Made by a program: the position numbers and the translations under genes. Source: an uncultured delta proteobacterium (lineage in GTDB: Bacteria; Desulfobacterota; Binatia; Binatales; Binataceae). From it: a stretch of 64,000 nucleotides of DNA. The DNA lies in contig CAWJET010000002.1 of NCBI GenBank assembly GCA_963842085.1, forward strand, positions 384,001 through 448,000, in the 5' to 3' direction. Position 1 is the first letter of the stretch. Every line of letters begins with the position of its first letter. The notes under the pieces are model-generated. The model did no database searches and was not told the DNA's origin. It saw only the letters and a program-made list of their open reading frames with translations. Shown here in pieces: positions 1-64,000 of this stretch.

Positions 1-771
1 GAGCGCGTCGATCGATTCCTCGAACAGCGTCTTCAGCACGGGGTCGTCCTTGATTTGCCCCGCGTATTCGCGCTCGAGCGCCTGCATCATGTGGTACATC
101 ACGTGCGCGTAACCTTGCGAGTGATAGAAATAGTGGTTGCAGTCCCAGCTATGAACCGGGCTGCCGTCGTCCTTGGTGGACCGGTACAGATTCGCATGCG
201 CGTCGCCGAGCAGGTCGGTCCACGTCTGGATCAAGCGGACCAGCTCGACGGCGCGAGTGTTAAGCTCGCGCGACGACGGCGGCGTGGTGTGCAACCCCGC
301 AATGTACATCCGCAGATGTTTGACGCCGTCGTCGTACTTGCTTTCCGCTGACGGCAGGATCCATCGCTCGGCGTCGTTGCGGAAATCGGTGTCGGCGATT
401 ACCAGGTTCGGATCGTACTGGTTCGAGGAAACCTTGGTCAGATGATCCTTAAGAACGCGCGTGGTTTCGCGGACGGCCATGATGATGCCGAGCTGGCGAT
501 CGGAGTTGTTGTCCGGCCCGACTTTCGGCCCCCACAGGAAGAAGTCGTTGGGACGCCAGCCGAAGCCCGTGTGCAGCTCATGGTCCATGATTGCAGCCAG
601 TGTCGAGGCGTAGATCTCGCCGGGCGGGAACGGCTTGTCGGGCGGAAAGATTGCGCTGATGTCGTAGTCGAGATGATTGTGGTGAATCTGGCCGAAATGA
701 AGCGCCAGGTTGCCGCCGATCCAGATTACAAGAAGGGCCGCAGCCCCATAGAGAAGTCGGTTCCGGTTCAT
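1..771 (-). CDS. DUF2333-like membrane-anchored protein (3' end runs off the window)
   Basis: Not in the ORF track because it has no stop in the window. Manual translation from ATG 771 gives MNRNRLLYGAAALLVIWIGGNL...GFGWRPNDFFLW...DNNSDRQLGII...FRNDAERWILPSAESKY: an N-terminal TM segment plus motifs recalled for DUF2333. Confidence 0.7.
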   Translation of the reverse strand, partial: MNRNRLLYGAAALLVIWIGGNLALHFGQIHHNHLDYDISAIFPPDKPFPPGEIYASTLAAIMDHELHTGFGWRPNDFFLWGPKVGPDNNSDRQLGIIMAVRETTRVLKDHLTKVSSNQYDPNLVIADTDFRNDAERWILPSAESKYDDGVKHLRMYIAGLHTTPPSSRELNTRAVELVRLIQTWTDLLGDAHANLYRSTKDDGSPVHSWDCNHYFYHSQGYAHVMYHMMQALEREYAGQIKDDPVLKTLFEESIDAL

Positions 772-830
772 CCCGAAGGAGCAGGCATCGAGCAGCGATT
801 CTGCCGGACGAGACTATAACACGATTGCTG

Positions 831-1622
831 CTATGCCGCGCGCAGTGGAACTGCTGCGGCGGTGGCGCGCTTGAGTTCGTCGCGGCTGGTGCCCAACTGC
901 TTGAGCAACGGAAACAGCGCCCGCGTCAGGAACACGCGTGGACTGATGCCGCCGCCGCCGGTCCGAAGTTTCTCGCGATAGTTCGGAATCAGCCCGTCGC
1001 CCGGCATCTTGAAATGGGCGATCACGTGCGCGAGGTCCGCCAGCGTGCCGACGCGATCTTCCGCCATCTCGATCTCGACCATCGCGCGGTAAAAGCCGGC
1101 GTGGGCGGCCTCGTCGCGGCTGACCAGGAAGAAGATTGCCTCGAGGGTCGGGTCACTCTCGAGTTCGGCGCGATCCTTTTGCGCGCGATACGCTAGATAG
1201 GTCGCTGATTCCTGCAGCGCGCCATAGCAGCTCATCCGGCGGCGCGTCGCGAACGGAACTCTCCACGAACGCGAAAACACATCTGTCTCGAACCTGTCGA
1301 ATTGCGCCGGCGTGCGCAGCCCGGAGCGAAGCAGGTACTCGCGAAAGACCAGTCCGTGACGCGATTCCTCGTAGCTCCACGCGTTCTGAAACCATGCGAG
1401 GCCGAACACGCCGCGCAACAACTCATTACCGGCTGCGGTGTAATCCGGCAGGTACATTTCTTCGGCGCAATACGTCTCGATGCGAATCGCGCGTTCCTCG
1501 GTATTGGCGCGCGGCGACAGCTTGTCCCACGGGACATCTTCGAAGATATTCCAGCGGCGCTTGCGCTCCGCAGTCTCGAAATAATCCATGTACGCGCGGT
1601 GAAACTTCTCTTTTGCAGTCAT
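831..1622 (-). CDS. Acyl-ACP desaturase / ferritin-like diiron protein
   Basis: Diiron motifs EESRH and DEAAH; AEEMYLP and FKMPG are typical of bacterial DesA-like proteins. Confidence 0.8.
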   Translation of the reverse strand: MTAKEKFHRAYMDYFETAERKRRWNIFEDVPWDKLSPRANTEERAIRIETYCAEEMYLPDYTAAGNELLRGVFGLAWFQNAWSYEESRHGLVFREYLLRSGLRTPAQFDRFETDVFSRSWRVPFATRRRMSCYGALQESATYLAYRAQKDRAELESDPTLEAIFFLVSRDEAAHAGFYRAMVEIEMAEDRVGTLADLAHVIAHFKMPGDGLIPNYREKLRTGGGGISPRVFLTRALFPLLKQLGTSRDELKRATAAAVPLRAA

Positions 1623-1736
1623 CAGACAGAAACTGACGAAGGAAGCAGGCGGGGCTATGCTTACAAGAGTATCACGGGGCAGCGTGGTCTCCTAATCGAA
1701 AATGTCTTCTGGAGAACAATCTGCGATAACAGCTGC

Positions 1737-2993
1737 TCAGAAAATACTTAATAAACGTTTAGTTAGCGAACTACTCTTGCCGACATCCGAAGCTGCGAGG
1801 ATCGGGATCGTAGTGACCTGTTTACCGCCCGCGGTCACGTTGGCCGTTCCAATCTGCTGGCCAGCCTTGAGCGGCGCCGCGATCGACGGCGGCAGGTTAT
1901 AATCGATTTTGATCGCGTTGTGTGCGTCGTCCCGCTTGACGAACACGCCTGCGTCGGCGCCCCAAACCGGCTTGATACTGCCAATGTCCGCGTCGGTCAC
2001 GGCGACGGATTGCCCGATCGGAGCGCCTTTCTTTGCGACCGAATGCATTTCGTAGTTGAGAAATCCCTGCGAGAGCATCTCGGACGCTTCCTTGAAGTTC
2101 GTCAACTTGTGCTGGCTGCCGAGCACCACCGCGACCAGCCGCAGCTCGCCGCGTTTAGCCGTCGCGACCACGTTGAATCCCGATTTGTCGTAGAAGCCCG
2201 TCTTGAGGCCGTCGCATCCTGAATATGTCCGCACCATGTGATTGGTGTTGCGCAAAATGAATGTGCCGCCGCGAAACGGCGCCGTGTCGATCGACGACCA
2301 TCGGTGCACGTCGGGATATTTCACCAGCGCGCGCGCGAGAATCGCCTGATCGTACGCGCTGGCGACGTCGGGCGATTGTCCCTTCGCGGGCGGCAGACCG
2401 TGAACCGAATAGTAGTGGGTGTCCTTCATCCCCAGCGCGGCGGCTTTCCGGTTCATCATCACCACGAATGCTTCGGTCGATCCCGCGATATACTCCGCGA
2501 CCGCCACCGACGCGTCGTTGGCCGAATGCACGACCACGGCCTTCATCATGTCGTCGAGCGAAAACGTTTCGCCCTCCTTGAGATAGACTTGCGATCCGCC
2601 CATCTCGGCGGCGTTGCGCGAGGTCGTTATCTGGTCGGTGAGCATGAGCGAGCGGTCGTGAATTTTCTCGGCGACGATCAACATCAGCATCATCTTGGCC
2701 AGCGACGCGGTCGGCCACGGCGTGTGGTCGTTGGCCTCGAAGATGACGGTGCCGGTCGTCGGTTCGAGCACGCACGCCTCGGTGTATGGACCCAGCGCGG
2801 CACTCGACGCGCTGGCGGTGCTTTCCTCCTGGGCAGCGGGCGCGGCATTCGCCGTCGCATGATGACGACGCGCGGCTAGAGCAGTATGCGACGGCACTAT
2901 CGCGGCGAGCGCGACGGTCAAAGCGATAAATGCAAATTTTCGGATAACCGGAAGTTCGGCGATGGATTCGCCGCCCGCTGACAGAACTTTCAT
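1737..2993 (-). CDS. D-alanyl-D-alanine carboxypeptidase (peptidase S11, PBP5/6-like)
   Basis: SxxK (ASLAK), SxN (HSAND) and KTG motifs plus a signal peptide. Start moved to about 2993 because GGAGG lies just upstream. Confidence 0.9.
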   Translation of the reverse strand: MKVLSAGGESIAELPVIRKFAFIALTVALAAIVPSHTALAARRHHATANAAPAAQEESTASASSAALGPYTEACVLEPTTGTVIFEANDHTPWPTASLAKMMLMLIVAEKIHDRSLMLTDQITTSRNAAEMGGSQVYLKEGETFSLDDMMKAVVVHSANDASVAVAEYIAGSTEAFVVMMNRKAAALGMKDTHYYSVHGLPPAKGQSPDVASAYDQAILARALVKYPDVHRWSSIDTAPFRGGTFILRNTNHMVRTYSGCDGLKTGFYDKSGFNVVATAKRGELRLVAVVLGSQHKLTNFKEASEMLSQGFLNYEMHSVAKKGAPIGQSVAVTDADIGSIKPVWGADAGVFVKRDDAHNAIKIDYNLPPSIAAPLKAGQQIGTANVTAGGKQVTTIPILAASDVGKSSSLTKRLLSIF

Positions 2994-3090
2994 CACGCAC
3001 CACCTCCGCAACACATCGAAACAACACAAGGATAGTAGCCAACAACTCGACCGTCGGCGAGCGCTCGCGCACTCCGCGGGTAGGGATTGT

Positions 3091-4164
3091 CTAAAAGCGG
3101 TCGGCGGTCCAGTACACTGATCGCGAATCGGCGAAGAGTTCGAACGCGTGCGCCGCGGCTGCTTCGGGGGCCATCGCGAACCGCTGCGCCAGCTTGTCGG
3201 GCGCGAGAACTCGCCACATGTAGTTGTTGTCGATGTGGTGCGCGACGGGACAGCCCGCGCCGTCCAGCGCTCTTTCGAGTGCCCGATCGTGCGCCGTATG
3301 CGTGACGAGCACCGACGGTTCGGCCGGCTTCGACGCACCGTGGAGCAGGGCGGCGCGGCGATGCTCCCCGATGCTTCTTACGGTGACCGGCACGCCGGCA
3401 GCCGATTGGCCGAGGTACTTGAACGTCGCGAGCATCGCCTCAATCCCGGCCGCGCCGGCATCGTAGCCGTACTCCATCACCATCGAGACGCCGTGGAAGC
3501 GCGTGACCCTCGCGTACGCCGCAATTCGCGCGCCGTCGCGGCACACGACGAAATATTCCTCTGAGCCTTCGCCGGGATGGAGCGGCTGATTGCCGGCAAA
3601 TTTGAGGTTCGCGCGCCACGCGCCGTCGTCGCGGATGGCGGTGACATTGAAGCGTCCGCTGTAAGCGCGATGAAGCGCGGCAATTTCAGCAAGGTCGCGC
3701 TCGGTCTCGAAGCTGTCGATCACGAAACCATCGCGCGCGTTGATTGAAGCGGCGCTCGCCAGGATGCTGAACTTGCGCTCGAGCTCGCGCCATCCGAACT
3801 GGTCGTAGAAAGTGAGCCGCTCCGCGAACAGCAGCGATACTTCGAAGCCCTCGCGCACCATCGTATCGACCGCCAGACGCATCAGCGCCGACGCGACGCC
3901 CTTGTGCCGGTACTCCTCGAGCGTGAAGACGGAGCCGATACCGCCCATCGGCACCGATTGCCCTTCGAGATTGACGGCGCGATCGAAAATCTGGACGGTC
4001 GAAACCAGTCGTCCGCCGTCGCGCGCAACCAGACAGAGCGCGTCCCGAAAGCGCGGATCGTTACGGTTGTAGCGGGCGAAAAACTCGCCCCGGTCGTTGT
4101 ACCAATGCCCCAGCAGGTCGAGGACTTCGTCCCGCTCGCCGTGGTGAGCAGATCGGACTTCCAT
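3091..4164 (-). CDS. GNAT family N-acetyltransferase (Eis-like N-terminus)
   Basis: GGIGSVFTLEEYRHKGVASALM acetyl-CoA motif; FYDQFGW. Confidence 0.85.
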   Translation of the reverse strand: MEVRSAHHGERDEVLDLLGHWYNDRGEFFARYNRNDPRFRDALCLVARDGGRLVSTVQIFDRAVNLEGQSVPMGGIGSVFTLEEYRHKGVASALMRLAVDTMVREGFEVSLLFAERLTFYDQFGWRELERKFSILASAASINARDGFVIDSFETERDLAEIAALHRAYSGRFNVTAIRDDGAWRANLKFAGNQPLHPGEGSEEYFVVCRDGARIAAYARVTRFHGVSMVMEYGYDAGAAGIEAMLATFKYLGQSAAGVPVTVRSIGEHRRAALLHGASKPAEPSVLVTHTAHDRALERALDGAGCPVAHHIDNNYMWRVLAPDKLAQRFAMAPEAAAAHAFELFADSRSVYWTADRF

Positions 4165-4231
4165 CGTTCAGGCTTTGTAACTTACTCCAGCTGGCACTGC
4201 TATAGGAGCAAGGGGAACAATCGTCGGAGGG

Positions 4232-5224
4232 TTATCGAAGGTCCAGATGAACCGTGGTTGGCTGGCCGCCGCGATTCACCACCAGGTCGATTGCCGAGGC
4301 GGTTTTCATCGCTTGCATCAGGCCCAGCGCCTGCATCGGATTGGTTACGGGCTGTCCGTTGATATTCGTCAGCAGGTCGCCGTTTTGCAGACCGATTTGC
4401 TCGAACACCGAGCCCGGCGCGACCTCGGAGATCGAGAAGCCGTCGGTCTTGCCATTGACGAAATGGGGCAGCGCGCGCATCTGCGAGAAGAACTGCGCCG
4501 GATTCTCCATCGTCTGCTGAACTTCGGCGCGGCTGACCTCGAACTTTCCGGGGCCGAGTTTCTTCAGTTCAAGTTTGCTGCTGCTGTTGTCGTCGCTATC
4601 GTCGCTGTCGTTGCTGTTATCGTTGTCGTCGTTATCGTTCGCCGCCGCACCAGGACGACCAAACCCGCGCAGTCGGTGCCGCATCGCAGCGGGCAGACCC
4701 CTGAGCATTGGTGCCGGGACAATTCCGCCGCCCAACTGGGACGGCGGCACTTCGGGCATGTCGGAGGACGGAATCTTAAGCGCTACGCGATGACCGCCGC
4801 GGTCGATGATCGCGCGGTTGGTTTCGACGCTGACAAGCTTGCCCGCGTCCGGGATGTTCTCTCCCACCTGATAAAGCGACTCGTTGCCGGCTGGATCTTC
4901 GATTATGGCGTAAGGCTTCGATCTGCTGACCAGCGAGGTGCCGATCAGTTTCAGGTGCAGGTCCTCCTCGACCACCGGCGCAGACCCGGTGTCCTGCGGA
5001 ACTTCGTTGAAAATGTCGCGCTTGACGATTAGGTCGTAGTAAGCGCGCGTCCGTACGCCGGTTGCGAGCTTGCGCGCGGACGACGAGGTGGGAAGAGCGT
5101 CGGTTTCGCTGGAAGTGGCGCGCACAATGATGTCGCGCACGCACATGGCCGAGACGATCGCCAGTGCCGCGACCAGGACGAAGTTCAGAATCGTGACGTG
5201 GATCTGTGAAAACCTGAGTTGCAT
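4232..5224 (-). CDS. gspC: Type II secretion system protein GspC (TM, HR domain, PDZ)
   Basis: N-terminal TM, LKLIGT...YAII...LYQVGE HR domain, C-terminal PDZ (GLQNGDLLTNING). Confidence 0.85.
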   Translation of the reverse strand: MQLRFSQIHVTILNFVLVAALAIVSAMCVRDIIVRATSSETDALPTSSSARKLATGVRTRAYYDLIVKRDIFNEVPQDTGSAPVVEEDLHLKLIGTSLVSRSKPYAIIEDPAGNESLYQVGENIPDAGKLVSVETNRAIIDRGGHRVALKIPSSDMPEVPPSQLGGGIVPAPMLRGLPAAMRHRLRGFGRPGAAANDNDDNDNSNDSDDSDDNSSSKLELKKLGPGKFEVSRAEVQQTMENPAQFFSQMRALPHFVNGKTDGFSISEVAPGSVFEQIGLQNGDLLTNINGQPVTNPMQALGLMQAMKTASAIDLVVNRGGQPTTVHLDLR

Positions 5225-6589
5225 TTACAGGATCGATTCAGCCTCGTACGCGCATCCCTTCACTAGACGGCCCACGTCGTAGTTCCATTCACCCTTCCAG
5301 CGGCTGATTACAAAACTCGCCTGGCTGTGACCGCCCCGGACCAGGTCCATCAGGCGCAGCAGGTAGATGCTCTCATCCTGACCGAGATTGTTCAACGCCC
5401 GCTCGCGCTCGAGTCCCCGGGCCGCTATTTGCATCAGCTCGTAGCCCAATTCCTGCAGTTTAATTTTTCCGGCGCGGGCGTCAAGGCCGTTCTTGTGCGC
5501 GGCGTCCGCGATTGCGAGCCGCTCGCGATAGCTCCATCCCTTGACCAGGTCCCACGCCGCCGCGATGCAATCGTCGTTGTAAAGCGTGCCCTTGAGCAGT
5601 GCCGGCAGCGCGAGCATGAACTGCGGCGGCTGGCTGTCGGCGGTGCGCACCTCGACGTAGCGCTTGAGGCGGACCTCGGTGAAAATCGTGGTCAGGTGAT
5701 TGGTCCAGTCCTGGACGGTGGCGCGTTCGCGGCCGTAACCGCTTGCGAGATACTGGCGGAATGTAAGGCCCGGCGGCCGGGTGAGATCGATATAGTCGTG
5801 GTTGCGAATCAGGAAGTACATCGGTACGTCGAGCGCGTACTCGGCGTAGTCCTCGAACGAACAATCGTCGCGGAACACGAACTCCGGAACGCCGCTGCGT
5901 TCGTTGTCGGTGTCGGTCCAGATATGCCCGCGGAAGCTCTGGTAGCCGTTGAGCCCGCCGTCGCTCAGCGGGGAGTTGGCGAAAATCGCGTACAGGATCG
6001 GCACGATACCCATGCTCACGCGCAGCTTGCGCATCGCGTCCGCCTCGTCGCTGTAGTCGAGGTTGGCCTGCACGCCCGCGGTCTGCTTCATCATGCGCTG
6101 GCCGAGTTTTCCCTTGCGCGCCATGTACGGGTACATGATGTGGTAGCGGGCCTTGGGCAAGAGTTCGATCTGGTCGATGCGGCTGACGGGTTGCATCCCG
6201 AGTCCTAACACCGTTGCGCCGATCTTGCTGGTGATTTCGATCAACTGTCGTACGTGGGTCGCAAACTCGGCGTGCGCGCAGTGGATAGTCTCGCATTGCT
6301 CGCCGGACAGCTCGATCTGACCGCCCGGCTCGAGCGTGATTGCGGCGCGCTCGCCCTTGAGCGCCAGGATGTGTCCGTGTTCTTCCTCGGGCTCGAAGCC
6401 GTAGTCCGCCGCCATCCGTCGCAGCAGGTCTTCGACGCCGCCGGCGCCTGAATAGGGAATAGCGGTACCGTCAGCAGAGCGGACGACGACCTTTTCGTAC
6501 TCGGTGCCGATTCGCCAATCCGCGCGGGGCTTACCGCCTTCCTGGAAGTAGCGGACCAGGTCGTCTTTCTTTTCGAGCAACTCACTCAT
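5225..6589 (-). CDS. gshA: Glutamate--cysteine ligase (GCS2, plant/alphaproteobacterial type)
   Basis: RIGTEYEK, ITLEPGGQIELSG, QANLDYSDE, FANSP, IWTDTD, HLTTIFTEVRLK, EVRTAD. Confidence 0.9.
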   Translation of the reverse strand: MSELLEKKDDLVRYFQEGGKPRADWRIGTEYEKVVVRSADGTAIPYSGAGGVEDLLRRMAADYGFEPEEEHGHILALKGERAAITLEPGGQIELSGEQCETIHCAHAEFATHVRQLIEITSKIGATVLGLGMQPVSRIDQIELLPKARYHIMYPYMARKGKLGQRMMKQTAGVQANLDYSDEADAMRKLRVSMGIVPILYAIFANSPLSDGGLNGYQSFRGHIWTDTDNERSGVPEFVFRDDCSFEDYAEYALDVPMYFLIRNHDYIDLTRPPGLTFRQYLASGYGRERATVQDWTNHLTTIFTEVRLKRYVEVRTADSQPPQFMLALPALLKGTLYNDDCIAAAWDLVKGWSYRERLAIADAAHKNGLDARAGKIKLQELGYELMQIAARGLERERALNNLGQDESIYLLRLMDLVRGGHSQASFVISRWKGEWNYDVGRLVKGCAYEAESIL

Positions 6590-6617
6590 GAATCAAATCC
6601 AATCGCGACTCTTTTTA

Positions 6618-6653
6618 TCCCTCTCCCTGCAAGGGAGAGGACTAAGGTGAGGG
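6618..6653. repeat. REP-like hairpin CCCTCTCCC-N5-GGGAGAGG...GGTGAGGG
   Basis: Intergenic inverted repeat upstream of gshA, resembling a common bacterial REP-type element. Confidence 0.5.
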
Positions 6654-6971
6654 TCCTTGTTCAGCGCGCGATTCTTTTCGCGCGCGATTCAAGATTCCGC
6701 CTCCGGAAGCAGTTAGGCAGCTCTTCTCAAAAAAGGCTCCGTCAAGCGCGCCTATAATGGCCCCGCCAAACATGCGAGGCAAGCCGCGAGCGGAGTCTCT
6801 GCTGCGACGCGCTTTTTCACCTCCCTGTGTCAGAGTGGCGGTCGATGCGCGCCGAAGGAGGCGCGGAGGGAGAGGTGCAACGCTCGCCCTAATACGACCT
6901 TGAAATCATTTGGCCGCAAACTCATGCAACGGGGTTCTCACCTCTCACGACGCGAGTACGCGCGGTTGTCC

Positions 6972-7049
6972 GTCATCCTGACGAAGCGAGCAACGCGAGC
7001 GGCAGGAAGGATCTCGGACAGCTTCGCGCCAGCGAAGCCGGTTCCGGTT
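6972..7049 (+). repeat. Dispersed REP-like element (GTCATCCTGAC family), solo copy
   Basis: Nearly the reverse complement of 41466-41544 and similar to 41313-41389. Confidence 0.8.
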
Positions 7050-7420
7050 CTTTATCGGCCGTAGGCCCTCCTCGCTGCCACCAAAGTCCAAATGACATTC
7101 ATGTCGTCGGACGGGTGAGGGCGACCGCATTCAGCGTGATGCGGGCGCCATCCCTCTTGCCCGTTCCCTCTTGTTCCGTATTCGAGGCTGCCGTTCGAGC
7201 GCGTATCGGAGGGCTCACAGCGAGTTTCAGGCCTATAACCCGTTCCATGGGTGGTAGTCGATCCTTTGGTCGGACACGACGGGCATGCAGCACCTATTCG
7301 AGCCGAGGGAGATAACGACAGCGGCAGGATCTCTTGAGCAACAAGGAGAAGGCGACGCAAACGGTGATCGCAGCCTTCGTGTTTTGTTCTCCTGAACTAA
7401 AGTAGGGGATTATCCGGGTC

Positions 7421-7449
7421 TTGACTAACACGCGCACACGCGCTAATGT
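7421..7449 (+). promoter_or_regulatory. sigma70-type promoter overlapping the IS left IR (probably leaderless transposase mRNA)
   Basis: TTGACT-17 bp-TAATGT, with the ATG 7 nt downstream and no SD. Confidence 0.55.
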
Positions 7450-7456
7450 CTGATGC

Positions 7457-8386
7457 ATGACGAAAACAGACAAGCACCAGCCGCGTTTTGTGCGACAGAT
7501 GACCCTCAGCGAGTTCGACGCGCTGTTCCCTAATGAGAACGCATGTCGCACTTATCTGCTCTTGCGGCGCTGGCCCGCTGGCCCGAAGTGTCCGCGCTGT
7601 CAGAATGATCACGTCTACGAAAGCACTGCGCGTCCGTGGCACTGGCAGTGCATGAAGTGTGGACCTAAGCCGCGCTCGCCCTATCGCTTCGCACTCACGA
7701 CCGGAACGATCTTCGAGGAATCGAAGAAGCCGCTGATCATGTGGTTCAAGGTTCTGCATCTGATGGTTACGTCGAAGAAGGGAATCAGCGCACTCCAGAT
7801 TCATCGCATGCTTGGAACCGGCTCGTATCAGACCGCGTGGTATATGTGCATGCGTCTGCGCGCCGGAATGAAAGACCCGGAGTTCCGGCAACTGATGGGG
7901 ATCGTTGAAGTCGACGAAACGTTCATAGGCGGACTCAATAAAAATCGCCATCGAAAAGATCGGATCAAGGGTGCTGGCGGTCCGGGGTCCGGTAAGATCA
8001 CTGTAGTCGGCGCAATCGCTCGCAAGGGCAACCTCGTCTGCAAGATGGTTGAGCGCACGGACACGGAATCCCTCACTGGATTCGTCCGCGAAGTTACCAA
8101 GGCGCACGCCACGCTGGTCATCACGGACGAATGGCGCGGCTACGACGCGATCAGTATTTACAATCGCGAGCATCAGTTCGTCCGGCATACCGCTGGCGAG
8201 TACGTGCGCGGCAACATCCATACGCAGAGCATTGAGTCGTTCTGGTCGCTGCTCAAGCGCGGCGTGATCGGAACGTACCATCACGTCAGCAAGAAATATC
8301 TGCCACTCTACCTGAATGAGTTTCAGTTCCGATTTAACAACCGAAACGAAGCCGATATTTTCGGCAAGGCGATAGCAGGATGCTGA
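7457..8386 (+). CDS. IS1595-family DDE transposase
   Basis: Zn ribbon CPRC...CMKC; KKGISALQI; IVEVDETFIGG; VITDEWRGY; HTQSIESFWSLLKR; YLNEFQFRFN. Confidence 0.95.
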   Translation: MTKTDKHQPRFVRQMTLSEFDALFPNENACRTYLLLRRWPAGPKCPRCQNDHVYESTARPWHWQCMKCGPKPRSPYRFALTTGTIFEESKKPLIMWFKVLHLMVTSKKGISALQIHRMLGTGSYQTAWYMCMRLRAGMKDPEFRQLMGIVEVDETFIGGLNKNRHRKDRIKGAGGPGSGKITVVGAIARKGNLVCKMVERTDTESLTGFVREVTKAHATLVITDEWRGYDAISIYNREHQFVRHTAGEYVRGNIHTQSIESFWSLLKRGVIGTYHHVSKKYLPLYLNEFQFRFNNRNEADIFGKAIAGC

Positions 8387-8464
8387 GACACGAACACTGG
8401 CGAATGTCTCAGCTATCTGAGAACGTCGCCAGCGAGCCGATTCAATTGGAGTTTGCATTTCCGG

Positions 8465-9019
8465 TCAAAAGACTGCCTCTACGGTTACAACTGTCCCTAC
8501 GATTGGACCGTCGAACACGATGAGCGCACTGCGCGAGTTTTTGTCTTTGATTTCGTGCATGGGGAGCATTGCCCCATTCCCGTCTATGCGAAAATCCTTA
8601 ACCGCGATGGCTTTGTCGAAGACCACAAAGAGATATACGGCATTGCTAAACACTTGATTGGAAATGGGCCGACCCTGCGAATCCTTCATCGTGGCCCGAC
8701 TTATCGAATTTATTGAGACGTAATTCGCAACGTTTAATTTTGTAATGGGTTGGGAATTGCCTAATTCGTTATACTGAATTTGAAGTTTGGTCGGCGTGTT
8801 ACCGGCAAGTCCGTCGGATGGGGGCGCAAAGTACGGTTGCACCCAAATAGCGACCGCAAGGATCGCCATCACAGTCATCGGCCAGTATCGAACCGCACTT
8901 CGCAACCTGCCCTGCCAATTAATCGGCGGCACGGCTGGTCCCTGTTGGGCAAAAATTCGATTGCCCTGCCAAAGCAGGTAAAGCGTCGCCGCATCTACTA
9001 TGTAACGCTCGATATCCAT
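8465..9019 (-). CDS. IS passenger gene: membrane-anchored hypothetical protein
   Basis: 184-aa AT-richer ORF with a hydrophobic segment (WPMTVMAILAVAIWV) followed by a beta-rich domain; lies between the IS IRs. Confidence 0.6.
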   Translation of the reverse strand: MDIERYIVDAATLYLLWQGNRIFAQQGPAVPPINWQGRLRSAVRYWPMTVMAILAVAIWVQPYFAPPSDGLAGNTPTKLQIQYNELGNSQPITKLNVANYVSINSISRATMKDSQGRPISNQVFSNAVYLFVVFDKAIAVKDFRIDGNGAMLPMHEIKDKNSRSALIVFDGPIVGTVVTVEAVF

Positions 9020-9100
9020 CGATCCCTCTCAGGGTGGGATTTCCCCTTGAGGCAGCGTAGTGTGCTTGACGGCACGCGGCCAGCCGCGCAGACTGACGGC

Positions 9101-9325
9101 ATGAGCAGTCCTTACGCTCAAAAGATTCTGTTCTTTTTCTGTCGCAAGTGCGGCGACTACCACGAGAAAACACACCCACACTACAAGGCGCAGAAGCAGC
9201 GTTCCTATCGTCGCCGCAAGGCGAAAGAAAAAAGCGCCAACGCAGTAGGAGAGGGGGCAACCAACCACGCTGGCGCGGAACCCGGAGGATTCCATCCCGA
9301 CCATAAGTCGCAACCGCACTTGTAG
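9101..9325 (+). CDS. IS passenger gene: small basic Cys/His protein (74 aa)
   Basis: MSSPYAQKILFFFCRKCGDYHEKTHPHY... followed by a K/R-rich tract; preceded by TTGACG-17 bp-CAGACT ending 6 nt before the ATG. Confidence 0.4.
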   Translation: MSSPYAQKILFFFCRKCGDYHEKTHPHYKAQKQRSYRRRKAKEKSANAVGEGATNHAGAEPGGFHPDHKSQPHL

Positions 9326-9449
9326 CAAGCCTAATCTGACGCGCTCGTAGCGGAGGTTCGTCCAGCTCTGGCCCACTATCCGAATCATGGCCGGGATCGT
9401 TACATAATCCCGTCTGATAGTCTAGAGCCGGATAATCCCCCAAAAGTAC

Positions 9450-9465
9450 TGTTTCACGTGAAACA
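9450..9465. promoter_or_regulatory. parS centromere-like site
   Basis: TGTTTCACGTGAAACA, a perfect match to the widespread chromosomal parS palindrome. Confidence 0.85.
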
Positions 9466-9826
9466 CTTTCGCTTTAAACCACAATAACTAGGCGGTGTTT
9501 TTTCGAAAACAGGCGAAACTGTGACGCCATTCGGTTGCTGCAATTGCCGGAAAATCGTGCGGCGGCGAGCAAAGCACCGGGTTTCTTCGCTGCGCTCTGA
9601 ATGACACAAAGACGGACGTCTGACCTCAATCCCCGAGGAACCTGAGAGCGAAATGTCGTCCTCGACATTTCGCGATTAGCATTCTTTCTCACTAAGGCGC
9701 AGGTTTGACAGTGCTCTTTTCGCTGGGTGCAGGGGTCACCCCTGCCCAAGGAAGCGTGAAACCCACGGCGGGTTTCGCATTCAATCGTTTGTTCAGCTGT
9801 ACTCGTTATCCACCTGAAATAAAGAA

Positions 9827-9842
9827 CGTTTCACGTGAAACA
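9827..9842. promoter_or_regulatory. parS site (second copy)
   Basis: CGTTTCACGTGAAACA, 15/16 match to the parS palindrome. Confidence 0.8.
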
Positions 9843-10244
9843 TTTTCGCTTTAAATCGCAACAACCTGGCGGTGTTTTTCGAAAACAGGCGAAACTGTGA
9901 CGCCATTCGGTTGCTGCAATTGCGAGAAAATCGTGCGGGCATCGAGCGAAGCACCGGGTTTCTTCGCTGTGCTCTGAATGACACAAAGACGGACGTCTGA
10001 TCTCAATCCCCGAGGAACCTGAGAGCGAAATGTCGTCCTCGACATTTCGCGATTGGCGCTCTCCCTCACTAAGGCGCAGAGCCTGTCTTGGGCGGAGCCC
10101 AAGGAGGTTACCCTTGCTCTTTTCACTGGGTGCAGGGGTCACCCCTGCCCAAGGAAGCGTGAAACCCACGGTGGGTTTCATATCGAATCCGGTCCCTCGA
10201 CTTTGCGCAAAAACGTGTCAGATTGGCGCGGGAGAAAAACGGCG

Positions 10245-11747
10245 ATGCCTCAACTGATACTTGCCATCGACCAGGGAACTACCGGCACGACGGTTTTCGT
10301 CGTCGATGCGCGCGGGCGAATCCGCGGCCGCGCTTACGCCGAGATACGGCAGTTCTATCCCAAGCCCGGATGGGTCGAGCATGACCCCGAGGAGATCTAC
10401 CGCTCGGTCGTCACGCTATCGAAAAAAGCGATCGCCGCGGCGAAGATTTCGGCTTCCTCGGTCGCCGGAATCGGGATCACCAATCAGCGCGAGACGTTCG
10501 TGGTATGGGAGCGGCGCAGCGGCCGCCCCGTCTATCGCGCGATCGTGTGGCAATGCCGCCGCAGCGCGTCGATCTGCGATGCGTTGCGCGAGCGCGAGCC
10601 CGAGGTCGCGCGCCGCACGGGACTGCTCGTCGATCCTTACTTCTCGGGAACCAAACTCAAGTGGCTGCTCGACGAGAAACCCGAACTGCGCGCGCGCGGC
10701 CAGCGCGGCGAGCTGTGCTTCGGCACGATCGACACGTGGCTGGTGTATAAACTGTCGCGCGGCGCAGAGTTCGTGACCGATTACACCAACGCGTCCAGAA
10801 CGATGATGTTCAACCTGGCGCGCCGCGAATGGGACGACGAGATGCTCGCGATGCTGGGGGTTCCGCGCGAGATGCTGCCGCGGGCAGCGAGCTCGCGCGG
10901 GCCGCTGGCCGAGACGGCGCCGGGCACACTCGCGCCGCACGCGATTCCAATCGCGGCGGTGATCGGCGATCAGCAATCTGCACTGTATGGACAGGGCGCG
11001 GTCGAATCGGGCGACTCGAAGGCGACTTACGGGACGGGCGCGTTCCTGCTGATGAACACCGGCGACACGATGGTGCCGTCGGAGAATCGATTGCTCACGA
11101 CCGCGGCGCTTGGGCCCGCCGGCGAGCCTGCCTATGCGCTCGAGGGTTCGGTGTTTATCGCGGGCGCGGCCGTGCAATGGCTTCGCGACGGGCTGAAGCT
11201 GGTGCGCAAAGCTTCGGATACCTACGCCGAAGCGCGCGCCAGTCTCGCGAAAAATAAGGATCGCACGCAGCCTTACGTGGTGCCCGCGTTCGTTGGACTT
11301 GGCGCACCGCATTGGGACGCAAAAGCGCGCGGCGCGATCGTGGGAATCACCCGCGGCACGACCCGCGCCGACATAATCCGCGCGACGCTCGACAGCATCG
11401 CCTACCAGGTGCGCGACGTGATCGTTGCGATGGAATCCGACACCGGCCATCCGATGAGCGAGCTGCGGGCCGACGGCGGCGCCACCGCCAATCGCTACCT
11501 GATGCAGTTTCAGGCCGATATCCTTGGCAAGCCGGTGCGGCGCGCGAAGATAGCGGAGAGGACTGCGATGGGCGCGGCGATGCTCGCGGGCCTGGCGATG
11601 GGAGTGTGGAAGTCGCCTGGTGAAATGCACGCGATCGTCAAGGGCGCGGACGTGTTCAAGCCGAAAATGCAAACCGCAGAGCGTGAACGATTGCTTGCCG
11701 GATGGCATGACGCGGTCTCGCGCACGCTCACCAAGCCGTCTGATTGA
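10245..11747 (+). CDS. glpK: Glycerol kinase
   Basis: LAIDQGTTGT, GWVEHDP, GITNQRET, AIVWQCRR, DPYFSGTK, GDQQSALYG, KATYGTG. Start set at MPQLILAIDQ. Confidence 0.95.
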   Translation: MPQLILAIDQGTTGTTVFVVDARGRIRGRAYAEIRQFYPKPGWVEHDPEEIYRSVVTLSKKAIAAAKISASSVAGIGITNQRETFVVWERRSGRPVYRAIVWQCRRSASICDALREREPEVARRTGLLVDPYFSGTKLKWLLDEKPELRARGQRGELCFGTIDTWLVYKLSRGAEFVTDYTNASRTMMFNLARREWDDEMLAMLGVPREMLPRAASSRGPLAETAPGTLAPHAIPIAAVIGDQQSALYGQGAVESGDSKATYGTGAFLLMNTGDTMVPSENRLLTTAALGPAGEPAYALEGSVFIAGAAVQWLRDGLKLVRKASDTYAEARASLAKNKDRTQPYVVPAFVGLGAPHWDAKARGAIVGITRGTTRADIIRATLDSIAYQVRDVIVAMESDTGHPMSELRADGGATANRYLMQFQADILGKPVRRAKIAERTAMGAAMLAGLAMGVWKSPGEMHAIVKGADVFKPKMQTAERERLLAGWHDAVSRTLTKPSD

Positions 11748-11765
11748 ATCGAGGTAGCGAAAAAA

Positions 11766-12410
11766 ATGACCGTAAATGGAAAGCCGATCGTTACCGTCCT
11801 GTACCCCGAACAGCACGACCAGGCCGCGGACTCGCTGGGGCGCGCGTTCATCAACGATCCTACCTTCAAGTCGATAGTTCCGGATGTCACCGATCCCGCC
11901 GAGCGCGCCAGGCGTCTTCCGGACTTGTTCCGCGCGATGCTGGCGATAGAGCGCCGCAGCGGACAGCCGGTGTTCGGCGTGATTGATGACAATGGACGCG
12001 TCGTTGCGGCGGCGATGACCGAAGGCGTCGGGCATCCTGGCACGCTCGGTTTGCTCGCGACCGGTCTCGGCCAGATGCCGCGGCTGATTCGAGCGCTCGG
12101 GTGGGGCGGGCTTATCCGCGCGCTGAATCTATTCAGCGTACTGGCCGCCAATCATCCCAAGGAGCCGCATCTGTACCTGCAGGTGCTTGGATGCGATCCG
12201 CCGTTTCAGGGCAAGGGCTACGGCAAGGCGTTGCTCGATCGGCTTGCGCTCGAGGCAAGGGCGCGGCCCCAGATAGCCGGCGTTTACCTCGAGACTGCGA
12301 CCGAGGCCAACGTCGCCTTCTACAGCTCGAGGGGCTACGAAATTTTGGGCGAGCTGTACCCGCTGGGCGTGCGGACGTGGCGGATGTACCAGCGCAGGCG
12401 GCAGGGGTGA
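11766..12410 (+). CDS. GNAT family acetyltransferase
   Basis: HLYLQVLGCDPPFQGKGYGKALL; YLETATEANVAFYSSRGY. Confidence 0.85.
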   Translation: MTVNGKPIVTVLYPEQHDQAADSLGRAFINDPTFKSIVPDVTDPAERARRLPDLFRAMLAIERRSGQPVFGVIDDNGRVVAAAMTEGVGHPGTLGLLATGLGQMPRLIRALGWGGLIRALNLFSVLAANHPKEPHLYLQVLGCDPPFQGKGYGKALLDRLALEARARPQIAGVYLETATEANVAFYSSRGYEILGELYPLGVRTWRMYQRRRQG

Positions 12411-12421
12411 CCCCTGCACCC
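12401..12421. repeat. GCAGGGGT(C/G)ACCCCTGC palindromic repeat overlapping the GNAT stop codon
   Basis: The same 17-bp palindrome occurs at 9729-9745, 10132-10148 and 51244-51260. Confidence 0.75.
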
Positions 12422-12494
12422 GGTATTAAGAATAGAAGGTAAAGGCGCGCCCTCTCCGTGGCTGGTTCTCCCTTCCGCGCGGGAAGGGGAACCG

Positions 12495-12773
12495 TTACGA
12501 CGCGGCAGTGCGCGGACGTAGCGTAGTCACGCGCAGTCCCTTGGAGGTCCATCCGACGTCGAAGCCGACGATGTCGCCCTCGCGAATCAGATCGATCCCC
12601 GGCATCGCGCCGCCGATTGGAGCACCCGCCACGGCCACGAATGGAAACTCGAAGGGGATTTCCTTGCCGCTATGCGAGCGCACGATGCCGCGTCCGCGGG
12701 CGCGGTCGAGCTTGAGGATCATGCCCTGGTAGAAGTTTCCGGGAAAGCGCTCGCTGTCGTAGTCATCGGCCAC
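12495..12773 (-). CDS. Small OB-fold / cold-shock-domain-like hypothetical protein
   Basis: GMILKLDRARGRGIV...IPF...IREGDIVGFDV...KGLRVTTL follows the CSD strand pattern with degenerate RNP motifs. Confidence 0.55.
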   Translation of the reverse strand: MADDYDSERFPGNFYQGMILKLDRARGRGIVRSHSGKEIPFEFPFVAVAGAPIGGAMPGIDLIREGDIVGFDVGWTSKGLRVTTLRPRTAAS

Positions 12774-12820
12774 GATCTAAGGGAGTAGCACCCCAGGGCG
12801 CTGCGGAAAAGCGGCAGATG

Positions 12821-12853
12821 AAAAAGCCGGCGATGATTGCGTCATCGCCGGCT
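12821..12853 (-). terminator. Rho-independent terminator
   Basis: AGCCGGCGATGA/TCATCGCCGGCT stem with a T-run on the minus strand, downstream of 12886-13530. Confidence 0.7.
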
Positions 12854-12885
12854 CGAATCGCGGCTCGATTCGCGCGAGGAAACGA

Positions 12886-13530
12886 TCAGGTACCCAGTTT
12901 GTAATCGATCACCGTGGCCGATTCCACCAGCAGCTTTCCATTCCACATTTTCTTGGTCTCTTCCTTGACCAAACCGCCTTGGACGTCATCCGACAGCCAG
13001 TCCTTGGCCCAGGATACCTCGGGTCCGGTCTTGATCGTGGTCTCGATCCAATGAGTCTTGATCTTATTGCCCATTACAGTCAGGTCCTCGTCGCCTTGGG
13101 TCTCCTTGACCGTCTGCTGCTTGGGAGGCTTTTCCCACAGCGAGTCGCTTGCGTTGCTGACCTCGCCGTTGGCGAAGAGTGTCACCTTGTCGGCAGGCAT
13201 CTCGGTTTCGCTGCCGTCGCCCAGATCGATCCTGGTCTCCTCGAGGACGGCTTTGTCCTTGTTGAGATCGATCAGCTTGGAGTTGATGCGCATGACTGCG
13301 GCGTGGGGCGGATGCGCCATCGCTTCTACGACGCCGACATTGTTCTCACGATGTTCGAAGACTTTCCGCTCGATGGTAACGTAAGTGCCGGGTTTGAAGT
13401 GAGCCCATTGCGCGTACTCCGGATTAGCCGGCTCCGGTGGGTGCGAATCGTCAGCGGCCATCAGAAAGAGGCTTGCGCACAAAACACTGGAGACCAGGAT
13501 CGCCGCGGAGAGTGTCGGCCGGAACCTCAT
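12886..13530 (-). CDS. Exported beta-rich hypothetical protein
   Basis: Signal peptide MRFRPTLSAAILVSSVLCASLFLMA; NPEYAQWAHFKPG; upstream GGAGG. Confidence 0.75.
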   Translation of the reverse strand: MRFRPTLSAAILVSSVLCASLFLMAADDSHPPEPANPEYAQWAHFKPGTYVTIERKVFEHRENNVGVVEAMAHPPHAAVMRINSKLIDLNKDKAVLEETRIDLGDGSETEMPADKVTLFANGEVSNASDSLWEKPPKQQTVKETQGDEDLTVMGNKIKTHWIETTIKTGPEVSWAKDWLSDDVQGGLVKEETKKMWNGKLLVESATVIDYKLGT

Positions 13531-13760
13531 GGTGGACCTCCTGAAATGACGTAGGTAGAAGCCGATAAGTTATAGTCGAGCTATGCGCGGGATCCTACTG
13601 AAACAAAATTGTCGATGTCAACCGTAACCGGCCGGGCGCTGCGCGCGTGCGCCAGGCTCGGTTGACATTGGACTTCAGGATTCGTTAGATGGGAGCACTG
13701 ACTCAGGGATTTCGACGATTAACGGATACGACCGGGAGTGAGTTCCCATCAGGAGGAACC

Positions 13761-14087
13761 GTGGAATCCGACAACCCCGCCATCCGCAACAGACTTAAGG
13801 AACGCCTTCGCACGCTTATCGGCACGGGCGCCAGCACTATCGTGCTCGCGACAACGATACTTAGCGGGCTCCCTGCCGACGCCAATGTCGCGGACACCAG
13901 TCCGGCGGATACTCTCCAGAATCGCGTCGAGAAAGTGCGCCCCCAGGTTCAGGACGCGAACGCCAACCTGCAGCAGCAGGGCGATTCGAAAATCCAGCTG
14001 GCGTGGTGGCGCAATTGGCGCAACGGCGGTTGGCGCGGATGGGGCTGGCCGAACTGGCACAACTGGCGTAACTGGGGCAACTGGTAA
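13761..14087 (+). CDS. GrrA/OscA-like triceptide (cyclophane RiPP) precursor peptide
   Basis: AGGAGG at 13751-13756 then GTG at 13761. Signal-like hydrophobic stretch, LQNRVEKVR helix, then QLA followed by the core WWRNWRNGGWRGWGWPNWHNWRNWGNW with six W-x-N motifs. Confidence 0.9.
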   Translation: MESDNPAIRNRLKERLRTLIGTGASTIVLATTILSGLPADANVADTSPADTLQNRVEKVRPQVQDANANLQQQGDSKIQLAWWRNWRNGGWRGWGWPNWHNWRNWGNW

Positions 14088-14129
14088 AATTTTCCCAACT
14101 ACGCAGCGCGGCATCGGGCAGTACTCGAG

Positions 14130-15299
14130 ATGGCTGCGGTCAATAGATGGCGAATCGCCGGGCCGCTCGAGCTGCTGGTACTGCAGCCCACTCCGTTCTG
14201 CAATCTCGATTGCACATACTGCTACCTTCCTGAGCGCGACTCGAAACGCAGGATGTCCGATGCGACCCTGAATCGGGTTTTTGAATTCGTCTTTTCAAGC
14301 GGAATAGTTGAGCAGGGTTTCACCGTGGTGTGGCACGCGGGCGAGCCGATGGTCCTGCCGATTGCCTATTACGAACGCGCGATCGAAATTGTCAGCGCGC
14401 ATAATCCCGGCGGCTTGCAGGTTGGGCATTCGTTCCAGACCAATGGCGTGCTGATAGACGACGCGTGGTGCGAATTTTTCAAAGCGCATCGCGTCAACGT
14501 CGGAGTCAGCGTTGACGGGCCCGCGTTTCTTCACGATCGCAATCGAAAAACGCGCAAGGGCGGCGGGACTCATCATCGAGTGATGGAAGGGATCCGAAGA
14601 CTGCAGAGCAACGAGGTGCCGTTCCACGTGATCTCCGTGCTGACGGGAGAGTCACTCGACTACGCCGACGAGCTGTTCGATTTCTACATCGAGAACGAGA
14701 TCCGGGAGATTGCGTTCAACATCGAGGAGATCGAAGGACCGCACGCCGGGTCGACGCTCGTCGGCGCGGGCGTCGACGATAGATTCCGCCGCTTTATCGG
14801 CAGAGTTTTTGAGCTGGTCGCGCGCGACGACTCGGCCATCAGCGTACGCGAGTTTGATTCGCTCATTCCGATGATTCTTGGCAGTGGCGGCAAGGACAAC
14901 GACTTTCCGCCAACCCAGGAAAACGCACCTTGCGCGATATTGAGCGTGGACTGCGAAGGCAACTTCACTACTTACTCGCCGGAACTGCTCGGCCTCAAGA
15001 GTAGTCACTATGGCGATTTTGCAATAGGCAATGTGAATACAGATACGCTCGCGTCTGCGATTAATTCCGAGAAATTTCAGCGTATGAGTAGTGATATCGC
15101 GCGCGGACTGAGTAAGTGCCGCGAGACATGTGAGTATTATAGTTTGTGCGGCGGCGGCGCGCCGGTGAATAAGTACTTCGAGAATGGCTCGTTCGATTCG
15201 ACCGAGACCATGTTCTGCCGTTTGAATCGCAAGGCAATCGTCGATGTGATTGTCGCGAAGCTGCAACATCCGATTGGCGCCGTGACCGACGCGGCCTGA
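14130..15299 (+). CDS. grrM: Cyclophane-forming radical SAM/SPASM peptide maturase (GrrM/OscB family)
   Basis: LVLQPTPFCNLDCTYCYLP (CxxxCxxC), WHAGEP, QTNG, GVSVDGP, FNIEEIEG, SPELLG, and SPASM CRETCEYYSLCGGGAPVNKYFENGSFDSTETMFC. Confidence 0.9.
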   Translation: MAAVNRWRIAGPLELLVLQPTPFCNLDCTYCYLPERDSKRRMSDATLNRVFEFVFSSGIVEQGFTVVWHAGEPMVLPIAYYERAIEIVSAHNPGGLQVGHSFQTNGVLIDDAWCEFFKAHRVNVGVSVDGPAFLHDRNRKTRKGGGTHHRVMEGIRRLQSNEVPFHVISVLTGESLDYADELFDFYIENEIREIAFNIEEIEGPHAGSTLVGAGVDDRFRRFIGRVFELVARDDSAISVREFDSLIPMILGSGGKDNDFPPTQENAPCAILSVDCEGNFTTYSPELLGLKSSHYGDFAIGNVNTDTLASAINSEKFQRMSSDIARGLSKCRETCEYYSLCGGGAPVNKYFENGSFDSTETMFCRLNRKAIVDVIVAKLQHPIGAVTDAA

Positions 15300-15310
15300 C
15301 GCGAAATTCA

Positions 15311-15883
15311 GTGAAAATTCGTGACGCGCCGCGGTACCAGAGCCGGCTGACGCCGGCCGAACGTGTGCAGGTGTTCGACTCCAGCAAATGGAAGCCGGCA
15401 AGCGCGGACGAGCTGGCGGCATGGACCGGCAATCGTGAGCCGTCCGCTGACGACGTGTTGGTGATCGGCATCCCCCGGCACTTGCTTAAGCGCTGGTGGA
15501 GTCTGGCTGAATCGGACCATATAACCAAGGGGTTTGAGGGCTATGGGCGCGAGGTCGCCGAGTATTTCGAGTACAAGAAGTGGCGCTGGCCGGTCCTTGC
15601 TTTGCTGGAGGTGGTGGCTGCCGGCGGCAAGGGCGATAGAGCGCTGGTACCGAGTAACCCGATGCGGTTCGGCAACGGAGTAGGGACACTGTTCGCGTGC
15701 ATCAACCTGGGCGAGGAGAATGCTGCGATCGCGATCGACGCGGGGTCGGGGCGGATTCGCGTCATCCTCGAGCCCGGCGAGGGTGTGATGCTGCCGGAGA
15801 GCGGTATCCGCTGGAATCGATCGGCGCTCGGCGGCTCGGACGTTGCGATTACGATGCTGATCGGAGAGCTCTCAACTGAATAG
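15311..15883 (+). CDS. Hypothetical protein downstream of the rSAM maturase (possible cupin/DSBH-like C-terminus)
   Basis: Starts 11 bp after the grrM stop on the same strand; C-terminal FACINLGEE...RVILEPGEGVMLP beta-strand pattern. Confidence 0.65.
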   Translation: MKIRDAPRYQSRLTPAERVQVFDSSKWKPASADELAAWTGNREPSADDVLVIGIPRHLLKRWWSLAESDHITKGFEGYGREVAEYFEYKKWRWPVLALLEVVAAGGKGDRALVPSNPMRFGNGVGTLFACINLGEENAAIAIDAGSGRIRVILEPGEGVMLPESGIRWNRSALGGSDVAITMLIGELSTE

Positions 15884-15890
15884 TCACTCG

Positions 15891-16196
15891 CTACGGCATC
15901 GACATGCAGGTTTGTAGTTCGCCGAGGGCGTTGTCGATGTATCCGATCGCGTTGGCCTTATGCCCGTGATAGTCATTCGCGGCTTTGGCCTGTAGTACGT
16001 AGCGCGCGTGCTGCAGCTCGTTCATTGCTTGTGAGATTTCAGGATGGCCGCCCGGTGGAGGTCCGCCGTAGTAGCCAGGGCCTTCAGGGGGCGGACCGTA
16101 AGGACCGCTGCTGTAAGCGGGGCCCTGCGAACACGCGGCACAGGCCAGCACGATCCCGAAGATGACGCCGCTGGCGAAACACAATCCTTTGACCAT
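15891..16196 (-). CDS. Small lipoprotein with a Pro/Gly linker and a His-containing helical hairpin
   Basis: AAGGAGG RBS before ATG 16196; lipobox-like LACAAC; HPEISQAMNELQHA...DYHGHKANAIGYID. Confidence 0.7.
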   Translation of the reverse strand: MVKGLCFASGVIFGIVLACAACSQGPAYSSGPYGPPPEGPGYYGGPPPGGHPEISQAMNELQHARYVLQAKAANDYHGHKANAIGYIDNALGELQTCMSMP

Positions 16197-16209
16197 AGAA
16201 ATCCTCCTT

Positions 16210-16623
16210 TCATGGAAAGTGGCGATCGATATAGGTAAGCGCGGACTCGAGGTCAGGCAATATCTTGGTGCAAAAACGGACCATCCACGGCGAGCATTCC
16301 GCAAAACTGAACGGGCTGAACGCGATCACGAACTTGCCGAGATCGTGTCCGGCGTAGAAGACCTCCATCGCGGTACCGAGCGAGGGCTTACAGTAGTTCA
16401 CCAGCAGCAGGTCGGCGTCGCGAACGTCCTGCAAATCGAACTCGACGATTTCATTGGCCGAATCGATCTCGCGGTCGCGAAAGTTGCGCCGCATCGGATC
16501 GAGCAGGATGAATCTTCCGGCCAGGCGTTCCTTGGCGCGCGTGCGCCAGTCCTTGGCCGAGCGCTCGGACTCCGCATCCATGATTGGACCGCAGAGGTAG
16601 ATTTTTCGGACGCCGTCCGCCAT
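16210..16623 (-). CDS. Nucleoside 2-deoxyribosyltransferase-like protein
   Basis: KIYLCGPI, LLDPMRR, DLQDVRDADLLLVN, SLGTAMEVFYA. Confidence 0.75.
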   Translation of the reverse strand: MADGVRKIYLCGPIMDAESERSAKDWRTRAKERLAGRFILLDPMRRNFRDREIDSANEIVEFDLQDVRDADLLLVNYCKPSLGTAMEVFYAGHDLGKFVIAFSPFSFAECSPWMVRFCTKILPDLESALTYIDRHFP

Positions 16624-16641
16624 CGCGGCGCAATCTACCAT

Positions 16642-16721
16642 ATCCGGGTCAAAGCCGATAAGTTCTACGATGGCCGCGCCAGCGGCGTTCCAAATCCCGG
16701 TCAAAGCCGATAAGTTTTACG
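16642..16721 (+). repeat. 28-bp direct repeat (26/28 identical, 52-bp period) containing GCCGATAAGTT
   Basis: ATCCGGGTCAAAGCCGATAAGTTCTACG at 16642-16669 and ATCCCGGTCAAAGCCGATAAGTTTTACG at 16694-16721. Confidence 0.85.
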
Positions 16722-16725
16722 CCGA

Positions 16726-19700
16726 ATGCGCTGCACACAATGCTCAGCCGAAAATCCCGAGGGAGCGAAGTTCTGCAGCGAATGCGCTTCTCCGTTGGCG
16801 GCGAAGTGTCCGCGGTGCGGCGCAACGAACAAACCCGGAGCCAAGTTTTGTAACGAATGCGCGGCATCGCTTGCGGGCGCGCGCCCGAAATCGATTGCGC
16901 AGCCTGAATCGACGCCTTCGGTGCGCGTATCACTGGAAGAAGCCGCGGCGGCCGTTGCTGAGGGCGAGCGCAAGATCGTCACCGCGCTGTTCGCCGATAT
17001 CAAGGGCTCGACCGAGCTGGAGCAGGACCTCGACCCCGAGGAAGCGCGCGCGATTGTAGACCCCGCACTGAAGCTGATGATCGACGCGGTGCGTCGTTAC
17101 GACGGGTACGTGGTGCAATCGACCGGCGATGGAATATTCGCGCTGTTCGGGGCGCCGGTTGCTCATGAGGACCATCCGCAGCGCACGCTCTATGCGGCCA
17201 TCCGCATGCAGGAAGAGTTGCGCCGATACTCGACGAAGCTCGTCGCCGACGGAGGCAATCCGCTCCAATGCCGAGTCGGCGTCAACACCGGTGAGGTTGT
17301 CGTGCGATCGATCTCGACCGGTGGCGGGCATGTCGAGTACACGCCCATCGGGCATACCACCAACCTTGCGTCCCGGATGCAGGCAGTGGCGCCGGTAGGT
17401 TCGATCGCAGTCGCAGAGCCCACGCGCAAGCTCTGCGAGGGCTATTTCGCGCTCCAGCCGCTCGGACCGACCAAGGTCAAAGGCGTCAGCGAGCCGGTCA
17501 ACGTTTACGAAGTGACCGGCCTCGGTCCGCTGCGGACGCGCCTGCAGCGCTCGGCGGGCCGCGGGCTCTCGAAGTTCGTCGGCCGCGAGCGTGAGATGGA
17601 GGCGCTCAAGCGCTCGTCGGAGCAGGCGCGAGCGGGCCGCGGGCAGATTGTCGCGGCGATGGCCGAGGCGGGCACCGGCAAGTCGCGGCTGTTCTTCGAG
17701 TTCAAGGCCAAGAACCAGTCCGGCTGGATGGTGCTGGAGACGTTCTCGGTCTCGCACGGCAAGGCGGCGGCGTATTTTCCAGTGATCGACCTGCTGCACA
17801 ACTATTTCCGCATCACCTCGGATGACGACGCGCGCGCAAGGCGCGAGAAGGTCGCCGGCAAGATCGCAATCCTGGATCGATCGCTGGAGGACGCTCTGCC
17901 GTACCTGTTCGGCTTGCTGGGCATCGTCGAGGGCGACGATCCGATTGCGCAGATGGACGGGCAGGTGAAGAAGCGGCGCACGCTCGAAGCGATCAAGCGG
18001 ATATTGTCGCGCGAATCGATGAACCAGCCGCTGATGGTTATCTTCGAGGACTTGCACTGGATCGATGACGAAACGCAGGCGTTCCTGAATTTGCTGGCCG
18101 ACTCGATCGGCACCGGGAAAATTTTGCTGCTGGTGAACTACCGGCCCGAGTACTCGCATCAGTGGAACAGCCGGACTTACTACACACAGTTGCGGCTCGA
18201 CCCGCTCGGCAAAGAGTCGGCCGACGAGATGCTCTCCGCGCTGCTCGGCGATGGTGCGGAGCTGGCAGCGCTCAAGAAACTCATCATTGAAAAAACGGAA
18301 GGCAATCCCTTCTTCATGGAAGAGACGGTGCAGGTCCTGCTCGACGAAGGCGCGCTGGTGCGCGACGGCAGCGCTGCGCGGCTCACGCGGCCGCTGGGCG
18401 AGCTCAAGATCCCGCCGACTGTGCAGGGCATCCTCGCCGCGCGCATCGACCGGTTACCGCCTGAGTCAAAGGACCTGCTGCAAGCGCTGGCCGTAATCGG
18501 GCGTGAATTTCCGCTGTCGCTGATTCGTGCGGTGGTGCCGAAATCCGATGATGAACTCAACCGCCTGCTTAGTGACCTGCAGTTGGGCGAGTTCATCTAC
18601 GAGCAGCCGGCGGTGGGCGACGTCGAGTACACTTTCAAGCACGGCCTGACCCAGGAGGTCGCGTTTGGATCGGTGCTGACAGACCGGCGCAAGGAGCTTC
18701 ATCGACGCACCGCGGTTGCAATCGAGTCTCTATACGCGGATCGCCTGGAAGACCGTTACGCCGAGCTGGCGCATCACTATGGCCGTGCGGGCGACGCCGC
18801 CAAAGCGGCGCACTACCTCCGTCTTGCGGGCGTACAGGCGCGCGCGCGGTCGGCCTTCAGCGAGGCGCTCGCACATCTGACTGCCGGACTGGAATTTCTC
18901 AATACTATTCCCCAGAGTCCGGCCCGCGACGTACACGAGTTGCAGTTGCAGTTGGACCTGGCCGATGCCTCTACGACCGTGTATGGTCCCGCTTCCGATG
19001 TACCCGAAGCGGCCTTTTCGCGAGCCTACGAGCTTTGCCGTCGCGGCGGCGAAAGTGTTGACCTCCTGCGAGCATTGGACGGGATTAGAAATGTGCATAA
19101 CACCAGAGGAGCAGTGCACAAAGCGTACAAAGTGGCTCAAGAGATCCTGGAGATAGCTCGCAGAATCAACGATCCAACTCGGGTTGCGCTCGCCCAAACA
19201 GCCTTGGGCATGTCTCTGAGTACTCTGGCCGAACTGGCTCAAGCACGTGAGATGATGGAAGAGTCGCTGGCGCCGCTGGGATCTCTGCCGGATCTTCCGA
19301 ACCTGCAAACTGCCCGGGTAATTCTGCCTCTCTTGCTCGGTCGCACACTATGGCTGCTTGGCTTCCCGGACCAGGGGCTCAAGCGGATGCGCGAGGCTGA
19401 AATCGCCGGGAATCGGAGCGCCAACCCCATTGCGAAGGCTTTTGCCTTGCAACCGAGCGAAGTGCACACCTGGTGTGGCAATTTTGAAGTGGTTCGAGAA
19501 AACTCGCAAAAGCTGTTGCAGGCACCCTGGCTGGTAGAACTAAACCCTCTCTTCGCCGCTCGAGCAGACGTCTCTCTAGGCTGGTTGCTGGCCAGAACAG
19601 GAAAGCTCGACGGGATAGCGATGATACGCGACGCGATGGCAAGGATAACTGCGACCCGCTTCGGGCTATCCCGGTCGCTGTTCGGCTCGATGCTGGCGGA

Positions 19701-20076
19701 AGCATGCGCATCCGTCGGCCAAATCGATGAAGCCGTGAGCGTGCTGGATGAGACACTTCCGTTCGCGCAGACCGAGGAGCGCTACTACGAAGCCGAGTTG
19801 AATCGCCAGCGCGGAGAATTGCTCTTGATGCGCGGGAGCACGGAAAGTGGAGCGGCCGAAGATTGCTTTCGCGAGGCGATCAAAATCGCCCGGCGCCAAA
19901 GCGCCAAGTCGTGGGAACTGCGCGCGACGACCAGCCTTGCGCGGTTGCTCGCGAAGCAGGGCAAGCGCGACGAGGCGCGTGCGATACTCGCGGAAATCTA
20001 CAACTGGTTCACCGAGGGCTTCAGCACCGCCGACCTGAAGGACGCGAAGGCCTTGCTCGATGAGTTGAGTGGATAG
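16726..20076 (+). CDS. Double Zn-ribbon / class III adenylate-guanylate cyclase / AAA ATPase / TPR protein
   Basis: CTQC...CSEC...CPRC...CNEC; LFADIKGST; GDGIFALFGAP; P-loop AEAGTGKS; FEDLHWID; GNPFF; C-terminal SWELRATTSLARL. Confidence 0.92.
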   Translation: MRCTQCSAENPEGAKFCSECASPLAAKCPRCGATNKPGAKFCNECAASLAGARPKSIAQPESTPSVRVSLEEAAAAVAEGERKIVTALFADIKGSTELEQDLDPEEARAIVDPALKLMIDAVRRYDGYVVQSTGDGIFALFGAPVAHEDHPQRTLYAAIRMQEELRRYSTKLVADGGNPLQCRVGVNTGEVVVRSISTGGGHVEYTPIGHTTNLASRMQAVAPVGSIAVAEPTRKLCEGYFALQPLGPTKVKGVSEPVNVYEVTGLGPLRTRLQRSAGRGLSKFVGREREMEALKRSSEQARAGRGQIVAAMAEAGTGKSRLFFEFKAKNQSGWMVLETFSVSHGKAAAYFPVIDLLHNYFRITSDDDARARREKVAGKIAILDRSLEDALPYLFGLLGIVEGDDPIAQMDGQVKKRRTLEAIKRILSRESMNQPLMVIFEDLHWIDDETQAFLNLLADSIGTGKILLLVNYRPEYSHQWNSRTYYTQLRLDPLGKESADEMLSALLGDGAELAALKKLIIEKTEGNPFFMEETVQVLLDEGALVRDGSAARLTRPLGELKIPPTVQGILAARIDRLPPESKDLLQALAVIGREFPLSLIRAVVPKSDDELNRLLSDLQLGEFIYEQPAVGDVEYTFKHGLTQEVAFGSVLTDRRKELHRRTAVAIESLYADRLEDRYAELAHHYGRAGDAAKAAHYLRLAGVQARARSAFSEALAHLTAGLEFLNTIPQSPARDVHELQLQLDLADASTTVYGPASDVPEAAFSRAYELCRRGGESVDLLRALDGIRNVHNTRGAVHKAYKVAQEILEIARRINDPTRVALAQTALGMSLSTLAELAQAREMMEESLAPLGSLPDLPNLQTARVILPLLLGRTLWLLGFPDQGLKRMREAEIAGNRSANPIAKAFALQPSEVHTWCGNFEVVRENSQKLLQAPWLVELNPLFAARADVSLGWLLARTGKLDGIAMIRDAMARITATRFGLSRSLFGSMLAEACASVGQIDEAVSVLDETLPFAQTEERYYEAELNRQRGELLLMRGSTESGAAEDCFREAIKIARRQSAKSWELRATTSLARLLAKQGKRDEARAILAEIYNWFTEGFSTADLKDAKALLDELSG

Positions 20077-20082
20077 TCGCTT

Positions 20083-20871
20083 ATGGCGCGAGTTGAAACT
20101 CTAAAGCCGGGCGAGATTGGCGATGCGGCGGACAAGGCCGAAACGCTCGCGCTCCGCGGCGAAGGCCTGACCAAGGTTTACGGCGGCCGCGCCGTGGTCG
20201 ACAACGTAAACGTAGTCGTCCGGCCGGGCGAGGTGGTGGGATTCCTAGGCCCCAACGGCGCCGGCAAAACCACCACCTTCTACATGCTGGTGGGACTGCT
20301 CAAGCCCGACCAGGGGCGAATCATGTTCAGCGGCGAGGATATTACGACGCTGCCGCTCTACCAGCGCGCGCGCCGCGGGATTTCGTACCTGCCGCAGGAG
20401 CCGAGCGTCTTCCGCAAGCTGACGGTCGAGCAAAATCTGCTGGCGGTGCTCGAAACGCTGCCGCTCAACGAAGAGGAGCGTTACGCGCGCCTGCAATCGC
20501 TGCTCGACGAGCTCGGGATCTCGAAACTGGCGAAGTCCAAGGCGGGCGTGCTGTCCGGCGGCGAACGGCGGCGCGTGGAGATCACGCGCGCGCTGGTGCT
20601 CGATCCGGTGTACCTTTGCCTCGACGAGCCGTTCGCGGGAATCGATCCGATCACCGTGGTCGAGATTCAGCGCGTCGTGTCGTATCTTAAGGAGCGCGGC
20701 ATCGGGGTGCTGATGTCGGATCACAACGTGCATGCGACGCTGTCGATCATCGATCGCGCGTATATCATTCACGCGGGCAAAATTCTGTTCGAGGGCAAGC
20801 CGCGCGAAATCGTCGCGAGCGAGGCAGTGCGCCAGGTGTTCCTGGGCGAGCGGTTCAAGCTGGCGAGATAG
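20083..20871 (+). CDS. lptB: LPS export ABC transporter ATP-binding protein
   Basis: GPNGAGKTT, YLPQEPSVFRKLTV, LSGGERRRVEI, LDEPFAGIDPI, DHNV. Confidence 0.93.
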   Translation: MARVETLKPGEIGDAADKAETLALRGEGLTKVYGGRAVVDNVNVVVRPGEVVGFLGPNGAGKTTTFYMLVGLLKPDQGRIMFSGEDITTLPLYQRARRGISYLPQEPSVFRKLTVEQNLLAVLETLPLNEEERYARLQSLLDELGISKLAKSKAGVLSGGERRRVEITRALVLDPVYLCLDEPFAGIDPITVVEIQRVVSYLKERGIGVLMSDHNVHATLSIIDRAYIIHAGKILFEGKPREIVASEAVRQVFLGERFKLAR

Positions 20872-20906
20872 CGGGACCGATCAAGCGCAGGCGCGCACGA
20901 ATCGAA

Positions 20907-21743
20907 TCAGTAGGGGACTCCGGACGCGCTGAATCCGGAGTTTGGCATCGGCGGCGGATAGGTCGGATACCCGTAGCTGCCATAGCCCGGCGCGTAGCCG
21001 GAACCGAATCCACCGTAACCTCCGCCATAGCCCCCGTAGCCACCGCTGCCCAACGACATGCCGCCCCCCAGCAGCATCGGGAGCAGCGTGGTCAACATGC
21101 TCGGCGGGGCGCTGTTGTACTGCTGATACTGCTGGTACTGCGGCGCTCCCTGCGCCTGGTAAGCCTGTACGCCGGGTGGCTCGTTGTTCTGATAATTCTG
21201 GATCGAACCGGTCGCGGCGTAAGGATCGTAGCCGCTGGATGCATTGGCCGAGGGAACTCCATTGACCGTCGATCCGGAAGCGTCTCTGCCGTTGGCAAGT
21301 TCGGGACTGATCTTGATCCGGTTGTCGACGACCAGCGTTGGATCCTTCAGATAGTGGCGAGCCTTCTCCTCAGCGTCGGTCTTGCCAAAGTCGCTGGCGA
21401 CGAAGCCGAACAGGATTACCTGCTTGCCGCCGCTGGGACTGGTGACGACTTGCGCGCCAACCAGCGGCAGCGAGTGATGCTTCAAATAATCGGTGAGGCC
21501 CTGGCTCTGCGGAGAGTCGATCGTGCCGCCCGCCACCGTGCCGGCCGCCGAGGGCGGCGGCAGACTCGAAGTCGAATCGAAGCTGTTCGAAGTGCCGAGC
21601 TGCGCACCTTTCGTTGCACCGGTCGTCCCGTAGGGATTCTGCACCGGCTCGCATGAGGTCAAACCGGCGAGAGCGACCGCCAACCCGAAGGCCGCCACGG
21701 CATTTCCGATACGACGCATAAGAGGATTATAGACCTGTGTCAT
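20907..21743 (-). CDS. Lipoprotein with a BON-like domain and a Gly/Tyr-rich tail
   Basis: Lipobox LTSC; VILFGFVAS...AEEKAR...VVDNRIKI; GYG repeats. The start may be at 21719. Confidence 0.6.
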   Translation of the reverse strand: MTQVYNPLMRRIGNAVAAFGLAVALAGLTSCEPVQNPYGTTGATKGAQLGTSNSFDSTSSLPPPSAAGTVAGGTIDSPQSQGLTDYLKHHSLPLVGAQVVTSPSGGKQVILFGFVASDFGKTDAEEKARHYLKDPTLVVDNRIKISPELANGRDASGSTVNGVPSANASSGYDPYAATGSIQNYQNNEPPGVQAYQAQGAPQYQQYQQYNSAPPSMLTTLLPMLLGGGMSLGSGGYGGYGGGYGGFGSGYAPGYGSYGYPTYPPPMPNSGFSASGVPY

Positions 21744-21862
21744 CCACCTAACAATTCGACGAACTCAGGGCAATTTCGTTTCATTTCGCGAGGACGAGTT
21801 CGCGTTGCGAGAATGCGTTACTCATTGTGCGAGAGGGGCTGCGTCGAATCTACGCTTTTCGC

Positions 21863-21878
21863 TGGCACATTCGATGCA
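21863..21878 (+). promoter_or_regulatory. sigma54 (-24/-12) promoter
   Basis: TGGCACATTCGATGCA, GG-N10-GC, 41 bp before the hemerythrin-domain gene. Confidence 0.65.
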
Positions 21879-21919
21879 ACCTTGGGTAGCTGTCGGGATG
21901 GGTAACCAAAGGAACCGCA

Positions 21920-22435
21920 ATGTTGACTAACAAACCGGGCCTCGCTCGGCCCGAACGGAGTCCAATTACAGCGCGCGTCGCAGCGGCGCTTTCGCGGCTG
22001 AGTCTTGAAGATTCAAAGCTCGGCGAACGCCTGCTCAGCGCGGCGGTCGCCGGTGCGGTGGTCGCGCGCCAGCCGGCCGATACGATCCTGCGGGCGGAAG
22101 CGGCGGAAGCGTGGAACTCGATTAAAACGGTGATCGCGCATCACCTTGCCAGTGAGGAAGATATCGTTCTGCCCTGGATGAAGTCGCGGGAAGACTTCCC
22201 GCCCGATCTGATCTTGCGCACTTGCGAACAGCATCGGCGGTTGCGGGAGCTTGCACGAGTGGTCGAAGCCACCTCATTCGTCACGGGCTCCGATGAAGAA
22301 GTGACGAAAGCGGGAACCGCGCTGACCGCTTTCGCAGTATGTCTGGACGATCTGATCGACGGCGAGGAACGCGACTTGTTTCCGATGATTCAACGCAGCT
22401 TGTACGCGGAAGCCACCAGTCCCGCGGCCGCTTGA
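21920..22435 (+). CDS. Hemerythrin (HHE) domain protein
   Basis: HHLASEEDIVLP, EQH, EERDLFP; the last HxxxE has Leu in place of His (LIDGEE). Confidence 0.7.
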   Translation: MLTNKPGLARPERSPITARVAAALSRLSLEDSKLGERLLSAAVAGAVVARQPADTILRAEAAEAWNSIKTVIAHHLASEEDIVLPWMKSREDFPPDLILRTCEQHRRLRELARVVEATSFVTGSDEEVTKAGTALTAFAVCLDDLIDGEERDLFPMIQRSLYAEATSPAAA

Positions 22436-22453
22436 AGCAAGGCGGATCGCCGG

Positions 22454-23257
22454 CTACTTCGGATAGCCGATCTCGGCGAGGAAATCGCGCACCAGTTGAT
22501 TGAAGACGGTGGCGTTCTCGAAATAGATCGAATGGCCGCTGCCGGGCACCGTGCGCAGGCGCGAATTTGGCAGCGCCGACGCCAGCGCCTTTACGATGTC
22601 GGGCCTGATTAGGGTGTCCTCTTCGCCAACCATGCACAGTATCGGCATCGTCAGGCGCTGCTTCACGGCAGCCAGGTCGTAGCGCAGGCCGATTATCCGC
22701 GCGCCGGCGTCGGCGGGCGGGCGCGCGCCGTGAACCCGGATTTCGTCGTAGAGAAACGCCATCTCGGGGCGCCGCGCAAAGTAATCGGCGGCATAGGTCG
22801 GCAACGATCCGATCGGCGGGGTCGCATCGACGGGCAGCGGCGCCCGCGGCGGTGCGAATTTCATCTCGGGCGTGAAGATTCCGCCCGGCGTGTCCGCCAT
22901 CACCATCGCGGCAACTCGTTGGGGATGCTCGAGCGCGTAGCCGACGATCGTCCATCCACCCATCGATTGCCCGACCAGCACGGCCTTGTCGATCTTCAGA
23001 TGGTCGAGCAGGGCGCCGAGGTCGCTCGCGTGTGCGCGATTGAACAAGCCGTCGGGATCGGGCGAGAGGCCGAAGCCACGCTGATCAACCGTGACGCACT
23101 CGAACGAGCGCATGAAGTACGGGACCTGCTGCCACCACGAGAGATGGTTGCCGCCAAGGCCGTGCAGGAAGACGAGCGGCGCGCCCGCGCCGACGCGCTC
23201 GTAGTAGAGCGAGAACTTGCCGATTTCCAATCTGCCAGGCGTGATTCGATATTCCAT
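22454..23257 (-). CDS. Alpha/beta hydrolase
   Basis: FLHGLGG, DQRGFGLS, GQSMGG nucleophile elbow, GEED, GHSIYFE. Start set at MEYRITPG. Confidence 0.9.
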   Translation of the reverse strand: MEYRITPGRLEIGKFSLYYERVGAGAPLVFLHGLGGNHLSWWQQVPYFMRSFECVTVDQRGFGLSPDPDGLFNRAHASDLGALLDHLKIDKAVLVGQSMGGWTIVGYALEHPQRVAAMVMADTPGGIFTPEMKFAPPRAPLPVDATPPIGSLPTYAADYFARRPEMAFLYDEIRVHGARPPADAGARIIGLRYDLAAVKQRLTMPILCMVGEEDTLIRPDIVKALASALPNSRLRTVPGSGHSIYFENATVFNQLVRDFLAEIGYPK

Positions 23258-23283
23258 TGGCGATACTCCGCGTGCGAGCAGTC

Positions 23284-23640
23284 TTACGACTCGCCCTTTG
23301 GTTTGTCGATGCGCAGGCCCGAGAGCAGTTGCGCGACGTTTTCGCCGACTTCGCGGCGAGCGGCGGGCTTGTCGTCCGCGTGCGCGATAAAAATTGCGGC
23401 CTCGGTCAATGCGCCGATCAGCAGATGAGCCAATGAATCGATCGGCCCGGGCGCGATGATGCCCTGGTTGCAGCGCGGCGGTGACCAGCCGCAGATTGTA
23501 CTTGGTGTCGATCTCGCGCCAGCGCTCCCATCCCAGGACGGCCAGCGCGTCGATCAGCACGACGCGTTGCACGGCGGGGTCGAGGCACGCGTCGAGGAAG
23601 GCGTTGCAGCCGGCGAGCGGCGGGCTTGTCGTCTGCAAGA
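23284..23640 (-). pseudogene. TetR-family regulator remnant (HTH lost, frameshifted C-terminal domain)
   Basis: GCNAFLDACLDPAVQRVVLIDALAVLGWERWREID...ALQ continues in another frame as NQGIIAPGPIDSLAHLLIGALTEAAIFIAHADD...*; no N-terminal HTH. Confidence 0.75.
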
Positions 23641-23715
23641 CGGCGGAGAACAGCTGATGAGCGTGCTGCTGCAGGAATTTTGGCGCTCCGAGTCGGACAA
23701 CGGAGGCGCAACTGC

Positions 23716-24366
23716 CTAGCGAGAGCGCCGGATCTGTCTGATTTTAACGGGACGCGAACCTCTACGGGATCTGACGTAAGTCAATGCCACCATGACCGCC
23801 ACGAACAGAAGTTCCCACCAGAACAAAACGCTGAACCGGTCGAGTTGGCTGTACCACGTATCCGCGGCCGGAGCAGCGCTGGTGGCCGTCCCGAAAGTGG
23901 TCGACAGGTTGCCCCGCCAACGTGACATTACAACAATGCCATTCCACACGAGCCCTCCGACCAGCACCACCGCCCAGAAAAGAACGCCGAATTGTTCGGG
24001 TCGGCGGCGCCGAACGATACTGTCAAGCGAACCGGGCTCAGGAATGATCGTGGGGGTGGAGCGAACCGGGCGGCGGGGCAACTCCGGGCCGGGCTCTTCT
24101 TGGTCTTCCTCGAGCGCAGCCGGCTGAGGGACGAGCGCTACCGGATCAATTGAGGTGACGCCCGCCTCGCGAATCTGGCGCAGGATGAAAAGCATATCCT
24201 GCTTGCAGGTCAGAGTTCCCAACAGCGCGCATTTCGACAGCGCCTCGAGTTCCTTTGGGGTAATCCTGAGGCGCGCGATAAGATCGCGGTCGTTGCGAAT
24301 CTCATCCAGAATCGCGCGCTCCTGGCGCGGCGCGAGGTCCAAATGGTTTTGGGTATCGGATTTCAT
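23716..24366 (-). CDS. Hypothetical membrane protein (2 C-terminal TM segments)
   Basis: 216-aa ORF with hydrophobic FGVLFWAVVLVGGLVW and VLFWWELLFVAVMVALTY segments. Confidence 0.65.
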   Translation of the reverse strand: MKSDTQNHLDLAPRQERAILDEIRNDRDLIARLRITPKELEALSKCALLGTLTCKQDMLFILRQIREAGVTSIDPVALVPQPAALEEDQEEPGPELPRRPVRSTPTIIPEPGSLDSIVRRRRPEQFGVLFWAVVLVGGLVWNGIVVMSRWRGNLSTTFGTATSAAPAADTWYSQLDRFSVLFWWELLFVAVMVALTYVRSRRGSRPVKIRQIRRSR

Positions 24367-24698
24367 AGGAAAGCATTCTGACGCCGAACACGACTCAAAG
24401 CAAGACTAAACATGACATGAGCCGCATAGAGCATTATAACATCTTTAAGAGACGCAATAGGACTCAATAGATAAAGCGTACAGTAAGATTTATCTACCTA
24501 CTGTATGTGTAGATAGCGAAAGTGTAGCGAACCTCTACTCTTCGTACGGTGCGGTTGAACGGATTTGTCGCGATGCGTGTCGGGGCCCGCAATGGCGCCG
24601 CCGCACGTCCCTTGGGGCTCCAACTCGCGCCGATTCCGCGCCTTTCGCGAACGTCGGAAAAGAGGGTAAATGCACCTGAGAGTGGTGAGGCAGCGCCC

Positions 24699-25154
24699 AT
24701 GCATGGCTTGAGATCGCTTCTGAGACCGGCGCCTGATTACCGCGCCGTTGTCTTTGTTCGCGTAGCAGTCGGGTCGATTTTCTTCAGCCAGGGGATCCTG
24801 AAGTACATCGATCCGCACATGGGTGTGCTGCGGTTTGCCCGCATCGGGTTCCCGATGCCCGAGTTTACCGCTCACTTCGTTGGCGCCGTCGAGATTGTAT
24901 GTGGGTTCCTGGTCCTGGTCGGTCTGCTCACCAGGCTTGCGAGCATACCGCTCTTGATCGTGATCGTAACGGCGATTGCGACGACCAAGATCCCGGAACT
25001 GTTTCACCCCAACCAGGGCTTCTGGTTCATGGTGAGCGACGCGAGGACGGACTCTGCGATGACGATGAGCTTGCTGTTACTGATCGCCGCCGGCGGCGGA
25101 TCATGGTCCCTCGACGCGCGGATCTGGAGGGAAGACGCGCGACGCCCAGGCTGA
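24699..25154 (+). CDS. DoxX family membrane protein
   Basis: RVAVGSIFFSQGILK, EIVCGFLVLVGLLTRLA, GGGSWSLD. Confidence 0.85.
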   Translation: MHGLRSLLRPAPDYRAVVFVRVAVGSIFFSQGILKYIDPHMGVLRFARIGFPMPEFTAHFVGAVEIVCGFLVLVGLLTRLASIPLLIVIVTAIATTKIPELFHPNQGFWFMVSDARTDSAMTMSLLLLIAAGGGSWSLDARIWREDARRPG

Positions 25155-25187
25155 ACGCCCCGCGATCATTTCGGTCTTGATTTCTCG

Positions 25188-25433
25188 CTAGTGAGTGCGC
25201 GAGCGCAGGTAGGCAACGCAGCCGCTTAAGCTGGTCATTTTGGGATAGTCCGCCTCCGGAATATCGACTCCGGTCGCTTCGTGAATAGCGATCGCGAGGT
25301 TCAGGATGTCCATCGAGTCGAGGTCGACTTGTTCGCGCAGATCGACCGCCGGGTCGATTTCGCTCAGCTCGACCTCGGGTGCGATCTTGTGCAGCTCGCG
25401 CAGGTAGAGCGCTTTTATCTCGTCGTCGGTCAC
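25188..25433 (-). CDS. Acyl carrier protein
   Basis: LDSMD phosphopantetheine attachment motif; GVDIPEADY; GTG start overlaps the E2 stop. Confidence 0.9.
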   Translation of the reverse strand: MTDDEIKALYLRELHKIAPEVELSEIDPAVDLREQVDLDSMDILNLAIAIHEATGVDIPEADYPKMTSLSGCVAYLRSRTH

Positions 25434-26686
25434 AGCTTCTCCGGCTCCTGCAATAGACGCTCGATGGCGGCCAGGAACAATGCGCCGCGATGACCGTCGC
25501 TCGCGCGATGGTCACCCGACAAGCTCGCCATCACGACGGGCCGCGCGCCGACCATTCCGCCGCTTGCCCACGGGCGCTCAACAATCTTGCCGAAACCGAC
25601 CAGCGCAACCTGCGGCGGATAGATGGCTCCGAAGACGGTTTCGACGCCCTCGTCGCCGAGACTGGTAACGGTGATTGTTGCATCGGCGATCTCGGAACTG
25701 CGAAGCATGCCGGCGCGCACGCGCTTTACCAGATCGCGCAGACTCACCATGATCTCGCTGAGGCTCTTCTGGTCAACATCGTGAATCGCCGGCGCGATAA
25801 GGCCGCCTTGCCGGATCGATATCGCGACGCCGACGTGAACCGCCGCGCTCGGCTTGAACGCACCATCGATCCAGAAGCCGTTCATCTCCGGTATCTCATG
25901 AACGGCGACTGCGACGGCCTTCAGCAGAAGCACGGAGTAGAGCAGCCTCTCCGTCACCGGCCGCCTAAGGTTTTCCGCCTGCAGCCACCCCATCGCCTTG
26001 CTCATGTCGATGTGCGTGCCGAGATAGTAATGGGGTATCTCGCGCTTCGAACGCGCCATCGCCGCCGCGATCACTTTGCGCATCGCCGCACGATGATCGA
26101 TCGCTGCAACGGCGGGTTTGGGCGGCGCCGCTGTCACCGGCTCCTCAATTGGCGCGGCGACCGGAGCTGCAGGAGTTGGCGGCGGCGGGGCCTTCGCGGC
26201 GCGCTCGACGTCGGCCTTGGTGACAGCGCCTTCGGGACCGGTGCCCTTGACGGTTGCGAGATCCACCTTGAGTTCCATCGCGACGCGCATCGCGAGCGGA
26301 GAGATACGCGCGCGATGGGGCGCGGCAGGCCTCGGCGCCGGCTTGGCCACGACGCGCGCAGCCGCAGGCGGGGTCGGAGCCGGCGCGATAACTGCCGGCG
26401 CGCGCTCGGCGGGTTTCGGCTTCGCCTCGGGAGCGGCCGCGACAGCCTCACCATTTGTGACAAGCACGGCCAGCAGCGTACCGACGGGGACCTTTTCTCC
26501 TTCGGGGACGACGATCTTCTGGATGACACCGGTCTGGAAAATTTCCACCTCGATAGTGGCCTTTTCGGTATCCACCACCGCAACGATATCGCCGCGCTTA
26601 ACCTTGTCGCCCGGCTTCACCAGCCATTGCAGCACGGTGCCGACTTCCATGTCGGCGCCAAGCGAGGGCATCAGGAAATCAGCCAT
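25430..26686 (-). CDS. pdhC: 2-oxoacid dehydrogenase E2 (dihydrolipoamide acyltransferase)
   Basis: Lipoyl domain DTEKA, peripheral subunit-binding ISPLA...GTGPEGAV, catalytic DHRASDG. Confidence 0.9.
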
Positions 26687-27680
26687 GACCGCCCATCATC
26701 CGCGTCACGGTTGCGACGATCGTCGAGGCTTGCGGCAGCGCGGCATCTTCGAGGTGCTTGGCGTAAGGCATCGGAACCTCGGCGCTGCAGATGCGCTCCA
26801 CCGGCAGGTCGAGTTCGTAGAACGCTCCCTCCATAATGCGCGCGCTGATCTCGGCCGAGATGCTGCCGCTGCGCCATCCTTCGTCGATAATCACGGCGCG
26901 ATGCGTGCGCTCGACCGAATCGAGAATCGTCTCGCTGTCGAGCGGCCGCAGCGTGCGCAGATCCACGACCTCCGCCTCGATCCCCGATGCAGCAAGTTGC
27001 TCGGCAGCTTGAATCGTCCTGCCGAGCGTGCCGCCGTAAGTGATCAGGCTTACGTCCGTGCCCGCGCGTCGTATCGCAGCCTTCGAGATCTCAACCGCGC
27101 CCGCATCGGCGGCCATCTCACCCTCCATGTTGTACAGCGTGCCGTGCTCGAAGATGAGCACCGGGTCGGGATCCTCGAGCGCCGTCCACAGCATGCCGCG
27201 CGCGTCTTCCAGAGTGGCCGGCGCGAGCACCTTGATGCCCGGAATATGCGCGTACCATCCCTCGAGGCTATGCGAATGCTGAGCGCCGAGCTGGCGCCCG
27301 GCGCCGGTGGTCATCCTGATCACGAGCGGGATGTTGATCTGACCGCCCGACATATAGAGGATTGTCGCCGCGTTGTTCACGATTTGGTCGAGCGCCAGCA
27401 GGCTGAAATTGACCGTCATGATTTCGACGATGGGCCGCATGCCGTTCATCGCCGCACCGATTCCCGCGCCGACAAACGCGGATTCGGAAAGCGGTGTGTC
27501 GCGGATGCGCTCGGGGCCGAATTCCTCGAGCAATCCCTTGCTCACGGCGTAGCAGCCGCCGTAGGCGCCGACATCTTCGCCCATCAGAAAGACGCGCGGA
27601 TCGCGGATGAGCGCGTCGCGGATCGCCTGGCGCATCGCCTCGCGATAAGTGATCTTCGCTTTCTGCGCGTCGGGACTCAC
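26679..27680 (-). CDS. pdhB: Pyruvate dehydrogenase-like E1 beta subunit
   Basis: MGEDVG, DTPLSE, GAQHSHS; GTG start overlaps the E1 alpha stop. Confidence 0.92.
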
Positions 27681-28678
27681 GCCGGCGGCTCCCCTGAGTA
27701 CGAGAAGCGCGTCAGCTCTTCGATCGGCTCCCAAGTGCCGGCCTCGGCGAAAGCGACAGCCTTTTCGATCTCCGCTGCGGCCTCGTCTTCGATGCTCTTC
27801 AATTTCGCGTCATCGAGAACGCCTTGCGCTGTCAGGCGATTCTGAAAGGTTGCGATCGGATCGCGTTTCTTCCATTCCTCGACTTCGCGCTTGTCGCGAT
27901 AGAGCTGCGGATCGTACATCGAGTGCGCGCGAAAGCGATAAGTCCGGAATTCCAGGAAGCACGGTCCCTCGCCGGAGCGCACCGCGAGCGCGGCCCGCTG
28001 CGCGGCTTCCTCGCACGCGACGACGTCCATCCCATCGACCGGCCACGACGCCATTTCGTATGCCGCCGCCTTAAGGCTCAGATCGGTTTGCGACTGCGCG
28101 CGCTTGAGCGCCGTGCCCATCGCGTAAAGATTGTTCTCGCAACACAGCAGCACCGGGAGCTTCCACAACGCCGCCAGGTTCATGCATTCGTGAAACTCGC
28201 CCTCGGCCACCGCGCCGTCACCGAAGAAGCATGCGGTGACGCGAGCGCGATGTTGCAGCTTGTCGGCCAGCGCGAAACCGATCGCGAGCGGCAGCCCGCC
28301 ACCGACGATTGCGTTACCGCCATAGAATCGCGCCGCCGCGTCAAACAGATGCATCGAGCCGCCGCGCCCGCGGCTGCATCCTTCCTGCTTGCCGTACATC
28401 TCGGCCAGGATCGAGTCGGCCGAAACGCCGCGCAGCAGCGCGTGTCCGTGCTCGCGATAGGTCGCGACGACCGAGTCTTCCGGCGTCAACGCGCGCATCG
28501 CGCCGACCGCAACGGCTTCCTCGCCGATATAGAGATGGAGAAATCCGCGGATTTTGGCCGCGCTGTAAAGCTCGGCGGCTTTTTCTTCGAAGCGGCGGAC
28601 GCGGACCATGTCGCGCAGCAGCGCCAGCGCGTGCGCGGCGTCAACATTTTGGGTCGCGATGGTTGGTTGTAGCGCCAT
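27677..28678 (-). CDS. pdhA: Pyruvate dehydrogenase-like E1 alpha subunit
   Basis: [25 protein letters not shown]...ENN TPP motif, YRFRAHSM. Confidence 0.92.
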
Positions 28679-28681
28679 GTT

Positions 28682-30445
28682 CTACGAACTCTCCAGCGTT
28701 GAGATGTCGCCCTCGGGCAGGCCGAGCTCGCGCGCCTTGAGCAGCCTGCGCATGATTTTTCCGCTGCGGGTCTTGGGCACGCTGGCGATGCAATCGATTT
28801 CCTTGGGCGCGACCACCGCGCCCAACCGCTTGCGCGCGAAGCCAAGCAGTTCGCTGCGAAGATCGTCGCTCCAGACGAACGACGGCTTGAGCGAGACGAA
28901 TGCCTTGACGATTTCACCGGCCATCGGGTCCGGCTTGCCGATGACCCCCGCCTCCGCGACCGCAGCATGCTCCAGGAGGGTGCTCTCGACTTCGAACGGC
29001 CCGATCAGATGACCCGACGATTTGATCACATCGTCGGCACGCCCAACGAACCAGTAGTAGCCATCGGCGTCGCGCCGCGCGAGGTCGCCAGTGAGATACC
29101 ATCCGCCCAGGAAGCATTTGCGATAGCGCTCGTCTTCATTCAGGTACCCGCGGAACATCGACGGCCAACCGGGCCGCAGCGCAAGTTCGCCCTCGACTCC
29201 AGCTTCGCGAATTTCCTCGACGGTGCCGTCCTTGAGGCGGCGAACGACGCCTGCCTCGATACCAGGAAGCGGGCGGCCCATCGAGCCCGGGCGAATGTCC
29301 ATGGCGGCGAAGTTTGAAATCATAATGCCGCCGGTTTCCGTTTGCCACCAATTGTCGTGAATCGGAAGGCCGAACGCTTCCTGTCCCCATACCACCGCCT
29401 CGGGATTGAGCGGCTCGCCGACGCTGGCGATGAAGCGCAGATGGCGAAGATCGTATTTGCGGATCACCCCGGTCCCGATTTTCATCATCATGCGGACCGC
29501 GGTCGGCGCGGTGTACCAGTTAGTGACCTTCTGCTGTTGCAGCAACGCGTACCATCGCTCCGCATCGAATTCCGCCTCGTCGATGATGCTGGTGATGCCA
29601 TTGGTGAGCGGCGCGATGATTCCGTACGACGTACCCGTGATCCATCCGGGATCGGCCGTGCACCAGAAAATATCGTCGGGATGAAAATCGAGCGCGAAGC
29701 GGCCGGTCACGTGATGCGCGACGACGGCCTGATGCACGTGCATCGCACCTTTGGGCTTGCCGGTGGTTCCGCTGGTGAAATGAAGCAGAGCGAGATCCTC
29801 GGGATCGGTCGGCGGGATGTCGAAATCGTTGCTCGCGTTGTCCATCAACTGGTGGAAATTCTCGGTATTTGGAATCTTGCGAATCTCTTCGGGACTGCCA
29901 ATCAGCAGCACGTGCCTGAGCCCGGGGAGCGAGGCGCGCAAGTCGGCGACTTTGCGTTTGTACAGCGCGACGGTGGTTACCAGCACGCGGCCGTCGCCGA
30001 TGCCGATGCGTTGACGAATCGGTTCCGGACCGAAGGCGGAGAAGAGGGGGCAAAAGACGTTGCCATTTTTCAGCGTCCCGAGCGCGCTGATATAGAGTTC
30101 GGGAATACGCCCAGACAGAAGAAACACCCGCTCGGCTTTGCTGAGACCGAGACCTCGCAGCACGTTCGCAAAGCGGTTGGTGAGGATGCGCAGGTCGGCA
30201 TAAGTGAAATCGCGCGTGTCGCCCGCCTTGCCGATCCATCGCAATGCCAAATGATTGCGGAGGGTACCGGCCGCGTGACGATCGATCGCCTCGTACGCGA
30301 TGTTCAGCCCGCGGCCGCCGGGCAGGCCGTCGAGTTCGCGCCGTGCCGCATCCCACGAAAATCCTGCGCAAACTTTCTCGTAGTCGAGGAGATTCGGGGC
30401 GACCGCCCATCCGCCTTTTGGCTTTTCGATGGTCCTATAGATCAT
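28682..30445 (-). CDS. acsA: Acetate--CoA ligase (AcsA-type adenylating enzyme)
   Basis: [47 protein letters not shown]. Confidence 0.92.
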
Positions 30446-30456
30446 TCGAAAGACTA

Positions 30457-30472
30457 AGCTAGGAATGTGCCA
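30457..30472 (-). promoter_or_regulatory. sigma54 promoter of the acsA-pdhABC-acp operon
   Basis: Minus strand TGGCACATTCCTAGCT (GG-N10-GC). The predicted +1 falls at about the acsA ATG, suggesting a leaderless mRNA. Confidence 0.6.
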
Positions 30473-30840
30473 GCCCCGCGTTGAGGATTTGGTCGTTCAT
30501 AGAGGCGTGTAAGGAGCTTGGAGGTCGGTGTTGTACGCGAACGCAGCCCCGAACGACTGTGAAGCTCCGGCGTCGCGGCCTTTTAGATCACTTCTGTATC
30601 CTTCGGAGACAGCTTATGTGAGGCGTAAGGCGACAGGTGCCCCGCATTTCCTTTGATCGGTCGCGACTGAGAAAGCCCCCGGAAATATTATGACAGACAG
30701 CTCAGATCGTTAGTGCCGAGATTGGCATCTCCAAAACCAGCACGCCTGATGCTCTGCCAAAAGATCAAATGCCGATCGCGGGTGAGCTCACATGATAGAG
30801 CGCGGATTGACCTGGCGTCACCTCGGCAGCAATCGCGAAT

Positions 30841-31848
30841 TCAGAGCTTGCTCGCGATGTAGCCAGTCACATCGACCAGGCGGTTCGCATAGCCCCACTC
30901 ATTGTCGTACCAGGCGAACACCTTGGCGAGGCGCCCTCCGATCACCTTGGTCAAAGGCGAGTCGAGAATCGAAGAGCTGGGGTTGCCGTTGAAATCGCTC
31001 GATACCAGCGGCTCCTCGCAATACTCCAGGATTCCCTTTAGCTCTCCTTCCGCCGCTGTCTTCATCGCGAGGTTAATCGCCTTGCTGTCGGCATCGCGTT
31101 CGAGCAATGCACAGAGATCGACCAGCGACACGTTTGGGGTCGGCACTCGCACCGCGATTCCGTCCAGCTTCCCTTTCAGCGCGGGGATGACCAACCCGAT
31201 CGCGCGCGCGGCCCCGGTCGAAGTCGGTATCATCGACATCGCGGCGGCGCGCGCCCTGCGCGGATCCTTGTGCGGCGCGTCGAGCAATTTCTGATCGTTC
31301 GTATAGGCGTGCACCGTGGTCATCAGTCCATGCACGATGCCGAAATTCTCGTGCAGAACCTTTGCGATGGGGGCCAGGCAGTTGGTCGTACACGATGCAT
31401 TCGAGACGATCTCATGCTTCTTGGGGTCATAGTCGCGCTGGTTAACCCCCATGCAGAGTGTCGCGTCCGCCCCCTCGCCGGGCGCGCTCAGGACGACCTT
31501 TTTCGCGCCGGCACTCAGATGTGCCGCCGCCTTGTCCCGCGAGGTGAAATGTCCGCTCGACTCGACCACCAGCTGTACGCCGAGCCGCGACCATGGCAAC
31601 CGCGCCGGATCATGCTATGAGAGCGCTTCGAACGAGTGCCCGTTCACCATCACGTGCGAACCCTCGACCTTGACTTGCTCCGAAAGCGTTCCATGCACGG
31701 AATCGTATTTGAGCAAACGGCTCAGGTTTTCAGCGCTGGTCACGTCATTGACCGCCACGATTTCAAACGAAGCACGTTTCTGAATCGCCGCGCGATAAAA
31801 CATCCTGCCCGTGCGGCCGAAGCCGTTGATCCCAACTCGAATTGCCAT
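30841..31848 (-). pseudogene. gap: Glyceraldehyde-3-phosphate dehydrogenase with a single in-frame TAG at codon 78
   Basis: MAIRVGINGFGR...FEALS, TAG (31615-31617), then HDPARLPW...ASCTTNCL...WYDNEWGY. Both halves are in the same frame, 336 codons in total. Confidence 0.9.
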
Positions 31849-31879
31849 AGTACACCTCCAAAATGATGCGAACTGAAAG

Positions 31880-31895
31880 AGCATTGAATATGCCA
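31880..31895 (-). promoter_or_regulatory. sigma54 promoter of gap
   Basis: Minus strand TGGCATATTCAATGCT (GG-N10-GC), 31 bp upstream of the gap ATG; GGAGG RBS present. Confidence 0.6.
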
Positions 31896-32105
31896 GTCGT
31901 GTTTGAGAGGGCATCTTCTGGTCCTGCCTGGGGATTTCTGCTGCATGGGTTTTGCTTCGTGACCGGGGTAGGACGGCCATCGGCAACTGCACCAATGGCA
32001 CTTTCGGACGTTCACTGAGTCGATACGCAGCATAGGTGATGAGGCCCGTGGTGCGATCGGCTACACCTCTTGGCGGTGTTTAAGTCTCTGTCGCGTGAAA
32101 TTGGA

Positions 32106-32121
32106 TGGCCCATTGCTTGCT
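32106..32121 (+). promoter_or_regulatory. sigma54 promoter of the DksA/TraR-like gene
   Basis: TGGCCCATTGCTTGCT (GG-N10-GC with TTGC). Confidence 0.6.
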
Positions 32122-32150
32122 GCAAGAAGACGTGAAGATCGAAACAGGCT

Positions 32151-32789
32151 ATGTTCGGGAGTGGCTGGACGAATAATGCGAGACGAAATCGGAGAGTGGG
32201 GAAGATGATTCGCGAACTAAATTCCTACCATGCGGAAGGCCGTGAAAGCCTTCGAGAAATGCTGACCCGGCTCCAGAAGGAAACCTATCAGAGAATAGAA
32301 GAGCTCCGACGAGATCAGCAGCAGGAGGCCGATTCAGAGCCGGCCGACGTGGAGGATTCGGCGCGTACAAGCGAAGAGATCGAAACTCATGCAGGACTAA
32401 TCGCGCGCGCGGAAGAGAAACTCAGGTACCTCGATGAAGCGGTCACACGCCTTGATGCCGGCAAGTACGGCCGATGCCTCAAATGCAAAGACCTGATTCC
32501 GATCGAGCGTCTGATGGCGATTCCCTTCGCATCGTACTGTGTCGACTGCCAGCAACAACTCCATCGCGCGAGGGGCGGCTGGGGCGAAGGAACGACGATT
32601 GCGCCGTTCGATCAGCAATGGACCCTGCCTGAAGAAATGGAGGCCCCGACGGAACGCCAATATCAGACCACCGATCCCGAAGAACAGTTGACGATTTCTG
32701 CGCGTGAACCACTCGCATCGGGCGAGCCTGAGAACCAGGCGAAGCGCAAGTCGTCGCGGAATAAGCGGACCCCCGAGCGCAAGAGATAG
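32151..32789 (+). CDS. DksA/TraR C4-type zinc finger protein
   Basis: Coiled-coil tip DVEDSA; YGRCLKC...IPIERLMAIPFASYCVDC. The start could be GTG 32196. Confidence 0.88.
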   Translation: MFGSGWTNNARRNRRVGKMIRELNSYHAEGRESLREMLTRLQKETYQRIEELRRDQQQEADSEPADVEDSARTSEEIETHAGLIARAEEKLRYLDEAVTRLDAGKYGRCLKCKDLIPIERLMAIPFASYCVDCQQQLHRARGGWGEGTTIAPFDQQWTLPEEMEAPTERQYQTTDPEEQLTISAREPLASGEPENQAKRKSSRNKRTPERKR

Positions 32790-32898
32790 GCCCAGCATTT
32801 CATCCCGATGATGGAAGTGGGGGCGAGGGCGTTCTGTTGCTGTCGCTATTTCACTCTAGTGTTGCTCAGCGGAGCCGCACGTCGCGGGCCTGATATTC

Positions 32899-32970
32899 TG
32901 CCCCGGCCGGGAATCGAACCCGGACCTGAGGTTCCGGAGACCTCCGTGATGTCCTTTTCACTACCGGGGC
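32899..32970 (-). tRNA. tRNA-Arg(CCG)
   Basis: GCCCCGG acceptor stem, anticodon arm GAGGT-CT-CCG-GA-ACCTC, T-loop GGTTCGATTCC; CCA not encoded. Confidence 0.92.
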
Positions 32971-33068
32971 GACGGATGCGGCAAAAGACAGAACTATATG
33001 AGCAACAGGCGGCGGACAAGGCGAGCGATCGTTGATCGCTGCGTCGCGCACGCGCCAACATTGTCGCG

Positions 33069-33869
33069 ATGACCGCGAGCGATATTTCCGATTCCGCGCG
33101 GCTTCTGCGCGAGCAATACAAGGACGGCTCCAACCTCTCGGCTCGCATCCGGCTCCATCAGCGCTTCAGCACCAATCGCTACGGGCTGATGCGCTGGATG
33201 TTCGATCGGGTTCGGCTTCCTGAAAACGCGAATGTGCTCGAGCTCGGCTGCGGCACCGGCATATTGTGGCGCAGCTCGGTGCAGGTTCCCGACGGCTGGC
33301 GCGTGAATTTGACCGATATGTCGGGCGGGATGCTGCGCGAAACGCGCGCCAATCTCGCGCGGCTGGGCCGTTCGTTCGCCTACATGCAGGCCGACGCGCA
33401 GGCGCTACCGTTTCGCGACGAATCGTTCGACGCGGTGATCGCGAATCACATGCTCTATCACGTGCGCGATATTCCGGCCGCGCTGGCCGAAGCTCGGCGC
33501 GTGCTAAAGCCCGGGGGTTTCTGCTACGCGGCGACGATGGGACACGCGAACATGCGCGAGCTGGACGATCTCGCGGCGCGCCTTTTCTCGCTCCCGCGAT
33601 TGACGGAATCGGCTGCGCGGTTTGGCCTCGAGAGTGGCGAGGTCTACATGCGCCGCACCTTCAGCGAGGTCAAGCTCGAACGCTACCCCGATTCGCTGGT
33701 CGTAACCGAAGCCGTGCCGCTGATGGACTACATCTGCTCGATGCGCGTGCGGAGCCGCGTCACCGACGAACAGATTGCGGCACTGCGCACGCACATCGAA
33801 AACGAAATCGCGGCGCGCGGCGAACTTCGAATCACCAAGGATTCGGGGATGTTCATCGCGCGGCGCTAG
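33069..33869 (+). CDS. Class I SAM-dependent methyltransferase
   Basis: VLELGCGTG, DAQALPF, FDAVIANHMLYH, RVLKPGG. Confidence 0.9.
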   Translation: MTASDISDSARLLREQYKDGSNLSARIRLHQRFSTNRYGLMRWMFDRVRLPENANVLELGCGTGILWRSSVQVPDGWRVNLTDMSGGMLRETRANLARLGRSFAYMQADAQALPFRDESFDAVIANHMLYHVRDIPAALAEARRVLKPGGFCYAATMGHANMRELDDLAARLFSLPRLTESAARFGLESGEVYMRRTFSEVKLERYPDSLVVTEAVPLMDYICSMRVRSRVTDEQIAALRTHIENEIAARGELRITKDSGMFIARR

Positions 33870-34727
33870 TCAGTACAGAATCGACGGGATGAACGGGAAG
33901 CGCGGTTCGTTGTAGAGGCCGACGGTCATCAGCGTCATCTGCTGCATCAGGCGCAGGCCTTTACCGTAGCACCATCGCAGCAAGTCACCGTTGCGCGACG
34001 GGATCAGGGGGCCGCAGCCGAGAAATTCCGGCGCCGCCGAAATCAGCGCTTTGAGTTCTTCATTCGATTCGCCGACCGCATGGCCTGCGTATCCGATCGC
34101 GGTCGCATAGCCGGTGATGCGGCCGAGATGCTCGACGACGTTCGCCGTCCGAGCCGCGATGCCGTCGCGCAATTCGCGGCCGCGATCGTGTCCATGCACC
34201 GCGAAGTGGAGCCGGTTACATGCGGCGAGATCGGCGTCGGTGGCGGCGCGAACCTTGTAGCCGGGGATCGATTCGTTGATCGGCGGCCCGACCATCACAG
34301 ACAGCGGCTCGCGGATTTCGAAGCCGAGCTTGGCGTAGAGGCTGAAGGATCGATTGTGATAGGCCGACTGCACCAGCCGGATGCCGGGGTACCGATTGGC
34401 GGCGGCGCGATCGAGCAGGTGCTGCATCATTACGCGGCCGGCGCCGCTGTTCTGCACGTCGGGATCGACGCTAATCGGACCGACGCCGGTGATCGGCGCG
34501 CGCTCATCGAGGAAGTTGCTGCCGGCGATGCGTCCGTTGAGCTCGGTGACGATTCCATAGAAGCCGGGGTTGGAAATCATGCCGCCGATCATGCCGGTGG
34601 CGGCGGCGACGTCGGGAAACTCGTGCGGGAAGTTGTACTGGTCGGCGACGGCGCAGAACGCGCGGTGGCAAATCTCGCCGCAGATCTCGATATCTTCGCG
34701 ATTGGCGCGTCGAATCTGTACGTCCAT
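33870..34727 (-). CDS. GNAT family acetyltransferase
   Basis: VGPISVDPDVQNSGAGRVMM; LYAKLGF. Confidence 0.85.
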   Translation of the reverse strand: MDVQIRRANREDIEICGEICHRAFCAVADQYNFPHEFPDVAAATGMIGGMISNPGFYGIVTELNGRIAGSNFLDERAPITGVGPISVDPDVQNSGAGRVMMQHLLDRAAANRYPGIRLVQSAYHNRSFSLYAKLGFEIREPLSVMVGPPINESIPGYKVRAATDADLAACNRLHFAVHGHDRGRELRDGIAARTANVVEHLGRITGYATAIGYAGHAVGESNEELKALISAAPEFLGCGPLIPSRNGDLLRWCYGKGLRLMQQMTLMTVGLYNEPRFPFIPSILY

Positions 34728-34757
34728 TGGGCATCCTCCCAGAATCGAGTTGGACTT

Positions 34758-35591
34758 CTATGCGGAGGCCTTGGTCTCGCGCAACATCTCGGCGTGGCGG
34801 CGGTCGGCCTCGGGCCGGGTCTGTGCGATCGTTTCGACCAGCTCGTTGTGGAGCCGCCCGTTGGTCGCCACGATATTCGCGCCGCCAAGGTCGAGCTCGG
34901 AGCCGTCCATGTTGGACGCGCGCCCGCGTGCTTCCTCGACGATCAATGCGCCCGCCGCCACGTCCCAGGGGCGAAGCCCGAATTCCCAGAATCCGTCGGT
35001 GCGGCCGGCTGCGACGTAGGCGAGGTCGAGCGCGGCTGACCCTGTTCGCCGCACGCCTTGTGAGCGCATCACGAGCTCTTCCCAAAAGCACAGGTAGAAG
35101 CGCCGGCGCTCGCGCCGGTCGTACGCGAATCCGGTGCAGAGCAGGGCGGAGCAGAGGTTCGGTGTCGCGCTCACGTGAATCGGCTTGCCGTTGAGGCGCG
35201 CGCCCTGTCCGCGATGGGCGATGAACGTTTCTTTTTTGAGCGCGTCGAAGACCACGCCGAACTGCACGCGGCCGCGCCGCTCGTACGCGATCGACACACA
35301 GAATTGCGGATAGCCGTGCGCGAAGTTGGTGGTGCCGTCGAGCGGGTCGATGATCCATCGATGGTCGCTTTGATGCACGCTGGCGCCGCTTTCCTCGGCA
35401 AGGATCGCGTGGGTCGGAAATGCGCGATGGATCACTTCGATGATCGCCGCTTCCGATTCGCGGTCGGCTTCGGTCACGAGATCGATCGAGTTCGACTTGC
35501 GGTTGATGGTTATGCGGCTGAGCCGTTTGAGATGGATTCTGCCGGCGGCACGCGCAGCGCGGAGCGCAACCTGTTCGATTTCATTGATCAC
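34758..35591 (-). CDS. suhB: Inositol monophosphatase family protein
   Basis: DLVTEAD, WIIDPLDGTTNFAHG, RRTGSAALDL, WDVAAG. Confidence 0.9.
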   Translation of the reverse strand: MINEIEQVALRAARAAGRIHLKRLSRITINRKSNSIDLVTEADRESEAAIIEVIHRAFPTHAILAEESGASVHQSDHRWIIDPLDGTTNFAHGYPQFCVSIAYERRGRVQFGVVFDALKKETFIAHRGQGARLNGKPIHVSATPNLCSALLCTGFAYDRRERRRFYLCFWEELVMRSQGVRRTGSAALDLAYVAAGRTDGFWEFGLRPWDVAAGALIVEEARGRASNMDGSELDLGGANIVATNGRLHNELVETIAQTRPEADRRHAEMLRETKASA

Positions 35592-35682
35592 GATTCAGGA
35601 AACTATTACTCGGGGGGAGAGTCGTCCAGCGCCGAGCGCAGATCAATCGACAATCGACGCGGCTCGACCCCATCTCGCCGTC

Positions 35683-36861
35683 TTACCAGCGCGGCGTCTC
35701 GGCCAGGCCGATGCCGAGCGCGACCTTGCCGAGCAGCTCGCGTGCGCGCGCGTTGGACAGGGGATGATTGGGGCCGGCGCGGACGTCGCGGTAGTAGCGC
35801 TCCATCGGAAATTTTTTCAGCATCCCGTGCGCGCCGACCACCTCCATGCAGTAATCGACCGCGCGGATCGCGTTGTTGGTCGCGACATATTTCGGCATCA
35901 CGACGCGCGCCAGTCCCGCTTCGCCCTTGAATGAATCGCGTTCGCGAAGGTAGTCGCGGGCGACGCCCAGATAGAGCGCGCGCGATTGCGCGATCAGTGC
36001 TTCGGCCTCGGCGATGGCGAATTGAATGCCGGGAAGATATTTGATCGTGCGCGGCTGCGTGAGCGGTTTCAGGCGGCCGGCAAACTCCTTGGCGAACTTC
36101 AGCGCCGCGATCGCCACGCCGGTGTAGGTCGCGGCGACGGAAATGCCGAACCATGCGAACAGCGAAATCGCCTGGTCGTTGACCGGGCCGATAGGCCGCG
36201 ACTCGGCCATCGCGATCGCCGGCACGCGGACGTCTTTGATCACCAGGTCGTGGCTGGCAGTCGCCCGCATCCCCATCGCGTCCCAGGTCTCGACCAGCTC
36301 GAAGCCGGGAGTGCCGCGCGGCACGACGAAGGTGGCCGAGGCGGGCGGATTCGAGCCCTCGATCGTCGCCATCACCATGAACAGATCGATCACGGGCGAG
36401 AGGCTGGTGAAGGTTTTGCGGCCGTTGAGAACGTAGGTCTCGCCGTCGCGGCGCGCGCGGGTCGCAAAGTAGCCCCAATCGCCGCCGGTCTCGGGTTCGC
36501 TGATGCCGCCGCCGAGGATTTGGTGGCCGCGCCCGATTACGTCGAAGAACAATTCCTCCTGCGGGCGGCCGGTGGCGCGCTCGACCATGCTGCCGATGCC
36601 GAACAGGTGCATGTTGATTGCGATCGTGGTCGCGGCGCAGCCCTGCGCGAGCTGCTCCTGGCAGAGCGCAAAATCCTCGAGGTCGGCGCCGAGCCCGCCG
36701 AATCTTTCGGGAACGACGAGCGCGGTGTATCCAGCCGCCTTCATTTTGTCGACGTTTTCGACCGGGAATGAATTGGCGCGGTCGTGTTCGCCGGCGCGCG
36801 TGGCAAAGTCGGCTGCCAGCTCCGCCGCGAGCGGCACAAGTTTATTGCTTCGATCAGACAT
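35683..36861 (-). CDS. Acyl-CoA dehydrogenase family protein
   Basis: SEPETGGD, LNGRKTFTS, WDAMGMRATASH, MERYYRDVR. Confidence 0.88.
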   Translation of the reverse strand: MSDRSNKLVPLAAELAADFATRAGEHDRANSFPVENVDKMKAAGYTALVVPERFGGLGADLEDFALCQEQLAQGCAATTIAINMHLFGIGSMVERATGRPQEELFFDVIGRGHQILGGGISEPETGGDWGYFATRARRDGETYVLNGRKTFTSLSPVIDLFMVMATIEGSNPPASATFVVPRGTPGFELVETWDAMGMRATASHDLVIKDVRVPAIAMAESRPIGPVNDQAISLFAWFGISVAATYTGVAIAALKFAKEFAGRLKPLTQPRTIKYLPGIQFAIAEAEALIAQSRALYLGVARDYLRERDSFKGEAGLARVVMPKYVATNNAIRAVDYCMEVVGAHGMLKKFPMERYYRDVRAGPNHPLSNARARELLGKVALGIGLAETPRW

Positions 36862-36937
36862 CAGATGGACTCCGCATCGAAAATTGCACGGGCAAACAGT
36901 GCCATGAAAGAGGCGCGCGAAGAAACCAGCGAAAAGA

Positions 36938-38356
36938 CTACTTGCCGGCCGGAGTATCGGCGGGAGCGTCAGCCGACACGGGGGTTGGTTGCGCCATCAT
37001 GAGGCGCTGTGCGTACGGCATGATCGTCGTGAAGAGATCGACCTGCGAGTCGAGCGATTTGCCGAGTCCGCTCAGCAGGCCCATCATGCGGCCGACCAAC
37101 AGCACGTCGGCGGGAACTTCGACCACGGGGTTGGCGCGAATCGCGCGCGGAAGCTCTTCCGAGAACTGCTCGACCAGGTCCTTGTCGGCGTAAGCCTTCT
37201 TCGACTTGAGCGTGCTGCCGAGGAACAAGTCGGAGAGCGCCAGCAGTGTGTCGGGATTGCCGTTGCGGGTGCGAAAGCCCAGCTCTTTGAACGCGGCGAT
37301 GATGCCGTCGCGATTAGAACTAAGGATCGAAAACGTCAGCCGCACGATGCCGTCGCGGAACGTGGGCGGGAAATCCTTGGCCAGGCCGAAATCGAGCAGC
37401 ACGATTTTGGGGCCGGGCTGAACGAGGATGTTGCCGGGATGGGGATCGGCGTGGAAAAACCCGTCGCGCAGGACCTGGTCGCAGAAAATCTCGATCAGCT
37501 TCTGCGCGACGGCGTGTTTGTTGATGCCTGCCCGCTCGAGCGCGTCGATGTCGGTGACCTTGATCCCCTCGAGCAGTTCCATCGTAAGCACGCGCCGCGT
37601 GGTGAACTCGCGATAGACCTCAGGAACGATCACGGCGGGATCCGTGGCGAAGTTGCGACGCATCGTGGCGGAGTTGTCGGCCTCGTGAATGAAATCCAAC
37701 TCCATCGGGATGTACTTGAGCGCCTCACGCATCAGGATCCGATAGTCGAGGTCGCGCTCGAGCTTCGCGAGCCAGTAGAGCACCAGGGTCAAGTTGCGCA
37801 GATCGGCGCGCACGATGCCGTCGATTCCGGGGTACTGCACCTTCACCGCGCATCGACGGCCGTCGTGCAGGCGCGCCCGATGCACCTGCGCGAGCGATGC
37901 CGACGCCAGCGGCGCGGCGTCGAACTCGGCGTAAACGGCCTCGAGCGGGCGGCGGAGTTCGCGCTCGATCTGTTCGCGGATCATCGCAAAGGGCCGCGGC
38001 GGGACGCGATCGTGCAAGCCGGACAGCGTCGATACCCACTCATCGGGAAGCACGTCGGCGCGAGTCGCGATAAACTGGCATGCCTTGATCAGCAAACCTT
38101 CGAGCCGGATCGCAGTGCGGTTGAGGGCTTGCGCGGCGCGAAGATCCTGGCGGCGATAGAGCTCGGCTTTGTCGAGATCGCTAATGTAGCGCGTCCAGAG
38201 TTGGGTGCTTTTGTAGCCCGCGTACACGTACACCGCGAGCCAAACCACGTTCGAAAAACGCCACGCGCGGGTGGCGAGTCCAGGCTCGGGTACGTCGGCG
38301 GGAAAATCGAAGCTGCGGTCGAGGCTCAGGTTGCTCATGCGAAGAGTTCGTATCAT
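36938..38356 (-). CDS. ABC1/UbiB/AarF family kinase-like protein
   Basis: LASASLAQVH, AVKVQYPG, ELDF, FFHADPHPGN, LDFG. Confidence 0.9.
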   Translation of the reverse strand: MIRTLRMSNLSLDRSFDFPADVPEPGLATRAWRFSNVVWLAVYVYAGYKSTQLWTRYISDLDKAELYRRQDLRAAQALNRTAIRLEGLLIKACQFIATRADVLPDEWVSTLSGLHDRVPPRPFAMIREQIERELRRPLEAVYAEFDAAPLASASLAQVHRARLHDGRRCAVKVQYPGIDGIVRADLRNLTLVLYWLAKLERDLDYRILMREALKYIPMELDFIHEADNSATMRRNFATDPAVIVPEVYREFTTRRVLTMELLEGIKVTDIDALERAGINKHAVAQKLIEIFCDQVLRDGFFHADPHPGNILVQPGPKIVLLDFGLAKDFPPTFRDGIVRLTFSILSSNRDGIIAAFKELGFRTRNGNPDTLLALSDLFLGSTLKSKKAYADKDLVEQFSEELPRAIRANPVVEVPADVLLVGRMMGLLSGLGKSLDSQVDLFTTIMPYAQRLMMAQPTPVSADAPADTPAGK

Positions 38357-38421
38357 TAAATGCTACGTTATACGTGCGACTCTGAGAACCAGACGGCCTG
38401 TTTTAGCCTCAGTGAAGGCGC

Positions 38422-38451
38422 TTGACTAATCGCCGGTCGGTCGACTAATCT
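38422..38451 (+). promoter_or_regulatory. sigma70-type promoter
   Basis: TTGACT-18 bp-TAATCT. Confidence 0.5.
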
Positions 38452-38457
38452 AACGCC

Positions 38458-38582
38458 ATGAAGCCGAGTTGTAATGTACGTCGAGTCCCCAATTCAATGA
38501 AGGTCCTCCTGAATTGAGACGGACATTGATACTTGGCTCTAAAAAGCCCCGGGCGCTTGCGAGCCCCGGGGCTTTTGCTTTT
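38458..38582 (+). ncRNA. Candidate structured small RNA or attenuator leader
   Basis: Long imperfect hairpin at 38462-38538 with loop ATGAAGGTCCTCC, followed by a terminator. Confidence 0.45.
38542..38582 (+). terminator. Rho-independent terminator upstream of the MFS gene
   Basis: AAAAGCCCCGGG...CCCGGGGCTTTT-GCTTTT. Confidence 0.75.
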
Positions 38583-38611
38583 CGCGCAGCAGACTGGGTG
38601 GGGAAATTTCG

Positions 38612-39865
38612 GTGGATATCGCACGGCCGCATGCTCCGACGATTCGCGACATCACTCGCCGGTACTACACGGTGTGGGGACTGTACTCGTTCGCCGGCGG
38701 ATTTCTGTTCGGCGTCTATCCTATCTTCCTGCGCTCGCGCGGGCTCGACCAGTTTCAGATAAACAGCGTACTGGCGACGTACTTCGTCGTGCTGTTTCTG
38801 ACCGACGTGCCCACCGGTGCGTTCGCCGACCTGCTCGGCCGGCGCCGCTCCTACGTGCTGGGCGCGGCGCTGCGGGTCTGCGCGTTCATCCTGTATTTCG
38901 TGGCGCATCATTATTACGTGTTCCTGATCGCCGAGAGCATCGACGGTATCGGCACGACCTTCGGCAATGGCGCGATTGACGCGTGGGGCGTCGACGCGCT
39001 CGACGACGCCGGCTACGACGGGCTCAAGGACCGGCTGTTCTCGCGCATCTCGCAACTGACGACGATTGGCTTTATGGGCTCGGCGATGATCGGCGCGTAC
39101 GTGGCCGACGTCAACATCGCATGGCCGTGGCTGCTCGGCGCAGGCGGCTACGTCGTCGCCGGCACGGTCGGCGCGTCGCTGATGCACGACGAGCGCGCGC
39201 GCACCACGACAGTAGGAATCGCGACGATTCCGCGCAAAGTCGCAGCGCACGTCGGCAATGGCATCCGCGCCGGACTGGCCGCGTATACCGTCCTCATGCT
39301 GAGTGTCGCGAACGCGATCACCGTTGCCGCATGGGCGCCGTACTGGATCTCATGGCCGATAATGTTCAACGAGAGCCTGGCGGTCGGCGTGTGGATTATC
39401 GGATGGATCTATTGCGGGCTGTCTGCCGCGCGACTGGTCGGTGCGGAGATAAGCGCCCGTCTTCAGGGCGACGAAACGCAGCGCGCCGCGCGCGTGAGCA
39501 TGCTGGTTATCGGCGCGAGCGCGATGCTGTTCCTGGCGGGGTTGTTCGGGGGGCGGCCGGTGGTCTCGCTCGCGATGCTGTTCGTGATGAACCTGTTCAC
39601 GGGCGCGATGATGCCGCTGGTGCAGAGCTGGTTCAACGAGCAGATCGAATCCGGCAATCGCGCGACGCTGCTGTCGTTCAACTCGACGTTCCAGACGATG
39701 GGCGGTGCGGTCGGCCTGCTGTTTGCCGGACGAATCGTGGACACCGCGGGCATCCCGTTCGAATGGCAAATCGCGGGGCTGATCTCGGTGTGCGCGGCGC
39801 CGGTCTATTGGGCGACGCGTCGGCGCGAGAGCGCGGAAGTCGCGCTGGCAGGTTCCGCGAAGTAA
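38612..39865 (+). CDS. MFS transporter
   Basis: Multiple TM segments; DVPTGAFADLLGRRRS (MFS motif A). Confidence 0.9.
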   Translation: MDIARPHAPTIRDITRRYYTVWGLYSFAGGFLFGVYPIFLRSRGLDQFQINSVLATYFVVLFLTDVPTGAFADLLGRRRSYVLGAALRVCAFILYFVAHHYYVFLIAESIDGIGTTFGNGAIDAWGVDALDDAGYDGLKDRLFSRISQLTTIGFMGSAMIGAYVADVNIAWPWLLGAGGYVVAGTVGASLMHDERARTTTVGIATIPRKVAAHVGNGIRAGLAAYTVLMLSVANAITVAAWAPYWISWPIMFNESLAVGVWIIGWIYCGLSAARLVGAEISARLQGDETQRAARVSMLVIGASAMLFLAGLFGGRPVVSLAMLFVMNLFTGAMMPLVQSWFNEQIESGNRATLLSFNSTFQTMGGAVGLLFAGRIVDTAGIPFEWQIAGLISVCAAPVYWATRRRESAEVALAGSAK

Positions 39866-39898
39866 CCGGTCGAGCCGTGAAGCGGAGGCAACTCGACT

Positions 39899-41215
39899 AT
39901 GGGTAGAAGAAGGTTTTATCTGGCAACCGTCGCGGTTGTCTTCATCGCTTCGGTGACTGCTGGAGCCGACACGCCGCCGAAAGCTGGCGACACCGTCACT
40001 GCACTGCATTGCGGGCACCTTATCGATACTCAGGCCGGCAAGCTCCTTGGTGAGACGACTGTCGTGGTCGAGGACAAGCGCATCCGCGATGTGGTTTCGG
40101 GGCACCAGGTGCCGGCCGGCGCTGCGGAAATCGACCTGGCCGCACAAACCTGCATGCCGGGACTAATCGACAGCCATACGCATCTAACGTTCGAAACGAG
40201 CCCGACCTTCTATACCGACGAGTTCCGTTGGAACACCGCCGACTTTGCGATCCGCTCGACGGTGTACGCGCAACGCACCCTGCTGGCCGGCTTCACGACG
40301 GTGCGCAATGTCGGTGATGGAAACAACGAGTCGATCGCGCTGCGCAACGCGATCAATGCTGGCGTCGTGCCGGGACCGCGAATCTTTACCGCGGGCATGA
40401 TGATCGGCTCGACCGGTGGCCACGCCGATCCAACTGACGGTTATCGCGCAGACCTCGCCGGAGACCCTGGTTCCAAAGACGGCATCATCAACAGCCCAGC
40501 GGATGCCTGGAAGGCGGTACGCCAGCACTATAAGGACGGCGTAGACCTCATCAAGATTATGCCCTCCGGCGGAGTACTGGACGAAAGTAGCAGTGTCGAC
40601 AACCCACAGCTCACCCTCGAGGAGATCACGGCTGTGGTTGCCGCCGCGCACGACTACGGTTTCACGGTGGCCGCGCACGCACATGGCGCCGAAGCCATCC
40701 GCCGAGCGGTTCTCGGCGGCGTCGATTCGATCGAACACGGCACCTTTATGAACGACGCGGACATAGCACTGATGAAGAAGCACGGCACCTGGTACGTTCC
40801 GACTATAATCGCCGGCGAATTCGTCACGGAAAAGGCCAAAGTGCCTGGCTATTATCCGCCAGAAGTCGCCGCAAAGGCTGCGACGGTGGGTCCTATCATT
40901 CAAGCTACGGCAGGCAAGGCCTACAAGGCCGGCGTGAAGATCGCCTTCGGCACCGACGCTTCTGTGTATCCACACGGCGAGAACGCGAAAGAGTTCGGCT
41001 ACATGGTCAAAGTCGGTATGCCGCCGATGTACGCTATCCAGGCCGCGACTATGCACGCAGCTGAGTTGCTCAAGCACGACAAGGATCTCGGCAGCGTCAC
41101 GGCGGGCAAGTTCGCCAATGTCGTCGCGGTGCCGGGGAACCCGCTCGACGACATCACTCTGATGACCAAGGTGAGTTTTGTGATGAAGGAAGGTGTCGTC
41201 TACAAACGGCCATAA
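39899..41215 (+). CDS. Exported amidohydrolase (Xaa-Pro dipeptidase-like)
   Basis: Signal peptide; PGLIDSHTH, GGHAD, AAHAHG, SIEHG, FGTDA. Confidence 0.9.
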   Translation: MGRRRFYLATVAVVFIASVTAGADTPPKAGDTVTALHCGHLIDTQAGKLLGETTVVVEDKRIRDVVSGHQVPAGAAEIDLAAQTCMPGLIDSHTHLTFETSPTFYTDEFRWNTADFAIRSTVYAQRTLLAGFTTVRNVGDGNNESIALRNAINAGVVPGPRIFTAGMMIGSTGGHADPTDGYRADLAGDPGSKDGIINSPADAWKAVRQHYKDGVDLIKIMPSGGVLDESSSVDNPQLTLEEITAVVAAAHDYGFTVAAHAHGAEAIRRAVLGGVDSIEHGTFMNDADIALMKKHGTWYVPTIIAGEFVTEKAKVPGYYPPEVAAKAATVGPIIQATAGKAYKAGVKIAFGTDASVYPHGENAKEFGYMVKVGMPPMYAIQAATMHAAELLKHDKDLGSVTAGKFANVVAVPGNPLDDITLMTKVSFVMKEGVVYKRP

Positions 41216-41312
41216 CTGCACTCCGGCGCGAAGGCCGCGGACGTCGCGCTGGCAGGCACCGCGAAGTGAGGTGCTCATCGCGACCGGCGCGAGCGACGCG
41301 CGGGACTCGTCT

Positions 41313-41544
41313 GTCATCCTGACGATGCGAGCAACGCGAGCTGAGGAAGGACCTCGGACAGCGGCGCATACGCGCCGCCGGTCCCGGTTCAGCAATCGCG
41401 AAGCGCTCCTTTGGCTTTTTCCGTCGCGAAAGCGTTCAGCATTCTTATTGGATGCAGCGAGTCAAAACCGGTACCGGCTTCGCTGGCGCGAAGCTGTCCG
41501 AGATCCTTCCCTGCGCTCCCGTTGCTAGCTTCGGTCAGGATGAC
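41313..41544. repeat. Inverted pair of GTCATCCTGAC REP-like elements (BIME/MITE-like)
   Basis: 41313-41389 and 41466-41544 face each other; both are homologous to 6972-7049. Confidence 0.8.
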
Positions 41545-41649
41545 AAATAATCCAATGCTGACCGCCTACTAGCGGCGTGGGCGGGGGTCCGTTAAAACTT
41601 ATAGCTCGCGCAATTGGCGGACGCGTATCGTCGCCAGCGCAAGAGCAAA

Positions 41650-42858
41650 ATGGATTTCCCACGAATCAAGCGCCTGCCACCCTACGTCTTCAACGCGATC
41701 GGAGATTTGTGCCAAAAGGCGCGGCGCGCCGGCGAGGACATAATCGATTTCGGGATGGGAAATCCCGACGAGGCGACCCCGCCGCATATCGTGGCGAAGC
41801 TCATCGAGGCGGCCGCCAAGAACGCCAACCATCGCTACTCGGTCTCGCGCGGCGTGTACAAGCTGCGGCTGGCGATCTGCGACTGGTACAAGCGGCGCTA
41901 CGGCGTCGAGCTGGATCCCGATTCGGAAGCGATCGTCACGATTGGATCGAAGGAAGGCATCGCGCACCTGGCGCTGGCGATTCTCGACCAGGGTGACGTG
42001 GTGCTCGCACCGACGCCGACCTACCCGATTCATCAGTACGGATGCATCATTGCGGGCGCGCAGGTGCAGGGCGTGCCGATTCGGCGCGGCGAGGAATTTT
42101 TCGACGAATTGATGGCGACGGTGAATCGATGCTGGCCGCGGCCGAAGTTCCTCATCATGAACTTCCCGCATAACCCGACCACCGCGACCGTCGACTTGCA
42201 CTTCATGAATCGGGTGGTCGAGTTCGCGCGCGAGAACGACATCATGGTCGCGCAGGATTTCGCATACGCGGACCTGTGCTTCGACGGCTACAAGGCGCCG
42301 TCGATGATGCAGGTGGCGGGCGCGAAAGATATCGGCGTCGAGTTCTTCACCCTGTCGAAGAGTTACAACATGCCGGGCTGGCGGGTGGGATTCGCAGTCG
42401 GCAATCGCGAGATGATCGCGGCGCTGGCGCGGCTGAAATCGTACTTCGACTACGGGATGTTTGCGCCGGTGCAGGTCGCGGCGATCGCGGCGCTCAACGG
42501 ACCGCAGGAGTGCGTCGGCGAGATCAACGCGACTTACAGGCGGCGGCGCGACGTGCTGGTCGACGGACTCAACCGCGCCGGATGGCCGGTCGAGAAGCCA
42601 AAGGCGACGATGTTCGTGTGGGCGCCGATTCCGGAGCCGTTCCGCGCGATGGGTTCGCTGGAGTTCGCCAAGTTTCTGCTCGCCGAGGCCAAGGTCGCGG
42701 TTTCGCCGGGAGTCGGCTTCGGCCAGGACGGTGACGGCTTCGTGCGCTTCGCGCTAATCGAGAACGAGCATCGCACGCGCCAGGCGCTTCGCGGAATTCG
42801 TCACGCGCTGCGGGCCGGCCACGCCGAAATTCCCGCGAGCGCGGCCAGCGGCTCCTGA
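41650..42858 (+). CDS. alaC: Class I/II PLP aminotransferase (AlaC/YfdZ-like)
   Basis: [53 protein letters not shown]. Confidence 0.8.
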
Positions 42859-42886
42859 GCGCAATCGCAAAAGAGTCGGGGACAAA

Positions 42887-44194
42887 TTGAAACCGGTACG
42901 GATTGCCCTGCTCGGATGCGGTACCGTCGGCGGCGGCGTGGTGAAACTGCTGCTGCGCAACCCCGACAAATACCAACGGATTCTTGGCGCGCCGCTCGAG
43001 CTGGCGGCCGTAGCGGATCGAAGCCTCAGGCCCGACGACGTGCCCGGACTGCCGGCGAAGCTGATCACGCGCGACGCGGCTGCGGTGGTAACGCGTCCCA
43101 ACATCGATATTGTGGTCGAGTTGTTCGGCGGTCACGAACCGGCGCGCGCATTGATCATGAAGGCGCTCGCCGCAGGCAAGGACGTCGTTACCGGCAACAA
43201 GGCTTTGCTCGCGGAACATGGCGGCGAGATTTTTCGGTTGGCCGCCAAGCGCGGCCTGGCGGTCGGCTTCGAGGCCAGCGTCGGCGGCGGCGTGCCGATC
43301 ATCCGCACGCTGCGCGAGGCGCTGGCGGGAGATCGCCAGCGCGCGGTTTACGGAATCGTCAACGGCACCTGCAATTCCATCCTCACCACGATGTCGGAGA
43401 ACGGCGTCGAGTTCAGCGCCGCGCTGGCCGACGCGCAGGCCAAGGGCCTGGCTGAGGCGAATCCGGCCGTCGATGTCGAGGGGCATGACTCGGCGCACAA
43501 GCTTTGCCTGCTGGTGACGCTGGCGTTTGGCGTGCTGGTGAAACCGGCGCAGATTTATACCGAAGGGATAACCCGAATCACGCAGGCGGATATCGCGTAC
43601 GCGCGCGAACTCGGCTACGCCATCAAGCTGCTGGCGATCGGCAAAGACGACGACGGCGCAATCGAGGCGCGGGTGCATCCGACGATGATCCCGCAGCGCC
43701 ATATGCTGGCGGGAGTCGGCGGCGCGTTCAACGCGATCTATATCCACGGCGACGCGCTTGGCGCGACAATGTATTCGGGGCTCGGCGCAGGCGAGATGCC
43801 GTCGGCGACGGCGGTGATGGCCGATATACTGGAAATCGCGCGGCATCGCATGGCCGAAGGCTCGGCGCGAACGCACGCGTTCGGTTTTCCGATTCACCTG
43901 ATGAAGAGCGCCAGTGTCAAGCCGATGGACGCCGTGGTATGCGAGTATTATCTGCGGTTCATGGCGCGGGACAGGCCTGGGGTGCTCGGCGCAATCGCGT
44001 CGGTGCTGGGCAAACATGGGCTGTCGATCGCGTCGGTGATCCAGAAGGATCGCGGGACGGCGCGGACGGTGCCGGTTATTATGCGGACGCATGACGCGCC
44101 CGAACGCAGCCTGCAACGCGCGCTGGCGGAGATTCGAAGGAAGAAAATCGTGCAGTCGGCCCCCGCATTTATCCGGATCGAGGAGAGGCTTTAG
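42887..44194 (+). CDS. hom: Homoserine dehydrogenase with ACT domain
   Basis: [31 protein letters not shown]. Confidence 0.93.
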
Positions 44195-44196
44195 CG

Positions 44197-45300
44197 ATGG
44201 CGTCGGACTCGAAGAGCGGATCCAAACAGCAACGGTTGTCTTACTGGCCGGGACTCATCGAGCACTACCGGCGCTTCCTGCCGGTGACGGATTCGACGCC
44301 GGTTGTGACGCTTAACGAGGGCAACACGCCGCTTATCGAGGTACCCGCAATCGCGGACCGGCTCGGGCTAAATATCAAGGTTTACTTTAAGTTCGAAGGC
44401 GCCAACCCGACCGGTTCATTCAAGGATCGCGGCATGACCGTGGCGATCTCGAAGGCGCTGGGCGAGGGCGCTCGCGCCGTAATATGCGCCTCGACCGGCA
44501 ACACGGCGGCGTCCGCGGCGGCGTACGCGGGACGCGCCGGGCTGAAGGCGTTCGTGCTGATTCCCAAGGGCGCGGTCGCGCTTGGCAAGCTGTCGCAAAG
44601 CGTGATGCATGGCGCGCGCGTGCTCGAGGTGATCGGCAACTTCGACATCTGCCTGAAGGTGGTGCGCGATGTCGCGGAGCGCGACCCGTTGGCGATTCGG
44701 CTGGTCAACAGCGTGAATCCCGATCGAATCGCTGGACAGAAGACCGCGGCGTTCGAGATTTGCGATCAACTTGGCGACGCGCCGACGCATCATTTTCTGC
44801 CGGTCGGCAACGCCGGAAACATCACTGCCTACTGGGCGGGCTACCAGGAATATAAATCGGCGGGGTTGAGTGAGCGGATTCCGAAGATGATGGGCTACCA
44901 GGCGGCAGAGTCGGCGCCGATTGTTGTCGGACATCCGATTGACGATCCGCATACGGTGGCGACCGCGATCAAAATCGGCAATCCCGCGAGCTGGAAGGGC
45001 GCGACCAGCGCGCGCGACGAGTCGGGCGGGATTATCGACATCGTCACGGACTCGGAGATCCTCGCGGCATATCGGCTGATCGCGGCGGGCGGCGTATTCG
45101 CGGAGCCGGCGTCGGCGGCGTCCGTCGCGGGGCTGCTGAAATACGCAGGCGCAGGAATGCTGAAGCCGGGTTCGGTCGTCGTGTGTACGCTCACGGGTCA
45201 CGGCCTGAAGGATCCCGACACCGCGCTGAAAAACCTGAGTAACACTATCGTGGTCGAACCGGACATCGCGAAAGTGCTGAAAATCCTGGAGCGCGAGTAA
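44197..45300 (+). CDS. thrC: Threonine synthase
   Basis: [39 protein letters not shown]. Confidence 0.93.
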
Positions 45301-45320
45301 GCAACGAAGAACGAGGCGCG

Positions 45321-46550
45321 ATGAAGTACGTCATCATACACGGCGACGGGATGGCGGATTGGGCGTGCGAGGAACTCGGCGGTAAGACGCCGCTGGCGGC
45401 GGCGCACAAGCCCAACATGGACTTGCTCGCGACGCGCGGGACGCTCGGGATGGTCGCGACGATTCCCAAGGGCATGCCGTCGGGCAGCGACGTCGGCACG
45501 ATGACGATGCTCGGCTACGACCCGGCGCGGTATCACACCGGGCGCGCGCCGATCGAAGCAGCCAGCCAGGGAATCGAGATGGGACCGCGCGACGTGGTGT
45601 TTCGCATGAATCTCGTGTCGCTGAAGCCGGGCGACGGCGGCGCGATGATCATGAACGACTTCACGTCGGGCCATATTACGAGCGAGGAAGCCGCGCAGAT
45701 CGTCGCGGACCTGCGCAAGGAACTGGCGGGCGACGGTATCGAGTTTTTCAACGGCGTCAGCTATCGGCATCTTATGATGTGGCGCGGCGGCGTGGCGACG
45801 ACGCATCTCACGCCGCCGCACGACATCACCGGCAAGCCCGTCGAGGAGCATCTGCCCAAGGGCGCAGGCGCGGATTTGCTGCGCGACATGACGCGGCGGT
45901 CGGTGGCGATTTTACGAGAGCATCCGGTGAACAAGGCGCGCCGCGCCGCCGGCAAGACCGAGGCAACTTCGGTGTGGTTCTGGGGACAGGGCACGCGGCC
46001 CGCGGTGCCGACGCTGAAGGAGCGGTTCGGCGTCGAAGGCTCGGTGATCTCGGCCGTCGATCTGGTCAATGGGCTGGGACGGTTGGCCGGACTGGACCTG
46101 ATTAAGGTCCCTGGGGCGACCGGATTTCTCGATACCGACTACGCCGCGAAGGCCCGCTACGGCCTCGAATCGCTCAAGTCGCGCGACTTCCTGCTGCTGC
46201 ATATCGAGGCGCCCGACGAGGCCGGCCACATGGGCCGCGCCGATCTGAAGAAGGAAGCGATCGAGCACATCGACGAGTTGATTATCGGGCCGATGCTCGC
46301 GGGGCTTGAAGGGCTTGGCGACTTCGCGATCCTGCTGATGCCCGATCACGCGACGCCGAGCCAGCTCAAGACTCATTCACCGGAGCCCGTGCCGTTCGCG
46401 CTGATGACGTCGGCGCAGTTCAACTCGGGCGGCGGGGTGTCGCGCCGCTACACCGAAAGCGATGGCGCCGCGACGGGCCTGCTCGTCGGTGACGGCTATC
46501 ACCTGATAGAATCACTGTTCGGGAGCACCTTGAAGAACACATTGAGCTGA
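45321..46550 (+). CDS. apgM: Cofactor-independent phosphoglycerate mutase family protein (ApgM-type)
   Basis: HGDGMAD, GSD, GRAPIEAAS, TPPHDI, EAPDEAGH, PDHATP. Confidence 0.88.
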   Translation: MKYVIIHGDGMADWACEELGGKTPLAAAHKPNMDLLATRGTLGMVATIPKGMPSGSDVGTMTMLGYDPARYHTGRAPIEAASQGIEMGPRDVVFRMNLVSLKPGDGGAMIMNDFTSGHITSEEAAQIVADLRKELAGDGIEFFNGVSYRHLMMWRGGVATTHLTPPHDITGKPVEEHLPKGAGADLLRDMTRRSVAILREHPVNKARRAAGKTEATSVWFWGQGTRPAVPTLKERFGVEGSVISAVDLVNGLGRLAGLDLIKVPGATGFLDTDYAAKARYGLESLKSRDFLLLHIEAPDEAGHMGRADLKKEAIEHIDELIIGPMLAGLEGLGDFAILLMPDHATPSQLKTHSPEPVPFALMTSAQFNSGGGVSRRYTESDGAATGLLVGDGYHLIESLFGSTLKNTLS

Positions 46551-46565
46551 CCGCGGAGGCCTTGG

Positions 46566-47519
46566 ATGGAACGGAATCTTGCCCTCGAAGTGGTACGCGC
46601 GACGGAAGCCGCGGCGCTGGCGGCGGCGCGTTTCATCGGCAAAGGCGACGAGCGAATGGCGGATCGGGCGGCGTGCGACGCGATGCGCAAGACGCTGAAC
46701 TCGGTCGCGATGGACGGCAAGATAGTCATCGGCGAGGGCCAGGAGGGCGACGCCGAGTTTCTGTACCAGGGCGAAATCGTCGGCACCGGCGCGGGAACGG
46801 AAATCGACGTCGCGCTCGACGCGATTGAAGGTCCGATCATCTGCGCAACCGGCGGGCCAAACGCGCTGTCGTGCGTGGCGCTGGCCGAGCGCGGGCGAAT
46901 CCTGCGATGCCCCGACACCTACATGGACAAGGTCGCGTGCGGGCCGGCGGGGCGCGGCGTGATCGATATCGACCGGTCGCCGACCGACAATCTCAAGGCA
47001 CTTGCCGAAGCCAAGAAAGTTTACGTCGAGGACTTGCGGATCGCGATCCTCGATCGCCCGCGCCATGAAAAGTTGATCAACGAAGTGCGCCGCGCCGGCG
47101 CCGGCATCAAGATGATCTCGGCCGGTGACCTGTCCGCCGCTATCGCAACCACGCGGCCGGAGAGCGAAATCGACATGCTGATCGGCATCGGCGGAGCGCA
47201 TCAGGGCGTGCTGGCCGGCGCCGCGATTCGTTCCGCCGGCGGCGAGATGCAATGCCGGTTCGTGCCGCGCAATTCCGAGGAAGCCGAGGCGTGCCTGGCG
47301 ATGGGGATCATGGACCTCAAGCATCGCTACACGCTGGAGGAGCTGGCGGGAGAGAACGTGATGTTCGCGGCGACGGGCGTGACCACCGGCGACTATTTGC
47401 GCGGCGTACGGTTTTTCTCCGGCGGCGCGAATACCAACAGCGTCGTGATGCGCTCGAAGACGCGCACCATTCGCTTCATCGAGGCGATTCATCATTTCGA
47501 TTTCAAGCCCGAGTACTAA
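46566..47519 (+). CDS. glpX: Class II fructose-1,6-bisphosphatase
   Basis: RATEAAAL, VIGEG, DAIEG, YMDK, LDRPRH, FAATGVT. Confidence 0.88.
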   Translation: MERNLALEVVRATEAAALAAARFIGKGDERMADRAACDAMRKTLNSVAMDGKIVIGEGQEGDAEFLYQGEIVGTGAGTEIDVALDAIEGPIICATGGPNALSCVALAERGRILRCPDTYMDKVACGPAGRGVIDIDRSPTDNLKALAEAKKVYVEDLRIAILDRPRHEKLINEVRRAGAGIKMISAGDLSAAIATTRPESEIDMLIGIGGAHQGVLAGAAIRSAGGEMQCRFVPRNSEEAEACLAMGIMDLKHRYTLEELAGENVMFAATGVTTGDYLRGVRFFSGGANTNSVVMRSKTRTIRFIEAIHHFDFKPEY

Positions 47520-47545
47520 ACCGGCTTGCAGGAAGGTGGCGGGAA

Positions 47546-47740
47546 ATGTGGCTGCGCGTGACTATGAAAGACAGGCCGTTGATGATTAACGGCGATCAGG
47601 TGTTGAAGATCGTGGAGAGCCCCGGCGGCGCGGAAGGGCGCCGAGGATGCCACGTGTATCTCTCGCTCACCGAGTATGTGGAAGTCGATCAATCCCTGCA
47701 CGAGATGATGATTTCGCTCGGCTTCGAAGAGCGGCAGTAA
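47546..47740 (+). CDS. Small hypothetical protein (64 aa)
   Basis: MWLRVTMKDRPLMINGDQVLKIVE...YVEVDQSLHEM; fills the gap after glpX. Confidence 0.55.
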   Translation: MWLRVTMKDRPLMINGDQVLKIVESPGGAEGRRGCHVYLSLTEYVEVDQSLHEMMISLGFEERQ

Positions 47741-47743
47741 TCG

Positions 47744-48199
47744 TTACATCATCTGTAAAGCCTGGCAGGTGCGCGAGTCCGGCTTGAACTTGCCAGCCAG
47801 ACACGACAGCTTGGCCGCGTCGATCAGTGCTGGCTCGTCCCATTTCGTAGGCCACGAACCGGTGTTGACGGCGCCGCACGCCTGATGGTTGCCCATCGCG
47901 CACCACGCGCTCAGCTCACTGTGGAGCACGGCGAGCTGCTGGCATGCGTCCTGTTTGCCGGCGTTGCAGGCGGGCGTTTCGGTCTCGAGCGGCGTCGTGG
48001 ATTCCATCAGGACCCTGGTGTCGCTCACCTGTTGCACGATGACATCGCAGGCGACCTTGTTGCCTTGGTTGCACTTCTCGGTTGCGTCAGCCTGAATCTT
48101 GTTGACAAAGTCCGTCGCCGGCGAGCTGCATCCGGCGGAAACGAGCAGGGTGACTGCGAGCGCGAACAAGCTGGAATGCGTTCTGGACCGGGCGAGCAC
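47744..48199 (-). CDS. Cys-repeat lipoprotein
   Basis: Lipobox VSAGC; repeated CxxGxxxAC units. Start uncertain. Confidence 0.65.
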   Translation of the reverse strand: MLARSRTHSSLFALAVTLLVSAGCSSPATDFVNKIQADATEKCNQGNKVACDVIVQQVSDTRVLMESTTPLETETPACNAGKQDACQQLAVLHSELSAWCAMGNHQACGAVNTGSWPTKWDEPALIDAAKLSCLAGKFKPDSRTCQALQMM

Positions 48200-48251
48200 G
48201 AGCGCATTCTTTCGCCCACGATGAGTCTCACGCAAGCGCTGGCGCGAGCAT

Positions 48252-50405
48252 TTACGGTCCGACCGCGAGGCCGGCAGGTTTCCCCAGGCCCGTGAGCGAC
48301 CCGCTAATCGTCGCGATCGGCTTGGCATCGCCGCTGCTGCCGGGCGCATACACGGTTACGGTATCGACGCCTTCGTTGTCGCTGCCGTCGTTGCTGACGT
48401 AAATCTTTCCATCTGAATCGATACCGATGCCGTGCGGCGAATTCAGTCCGGTATGCGGTCCGGAGATGATCGCCTTTGGCGCAACATCGCCGAACTTGGC
48501 CGCGGCGTAAATCGTGACGGTGTCGTTACTGTTGTTGGTAACGTATATATCGCCGGCGGAATCGAGCGCCATACCAGCTGGCTGATGGAACTGCGTGCGC
48601 TTGTCTTTGGCTTCGTTTGCGATGATCGCTTTCGGCGCAACGTTCCCGTTGGCTGTAGATGGGTACACCGTCACGCTGCCTTTGTTGTCAGGACCTCCGC
48701 TGGCGTTCATTACATAGATGTTGTCCGCGGTATCGAGCGCGAGACCAACGGGATCGTTCAGACCGGTGTTATCAATTGTCTTGGTACCGACGATAGTCGC
48801 AATCGGCGCAACGTTGCCTTTGCTGCCAGCGGGAAAGATGGCTACGCGGCCGTTACTGATGTCACCAGCTCCACGTCCGCCTTGGTCGGCCACGTAGATT
48901 TTGCCATGAGTATCGACTGCGATCGCTTCCGCGAAGGTGAGGCCGGGCTTGTCGCTCACGCCATCGGCGCTGATCGTCGCAATCTCGGCCACATTGGCGT
49001 AGCTCCCCGGCGGGTAGACCGTGATGCTAGCCGATTCCGTGCGTGGGTCTTCCTGGCCGCCTCCGTTCGCCACGTAAATCTGCCCCTTGGAATCAACCGT
49101 TACACTGGATGGACTGGAGATGCTGGTCGGACTCTCGATCGTGACCGAGGGCGCCACGTTGCCGTTGGCGCCGGCGCTGAAGACGCCGATTCTGTTCGAC
49201 GTGTCGGAATTGGTAACGTACATGTTGCCATCGGGATCGACCGCAATCCCGCCAGGGTCAGATATTCCGGTCTTCTTGCCGGCGATGTTCGATATCGGCG
49301 TCAGGCACTGACCTGTGTAACCCTCGGTCGTCGGTGGACCTGTCGGGTGATGCACCACAATTGGTTCCAGGTTCAGGTGATCGCCGGTTCCCTGGTCTTG
49401 CTGAGTAAAGACCGCTACGCCTGCGGTGCCGGTATCGAAATTCCAGCGGGTTGTCACGTACACGTTTCCTTTCGAGTCGAGCGTTATTGCTCCCGGCGTA
49501 TGGATTTTCGCGCAATCGCAGTCGATCGATGCGAATGGAGCGACATTGCCGCTGCTGCCGGGCGCAAAGATCAGGACAGCGGCGCTGGGAGATTGGGGTG
49601 CTCCGGCTGCGCTACTCGAGACAAATAACCTTCCGCTCGAATCGACCGCGACTCCCTCCGGCGCCGACAGCAAGCTGGCGGGACCCGAGATAACGCGGGC
49701 AGGAGCGACGTTGCCATTGCTGCCGGGGGAATACACCGTGATGGTGTCGGGCTTTTCGTCCTGGCTCTGATTGGAGACGTAGATGTAGCCCTGCGAGTCT
49801 AGGGCCAGCGCTTGAGAATAACTCAGCCTCGTCTTCGGGCCGCTGATCCTCGCCATCGGTGCTTCATCGCCGTTGCTACCGGCGCGATAAATCGTGACGC
49901 TCGGCGGATCGGAACTCTGATCGCCAGACAGGATGCCTTCGTTAACGACATAGATGTTACCGGCGGAATCCAGCGCGACACCTTGCGGGATAATGAGTTG
50001 CCCACCGCTAATCGTGAAAATTGGAGCCGGCCTCCTGCCGCCGCTCACTGGATACGCCGTGATTGAGTAGCCGTCCTCCGCTCCACCAGAGTTGGTAACG
50101 TAGAGATTTCCCTCCCAGTAAGCGATGCCGGAGGGCTGGGATAGAAAGGTCCGTGTAAAAAGAGACGGCACGTTGCCGTTGTTCCCAATTGGAAACACAC
50201 TTAGGGAATCGAGCGTTGGATTCGCCACAAAGATAGCGGGAGCGGGCTTGTGGCTGGTCGTCGAAGTAGCGGCCGGCGTTGATTCCTCAGCCTTGGAGGT
50301 GCGACCGCAGATGACGACGAGCACGATCGCGAGCGCGAACAGACAGACGGGGCGCGCTCCGGGTTTCACAGTCACATTGTTTCGCTCGCGATAACTGTTA
50401 CGCAA
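48252..50405 (-). CDS. Exported NHL-repeat beta-propeller protein
   Basis: Signal peptide; many repeats of PxGIAVDxxGxIYVxN...ITVYxxGSxGNVAP. The start is probably slightly downstream. Confidence 0.88.
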   Translation of the reverse strand: MRNSYRERNNVTVKPGARPVCLFALAIVLVVICGRTSKAEESTPAATSTTSHKPAPAIFVANPTLDSLSVFPIGNNGNVPSLFTRTFLSQPSGIAYWEGNLYVTNSGGAEDGYSITAYPVSGGRRPAPIFTISGGQLIIPQGVALDSAGNIYVVNEGILSGDQSSDPPSVTIYRAGSNGDEAPMARISGPKTRLSYSQALALDSQGYIYVSNQSQDEKPDTITVYSPGSNGNVAPARVISGPASLLSAPEGVAVDSSGRLFVSSSAAGAPQSPSAAVLIFAPGSSGNVAPFASIDCDCAKIHTPGAITLDSKGNVYVTTRWNFDTGTAGVAVFTQQDQGTGDHLNLEPIVVHHPTGPPTTEGYTGQCLTPISNIAGKKTGISDPGGIAVDPDGNMYVTNSDTSNRIGVFSAGANGNVAPSVTIESPTSISSPSSVTVDSKGQIYVANGGGQEDPRTESASITVYPPGSYANVAEIATISADGVSDKPGLTFAEAIAVDTHGKIYVADQGGRGAGDISNGRVAIFPAGSKGNVAPIATIVGTKTIDNTGLNDPVGLALDTADNIYVMNASGGPDNKGSVTVYPSTANGNVAPKAIIANEAKDKRTQFHQPAGMALDSAGDIYVTNNSNDTVTIYAAAKFGDVAPKAIISGPHTGLNSPHGIGIDSDGKIYVSNDGSDNEGVDTVTVYAPGSSGDAKPIATISGSLTGLGKPAGLAVGP

Positions 50406-50464
50406 GCGCCGGCCTGAAACGCGCGGGGGTTGACACTGAAAGGGATGAGGGCGGAATTTGAAGC

Positions 50465-51244
50465 GTGGATCTCAAAAATATAATTTTCGACAAAGCCGCA
50501 ATTGCGACGCTGACCGTGAACCGGCCGGCTGCGCTCAACGCGTTGAATCGCGAGGTGCTCGAGGAAATGGCGCGCGTCATTCGCGAGGTGCGTCACGACT
50601 CGTCGGTGCGCGTGCTGATCGTCACGGGCGCCGGCGATCGGGCGTTCGTCGCCGGCGCGGACATCGCGGCGATGGCGAAAATGTCAGCGGTTGACGGGCT
50701 CGATTTTTCGCGCCTGGGCCATCGGGTGATGGAAAGTTTCGAGGACCTGCCGATCCCCGTCATCGCCGCGGTCAACGGGTTCGCGCTCGGCGGCGGTCTG
50801 GAGCTTGCGCTCGCATGCGACCTGATCGTCGCCAGCGAAAAAGCGCGTTTCGGTCAGCCCGAGATAAATCTCGGACTAATCCCGGGCTTTGGCGGAACGC
50901 AACGCCTGCCGCATCGAATCGGCCATAACAAGGCGCGCGAGCTGATCATGACGGGCGAGATGTTCGATGCGAAGACCGCGCTGGAACTGGGCCTCGTCAA
51001 CCAGGTCGTGGCGCCCGCCGACCTTGCCGAAACCGCGCGCAAGCTGGCCGAGAAACTCGCAGGCAAATCCGCCGTCGCGCTCCGTCAGGCGAAAGCCGCG
51101 CTGCGGGCCTCGTTCACAATGGAAGAGGGCGCGGGGCTCCGATTCGAGCGGGAGGCGTTCGGCGTGGTCTTCGGCAGCGCGGACCGCGTCGAGGGTACGA
51201 CCGCATTCGTCGAGAAACGCCCGCCGAAGTGGCAGCACAAGTAG
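50465..51244 (+). CDS. Enoyl-CoA hydratase
   Basis: LNALN, AFVAGADI, AVNGFALGGGLELALACD, GQPEINLGLIPGFGGTQRL. Confidence 0.93.
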   Translation: MDLKNIIFDKAAIATLTVNRPAALNALNREVLEEMARVIREVRHDSSVRVLIVTGAGDRAFVAGADIAAMAKMSAVDGLDFSRLGHRVMESFEDLPIPVIAAVNGFALGGGLELALACDLIVASEKARFGQPEINLGLIPGFGGTQRLPHRIGHNKARELIMTGEMFDAKTALELGLVNQVVAPADLAETARKLAEKLAGKSAVALRQAKAALRASFTMEEGAGLRFEREAFGVVFGSADRVEGTTAFVEKRPPKWQHK

Positions 51245-51370
51245 CAGGGGTGACCCCTGCTTGACGACTTCCGGCACCTGTGGGAAACTCCGGCCAGAGA
51301 AGAAGACGGCGCCGCCGCACGGGCGGCGTTAGTCATTCTGACCCATCATCGAATCGTTCGGAGGATCTTC

Positions 51371-51811
51371 ATGGCTGAGCAGGCTCAAGCTACTGACACG
51401 GGACCGCGCCCAATCGTTCCATGGCTGAAACTGGCGCCCAAACCCCATCTCGAAGGTATCAAGTGCGCGTGCGGAGCAATCTATCTCGATCCCAAGCGCG
51501 TCGCCTGTTCGAAGTGCGGCGAGACCGACAAGTTCAAGCCGCTGACGCTGTCCGACAAGGGCAAGGTGTACGTGTTCTCGGTCGTGCATCAGTCGTTTCC
51601 GGGAATCAAGACGCCGTATGTGACGGCGATTGTCGATCTGCCCGAGGGTATCAGCGTCCGCGCGAATCTGACGGGTGTCGATCCCGAGCAGGCGCAGAAA
51701 GAACCCAACAAGATTTTCAATCTGCCGGTCGAATTGGTAACCGGCGTTGCGGCCAAGGATCGCGAAGGGCACGACGTAGTGGCTTTTTCGTTCCAGCCGA
51801 GTAAAAATTAG
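51371..51811 (+). CDS. DUF35 Zn-ribbon/OB-fold acyl-CoA-binding protein
   Basis: KCACG...CSKCG, PYVTAIVDLPEG; upstream of a thiolase-like gene. Confidence 0.85.
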   Translation: MAEQAQATDTGPRPIVPWLKLAPKPHLEGIKCACGAIYLDPKRVACSKCGETDKFKPLTLSDKGKVYVFSVVHQSFPGIKTPYVTAIVDLPEGISVRANLTGVDPEQAQKEPNKIFNLPVELVTGVAAKDREGHDVVAFSFQPSKN

Positions 51812-51889
51812 GCGCCCGGCAAGCGCCAGCGCGGCGAACAACTTTACGACGGACCTGAGCTTTGGGCCGGGCCGCCAGGAGGAATCAAG

Positions 51890-53053
51890 ATGCGAAATGT
51901 TTATGTTCTCGGAACCGGGATGATCAAGTTTGGACGCTATCCCGAGAAGACCGTTCCGGAACTCGGCGGCCAGGCGGCGATCCTCGCGCTCAAGGATGCC
52001 GGAATCGGAATCAAGGACGTTGAGATGTTCGCCTGCGGAAATCTCTACCAGTCCAACGCCATGGTCGGGCAGAGAATCCTGCAGCAAATAGGCCAGACCG
52101 GAATCCCGGTGATCAACGTCGCTAACGCATGCGCCACCGGCTCGACGGCGTTTCGCGAGGCGTACATGTCGGTAGCGGCCGGGATGTACGACATCGCGAT
52201 GGCGGTCGGTGTCGAGCAGATGGGCAAGGCGGGATTGCTCGGCGGCGGCGGCGGCGGCGGCGATCCCGCGTACCTGACCGAGGGCAAGGTCGGCTCGGGC
52301 CTGATGCCCGCCGTGTTCGGCCAGGCGGGCATCGAGCACATGCGCAAGTACGGCACCAAGCTGGAGCACTTCGCGAAGATCTCGGTGAAGTCGCACAAGC
52401 ATGCAACCAAGAATCCGTTCTCGCAGTATCGCAACGAAGTCTCGCTCGAAGACGTGATGAATGCGCGCATGGTCGCCTATCCCAACACCCTTTATATGTG
52501 TTGCCCGACAGGTGACGGCGCGGCGGCGGCGATCCTGGTCAGCGAGGACAAGCTGAAACAGCTCGCCGGCGGACGCAAGCGCGCGAAAGTGGCGGCCTCC
52601 GTGTTGACCTCCGATCCTTGGACCGATCGCGACCTCACGCTGCCCGACGTCAGCACGCTCACGCGGCGCGCGTCGAAGCAGGCCTACGAGAAGGCCGGCA
52701 TCGGGCCCAAGGATATGGCCCTTACCGAATTGCATGACTGCTTCGCCACGGCAGAACTGGTGCATTACGAGAACCTCGGACTGTGCGGCGATGGCGAAGC
52801 CGGCAAGTTCATCGACTCGGGCGGCGGCATGCATCCGAGCCTGGGCGGCCATGACCCGGTCAACGTTTCGGGCGGATTGCTCTCGAAGGGTCATCCTCTC
52901 GGCGCGACCGGCGTCGCGAATATCTGCGAGGTGGTCTGGCACCTGACCCAGGACGATCGCGCGAAAGATCGCCAAGTGCCTAACGCCAAGGCGGGCCAGG
53001 CCCACGTAATCGGGCTGGGTTCCGCCTGCACGATCCACATCCTGACCGTATAA
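51890..53053 (+). CDS. SCP2/SCP-x-type thiolase family protein
   Basis: NACATG, DGAAAA, ELHDCF, NVSGGLLSKGHPLGATG. Confidence 0.9.
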   Translation: MRNVYVLGTGMIKFGRYPEKTVPELGGQAAILALKDAGIGIKDVEMFACGNLYQSNAMVGQRILQQIGQTGIPVINVANACATGSTAFREAYMSVAAGMYDIAMAVGVEQMGKAGLLGGGGGGGDPAYLTEGKVGSGLMPAVFGQAGIEHMRKYGTKLEHFAKISVKSHKHATKNPFSQYRNEVSLEDVMNARMVAYPNTLYMCCPTGDGAAAAILVSEDKLKQLAGGRKRAKVAASVLTSDPWTDRDLTLPDVSTLTRRASKQAYEKAGIGPKDMALTELHDCFATAELVHYENLGLCGDGEAGKFIDSGGGMHPSLGGHDPVNVSGGLLSKGHPLGATGVANICEVVWHLTQDDRAKDRQVPNAKAGQAHVIGLGSACTIHILTV

Positions 53054-53087
53054 TTCAGGAACCAACGCCTAATCGGCACTTCGAGAG

Positions 53088-53115
53088 AGGGCCGCCCAAA
53101 CAGGCGGCCCTTTTT
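53088..53115 (+). terminator. Rho-independent terminator
   Basis: AGGGCCGCC-loop-GGCGGCCCT-TTTT after the thiolase gene. Confidence 0.8.
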
Positions 53116-53167
53116 CTTTCCCGGTTGGGCCGATAAATTTGACGGACCGGAAGAACGAACAACCAAA

Positions 53168-54049
53168 ATGGCGAATCAGGAAATATCGACGGCTGAACGA
53201 CTCGGCTACGCGGCGGACGCGCGCGTGCTCATCCTCAATGCGGACGATTTCGGCATGTGCCACGATCAGAACGAAGGCGTCATCACCGGCCTGAAGGCGG
53301 GCGTGTTCACCTCGTCGACGATCCTCGTGACGTGTCCGTGGTTCGAGGAGGCAGCAGAGTTCGCGCGCAATAATCCCGGCGCCGACCTGGGCGTGCATCT
53401 CACGCTTACCGCGGAATGGGACAGCTACAAGTGGGGACCCGTATCGGCACGGCACGCAGTGCCGACGCTCGTCGACGAGCGCGGCTACCTGTGGCAGACC
53501 GTCGCGCAGGTCTACGAGCATGCGCGCCTCGCCGAGGCGGAGGCTGAGCTCCGCGCGCAGATCGAAAAGGCGCTGGCGGCGGGAATCGACGTGACTCATC
53601 TCGATTCGCACATGGGCACCCTGCAACTGCGCGCCGACTATCACGAGATTTACGCGCGCCTGGCCGACGAGTATCGCGTGCCGATCAGGCTGGCGTCGCG
53701 CAGCTGGATGCGCACCGAAGAGATGGGGATGGGCGCGATTCTCGATCAGCTCGACACAGCCGGCGTGGTCACGCCCGATCACCTCGTGTTCAACGGGCCA
53801 GAGTCGGTGGCGGAGACCGAGTCCTACTGGTCGAATCTTATTCGCACGCTGAAGCCGGGGGTGACCGAGATTCTGTGCCATCCGGCGTTCGCGCGCGACG
53901 AACTGAAGAGTTGCGCGCGCGACGCTTTCCAGCGCGAAGCTGATTTCCGCTACTTCACTTCGGACGAAGCGCGCAAACTGCTCGGGGATGAGGGCGTCGA
54001 ACTCGCCGGCTTCCGCAAACTGCGCGACCTGCAGCGCGCCAAGAATTGA
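53168..54049 (+). CDS. YdjC/ChbG family deacetylase
   Basis: ILNADDFG, GVHLTL, THLDSHMG, EILCHP. Confidence 0.88.
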   Translation: MANQEISTAERLGYAADARVLILNADDFGMCHDQNEGVITGLKAGVFTSSTILVTCPWFEEAAEFARNNPGADLGVHLTLTAEWDSYKWGPVSARHAVPTLVDERGYLWQTVAQVYEHARLAEAEAELRAQIEKALAAGIDVTHLDSHMGTLQLRADYHEIYARLADEYRVPIRLASRSWMRTEEMGMGAILDQLDTAGVVTPDHLVFNGPESVAETESYWSNLIRTLKPGVTEILCHPAFARDELKSCARDAFQREADFRYFTSDEARKLLGDEGVELAGFRKLRDLQRAKN

Positions 54050-55320
54050 ACGCGTGTAACAAGGTGGAACTGACACGACTTAGAGGATTTCGAGATATCA
54101 TCGGCGCCGACGCGCGTGCGCTGAGCCTCATCGAGGAGCGGGCGCGCGCGTTGGTCGAGCGCTACTCGATGAAAGAGATCCGCGTTCCGGTGCTGGAGCG
54201 CACCCAACTCTACCTGCGCTCGACCGGCGAAACCTCGGACATCGTCGAAAAGCAGATGTACACGTTCACCGATCGCGACGAAGGCGAAACGGTCGTCGCG
54301 CTCCGGCCCGAAGGTACGCCCGGCGTGGTGCGCGCCTACCTCGAGGCCGGGTTCGATCGCACCGAGCCCGAGCAGAGGCTGTTCTATTCGGGTCCGATGT
54401 TCCGCCGCGAACGTCCGCAGAAGGGCCGCTATCGCCAGTTCTATCAGTTCGGCGTCGAGGTTTTCGGCCGTCCCGACGCAGCCTGCGACGCCGAGTTGCT
54501 GATGATGATCGATGAACTTTGTCGCGGGCTGAAAGTTCCGTTCACGATGGAAATCAATTCGATCGGCGACCAGAAGTGCCGGCCGGCCTTTCGCAGTGCG
54601 CTCGTCGAATGGGGTCGCGCGCACTGGGACCAGCTCTGCGACGACTGCCACAGCCGCATCGACCGTAATCCGCTGCGCCTGCTCGACTGCAAAATTGACG
54701 CGAAGCTCGCGGAGTCGGCGCCCAACAGCCTCGATTACCTGTGCCAGGAATGCCGCGCGCACTTCGACACCGTCAAGGATCTGCTCTCCGCCGCTAACGT
54801 GCGGTTCATCGTCAATCCACGGATGGTGCGGGGCCTGGACTACTACACGCGCACCGCGTTCGAGGTGATGGCGGGGGGGCTCGGCGCCCAGAGCACGGTC
54901 GTGGCGGGCGGGCGCTACGATGGACTGGTCGAGACGATGGGCGGCGCGGCGGTTGCGGGAATCGGTTTTGCGATCGGTGTCGATCGAATGGCGCTGGCTC
55001 TGGAAGCGGCTGGTGTGCTGCCAGCCGTAACCCCCGATGCCGTCGTCATCGCGATGGGACCCGCGGCGATGCGCAAGGCGATCGTCGTCGCACGCGATTT
55101 GCGCGCCCTGGGCTTCAATGTCGAGGTGCTTTCGCCGGAGCGAAAAATGAAGGCGTTGCTCGGACGCGCATCGAAGCTCGGCGCGCGGTTCGCAGTTATC
55201 ATTGGCGAAGACGAATTGTCACGGGGAATCGTGCAACTCCGCGACCTCGAACAAAGCATCCAGCGCGAATATGAGCTTGCGGCTGCGTTTGAGCTGATCG
55301 CGGGAGCTAAACCCAAGTGA
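54046..55320 (+). CDS. hisS: Histidine--tRNA ligase
   Basis: DIVEKQMY, LRPEGT, FRRERPQKGRYRQF, VRGLDYY, GGRYD. The start may be GTG 54064. Confidence 0.96.
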   Translation: MNACNKVELTRLRGFRDIIGADARALSLIEERARALVERYSMKEIRVPVLERTQLYLRSTGETSDIVEKQMYTFTDRDEGETVVALRPEGTPGVVRAYLEAGFDRTEPEQRLFYSGPMFRRERPQKGRYRQFYQFGVEVFGRPDAACDAELLMMIDELCRGLKVPFTMEINSIGDQKCRPAFRSALVEWGRAHWDQLCDDCHSRIDRNPLRLLDCKIDAKLAESAPNSLDYLCQECRAHFDTVKDLLSAANVRFIVNPRMVRGLDYYTRTAFEVMAGGLGAQSTVVAGGRYDGLVETMGGAAVAGIGFAIGVDRMALALEAAGVLPAVTPDAVVIAMGPAAMRKAIVVARDLRALGFNVEVLSPERKMKALLGRASKLGARFAVIIGEDELSRGIVQLRDLEQSIQREYELAAAFELIAGAKPK

Positions 55321-55386
55321 CTGTTTCTTGCGCCTTCAGGCACAGGTATTCTTCGACCACAAGCGGCCTTCAACTGTGAACAGGTA

Positions 55387-57176
<1,790 letters not shown>

Positions 57177-57180
<4 letters not shown>

Positions 57181-57971
57181 AAGCGGCTTGGGCGAGGGCG
57201 GCGGCGCGGCTGGCGCTGGTGTGCGCGGCGCTCTCGCTGGCGGCGGGATGCACCGCGATCGCGGCGGACGCGGTTAACTCCACTACCGGGGCGGTAAGCG
57301 ACGCAATCAACCAGCGCGACGTGAAGGCGCATGCGGTGCGCTCGATCAAAACCGTCGCCATCAATCGTATCGCTGTGATGCCGCTGGTCGATGCGGCCCC
57401 GGGCGGTGGCGAGCCACTGGCTCCAGGAGCCTCTGAGGCGGTTAGCGCCGAGCTTTACGGCCAGGTCGCGCTGGCCGGTGGATGGGATACGATCCCCGAG
57501 CAGGACGTCGACAATGCGATGCAGAAGATGCCGCCGACCACGCTCGGCAACCTCGATGAAAATGCGCTCAGGCTGGGCCATGACGTGTCGGCCGACGGCG
57601 TAATCTACGGCACGGTCGAGCGTTACAAGGAACGCGTCGGGATGGATTACTCGGCGGCAAGTCCGGCGTCGGTGGCGTTCACGCTCAAGTTCGTCGATCT
57701 GAAGAGCAAGCAAATCGTCTGGACCGCAAAGTTTGCCAAGTCGCAAGCGGCGTTGAGCCAGAATCTTTTCGACCTCGCCAATTTCGTGCAACGTTCCGGA
57801 CGCTGGGTGCGCGCCAATGAAATCGCCCAGGAAGGCGTCAAGGAAGCGGTCGCCGATCTTCACGGCGATCTCAATCTGAGCCAGAACGTCAAGCGCTTCG
57901 AAACCGGCACCTACGGCGAACTCAAGTCCGGGCAGCAGCGCTACAACACGGGGCCCAACGGGATGTATTAG
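57177..57971 (+). CDS. Lipoprotein (CsgG/TolB-N-like fold)
   Basis: Lipobox LAAGC; RIAVMP; ADGVIYGTVERY; VDLKSKQIVW. Confidence 0.7.
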
Positions 57972-57972
57972 G

Positions 57973-59079
57973 CTATTCCCAGGGCGAGTGCGGCTTCATC
58001 TTGAGCGCTTGCGCCACTGCCGGATGCACGATGTGGCCGTCGAAGGTGTTCAGTCCGTGGCGAATAGCCTGGCTGTGCAGCCCGGCTTCGAGAATCCCGC
58101 GATCCGCAATCTCGAGCGCATAGGTCAGCGTCGCATTGGTGAGCGCGTAGGTTGAAGTGTGCGGCACCATCGCCGGCATGTTCGTGACGCAGTAGTGCAC
58201 GACCCCGTTGCGAATGAAGGTTGGTCGCGCGTGCGTGGTCGGCGCGGAGGTCTCCGCGATGCCGCCCTGGTCGATCGATAAATCTACGATCGCCGCGCCG
58301 CGCCGCATCCGCCCAACCATCTTTGCGCTGAGCAGCCGCGGCGTACGCGCGCCCGGGACCAGCACCGCGCCAATCAACAGGTCGCAGTTGGTGACTTCCT
58401 CGTCCAGCGTCGCGCGATTCGACATCACGGTGGTCACGCGCCCGCCCAGCAGGTCGCTTAGATAGCGCAGTCTGGTTGGATTGATATCCAGGATCGTCAC
58501 CTCGGCACCGATGCCGGCCGCCACCCGGCATGCGTTCAGCCCGGAGATTCCCCCGCCGACAACGACGACCTTGCCGGGCCGCACACCCGGCGCTCCGCTG
58601 AGCAGCACGCCGCGGCCGCCGCTGCGCGCCTGCAGGCACCAGGAGCCGGCCTGGATCGCAAGCCGGCCCGCGACCTCGCTCATCGGCGCGAGCAGCGGCA
58701 GGCTCGAGTCCTCGAGCTGGATCGTTTCGTACCCAACCGCTGTCACGCGCCGGCGAATCAGCTCGCGCGAAAGACGCGAGTCCGCAGCGAGATGAAGATA
58801 GGTAAAAACGATCAAGCCCGGACGCATCAGCGAATATTCCCGCGGTTGCGGTTCCTTGACCTTCAGGATCATCTCGGTGCGGCGCCACACCCCGGCCGCG
58901 CCGGTTACGATCGATGCGCCGGCCTTGCGGTAGTCGCTGTCGGCAAATCCGCTGCCGACGCCGGCGCCGGCCTGGACCACCACACGATGCCCGTGCGTGC
59001 GCAGCGCGGCCACTCCCGCCGGCGTCAACGAGACGCGCCGCTCGTCGGATTTAATTTCGGTGGGAATTCCGACATTCAT
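57973..59079 (-). CDS. ald: Alanine dehydrogenase
   Basis: MNVGIPTEIK..ERRV, LKVKEP, TYLHLAA, LLAPMSEVAG, IDQGG, NMPAMVP. Confidence 0.95.
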   Translation of the reverse strand: MNVGIPTEIKSDERRVSLTPAGVAALRTHGHRVVVQAGAGVGSGFADSDYRKAGASIVTGAAGVWRRTEMILKVKEPQPREYSLMRPGLIVFTYLHLAADSRLSRELIRRRVTAVGYETIQLEDSSLPLLAPMSEVAGRLAIQAGSWCLQARSGGRGVLLSGAPGVRPGKVVVVGGGISGLNACRVAAGIGAEVTILDINPTRLRYLSDLLGGRVTTVMSNRATLDEEVTNCDLLIGAVLVPGARTPRLLSAKMVGRMRRGAAIVDLSIDQGGIAETSAPTTHARPTFIRNGVVHYCVTNMPAMVPHTSTYALTNATLTYALEIADRGILEAGLHSQAIRHGLNTFDGHIVHPAVAQALKMKPHSPWE

Positions 59080-59360
59080 GCTGATGGGTCCTCCGCCGCT
59101 ACCTGAACAATCTTTTGGTCGCGCCCGGTCTCGACGATACGGCGCGTGCCGAGCCGCTGGCAATCGCGGCCCGACGAGCCCGCTAACGCCATCGACGCGC
59201 GACAGTCAAGAGTCAATCACCTGATCGATGCTGATGATGGTGCGCTCCGGAACTTGACAAGACTAACTCCACCGCGCTTCATGAGCATTGATGTGATCGT
59301 GATCGGGTCTGGCGCGCGGCGGCCGCAAAAAGCGCGACGCTCACGATTTCGGGAGGAGTC

Positions 59361-59750
59361 ATGGAGATCCCGCAGGGGTTCAAATATTCGAAGGAGCATG
59401 AATGGGTCGTGACCGAAGACAGCGTTGCGACCGTTGGAATCACCGATCACGCGCAGGACCAGTTGGGCGAGATCGTTTACATCGAATTGCCTGCAGTCGG
59501 GGACAAGATCAGCAAGGACGACCCGTTCGGCGTGGTCGAGTCGGTCAAGGCGGTCTCGGATATCTACGCGCCCGTCACCGGCACCGTCATCGAGATCAAC
59601 GAAGACCTGCCCGAGAGTCCCGAAACGGTCAACGAAGATCCGTACGGCGATGGGTGGCTGATCAAGGTGAAGATCACCGACATGAGCGACCTCGAAGACC
59701 TGATGGACGCCGACGAATACGCGGAACTGCTCGCGCGCGAGAAGGAATAA
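59361..59750 (+). CDS. gcvH: Glycine cleavage system H protein (lipoyl carrier)
   Basis: HEWV, GITDHAQ, VESVKAVSD, NEDPYGDGW. Confidence 0.95.
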   Translation: MEIPQGFKYSKEHEWVVTEDSVATVGITDHAQDQLGEIVYIELPAVGDKISKDDPFGVVESVKAVSDIYAPVTGTVIEINEDLPESPETVNEDPYGDGWLIKVKITDMSDLEDLMDADEYAELLAREKE

Positions 59751-59766
59751 TCGCCGCGGCTGCGAT

Positions 59767-61134
59767 TCAGCCCGGCGGTATCGAAGGGGCGCCGGGATCG
59801 GGAGCGCTCGCCGCCGCCACGGCCTTCGACACCGAGATTCTGATTTTGCCGGCGCCCGCGGGAGGATTGATGAATACCATCAGGAACGGCGCGGAGGCCG
59901 ACGGATTCATCGCGAACGCCTTCTGCGGACTCAACCCCTGAGAGAATTCGATTTCGCGCGGCGTCATCTCGCCGAGCATCTTGGCCGAGAGCTCGTTGCC
60001 GCAATAGACGCTCTGGCGGTCGAGTGGATGCGCGCCGTCGCCGATCAGATCGGCGTCGATCTGGACCAGGTGCAGCGGGCGGGTCCCGACGTTTTCCGCA
60101 TTACCGGTTACCACCAACGCGATGTGGCCATCCTTGAGCGTGTAATACTCCGAGCGGACGCCGTGCAGCGCCACCAGCATCGCGGGTACAATTGGCCGCG
60201 CGAAGTAACCGCCGATTCGCGGCGCCTGGCTGAGAATGCGCGCGCTGGCGGCGGGCGCGTCGCAGATGAGCGCGCTCGCACCGAGAAAGACTGCCGCAAT
60301 GAAGAAAAACATCGCGAGAAAGAATCCCGACGCATGAGTCCCGCCGGCTGCCGCCGTATCGACCCTGTCGTCACCGGCCTGACCCAGTTGGAATCCCGCG
60401 GCTTTCGCCCGCGGTGCGAATCGAGGCGCCGGAGCGCGCAGCGGCGCAGCTACACGGGGCACCGGAGTGGCCGCCGGGGGCGGAGCGGGTTCCGGCTCAT
60501 CGATCAACCTCGGCGCCTGGCGAAGCGGTGCGGATTCGAACTCAGCCGCCGTATCGCCCACCTGCCATCCGCCGTCGTCGGGCTCGAGGCGCTCGACGAG
60601 CTCGCGCTCCGGCGCCGCGTCGGCGATTTCAGCGCGTTCGTCGCTGAAATCGAATCTCAGGTTTTCTCCAGTGTCAGCTTTCTGCTCGCGATCGCCGAAG
60701 GTGCGGTCGAGCGGATCGTCGGCCTTCGGTTCGTTCCGTTCGTTTTCGGATCGAGCCTGGGGCTGTTGCGGCGGCGGCTCGGGTATGCTGCGCTCGATGG
60801 ACTCGTGTTGCTCCGCGGCCGAGGGTTGGGCGCGAAGTTCCGGTTCGGCCGCGATCGTGGGCCGCGGCTCCGCGCTGTGCTCGCGTTTGACTACGTCGCT
60901 TTCGACCGGCGACTTGAGCGCGCCCGGACGCGGGCGCGCCGCGCGGATTGTGCGCAGCGGCGGCGATTCGCTCTCGGTGGCTGGTGGAGCCGGTTTGCGC
61001 ACTCTGGCTGGAACCGGGGCGGCGTTGAACACGTGGCCGCATCGCGAGCACTTGAAGGTCGGTGTATCGTCGGGCAGGACCCGCTCATCGATCCGGTAAC
61101 GGGTGTGGCAACTGGTGCATTGAATTTCGATCAT
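59767..61134 (-). CDS. MJ0042-type Zn-ribbon / DUF3426-like membrane protein
   Basis: IQCTSCHTRYRI...FKCSRCGHVF, a Pro-rich linker, one TM segment and a periplasmic beta domain. Confidence 0.8.
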   Translation of the reverse strand: MIEIQCTSCHTRYRIDERVLPDDTPTFKCSRCGHVFNAAPVPARVRKPAPPATESESPPLRTIRAARPRPGALKSPVESDVVKREHSAEPRPTIAAEPELRAQPSAAEQHESIERSIPEPPPQQPQARSENERNEPKADDPLDRTFGDREQKADTGENLRFDFSDERAEIADAAPERELVERLEPDDGGWQVGDTAAEFESAPLRQAPRLIDEPEPAPPPAATPVPRVAAPLRAPAPRFAPRAKAAGFQLGQAGDDRVDTAAAGGTHASGFFLAMFFFIAAVFLGASALICDAPAASARILSQAPRIGGYFARPIVPAMLVALHGVRSEYYTLKDGHIALVVTGNAENVGTRPLHLVQIDADLIGDGAHPLDRQSVYCGNELSAKMLGEMTPREIEFSQGLSPQKAFAMNPSASAPFLMVFINPPAGAGKIRISVSKAVAAASAPDPGAPSIPPG

Positions 61135-61244
61135 TCCCCCACCTCACATCCCACCCAAAAAATTATCACACGGCAAAGGGTCGCGCATCTTTGGTGCGCG
61201 CCGCGCCAAATCCTTCCGACGCCGGTTCCACGGAGCGTCATTCA

Positions 61245-62369
61245 ATGCGAATAGCGATTCTCGCGCGCCGTTTCGATAGCGCCGGCGGCGGCACCGAGCG
61301 CGATCTGATCGTTACGGCGCAGTGCCTGCGCGCGGCGGGGCATCAAATTACGATTTTCGCTGACGAGCTCCGCGGCGCGACCGGCGACTGGGACGTTCGT
61401 TGCGTCGGCGTGGGCCCAAGGCTGGGACGCGCGCTGTCCCTGATGCGATTCGCATGGACTGCGGCGCCCGCGGCGCGCCGCGCGGGAGCCGACCTGGTGC
61501 TGAGCTTCGCCCGATGCGTTGGTGCGGACGTGATTCGCTCCGGCGGCGGCGCGCATGCCAGTTACCTCCGCGCGGCGCGAAAATGGCGCGGCGCGGTCGG
61601 CGCGTCCGCGATGCGCCTCAGCCCGTATCATCAGGTGCAGATGCTCGTCGAGCGCCAGGCCTTCCGCAGTCCCGGGCTCAGGCGCGCGGTCGCGGTGTCG
61701 AATTTCGTTCGCGACGATCTGATCCGGGAATTCGGCCTCGCGCCCGAAAAAACGATCACGATTTACAACGGCGTCGATCTCGACCGCTTCCGGCCCGCGT
61801 CCGATCCGTCGGAGCGCGCGGCTATCCGCCGGAAGTTTGTCGTTCCGGCCGGCGCGCGTGTAATCGCTTTCGTCGGCAACGGCTTCGCGCGCAAGGGGCT
61901 GGGATTTCTCCTCGAAGCATGGCCGTTGGTCGCCGGCGGCGCGTTTCTGCTGGTGGTTGGCGCGGATAGACAGACCGACAAATTCGCGCGCCGGGCAAAT
62001 GCTCTCAATGTTGGCGCCCGAGTAGTCTTCACGGGTCCGCAACCCGACGTTGCGGCGATCTTCCACGCGGCGGACGCTTTTGCGATGCCGTCGCTGTTCG
62101 AGCCGTTCGGCAACGTCGTGATGGAAGCGATGGCGAGTGGATTGCCCGCGATGACCAGCGCATTCTCGGGTGTTGCGGAGTTGCTCCCGCCCTCGATGCG
62201 TGGGTTTCGAGTCGAGAACCCCGACGATGTGGGCGAGGTCGCGCTTCGTCTCGGCGCCTTGTTCGACGCACCTGCAAGTCTTGGCCGCGAGGCCCGCGCG
62301 ACGGCCGAGAAATTCACCTGGACACGCTATGCAGAAGAATTGAACGCGCTGCTTGAATCAATAGGCTAG
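61245..62369 (+). CDS. Glycosyltransferase family 4 (WaaG-like)
   Basis: GGTER, IYNGVD, GNGFARKG, EPFGNVVMEAMASG. Confidence 0.9.
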   Translation: MRIAILARRFDSAGGGTERDLIVTAQCLRAAGHQITIFADELRGATGDWDVRCVGVGPRLGRALSLMRFAWTAAPAARRAGADLVLSFARCVGADVIRSGGGAHASYLRAARKWRGAVGASAMRLSPYHQVQMLVERQAFRSPGLRRAVAVSNFVRDDLIREFGLAPEKTITIYNGVDLDRFRPASDPSERAAIRRKFVVPAGARVIAFVGNGFARKGLGFLLEAWPLVAGGAFLLVVGADRQTDKFARRANALNVGARVVFTGPQPDVAAIFHAADAFAMPSLFEPFGNVVMEAMASGLPAMTSAFSGVAELLPPSMRGFRVENPDDVGEVALRLGALFDAPASLGREARATAEKFTWTRYAEELNALLESIG

Positions 62370-62385
62370 GGCGCGCGGCGCGCTT

Positions 62386-63231
62386 CTAGCCGCCGAGACC
62401 GTCCAACATTCCGCGCGCGATTGCGAGCCTGCGTTCCTCGCGCGCGATTCGCGGCAGGCCGGCGCGCGTAAGCTGCGCGATTCGGAGCCGCGCCAGCGCG
62501 ATCGCATTTTTTATAATCACGTCGGCAGTGGAATGCTTCTCGTGCAGCATCCGGCACCGCCCGCGCTCGCGCGCAATCCTGATGAATCGTTCGCGATTCG
62601 CGCGCGCGGCATCCACTTCGTGATAGACGAGCGCCCTTGGCGCGTATCCGATTCGAAAGCCCGCACGACGCAACCGCTGCGACATCTCGGTTTCCTCCTC
62701 ATGCCCGCCGGCGCCCGGACCAAGGCGCTCGTCGAACGGCCCGACTTGCCGCAGCGCGTCCGCGCGAAAAGCCATATTCGCGCCAAGCACTCCTCGCACC
62801 TCGACTACTTGGTCGCCGTGGTCGGCGATCGGCAGGTCCAGGTACGCGGCCATCGGCCCGATTTTTTTTTCGGGATCTTCGGCCGGAAGGATTCGCCCCT
62901 TCATCGCGGCGAACTCGCGATGGGCGTCAAAGAACTGCTCGACCGCTGCCAGATAGCCCGGCGCCACGACAAGATCGTCGTCGAGGAAAACCAGGATTTC
63001 GCCGTTCGCATCGGCGATGGCGCGATTCTGAATGCGGCATTTCCCCGCGCGAGGTTCGTGCAGATGCTTGAGCGGCGCGCCTTCGAGCGTAAGCTGCATC
63101 GGGGCCGGCGTGCCATTCTCGGCGATGATTATCTCGCGCGCGCCGGTTGCGAGTTCGGGCGCCAGGCTCGCCACCAGCCGCCGAAGCGAGTCGGCCCGGT
63201 TGTGAGTCGCGACGATGACGGACGTCTTCAA
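62386..63231 (-). CDS. Glycosyltransferase family 2
   Basis: SVIVATHNR, FLDDD, GANMAFR, FDERLG. Confidence 0.9.
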   Translation of the reverse strand: MKTSVIVATHNRADSLRRLVASLAPELATGAREIIIAENGTPAPMQLTLEGAPLKHLHEPRAGKCRIQNRAIADANGEILVFLDDDLVVAPGYLAAVEQFFDAHREFAAMKGRILPAEDPEKKIGPMAAYLDLPIADHGDQVVEVRGVLGANMAFRADALRQVGPFDERLGPGAGGHEEETEMSQRLRRAGFRIGYAPRALVYHEVDAARANRERFIRIARERGRCRMLHEKHSTADVIIKNAIALARLRIAQLTRAGLPRIAREERRLAIARGMLDGLGG

Positions 63232-63929
63232 TGCTCTTCGACTTTGCGAAATCGCATGATGATGTTTTCATCCATCAGCAGGCTGGCGCTGGTCATGAAG
63301 CCGAGCAACTCGCGATTGATTTTGCGTTGCGCCGGATCTTTCACGCGCCCATATAGCATCCACGAAAAGCCCGCGATCAGCGGCCACAAGATCGGCGCAA
63401 AGATTCGCGAGCGTAACTTGCGCCGGCTGCGCCCGAGCGCGTCCATCCGCAATCCCGCGCCCCACGCGATCCAATGCAGGTCGTTGAGGCCCATCACGTG
63501 CCAGTTGCGGCCGTCCGCGACCCGGTAGCGGTACGCCAGCGGCGCGCGCCGTCCCTTGTAGTAGCCGCTCAGCAGGTAATGTATTCGCGAGCTGACGTTC
63601 AGGCGATTGGGCGTCGTGACAATCGCGACCGCGCCGGGCCGCAGCACGCGCGCTATCTCTTCGAGCGCTTGCGGGACGTCGGCGAGATGCTCGATCACTT
63701 CGAGCATCATCACCAGGTCGAAGCGCGCCGGCCGAAACGGGAGATCGTGATTGAGGTTGACCGCAACCCAGCCGGGCTTGCGGGTCCGATACTCGGTCGA
63801 TATGACGCGCCATCCGCGCTCCGCAAGGAGACGGCTCGAAAGGCCGTCGCCCGCGCTCAAGTCCAGCGCAAGCGACGACGGCCCCGGCGCCGGCGCAAGC
63901 GCGATCGCGCCGCGAACCCGTTCACTCAT
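63228..63929 (-). CDS. Class I SAM-dependent methyltransferase
   Basis: LDLSAGDG, FDLVMMLEVIEHL, RVLRPG, TTPN. Confidence 0.85.
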   Translation of the reverse strand: MSERVRGAIALAPAPGPSSLALDLSAGDGLSSRLLAERGWRVISTEYRTRKPGWVAVNLNHDLPFRPARFDLVMMLEVIEHLADVPQALEEIARVLRPGAVAIVTTPNRLNVSSRIHYLLSGYYKGRRAPLAYRYRVADGRNWHVMGLNDLHWIAWGAGLRMDALGRSRRKLRSRIFAPILWPLIAGFSWMLYGRVKDPAQRKINRELLGFMTSASLLMDENIIMRFRKVEEH

Positions 63930-64000
63930 CGTAACCGGAGATTGTGTTTCAATAGCGCCGCGCGCTCAAGCCAGCCGCGAGAGGATCGGAAACCCGTGCA

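What the first reader, a model, noticed from the sequence alone, without database searches (positions are those of the whole stretch)
15311..15883. Unassigned third gene: candidate new tailoring enzyme, chaperone or immunity factor for triceptides
Seen: 190 aa, 11 bp after the maturase, and itself Trp-rich. The C-terminal CINLGEE...IRVILEPGEGVMLP pattern resembles the beta-helix core of cupin/2OG-Fe(II) oxygenases, but no HxD...H triad is evident. Inference: a degenerate oxygenase-fold protein acting as a peptide-binding partner, or a novel modifying enzyme. It matches none of the partners I know for Grr/Osc clusters.
Basis: inference. Interest (0 to 1): 0.7.

Follow-up and report, generated by a model that had tools for sequence, protein, structure and literature searches.

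The report
Iron-site-less MicC-like partner of GrrM
The gene after the peptide-stapling radical SAM enzyme is real and encodes an oxygenase-shaped protein that has lost every residue needed for oxygenase chemistry, so it most likely survives as a peptide- or enzyme-binding helper rather than as a catalyst.

Summary
Window 15311-15883 (+) is a conserved 190-aa gene that starts 11 nt after a GrrM/OscB radical SAM maturase, which itself follows a Trp-x-Asn repeat precursor.

The protein has no Pfam or NCBIfam match. A confident model (pLDDT 94.8) has the double-stranded beta-helix fold of 2-oxoglutarate/Fe(II) oxygenases. Family profiles hit one solved protein: MicC (PDB 9VKM, E 3.6e-13), the oxygenase of a triceptide cluster described in February 2026.

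All five residues shown to be essential in MicC (H160, D162, H253, R188, K266) are missing here. They are also missing across 279 relatives.

Triad-bearing cousins in actinomycetes sit beside GrrM-type enzymes. In Actinomadura alba one is fused to the enzyme.

In 41 genomes of the same genus, the gene is present in 18. Each time it lies directly downstream of GrrM. It is absent from the 23 genomes that lack GrrM.

My best reading (0.55) is a catalytically dead MicC-type protein kept as a binding subunit of signal-peptide-type GrrM cassettes. Binding itself is not shown, because the complex prediction never ran.

The cassette also carries a fourth, secreted gene (12886-13530, minus strand).

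An earlier report of this scan (e1-1436443) reached the same reading on other DNA.

Verdict: new variant of a known kind, moderate interest.

The parts
12886..13530 (-). Probable fourth cassette gene: a 214-aa protein with a signal-peptide-like N-terminus and no family match, transcribed divergently from the precursor.
   Evidence: It has no Pfam or NCBIfam hit. It is present in exactly the same 18 of 41 genus genomes as GrrM and the third gene, always about 0.7 kb upstream on the opposite strand. It is missing together with the other three genes in G374 and G553, where the flanking genes abut. A 25%-identical homologue (E 6e-8) sits in the same place in the distant metagenome locus L031.
13751..13756 (+). 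AGGAGG ribosome-binding site of the precursor gene.
   Evidence: It lies 4 nt before the GTG at 13761. The same AGGAGG-GTG arrangement occurs in 6 of 6 genus-level orthologous loci.
13761..14087 (+). Precursor peptide of 108 aa read from the GTG start. It has a signal-peptide-like N-terminus ending in PADA, a roughly 40-aa linker, and a C-terminal Trp-rich core with six W-x-N units that ends at the last Trp, with no follower.
   Evidence: The longest ORF is 13689-14087, but conservation and the RBS point to 13761. The core is invariant or nearly so in 10 aligned orthologues. OscB-type enzymes link Trp C7 to Asn C-beta (review PMC11002830, passages read).
14130..15299 (+). GrrM/OscB-type cyclophane-forming radical SAM/SPASM maturase, 389 aa.
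   Evidence: TIGR04261 scores 482.6 bits against a cut-off of 310. PF04055 Radical_SAM scores E 1.6e-18.
15311..15883 (+). The gene in the finding: a 190-aa MicC-like double-stranded beta-helix protein without a facial triad or 2OG-binding residues.
15476..15574 (+). Two N-terminal helices (aa 56-66 and 71-88) that carry the family-specific conserved residues H57, W62, W63 and K89.
   Evidence: Secondary structure comes from the model. Column counts over 279 relatives are H57 243, W62 259, W63 263 and K89 275.
15599..15871 (+). DSBH core (aa 97-187), including INLGEE (15701-15718), LEPGEG (15767-15784) and Trp168 (15812-15814), which sits at the position of the distal iron-binding His of MicC.
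   Evidence: Strands come, alignments, and residue roles in MicC from PMC12912966 section 9.

Best explanation
The gene encodes a catalytically dead descendant of the MicC family of 2-oxoglutarate/Fe(II) oxygenases. It has kept the fold and the linkage to a cyclophane-forming radical SAM enzyme, but it has lost the iron ligands and the 2OG anchors. It most likely acts as a non-catalytic binding subunit of this GrrM cassette. By analogy with MicC, which recognises the already cross-linked core and needs no leader, it would bind the basic, aromatic W/F-R-N repeat core, or GrrM itself, in the cytoplasm. This would happen before the signal-peptide-bearing precursor is exported. Shown here: the fold, the homology, the loss of catalytic residues, the strict genomic coupling to GrrM, purifying but relaxed selection, and natural fusions of the domain to other peptide-modifying enzymes. 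Inferred: that it binds at all, what it binds, and what binding achieves (holding, presenting or handing over the peptide).
For: (1) Fold. The AF2 model has pLDDT 94.8 and pTM 0.90. The best structural matches are 2OG oxygenases: ALKBH7 4qkd_A at Z 9.7, rmsd 3.4, 146 aligned, and 4qkb_A at Z 9.4.
(2) Homology. The family profile A2 hits only MicC 9vkm_A below E 0.01 (E 3.9e-7, profile 18-203 of 209). The long-form profile A3 gives E 3.6e-13 at 52.6 bits.
(3) Dead site. In MicC the H160A, D162A, H253A, R188A and K266A variants are inactive (PMC12912966 section 9). Here H253 aligns with W168, K266 with T181 and R188 with A138. The other two 2OG contacts, F190 and Y244, align with I140 and V159. 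The HxD loop has no aligned counterpart. In 279 relatives, no column reaches 25% His except those of residues 10 and 57, which lie outside the barrel.
(4) Coupling. In 41 genomes of the genus, 18 have the gene. All 18 have GrrM directly upstream on the same strand. None of the other 23 has a GrrM above cut-off. In a distant 271-aa clade, 11 of 12 metagenome loci with at least 198 nt upstream have a GrrM-like gene abutting.
(5) Fusions. The Actinomadura alba ORF L048:3869-5908 is a triad-bearing MicC-like domain fused to a GrrM domain (TIGR04261 413.2 bits). Five triad-less members (P0147, P0185, P0187, P0191, P0286) carry a C-terminal PF13640 prolyl-hydroxylase-like domain, and the four whose sequences were fetched (all but P0187) show its own HxD and His. 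This is the pattern expected of a substrate-recruiting module.
(6) Selection. dN/dS is 0.39-0.49, against 0.10-0.15 for GrrM in the same genome pairs.
(7) Charge. The family is acidic: 151 of 154 wide-clade and 109 of 120 narrow-clade members have pI below 7. The repeat cores have pI 12.
(8) These precursors end at the last core Trp, so there is no follower for a MicC-type cleavage to remove.
Against: No binding evidence of any kind was obtained. GrrM-type enzymes without this gene exist: two copies in G521 and a second copy in G531. OscB is reported to work in E. coli with its precursor alone (review PMC11002830), so a helper is not generally required. About ten polar residues are conserved in more than 85% of 279 relatives (R18, E34, H57, K89, N132, D/E135, E136, R150, E154, E157), and these could form an unrecognised active site rather than a binding surface. 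Residue equivalences rest on profile alignments and a predicted model, not on a superposition with 9VKM, which did not appear in the fold-search rows listed. Relaxed dN/dS and the acidic pI are only weakly diagnostic.
Confidence: 0.55

Rival explanations
1. It is still an enzyme, but with chemistry that needs neither the 2-His-1-Asp iron site nor 2OG. Examples would be a metal-independent cupin-type isomerase, epimerase or deamidase acting on the Asn/Arg-rich core, or a site built from the conserved Glu/Asp/His57 residues.
For: Ten polar residues are conserved in more than 85% of 279 relatives, including an acidic cluster around INLG(D/E)E and LEPGEG. Metal-independent enzymes share this general fold: RmlC and the ketoisomerases appear among the Foldseek matches. 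The gene is kept under purifying selection across distant clades.
Against: Several of the conserved residues (N132, L133, E136, R/K150, P155, E157) are shared with MicC and look structural. The pocket positions that bind 2OG in MicC are small and hydrophobic here (A138, I140, V159, T181). dN/dS is three to four times that of the adjacent enzyme. Fusion of the dead domain to a complete oxygenase domain fits a recruiting module better than a second catalyst.
Confidence: 0.2
2. It is an export-timing or self-protection factor. It would sequester the precursor or product in the cytoplasm, either to stop premature export through the signal peptide or to shield the cell.
For: All cassettes that carry the gene have precursors with signal-peptide-like N-termini. 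Distant ones carry twin-arginine stretches, RRKFLK in L031 and RRQVLG in L019. That these match the Tat consensus is my recollection. The partner-less GrrM loci examined in G521 have a short leader-type precursor without such a signal. The protein is acidic and the core basic.
Against: No signal-peptide predictor was available. The window's own precursor has RNRLK, not a twin arginine. Only one kind of partner-less locus was examined. Known Tat proofreading chaperones have other folds (recalled). Nothing suggests that the peptide is toxic.
Confidence: 0.12
3. It is a decaying relic of a former MicC-type oxygenase with no remaining function.
For: The catalytic residues are lost. The rate is faster than that of its neighbours. 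In G544 the gene carries a stop and in G546 it is in two pieces.
Against: The triad-less state is shared by 279 sequences spanning clades only 24-32% identical to this protein in the 60-row alignment, with strongly conserved motifs. dN/dS is well below 1. In G544 and G546 the adjacent GrrM is broken too, so either the whole cassette is decaying or the assemblies carry errors. The domain has been recruited into new fusions.
Confidence: 0.05

Closest known systems
MicC of the minviopeptin (mic) triceptide cluster, PDB 9VKM (PMC12912966; passages, section 9 and the SI text search were read)
   Same: It is homologous over nearly the whole domain (E 3.6e-13 and 3.9e-7). It has the same DSBH fold class. 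It shares the NLG, PDYP (long forms only) and (K/R)-x-x-x-x-P-x-E motifs. It is likewise encoded beside a three-residue-cyclophane radical SAM enzyme and its precursor.
   Different: MicC is an active Fe(II)/2OG enzyme that cuts the N-C-alpha bond at a Gly and leaves a C-terminal amide. It needs H160, D162, H253, R188 and K266. None of these is kept here. This protein is 190 aa and lacks MicC's insert. Its precursor has no follower to cut off. The maturase here is GrrM/OscB type, whereas the paper calls MicB PasB-like.
Uncharacterised actinomycete MicC-like proteins beside or fused to GrrM-type enzymes (Actinomadura alba L048:3869-5908; loci L049-L051)
   Same: hhalign gives probability 98.1 and E 7.5e-14 over 176 columns. 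The partner enzyme family is the same: TIGR04261 scores 413.2 bits in the fusion, and GrrM-like neighbours occur in L049-L051.
   Different: They keep the HxD and distal His motifs, and the fusion also keeps the Arg after NLG. They lie upstream of, or N-terminal to, the radical SAM part rather than downstream. The Actinomadura precursor has a cytoplasmic-type leader and a Gly-containing follower. They split from 46 triad-less sequences in a quick tree (SH-aLRT 97).
GrrP, the catalogued third gene of the GRRM system (NCBIfam TIGR04262, orph_peri_GRRM)
   Same: It is an accessory gene of GrrA/GrrM-type cassettes.
   Different: It is a different protein. The third gene has no NCBIfam hit at E <= 1, and the whole genome has no TIGR04262 match above 30 bits against a cut-off of 190.
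Peptide-binding accessory proteins of radical SAM RiPP maturases (PqqD/MftB-type RRE proteins; recalled, not looked up here)
   Same: [quoted passage not shown]
   Different: The fold is unrelated (winged helix versus DSBH). Those proteins bind leaders, whereas MicC-type proteins act on the modified core without the leader. Membership is not claimed.
Degenerate second DSBH domain of Tpa1/Ofd1-type prolyl hydroxylases (the domain pair is named in the abstract of PMC2847220 seen in a search listing; that the second domain lacks iron ligands is recalled)
   Same: An iron-site-less DSBH domain is joined to an active prolyl-hydroxylase-type domain, as in P0185 and P0191.
   Different: The order of the domains, the organisms and the substrates all differ. 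No sequence relationship was tested.

Membership tests
MicC-type Fe(II)/2OG oxygenase (PDB 9VKM) | Sequence homology across the domain | tested here: met
   Profile A3 against PDB chains gives 9vkm_A at E 3.6e-13, 52.6 bits. Profile A2 gives E 3.9e-7. The next hit is at E 0.37-0.39.
MicC-type Fe(II)/2OG oxygenase (PDB 9VKM) | Double-stranded beta-helix fold | tested here: met
   The model has pLDDT 94.8. The top structural matches at Z 8-9.7 are 2OG oxygenases, JmjC proteins and acireductone dioxygenases. 9VKM itself was not among the rows listed.
MicC-type Fe(II)/2OG oxygenase (PDB 9VKM) | [quoted passage not shown] | tested here: not met
   The distal His aligns with W168 and the HxD loop is an insertion relative to the family profile. 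The protein has only H57 and H70. No triad-position His column exists in 279 relatives.
MicC-type Fe(II)/2OG oxygenase (PDB 9VKM) | Basic residues that anchor 2OG (R188, K266) | tested here: not met
   They align with A138 and T181. The family columns read A/T/V and T/L/W.
MicC-type Fe(II)/2OG oxygenase (PDB 9VKM) | Encoded beside a cyclophane-forming radical SAM enzyme and its precursor | tested here: met
MicC-type Fe(II)/2OG oxygenase (PDB 9VKM) | 2OG- and iron-dependent oxidative peptide cleavage | not testable with these tools
   This needs biochemistry.
Pfam 2OG-Fe(II) oxygenase and cupin families | A match to any family model | tested here: not met
   0 Pfam families at E <= 1. Of 30 distant relatives scanned, none matches through this domain at Pfam's gathering score; P0147's PF13640 hit lies in its added C-terminal domain.
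GrrP (TIGR04262) | HMM score above the curated cut-off of 190 bits | tested here: not met
   No NCBIfam hit at E <= 1 for the protein. The best hit in the genome is 30 bits, elsewhere.
GRRM / OscAB triceptide system (for the cassette as a whole) | GrrM/OscB maturase above the TIGR04261 cut-off | tested here: met
   482.6 bits against 310.
GRRM / OscAB triceptide system (for the cassette as a whole) | GrrA-type precursor (TIGR04260) | tested here: not met
   The precursor has no TIGR04260 hit at E <= 1. It is Trp-rich, not Gly-rich, but it carries six W-x-N units of the kind OscB cross-links.
RRE / PqqD-type peptide chaperone | PqqD-like winged-helix domain | tested here: not met
   There is no Pfam hit and the model is a DSBH. 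Only the mode of working is compared.

The most novel reading that the evidence does not exclude
The dead oxygenase is a checkpoint protein for an exported RiPP. It would grip the repeat core or the signal region of the precursor in the cytoplasm and release it to the Tat or Sec pathway only once GrrM has closed all the rings. That would make it the first dedicated export-proofreading factor of a ribosomal peptide pathway, built from a disabled 2OG oxygenase. The secreted 214-aa protein that always travels with the cassette would be the extracellular partner of the finished peptide.
Probability: 0.12. Interest if true: 0.8.

Novelty: new variant of a known kind. Interest (0 to 1): 0.5.

Why it matters
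It gives a name and a testable role to a family of several hundred 'hypothetical proteins'. These proteins are welded genomically to one subtype of cyclophane-forming radical SAM systems.

It documents a clean case of an oxygenase that lost its chemistry but was kept. It was even re-used as an N-terminal module on a live prolyl-hydroxylase-like domain.

If it is a binding subunit, it should be included when these signal-peptide-type Trp/Phe-Arg-Asn repeat peptides are produced heterologously. It could also serve as a handle for capturing cross-linked peptides.

The finding corrects the picture of the cassette. It is a four-gene unit that comes and goes as a block within one genus.

The MicC paper's main text and SI text, as far as they could be searched, do not mention triad-less homologues or GrrM. 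Its SI figures S52 and S53 are pictures that I could not read, and they might show such clusters.

Tried and rejected
1. Complex prediction of GrrM + precursor + third protein (alignments A5, A4, A2). No result exists, so binding is untested.

2. The first structure prediction, with the narrow alignment A1, was poor (pLDDT 46.9) and was not used.

3. The search for related loci with alignments A2 and A3 failed because no stretch was conserved enough. The single protein P0235 was used instead.

5. The search for longer (fused) forms with A2 found none in the 477-2000 aa range. The tool itself calls this weak evidence. The 465-467 aa fusions came from the 'near' search and the 679-aa fusion from a genome search.

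6. The first Actinomadura match (L002) lay in an alternative frame of another gene and was discarded. The real homologue in that genome is elsewhere.

7. P0133, a radical SAM C-terminus joined to this domain, is a single metagenome product of unknown context. I give it little weight.

8. No RNA holder was listed for the locus, and no reads were laid.

9. There was no match in plasmids and no Rfam family in 13000-16500. The promoter and terminator scans were at chance level.

10. The protein atlas gave only sub-threshold 2OG-oxygenase-like leads.

11. The small lipoprotein-like gene 15891-16304 (minus strand) was considered as a cassette member and rejected. It is present in 28 of 41 genus genomes, including 11 without the cassette.

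12. No conserved gene follows the third gene in distant loci.

13. 9VKM did not appear among the fold-search rows listed. The link to MicC is therefore by sequence profile only.

14. The careful tree search did not finish, so only the quick tree is reported.
Full report
WHAT IS THERE. Window 13761-15883 carries three co-oriented genes. The first encodes a precursor peptide. Its longest ORF is 13689-14087. However, an AGGAGG site followed by GTG at 13761 is conserved in 6 of 6 orthologous loci of the genus, which gives a 108-aa product. The second is a 389-aa radical SAM/SPASM enzyme (14130-15299). It scores 482.6 bits on TIGR04261, 'cyclophane-forming radical SAM/SPASM peptide maturase GrrM/OscB', against a cut-off of 310. 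The third, starting 11 nt later, is the 190-aa ORF of the finding (15311-15883).

The precursor has a hydrophobic, signal-peptide-like N-terminus ending in PADA, then a linker, then a 27-residue tail with six W-x-N units. It stops at the last Trp. OscB-type enzymes are reported to join Trp C7 to the C-beta of Asn or Asp two residues on (review PMC11002830, passages read).

The protein has 7 Trp, two His (57 and 70) and one Cys. The two quoted sequence stretches are present. It has no Pfam or NCBIfam match at E <= 1.

It is a real gene. 132 protein clusters reach E <= 1e-3 among 565 candidates. The few that carry a source name are labelled hypothetical proteins of Candidatus Binatus. A full scan of 1.84 billion representatives finds 60 proteins at E <= 1e-3, most of them about 30% identical. 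dN/dS against six orthologues is 0.39-0.49. The gene is single-copy in its own genome.

FOLD AND KINSHIP. With only close relatives in the alignment, the structure prediction failed (pLDDT 46.9). With 60 sequences that include the distant ones (A2) it became confident: pLDDT 94.8 and pTM 0.90. The model has two N-terminal helices packed on an eight-stranded jelly roll.

An exhaustive structural comparison against 48,161 chains put 2OG-dependent oxygenases at the top. ALKBH7 4qkb_A scored Z 9.4 (rmsd 3.7, 148 aligned), followed by PiuC, prolyl hydroxylases and AlkB relatives, with acireductone dioxygenase among them. A second look at Foldseek's best 999 chains gave the same picture, with 4qkd_A at Z 9.7. 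Foldseek's own first hit was acireductone dioxygenase at E 1.9e-4. These Z values alone would show no more than a common fold.

The specific link comes from sequence. A profile of the family searched against all PDB chain sequences returns a single significant protein, 9vkm_A, 'alpha-ketoglutarate-dependent non-heme iron oxygenase MicC'. The E-value is 3.9e-7 with A2 and 3.6e-13 with the long-form subfamily A3. The next hits are at E 0.37-0.39.

WHAT MicC IS. I read passages, section 9 and a text search of the SI of PMC12912966. MicC belongs to the mic triceptide cluster of Mucilaginibacter inviolabilis. After the radical SAM enzyme MicB has made the cyclophanes and MicD has ADP-ribosylated a His, MicC cuts the N-C-alpha bond at a Gly. 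This removes a seven-residue follower and leaves a C-terminal amide. It needs 2OG and is stopped by EDTA. It does not need the leader peptide. Its crystal structure shows a DSBH with the triad H160-D162-H253. Alanine variants of each triad residue and of the 2OG anchors R188 and K266 are inactive. [quoted passage not shown]

THE CATALYTIC SITE IS GONE. The PDB chain numbering is the paper's plus 20. This follows from the positions of H, D, R and K in the printed alignments. The equivalences are:
- H253 aligns with Trp168.
- K266 aligns with Thr181.
- R188 aligns with Ala138.
- The other two 2OG contacts, F190 and Y244, align with Ile140 and Val159.
- The stretch of MicC that carries HxD is an insertion relative to the family profile.

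An independent profile-profile comparison with a triad-bearing actinomycete relative (see below) gives the same equivalences: probability 98.1, E 7.5e-14, 176 columns.

I aligned 279 family members. The column of residue 168 reads W 99, V 74, F 35, L 23. The column of 181 reads T 109, L 97, W 20. The column of 138 reads A 123, T 72, V 30. The only columns with at least 25% His are those of residues 10 and 57, and both lie outside the barrel.

What is conserved in more than 85% of the 279 sequences is R18, W27, E34, P55, H57, L58, W62, W63, K89, P94, N132, L133, D/E135, E136, R150, E154, P155, G156, E157, G158 and P162. Several of these (NLG, E136, a basic residue at 150, P155, E157) are shared with MicC and are probably structural. 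H57, W62, W63 and the PGEG turn are specific to the triad-less family.

LIVE COUSINS, ONE FUSED TO GrrM. A search of the Actinomadura alba genome found a homologue inside a 679-aa ORF, L048:3869-5908. Its first roughly 300 residues are a MicC-like domain that keeps an HxD motif, the Arg after NLG and a distal His. Residues 322-674 are a GrrM/OscB domain, with TIGR04261 at 413.2 bits.

Directly upstream lies a 127-aa precursor with F/W-x-N/D units and a Gly-containing follower.

Three further genomes of that order (4 of 301 had a match; the tool warns that this is a floor) carry stand-alone homologues. These keep HxD and the distal His and lie beside GrrM-like genes.

In a quick maximum-likelihood tree of 50 sequences, the four triad-bearing proteins separate from all 46 triad-less ones (SH-aLRT 97). 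The clade of this window is monophyletic (100) on a long stem. The careful search did not finish. This fits a single loss of the site, but the root is not established.

COUPLING TO GrrM. In 41 genomes of the window's genus, including the window's own, the gene is found in 18. In all 18 a GrrM gene lies directly upstream on the same strand. In 16 of them it scores above cut-off (counting G544, where it is in pieces). In G532 and G546 it is split in two. None of the other 23 genomes has a GrrM above cut-off.

The broken copies coincide. G544 has a stop in the third gene, and G546 has it in two pieces. These may be joint decay or assembly errors.

At family level, GrrM above cut-off occurs in 4 of 61 genomes. 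Three of them have the third gene adjacent. The fourth, G521, has two GrrM copies without it. A second GrrM copy in G531 also lacks it.

Across the class, 9 of 301 sampled genomes have a match. Across the phylum sample, only the window's own genome does (1 of 201).

In a distant clade (271-aa forms, some named Gemmataceae by their source), 16 metagenome loci were recovered with one query, so they are kin and not independent. Of the 12 with at least 198 nt upstream, 11 show a GrrM-like gene ending where the homologue starts. The exception is L022. The other four loci are cut too short to tell.

The precursors there differ in their cores: F-R-R-G-G-F-G-N-G-G-Y repeats in L019, and F-R-N and W-P-N repeats in L031. 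They again carry signal-peptide-like N-termini, here with twin arginines. The partner-less G521 loci have a short precursor of the ordinary leader-core kind.

OTHER CLUES TO ROLE. Five triad-less members carry an added C-terminal PF13640 domain (P0147, P0185, P0187, P0191, P0286). In the four whose sequences were fetched (all but P0187), that domain shows its own HxD, distal His and basic residue. In the tree, the three included form one subclade. A dead domain placed in front of a live peptide hydroxylase-like domain is what a substrate-recruiting module would look like.

The family is acidic. The median pI is 5.2-5.35, and 260 of 274 members are below 7. The repeat cores have pI 12.

The gene evolves three to four times faster at non-synonymous sites than GrrM in the same genome pairs: 0.39-0.49 against 0.10-0.15.

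No further gene is conserved downstream in distant loci.

MOST LIKELY MECHANISM. The ancestor was a MicC-type oxygenase that docked onto cyclophane-bearing cores made by a GrrM-type enzyme and trimmed a follower. In the lineage that serves signal-peptide-type repeat precursors, which end at the last ring and have nothing to trim, the chemistry was lost and the docking function was kept.

I therefore read the protein as a non-catalytic subunit. It would bind the basic aromatic repeat core, or GrrM, in the cytoplasm. It might keep the peptide soluble, present successive repeats, or hold the peptide back until the rings are closed and export can proceed.

The fold, the homology, the dead site, the coupling and the fusions are shown. 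Binding and its purpose are inferred. I put this reading at 0.55. The alternatives are a cryptic enzyme at 0.2, a purely export-timing or protective role at 0.12, and a relic at 0.05. The remainder is unassigned.

A FOURTH GENE. Comparing cassette-less genomes of the genus shows that the flanking genes abut there. The homologues of 12495-12773 and 15891-16304 lie 59 nt apart in G374. The block that comes and goes therefore also contains the divergently transcribed 214-aa gene at 12886-13530.

That gene has a signal-peptide-like start and no family match. It is present in exactly the same 18 of 41 genomes. It also has a 25%-identical counterpart at the same place in the distant locus L031 (E 6e-8). 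The lipoprotein-like gene at 15891-16304 is not part of the block (28 of 41 genomes).

RELATION TO EARLIER WORK. The catalogued third gene of GRRM systems, GrrP (TIGR04262), is absent from this genome and unrelated to this protein. An earlier report of this scan on another genome (e1-1436443) had already described a three-gene GrrM cluster with an 'iron-site-less MicC-like partner protein'. My tests agree with it. They add the family-wide residue counts, the presence/absence table, the actinomycete fusion and the fourth gene.

Searches of the paper library found only the MicC paper linking a DSBH protein to triceptides. The searches used the terms triceptide/GrrM, cyclophane/radical SAM/Gly-rich repeat, three-residue cyclophane/3-CyFE/OscB/AmcB and cyclophane/precursor peptide/DSBH/cupin. 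The key primary papers on OscB (Nguyen 2020, Sugiyama 2022) were seen only as references in a review. SI figures S52 and S53 of the MicC paper are pictures I could not read.

VERDICT. This is a real, conserved accessory gene. It is a new variant of a known kind (the MicC family) that has lost its enzymology. Interest is moderate, at 0.5. The pseudo-oxygenase and the four-gene cassette are worth a bench test, but the maturase chemistry is known and the same reading already exists in this scan.

Noticed in passing
window 12886-13530 (-): A 214-aa secreted-looking protein with no family match travels with the cassette. It is in the same 18 of 41 genus genomes, it is absent together with the other three genes in G374 and G553, and it has a 25%-identical counterpart at the same place in the distant locus L031. 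Earlier scan notes on other genomes mention a secreted protein that accompanies GrrM.
   Followed up: partly
window 13689-14087 (+), true start 13761: The precursor ORF is probably 24 codons shorter than the longest ORF. A GTG preceded by AGGAGG is conserved in 6 of 6 orthologous loci. The N-terminus looks like an export signal, and distant relatives carry twin-arginine stretches (L019, L031).
   Followed up: partly
L048:3869-5908 (-) and L048:5905-6288 (-), Actinomadura alba: A natural 679-aa fusion of a triad-bearing MicC-like domain with a GrrM/OscB domain, preceded by a 127-aa precursor with F/W-x-N/D units and a Gly-containing follower. A 484-aa ORF containing an HxD and a later His (seen by eye, no NCBIfam hit; Pfam not scanned) follows at L048:2661-4115.
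   Followed up: partly
P0185, P0187, P0191, P0286, P0147 (metagenome proteins): These triad-less family members are fused to a C-terminal PF13640 prolyl-4-hydroxylase-like domain, and the four fetched (all but P0187) keep its own HxD...H. Their gene neighbourhoods could not be fetched.
   Followed up: no
G544:C27:497068-498746 and G546:C15:349929-351674 (same genus): GrrM and the third gene are both interrupted in the same genomes: split frames, and one TAA in G544. This is either joint decay of the cassette or assembly errors.
   Followed up: no
L041 and L042 (G521), L040 (G531): GrrM paralogues at 389-406 bits have no MicC-like neighbour. The two G521 copies are near-identical duplicates, each next to a 102-aa peptide ending in W-D-N / Y-D-R / F-K-F units and a long (579- or 689-aa) overlapping ORF.
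   Followed up: no
window 15891-16304 (-): A small Pro/Gly-rich lipoprotein-like gene converges on the cassette. It is a resident neighbour and not a member: it is in 28 of 41 genus genomes, including 11 without the cassette.
   Followed up: yes
L015 (G393:C12:825576-826337): A family match of 157.5 bits carries one TGA and one TAG inside it, next to a GrrM-like ORF, in a genome that is 58% complete. It is possibly a pseudogene.
   Followed up: no
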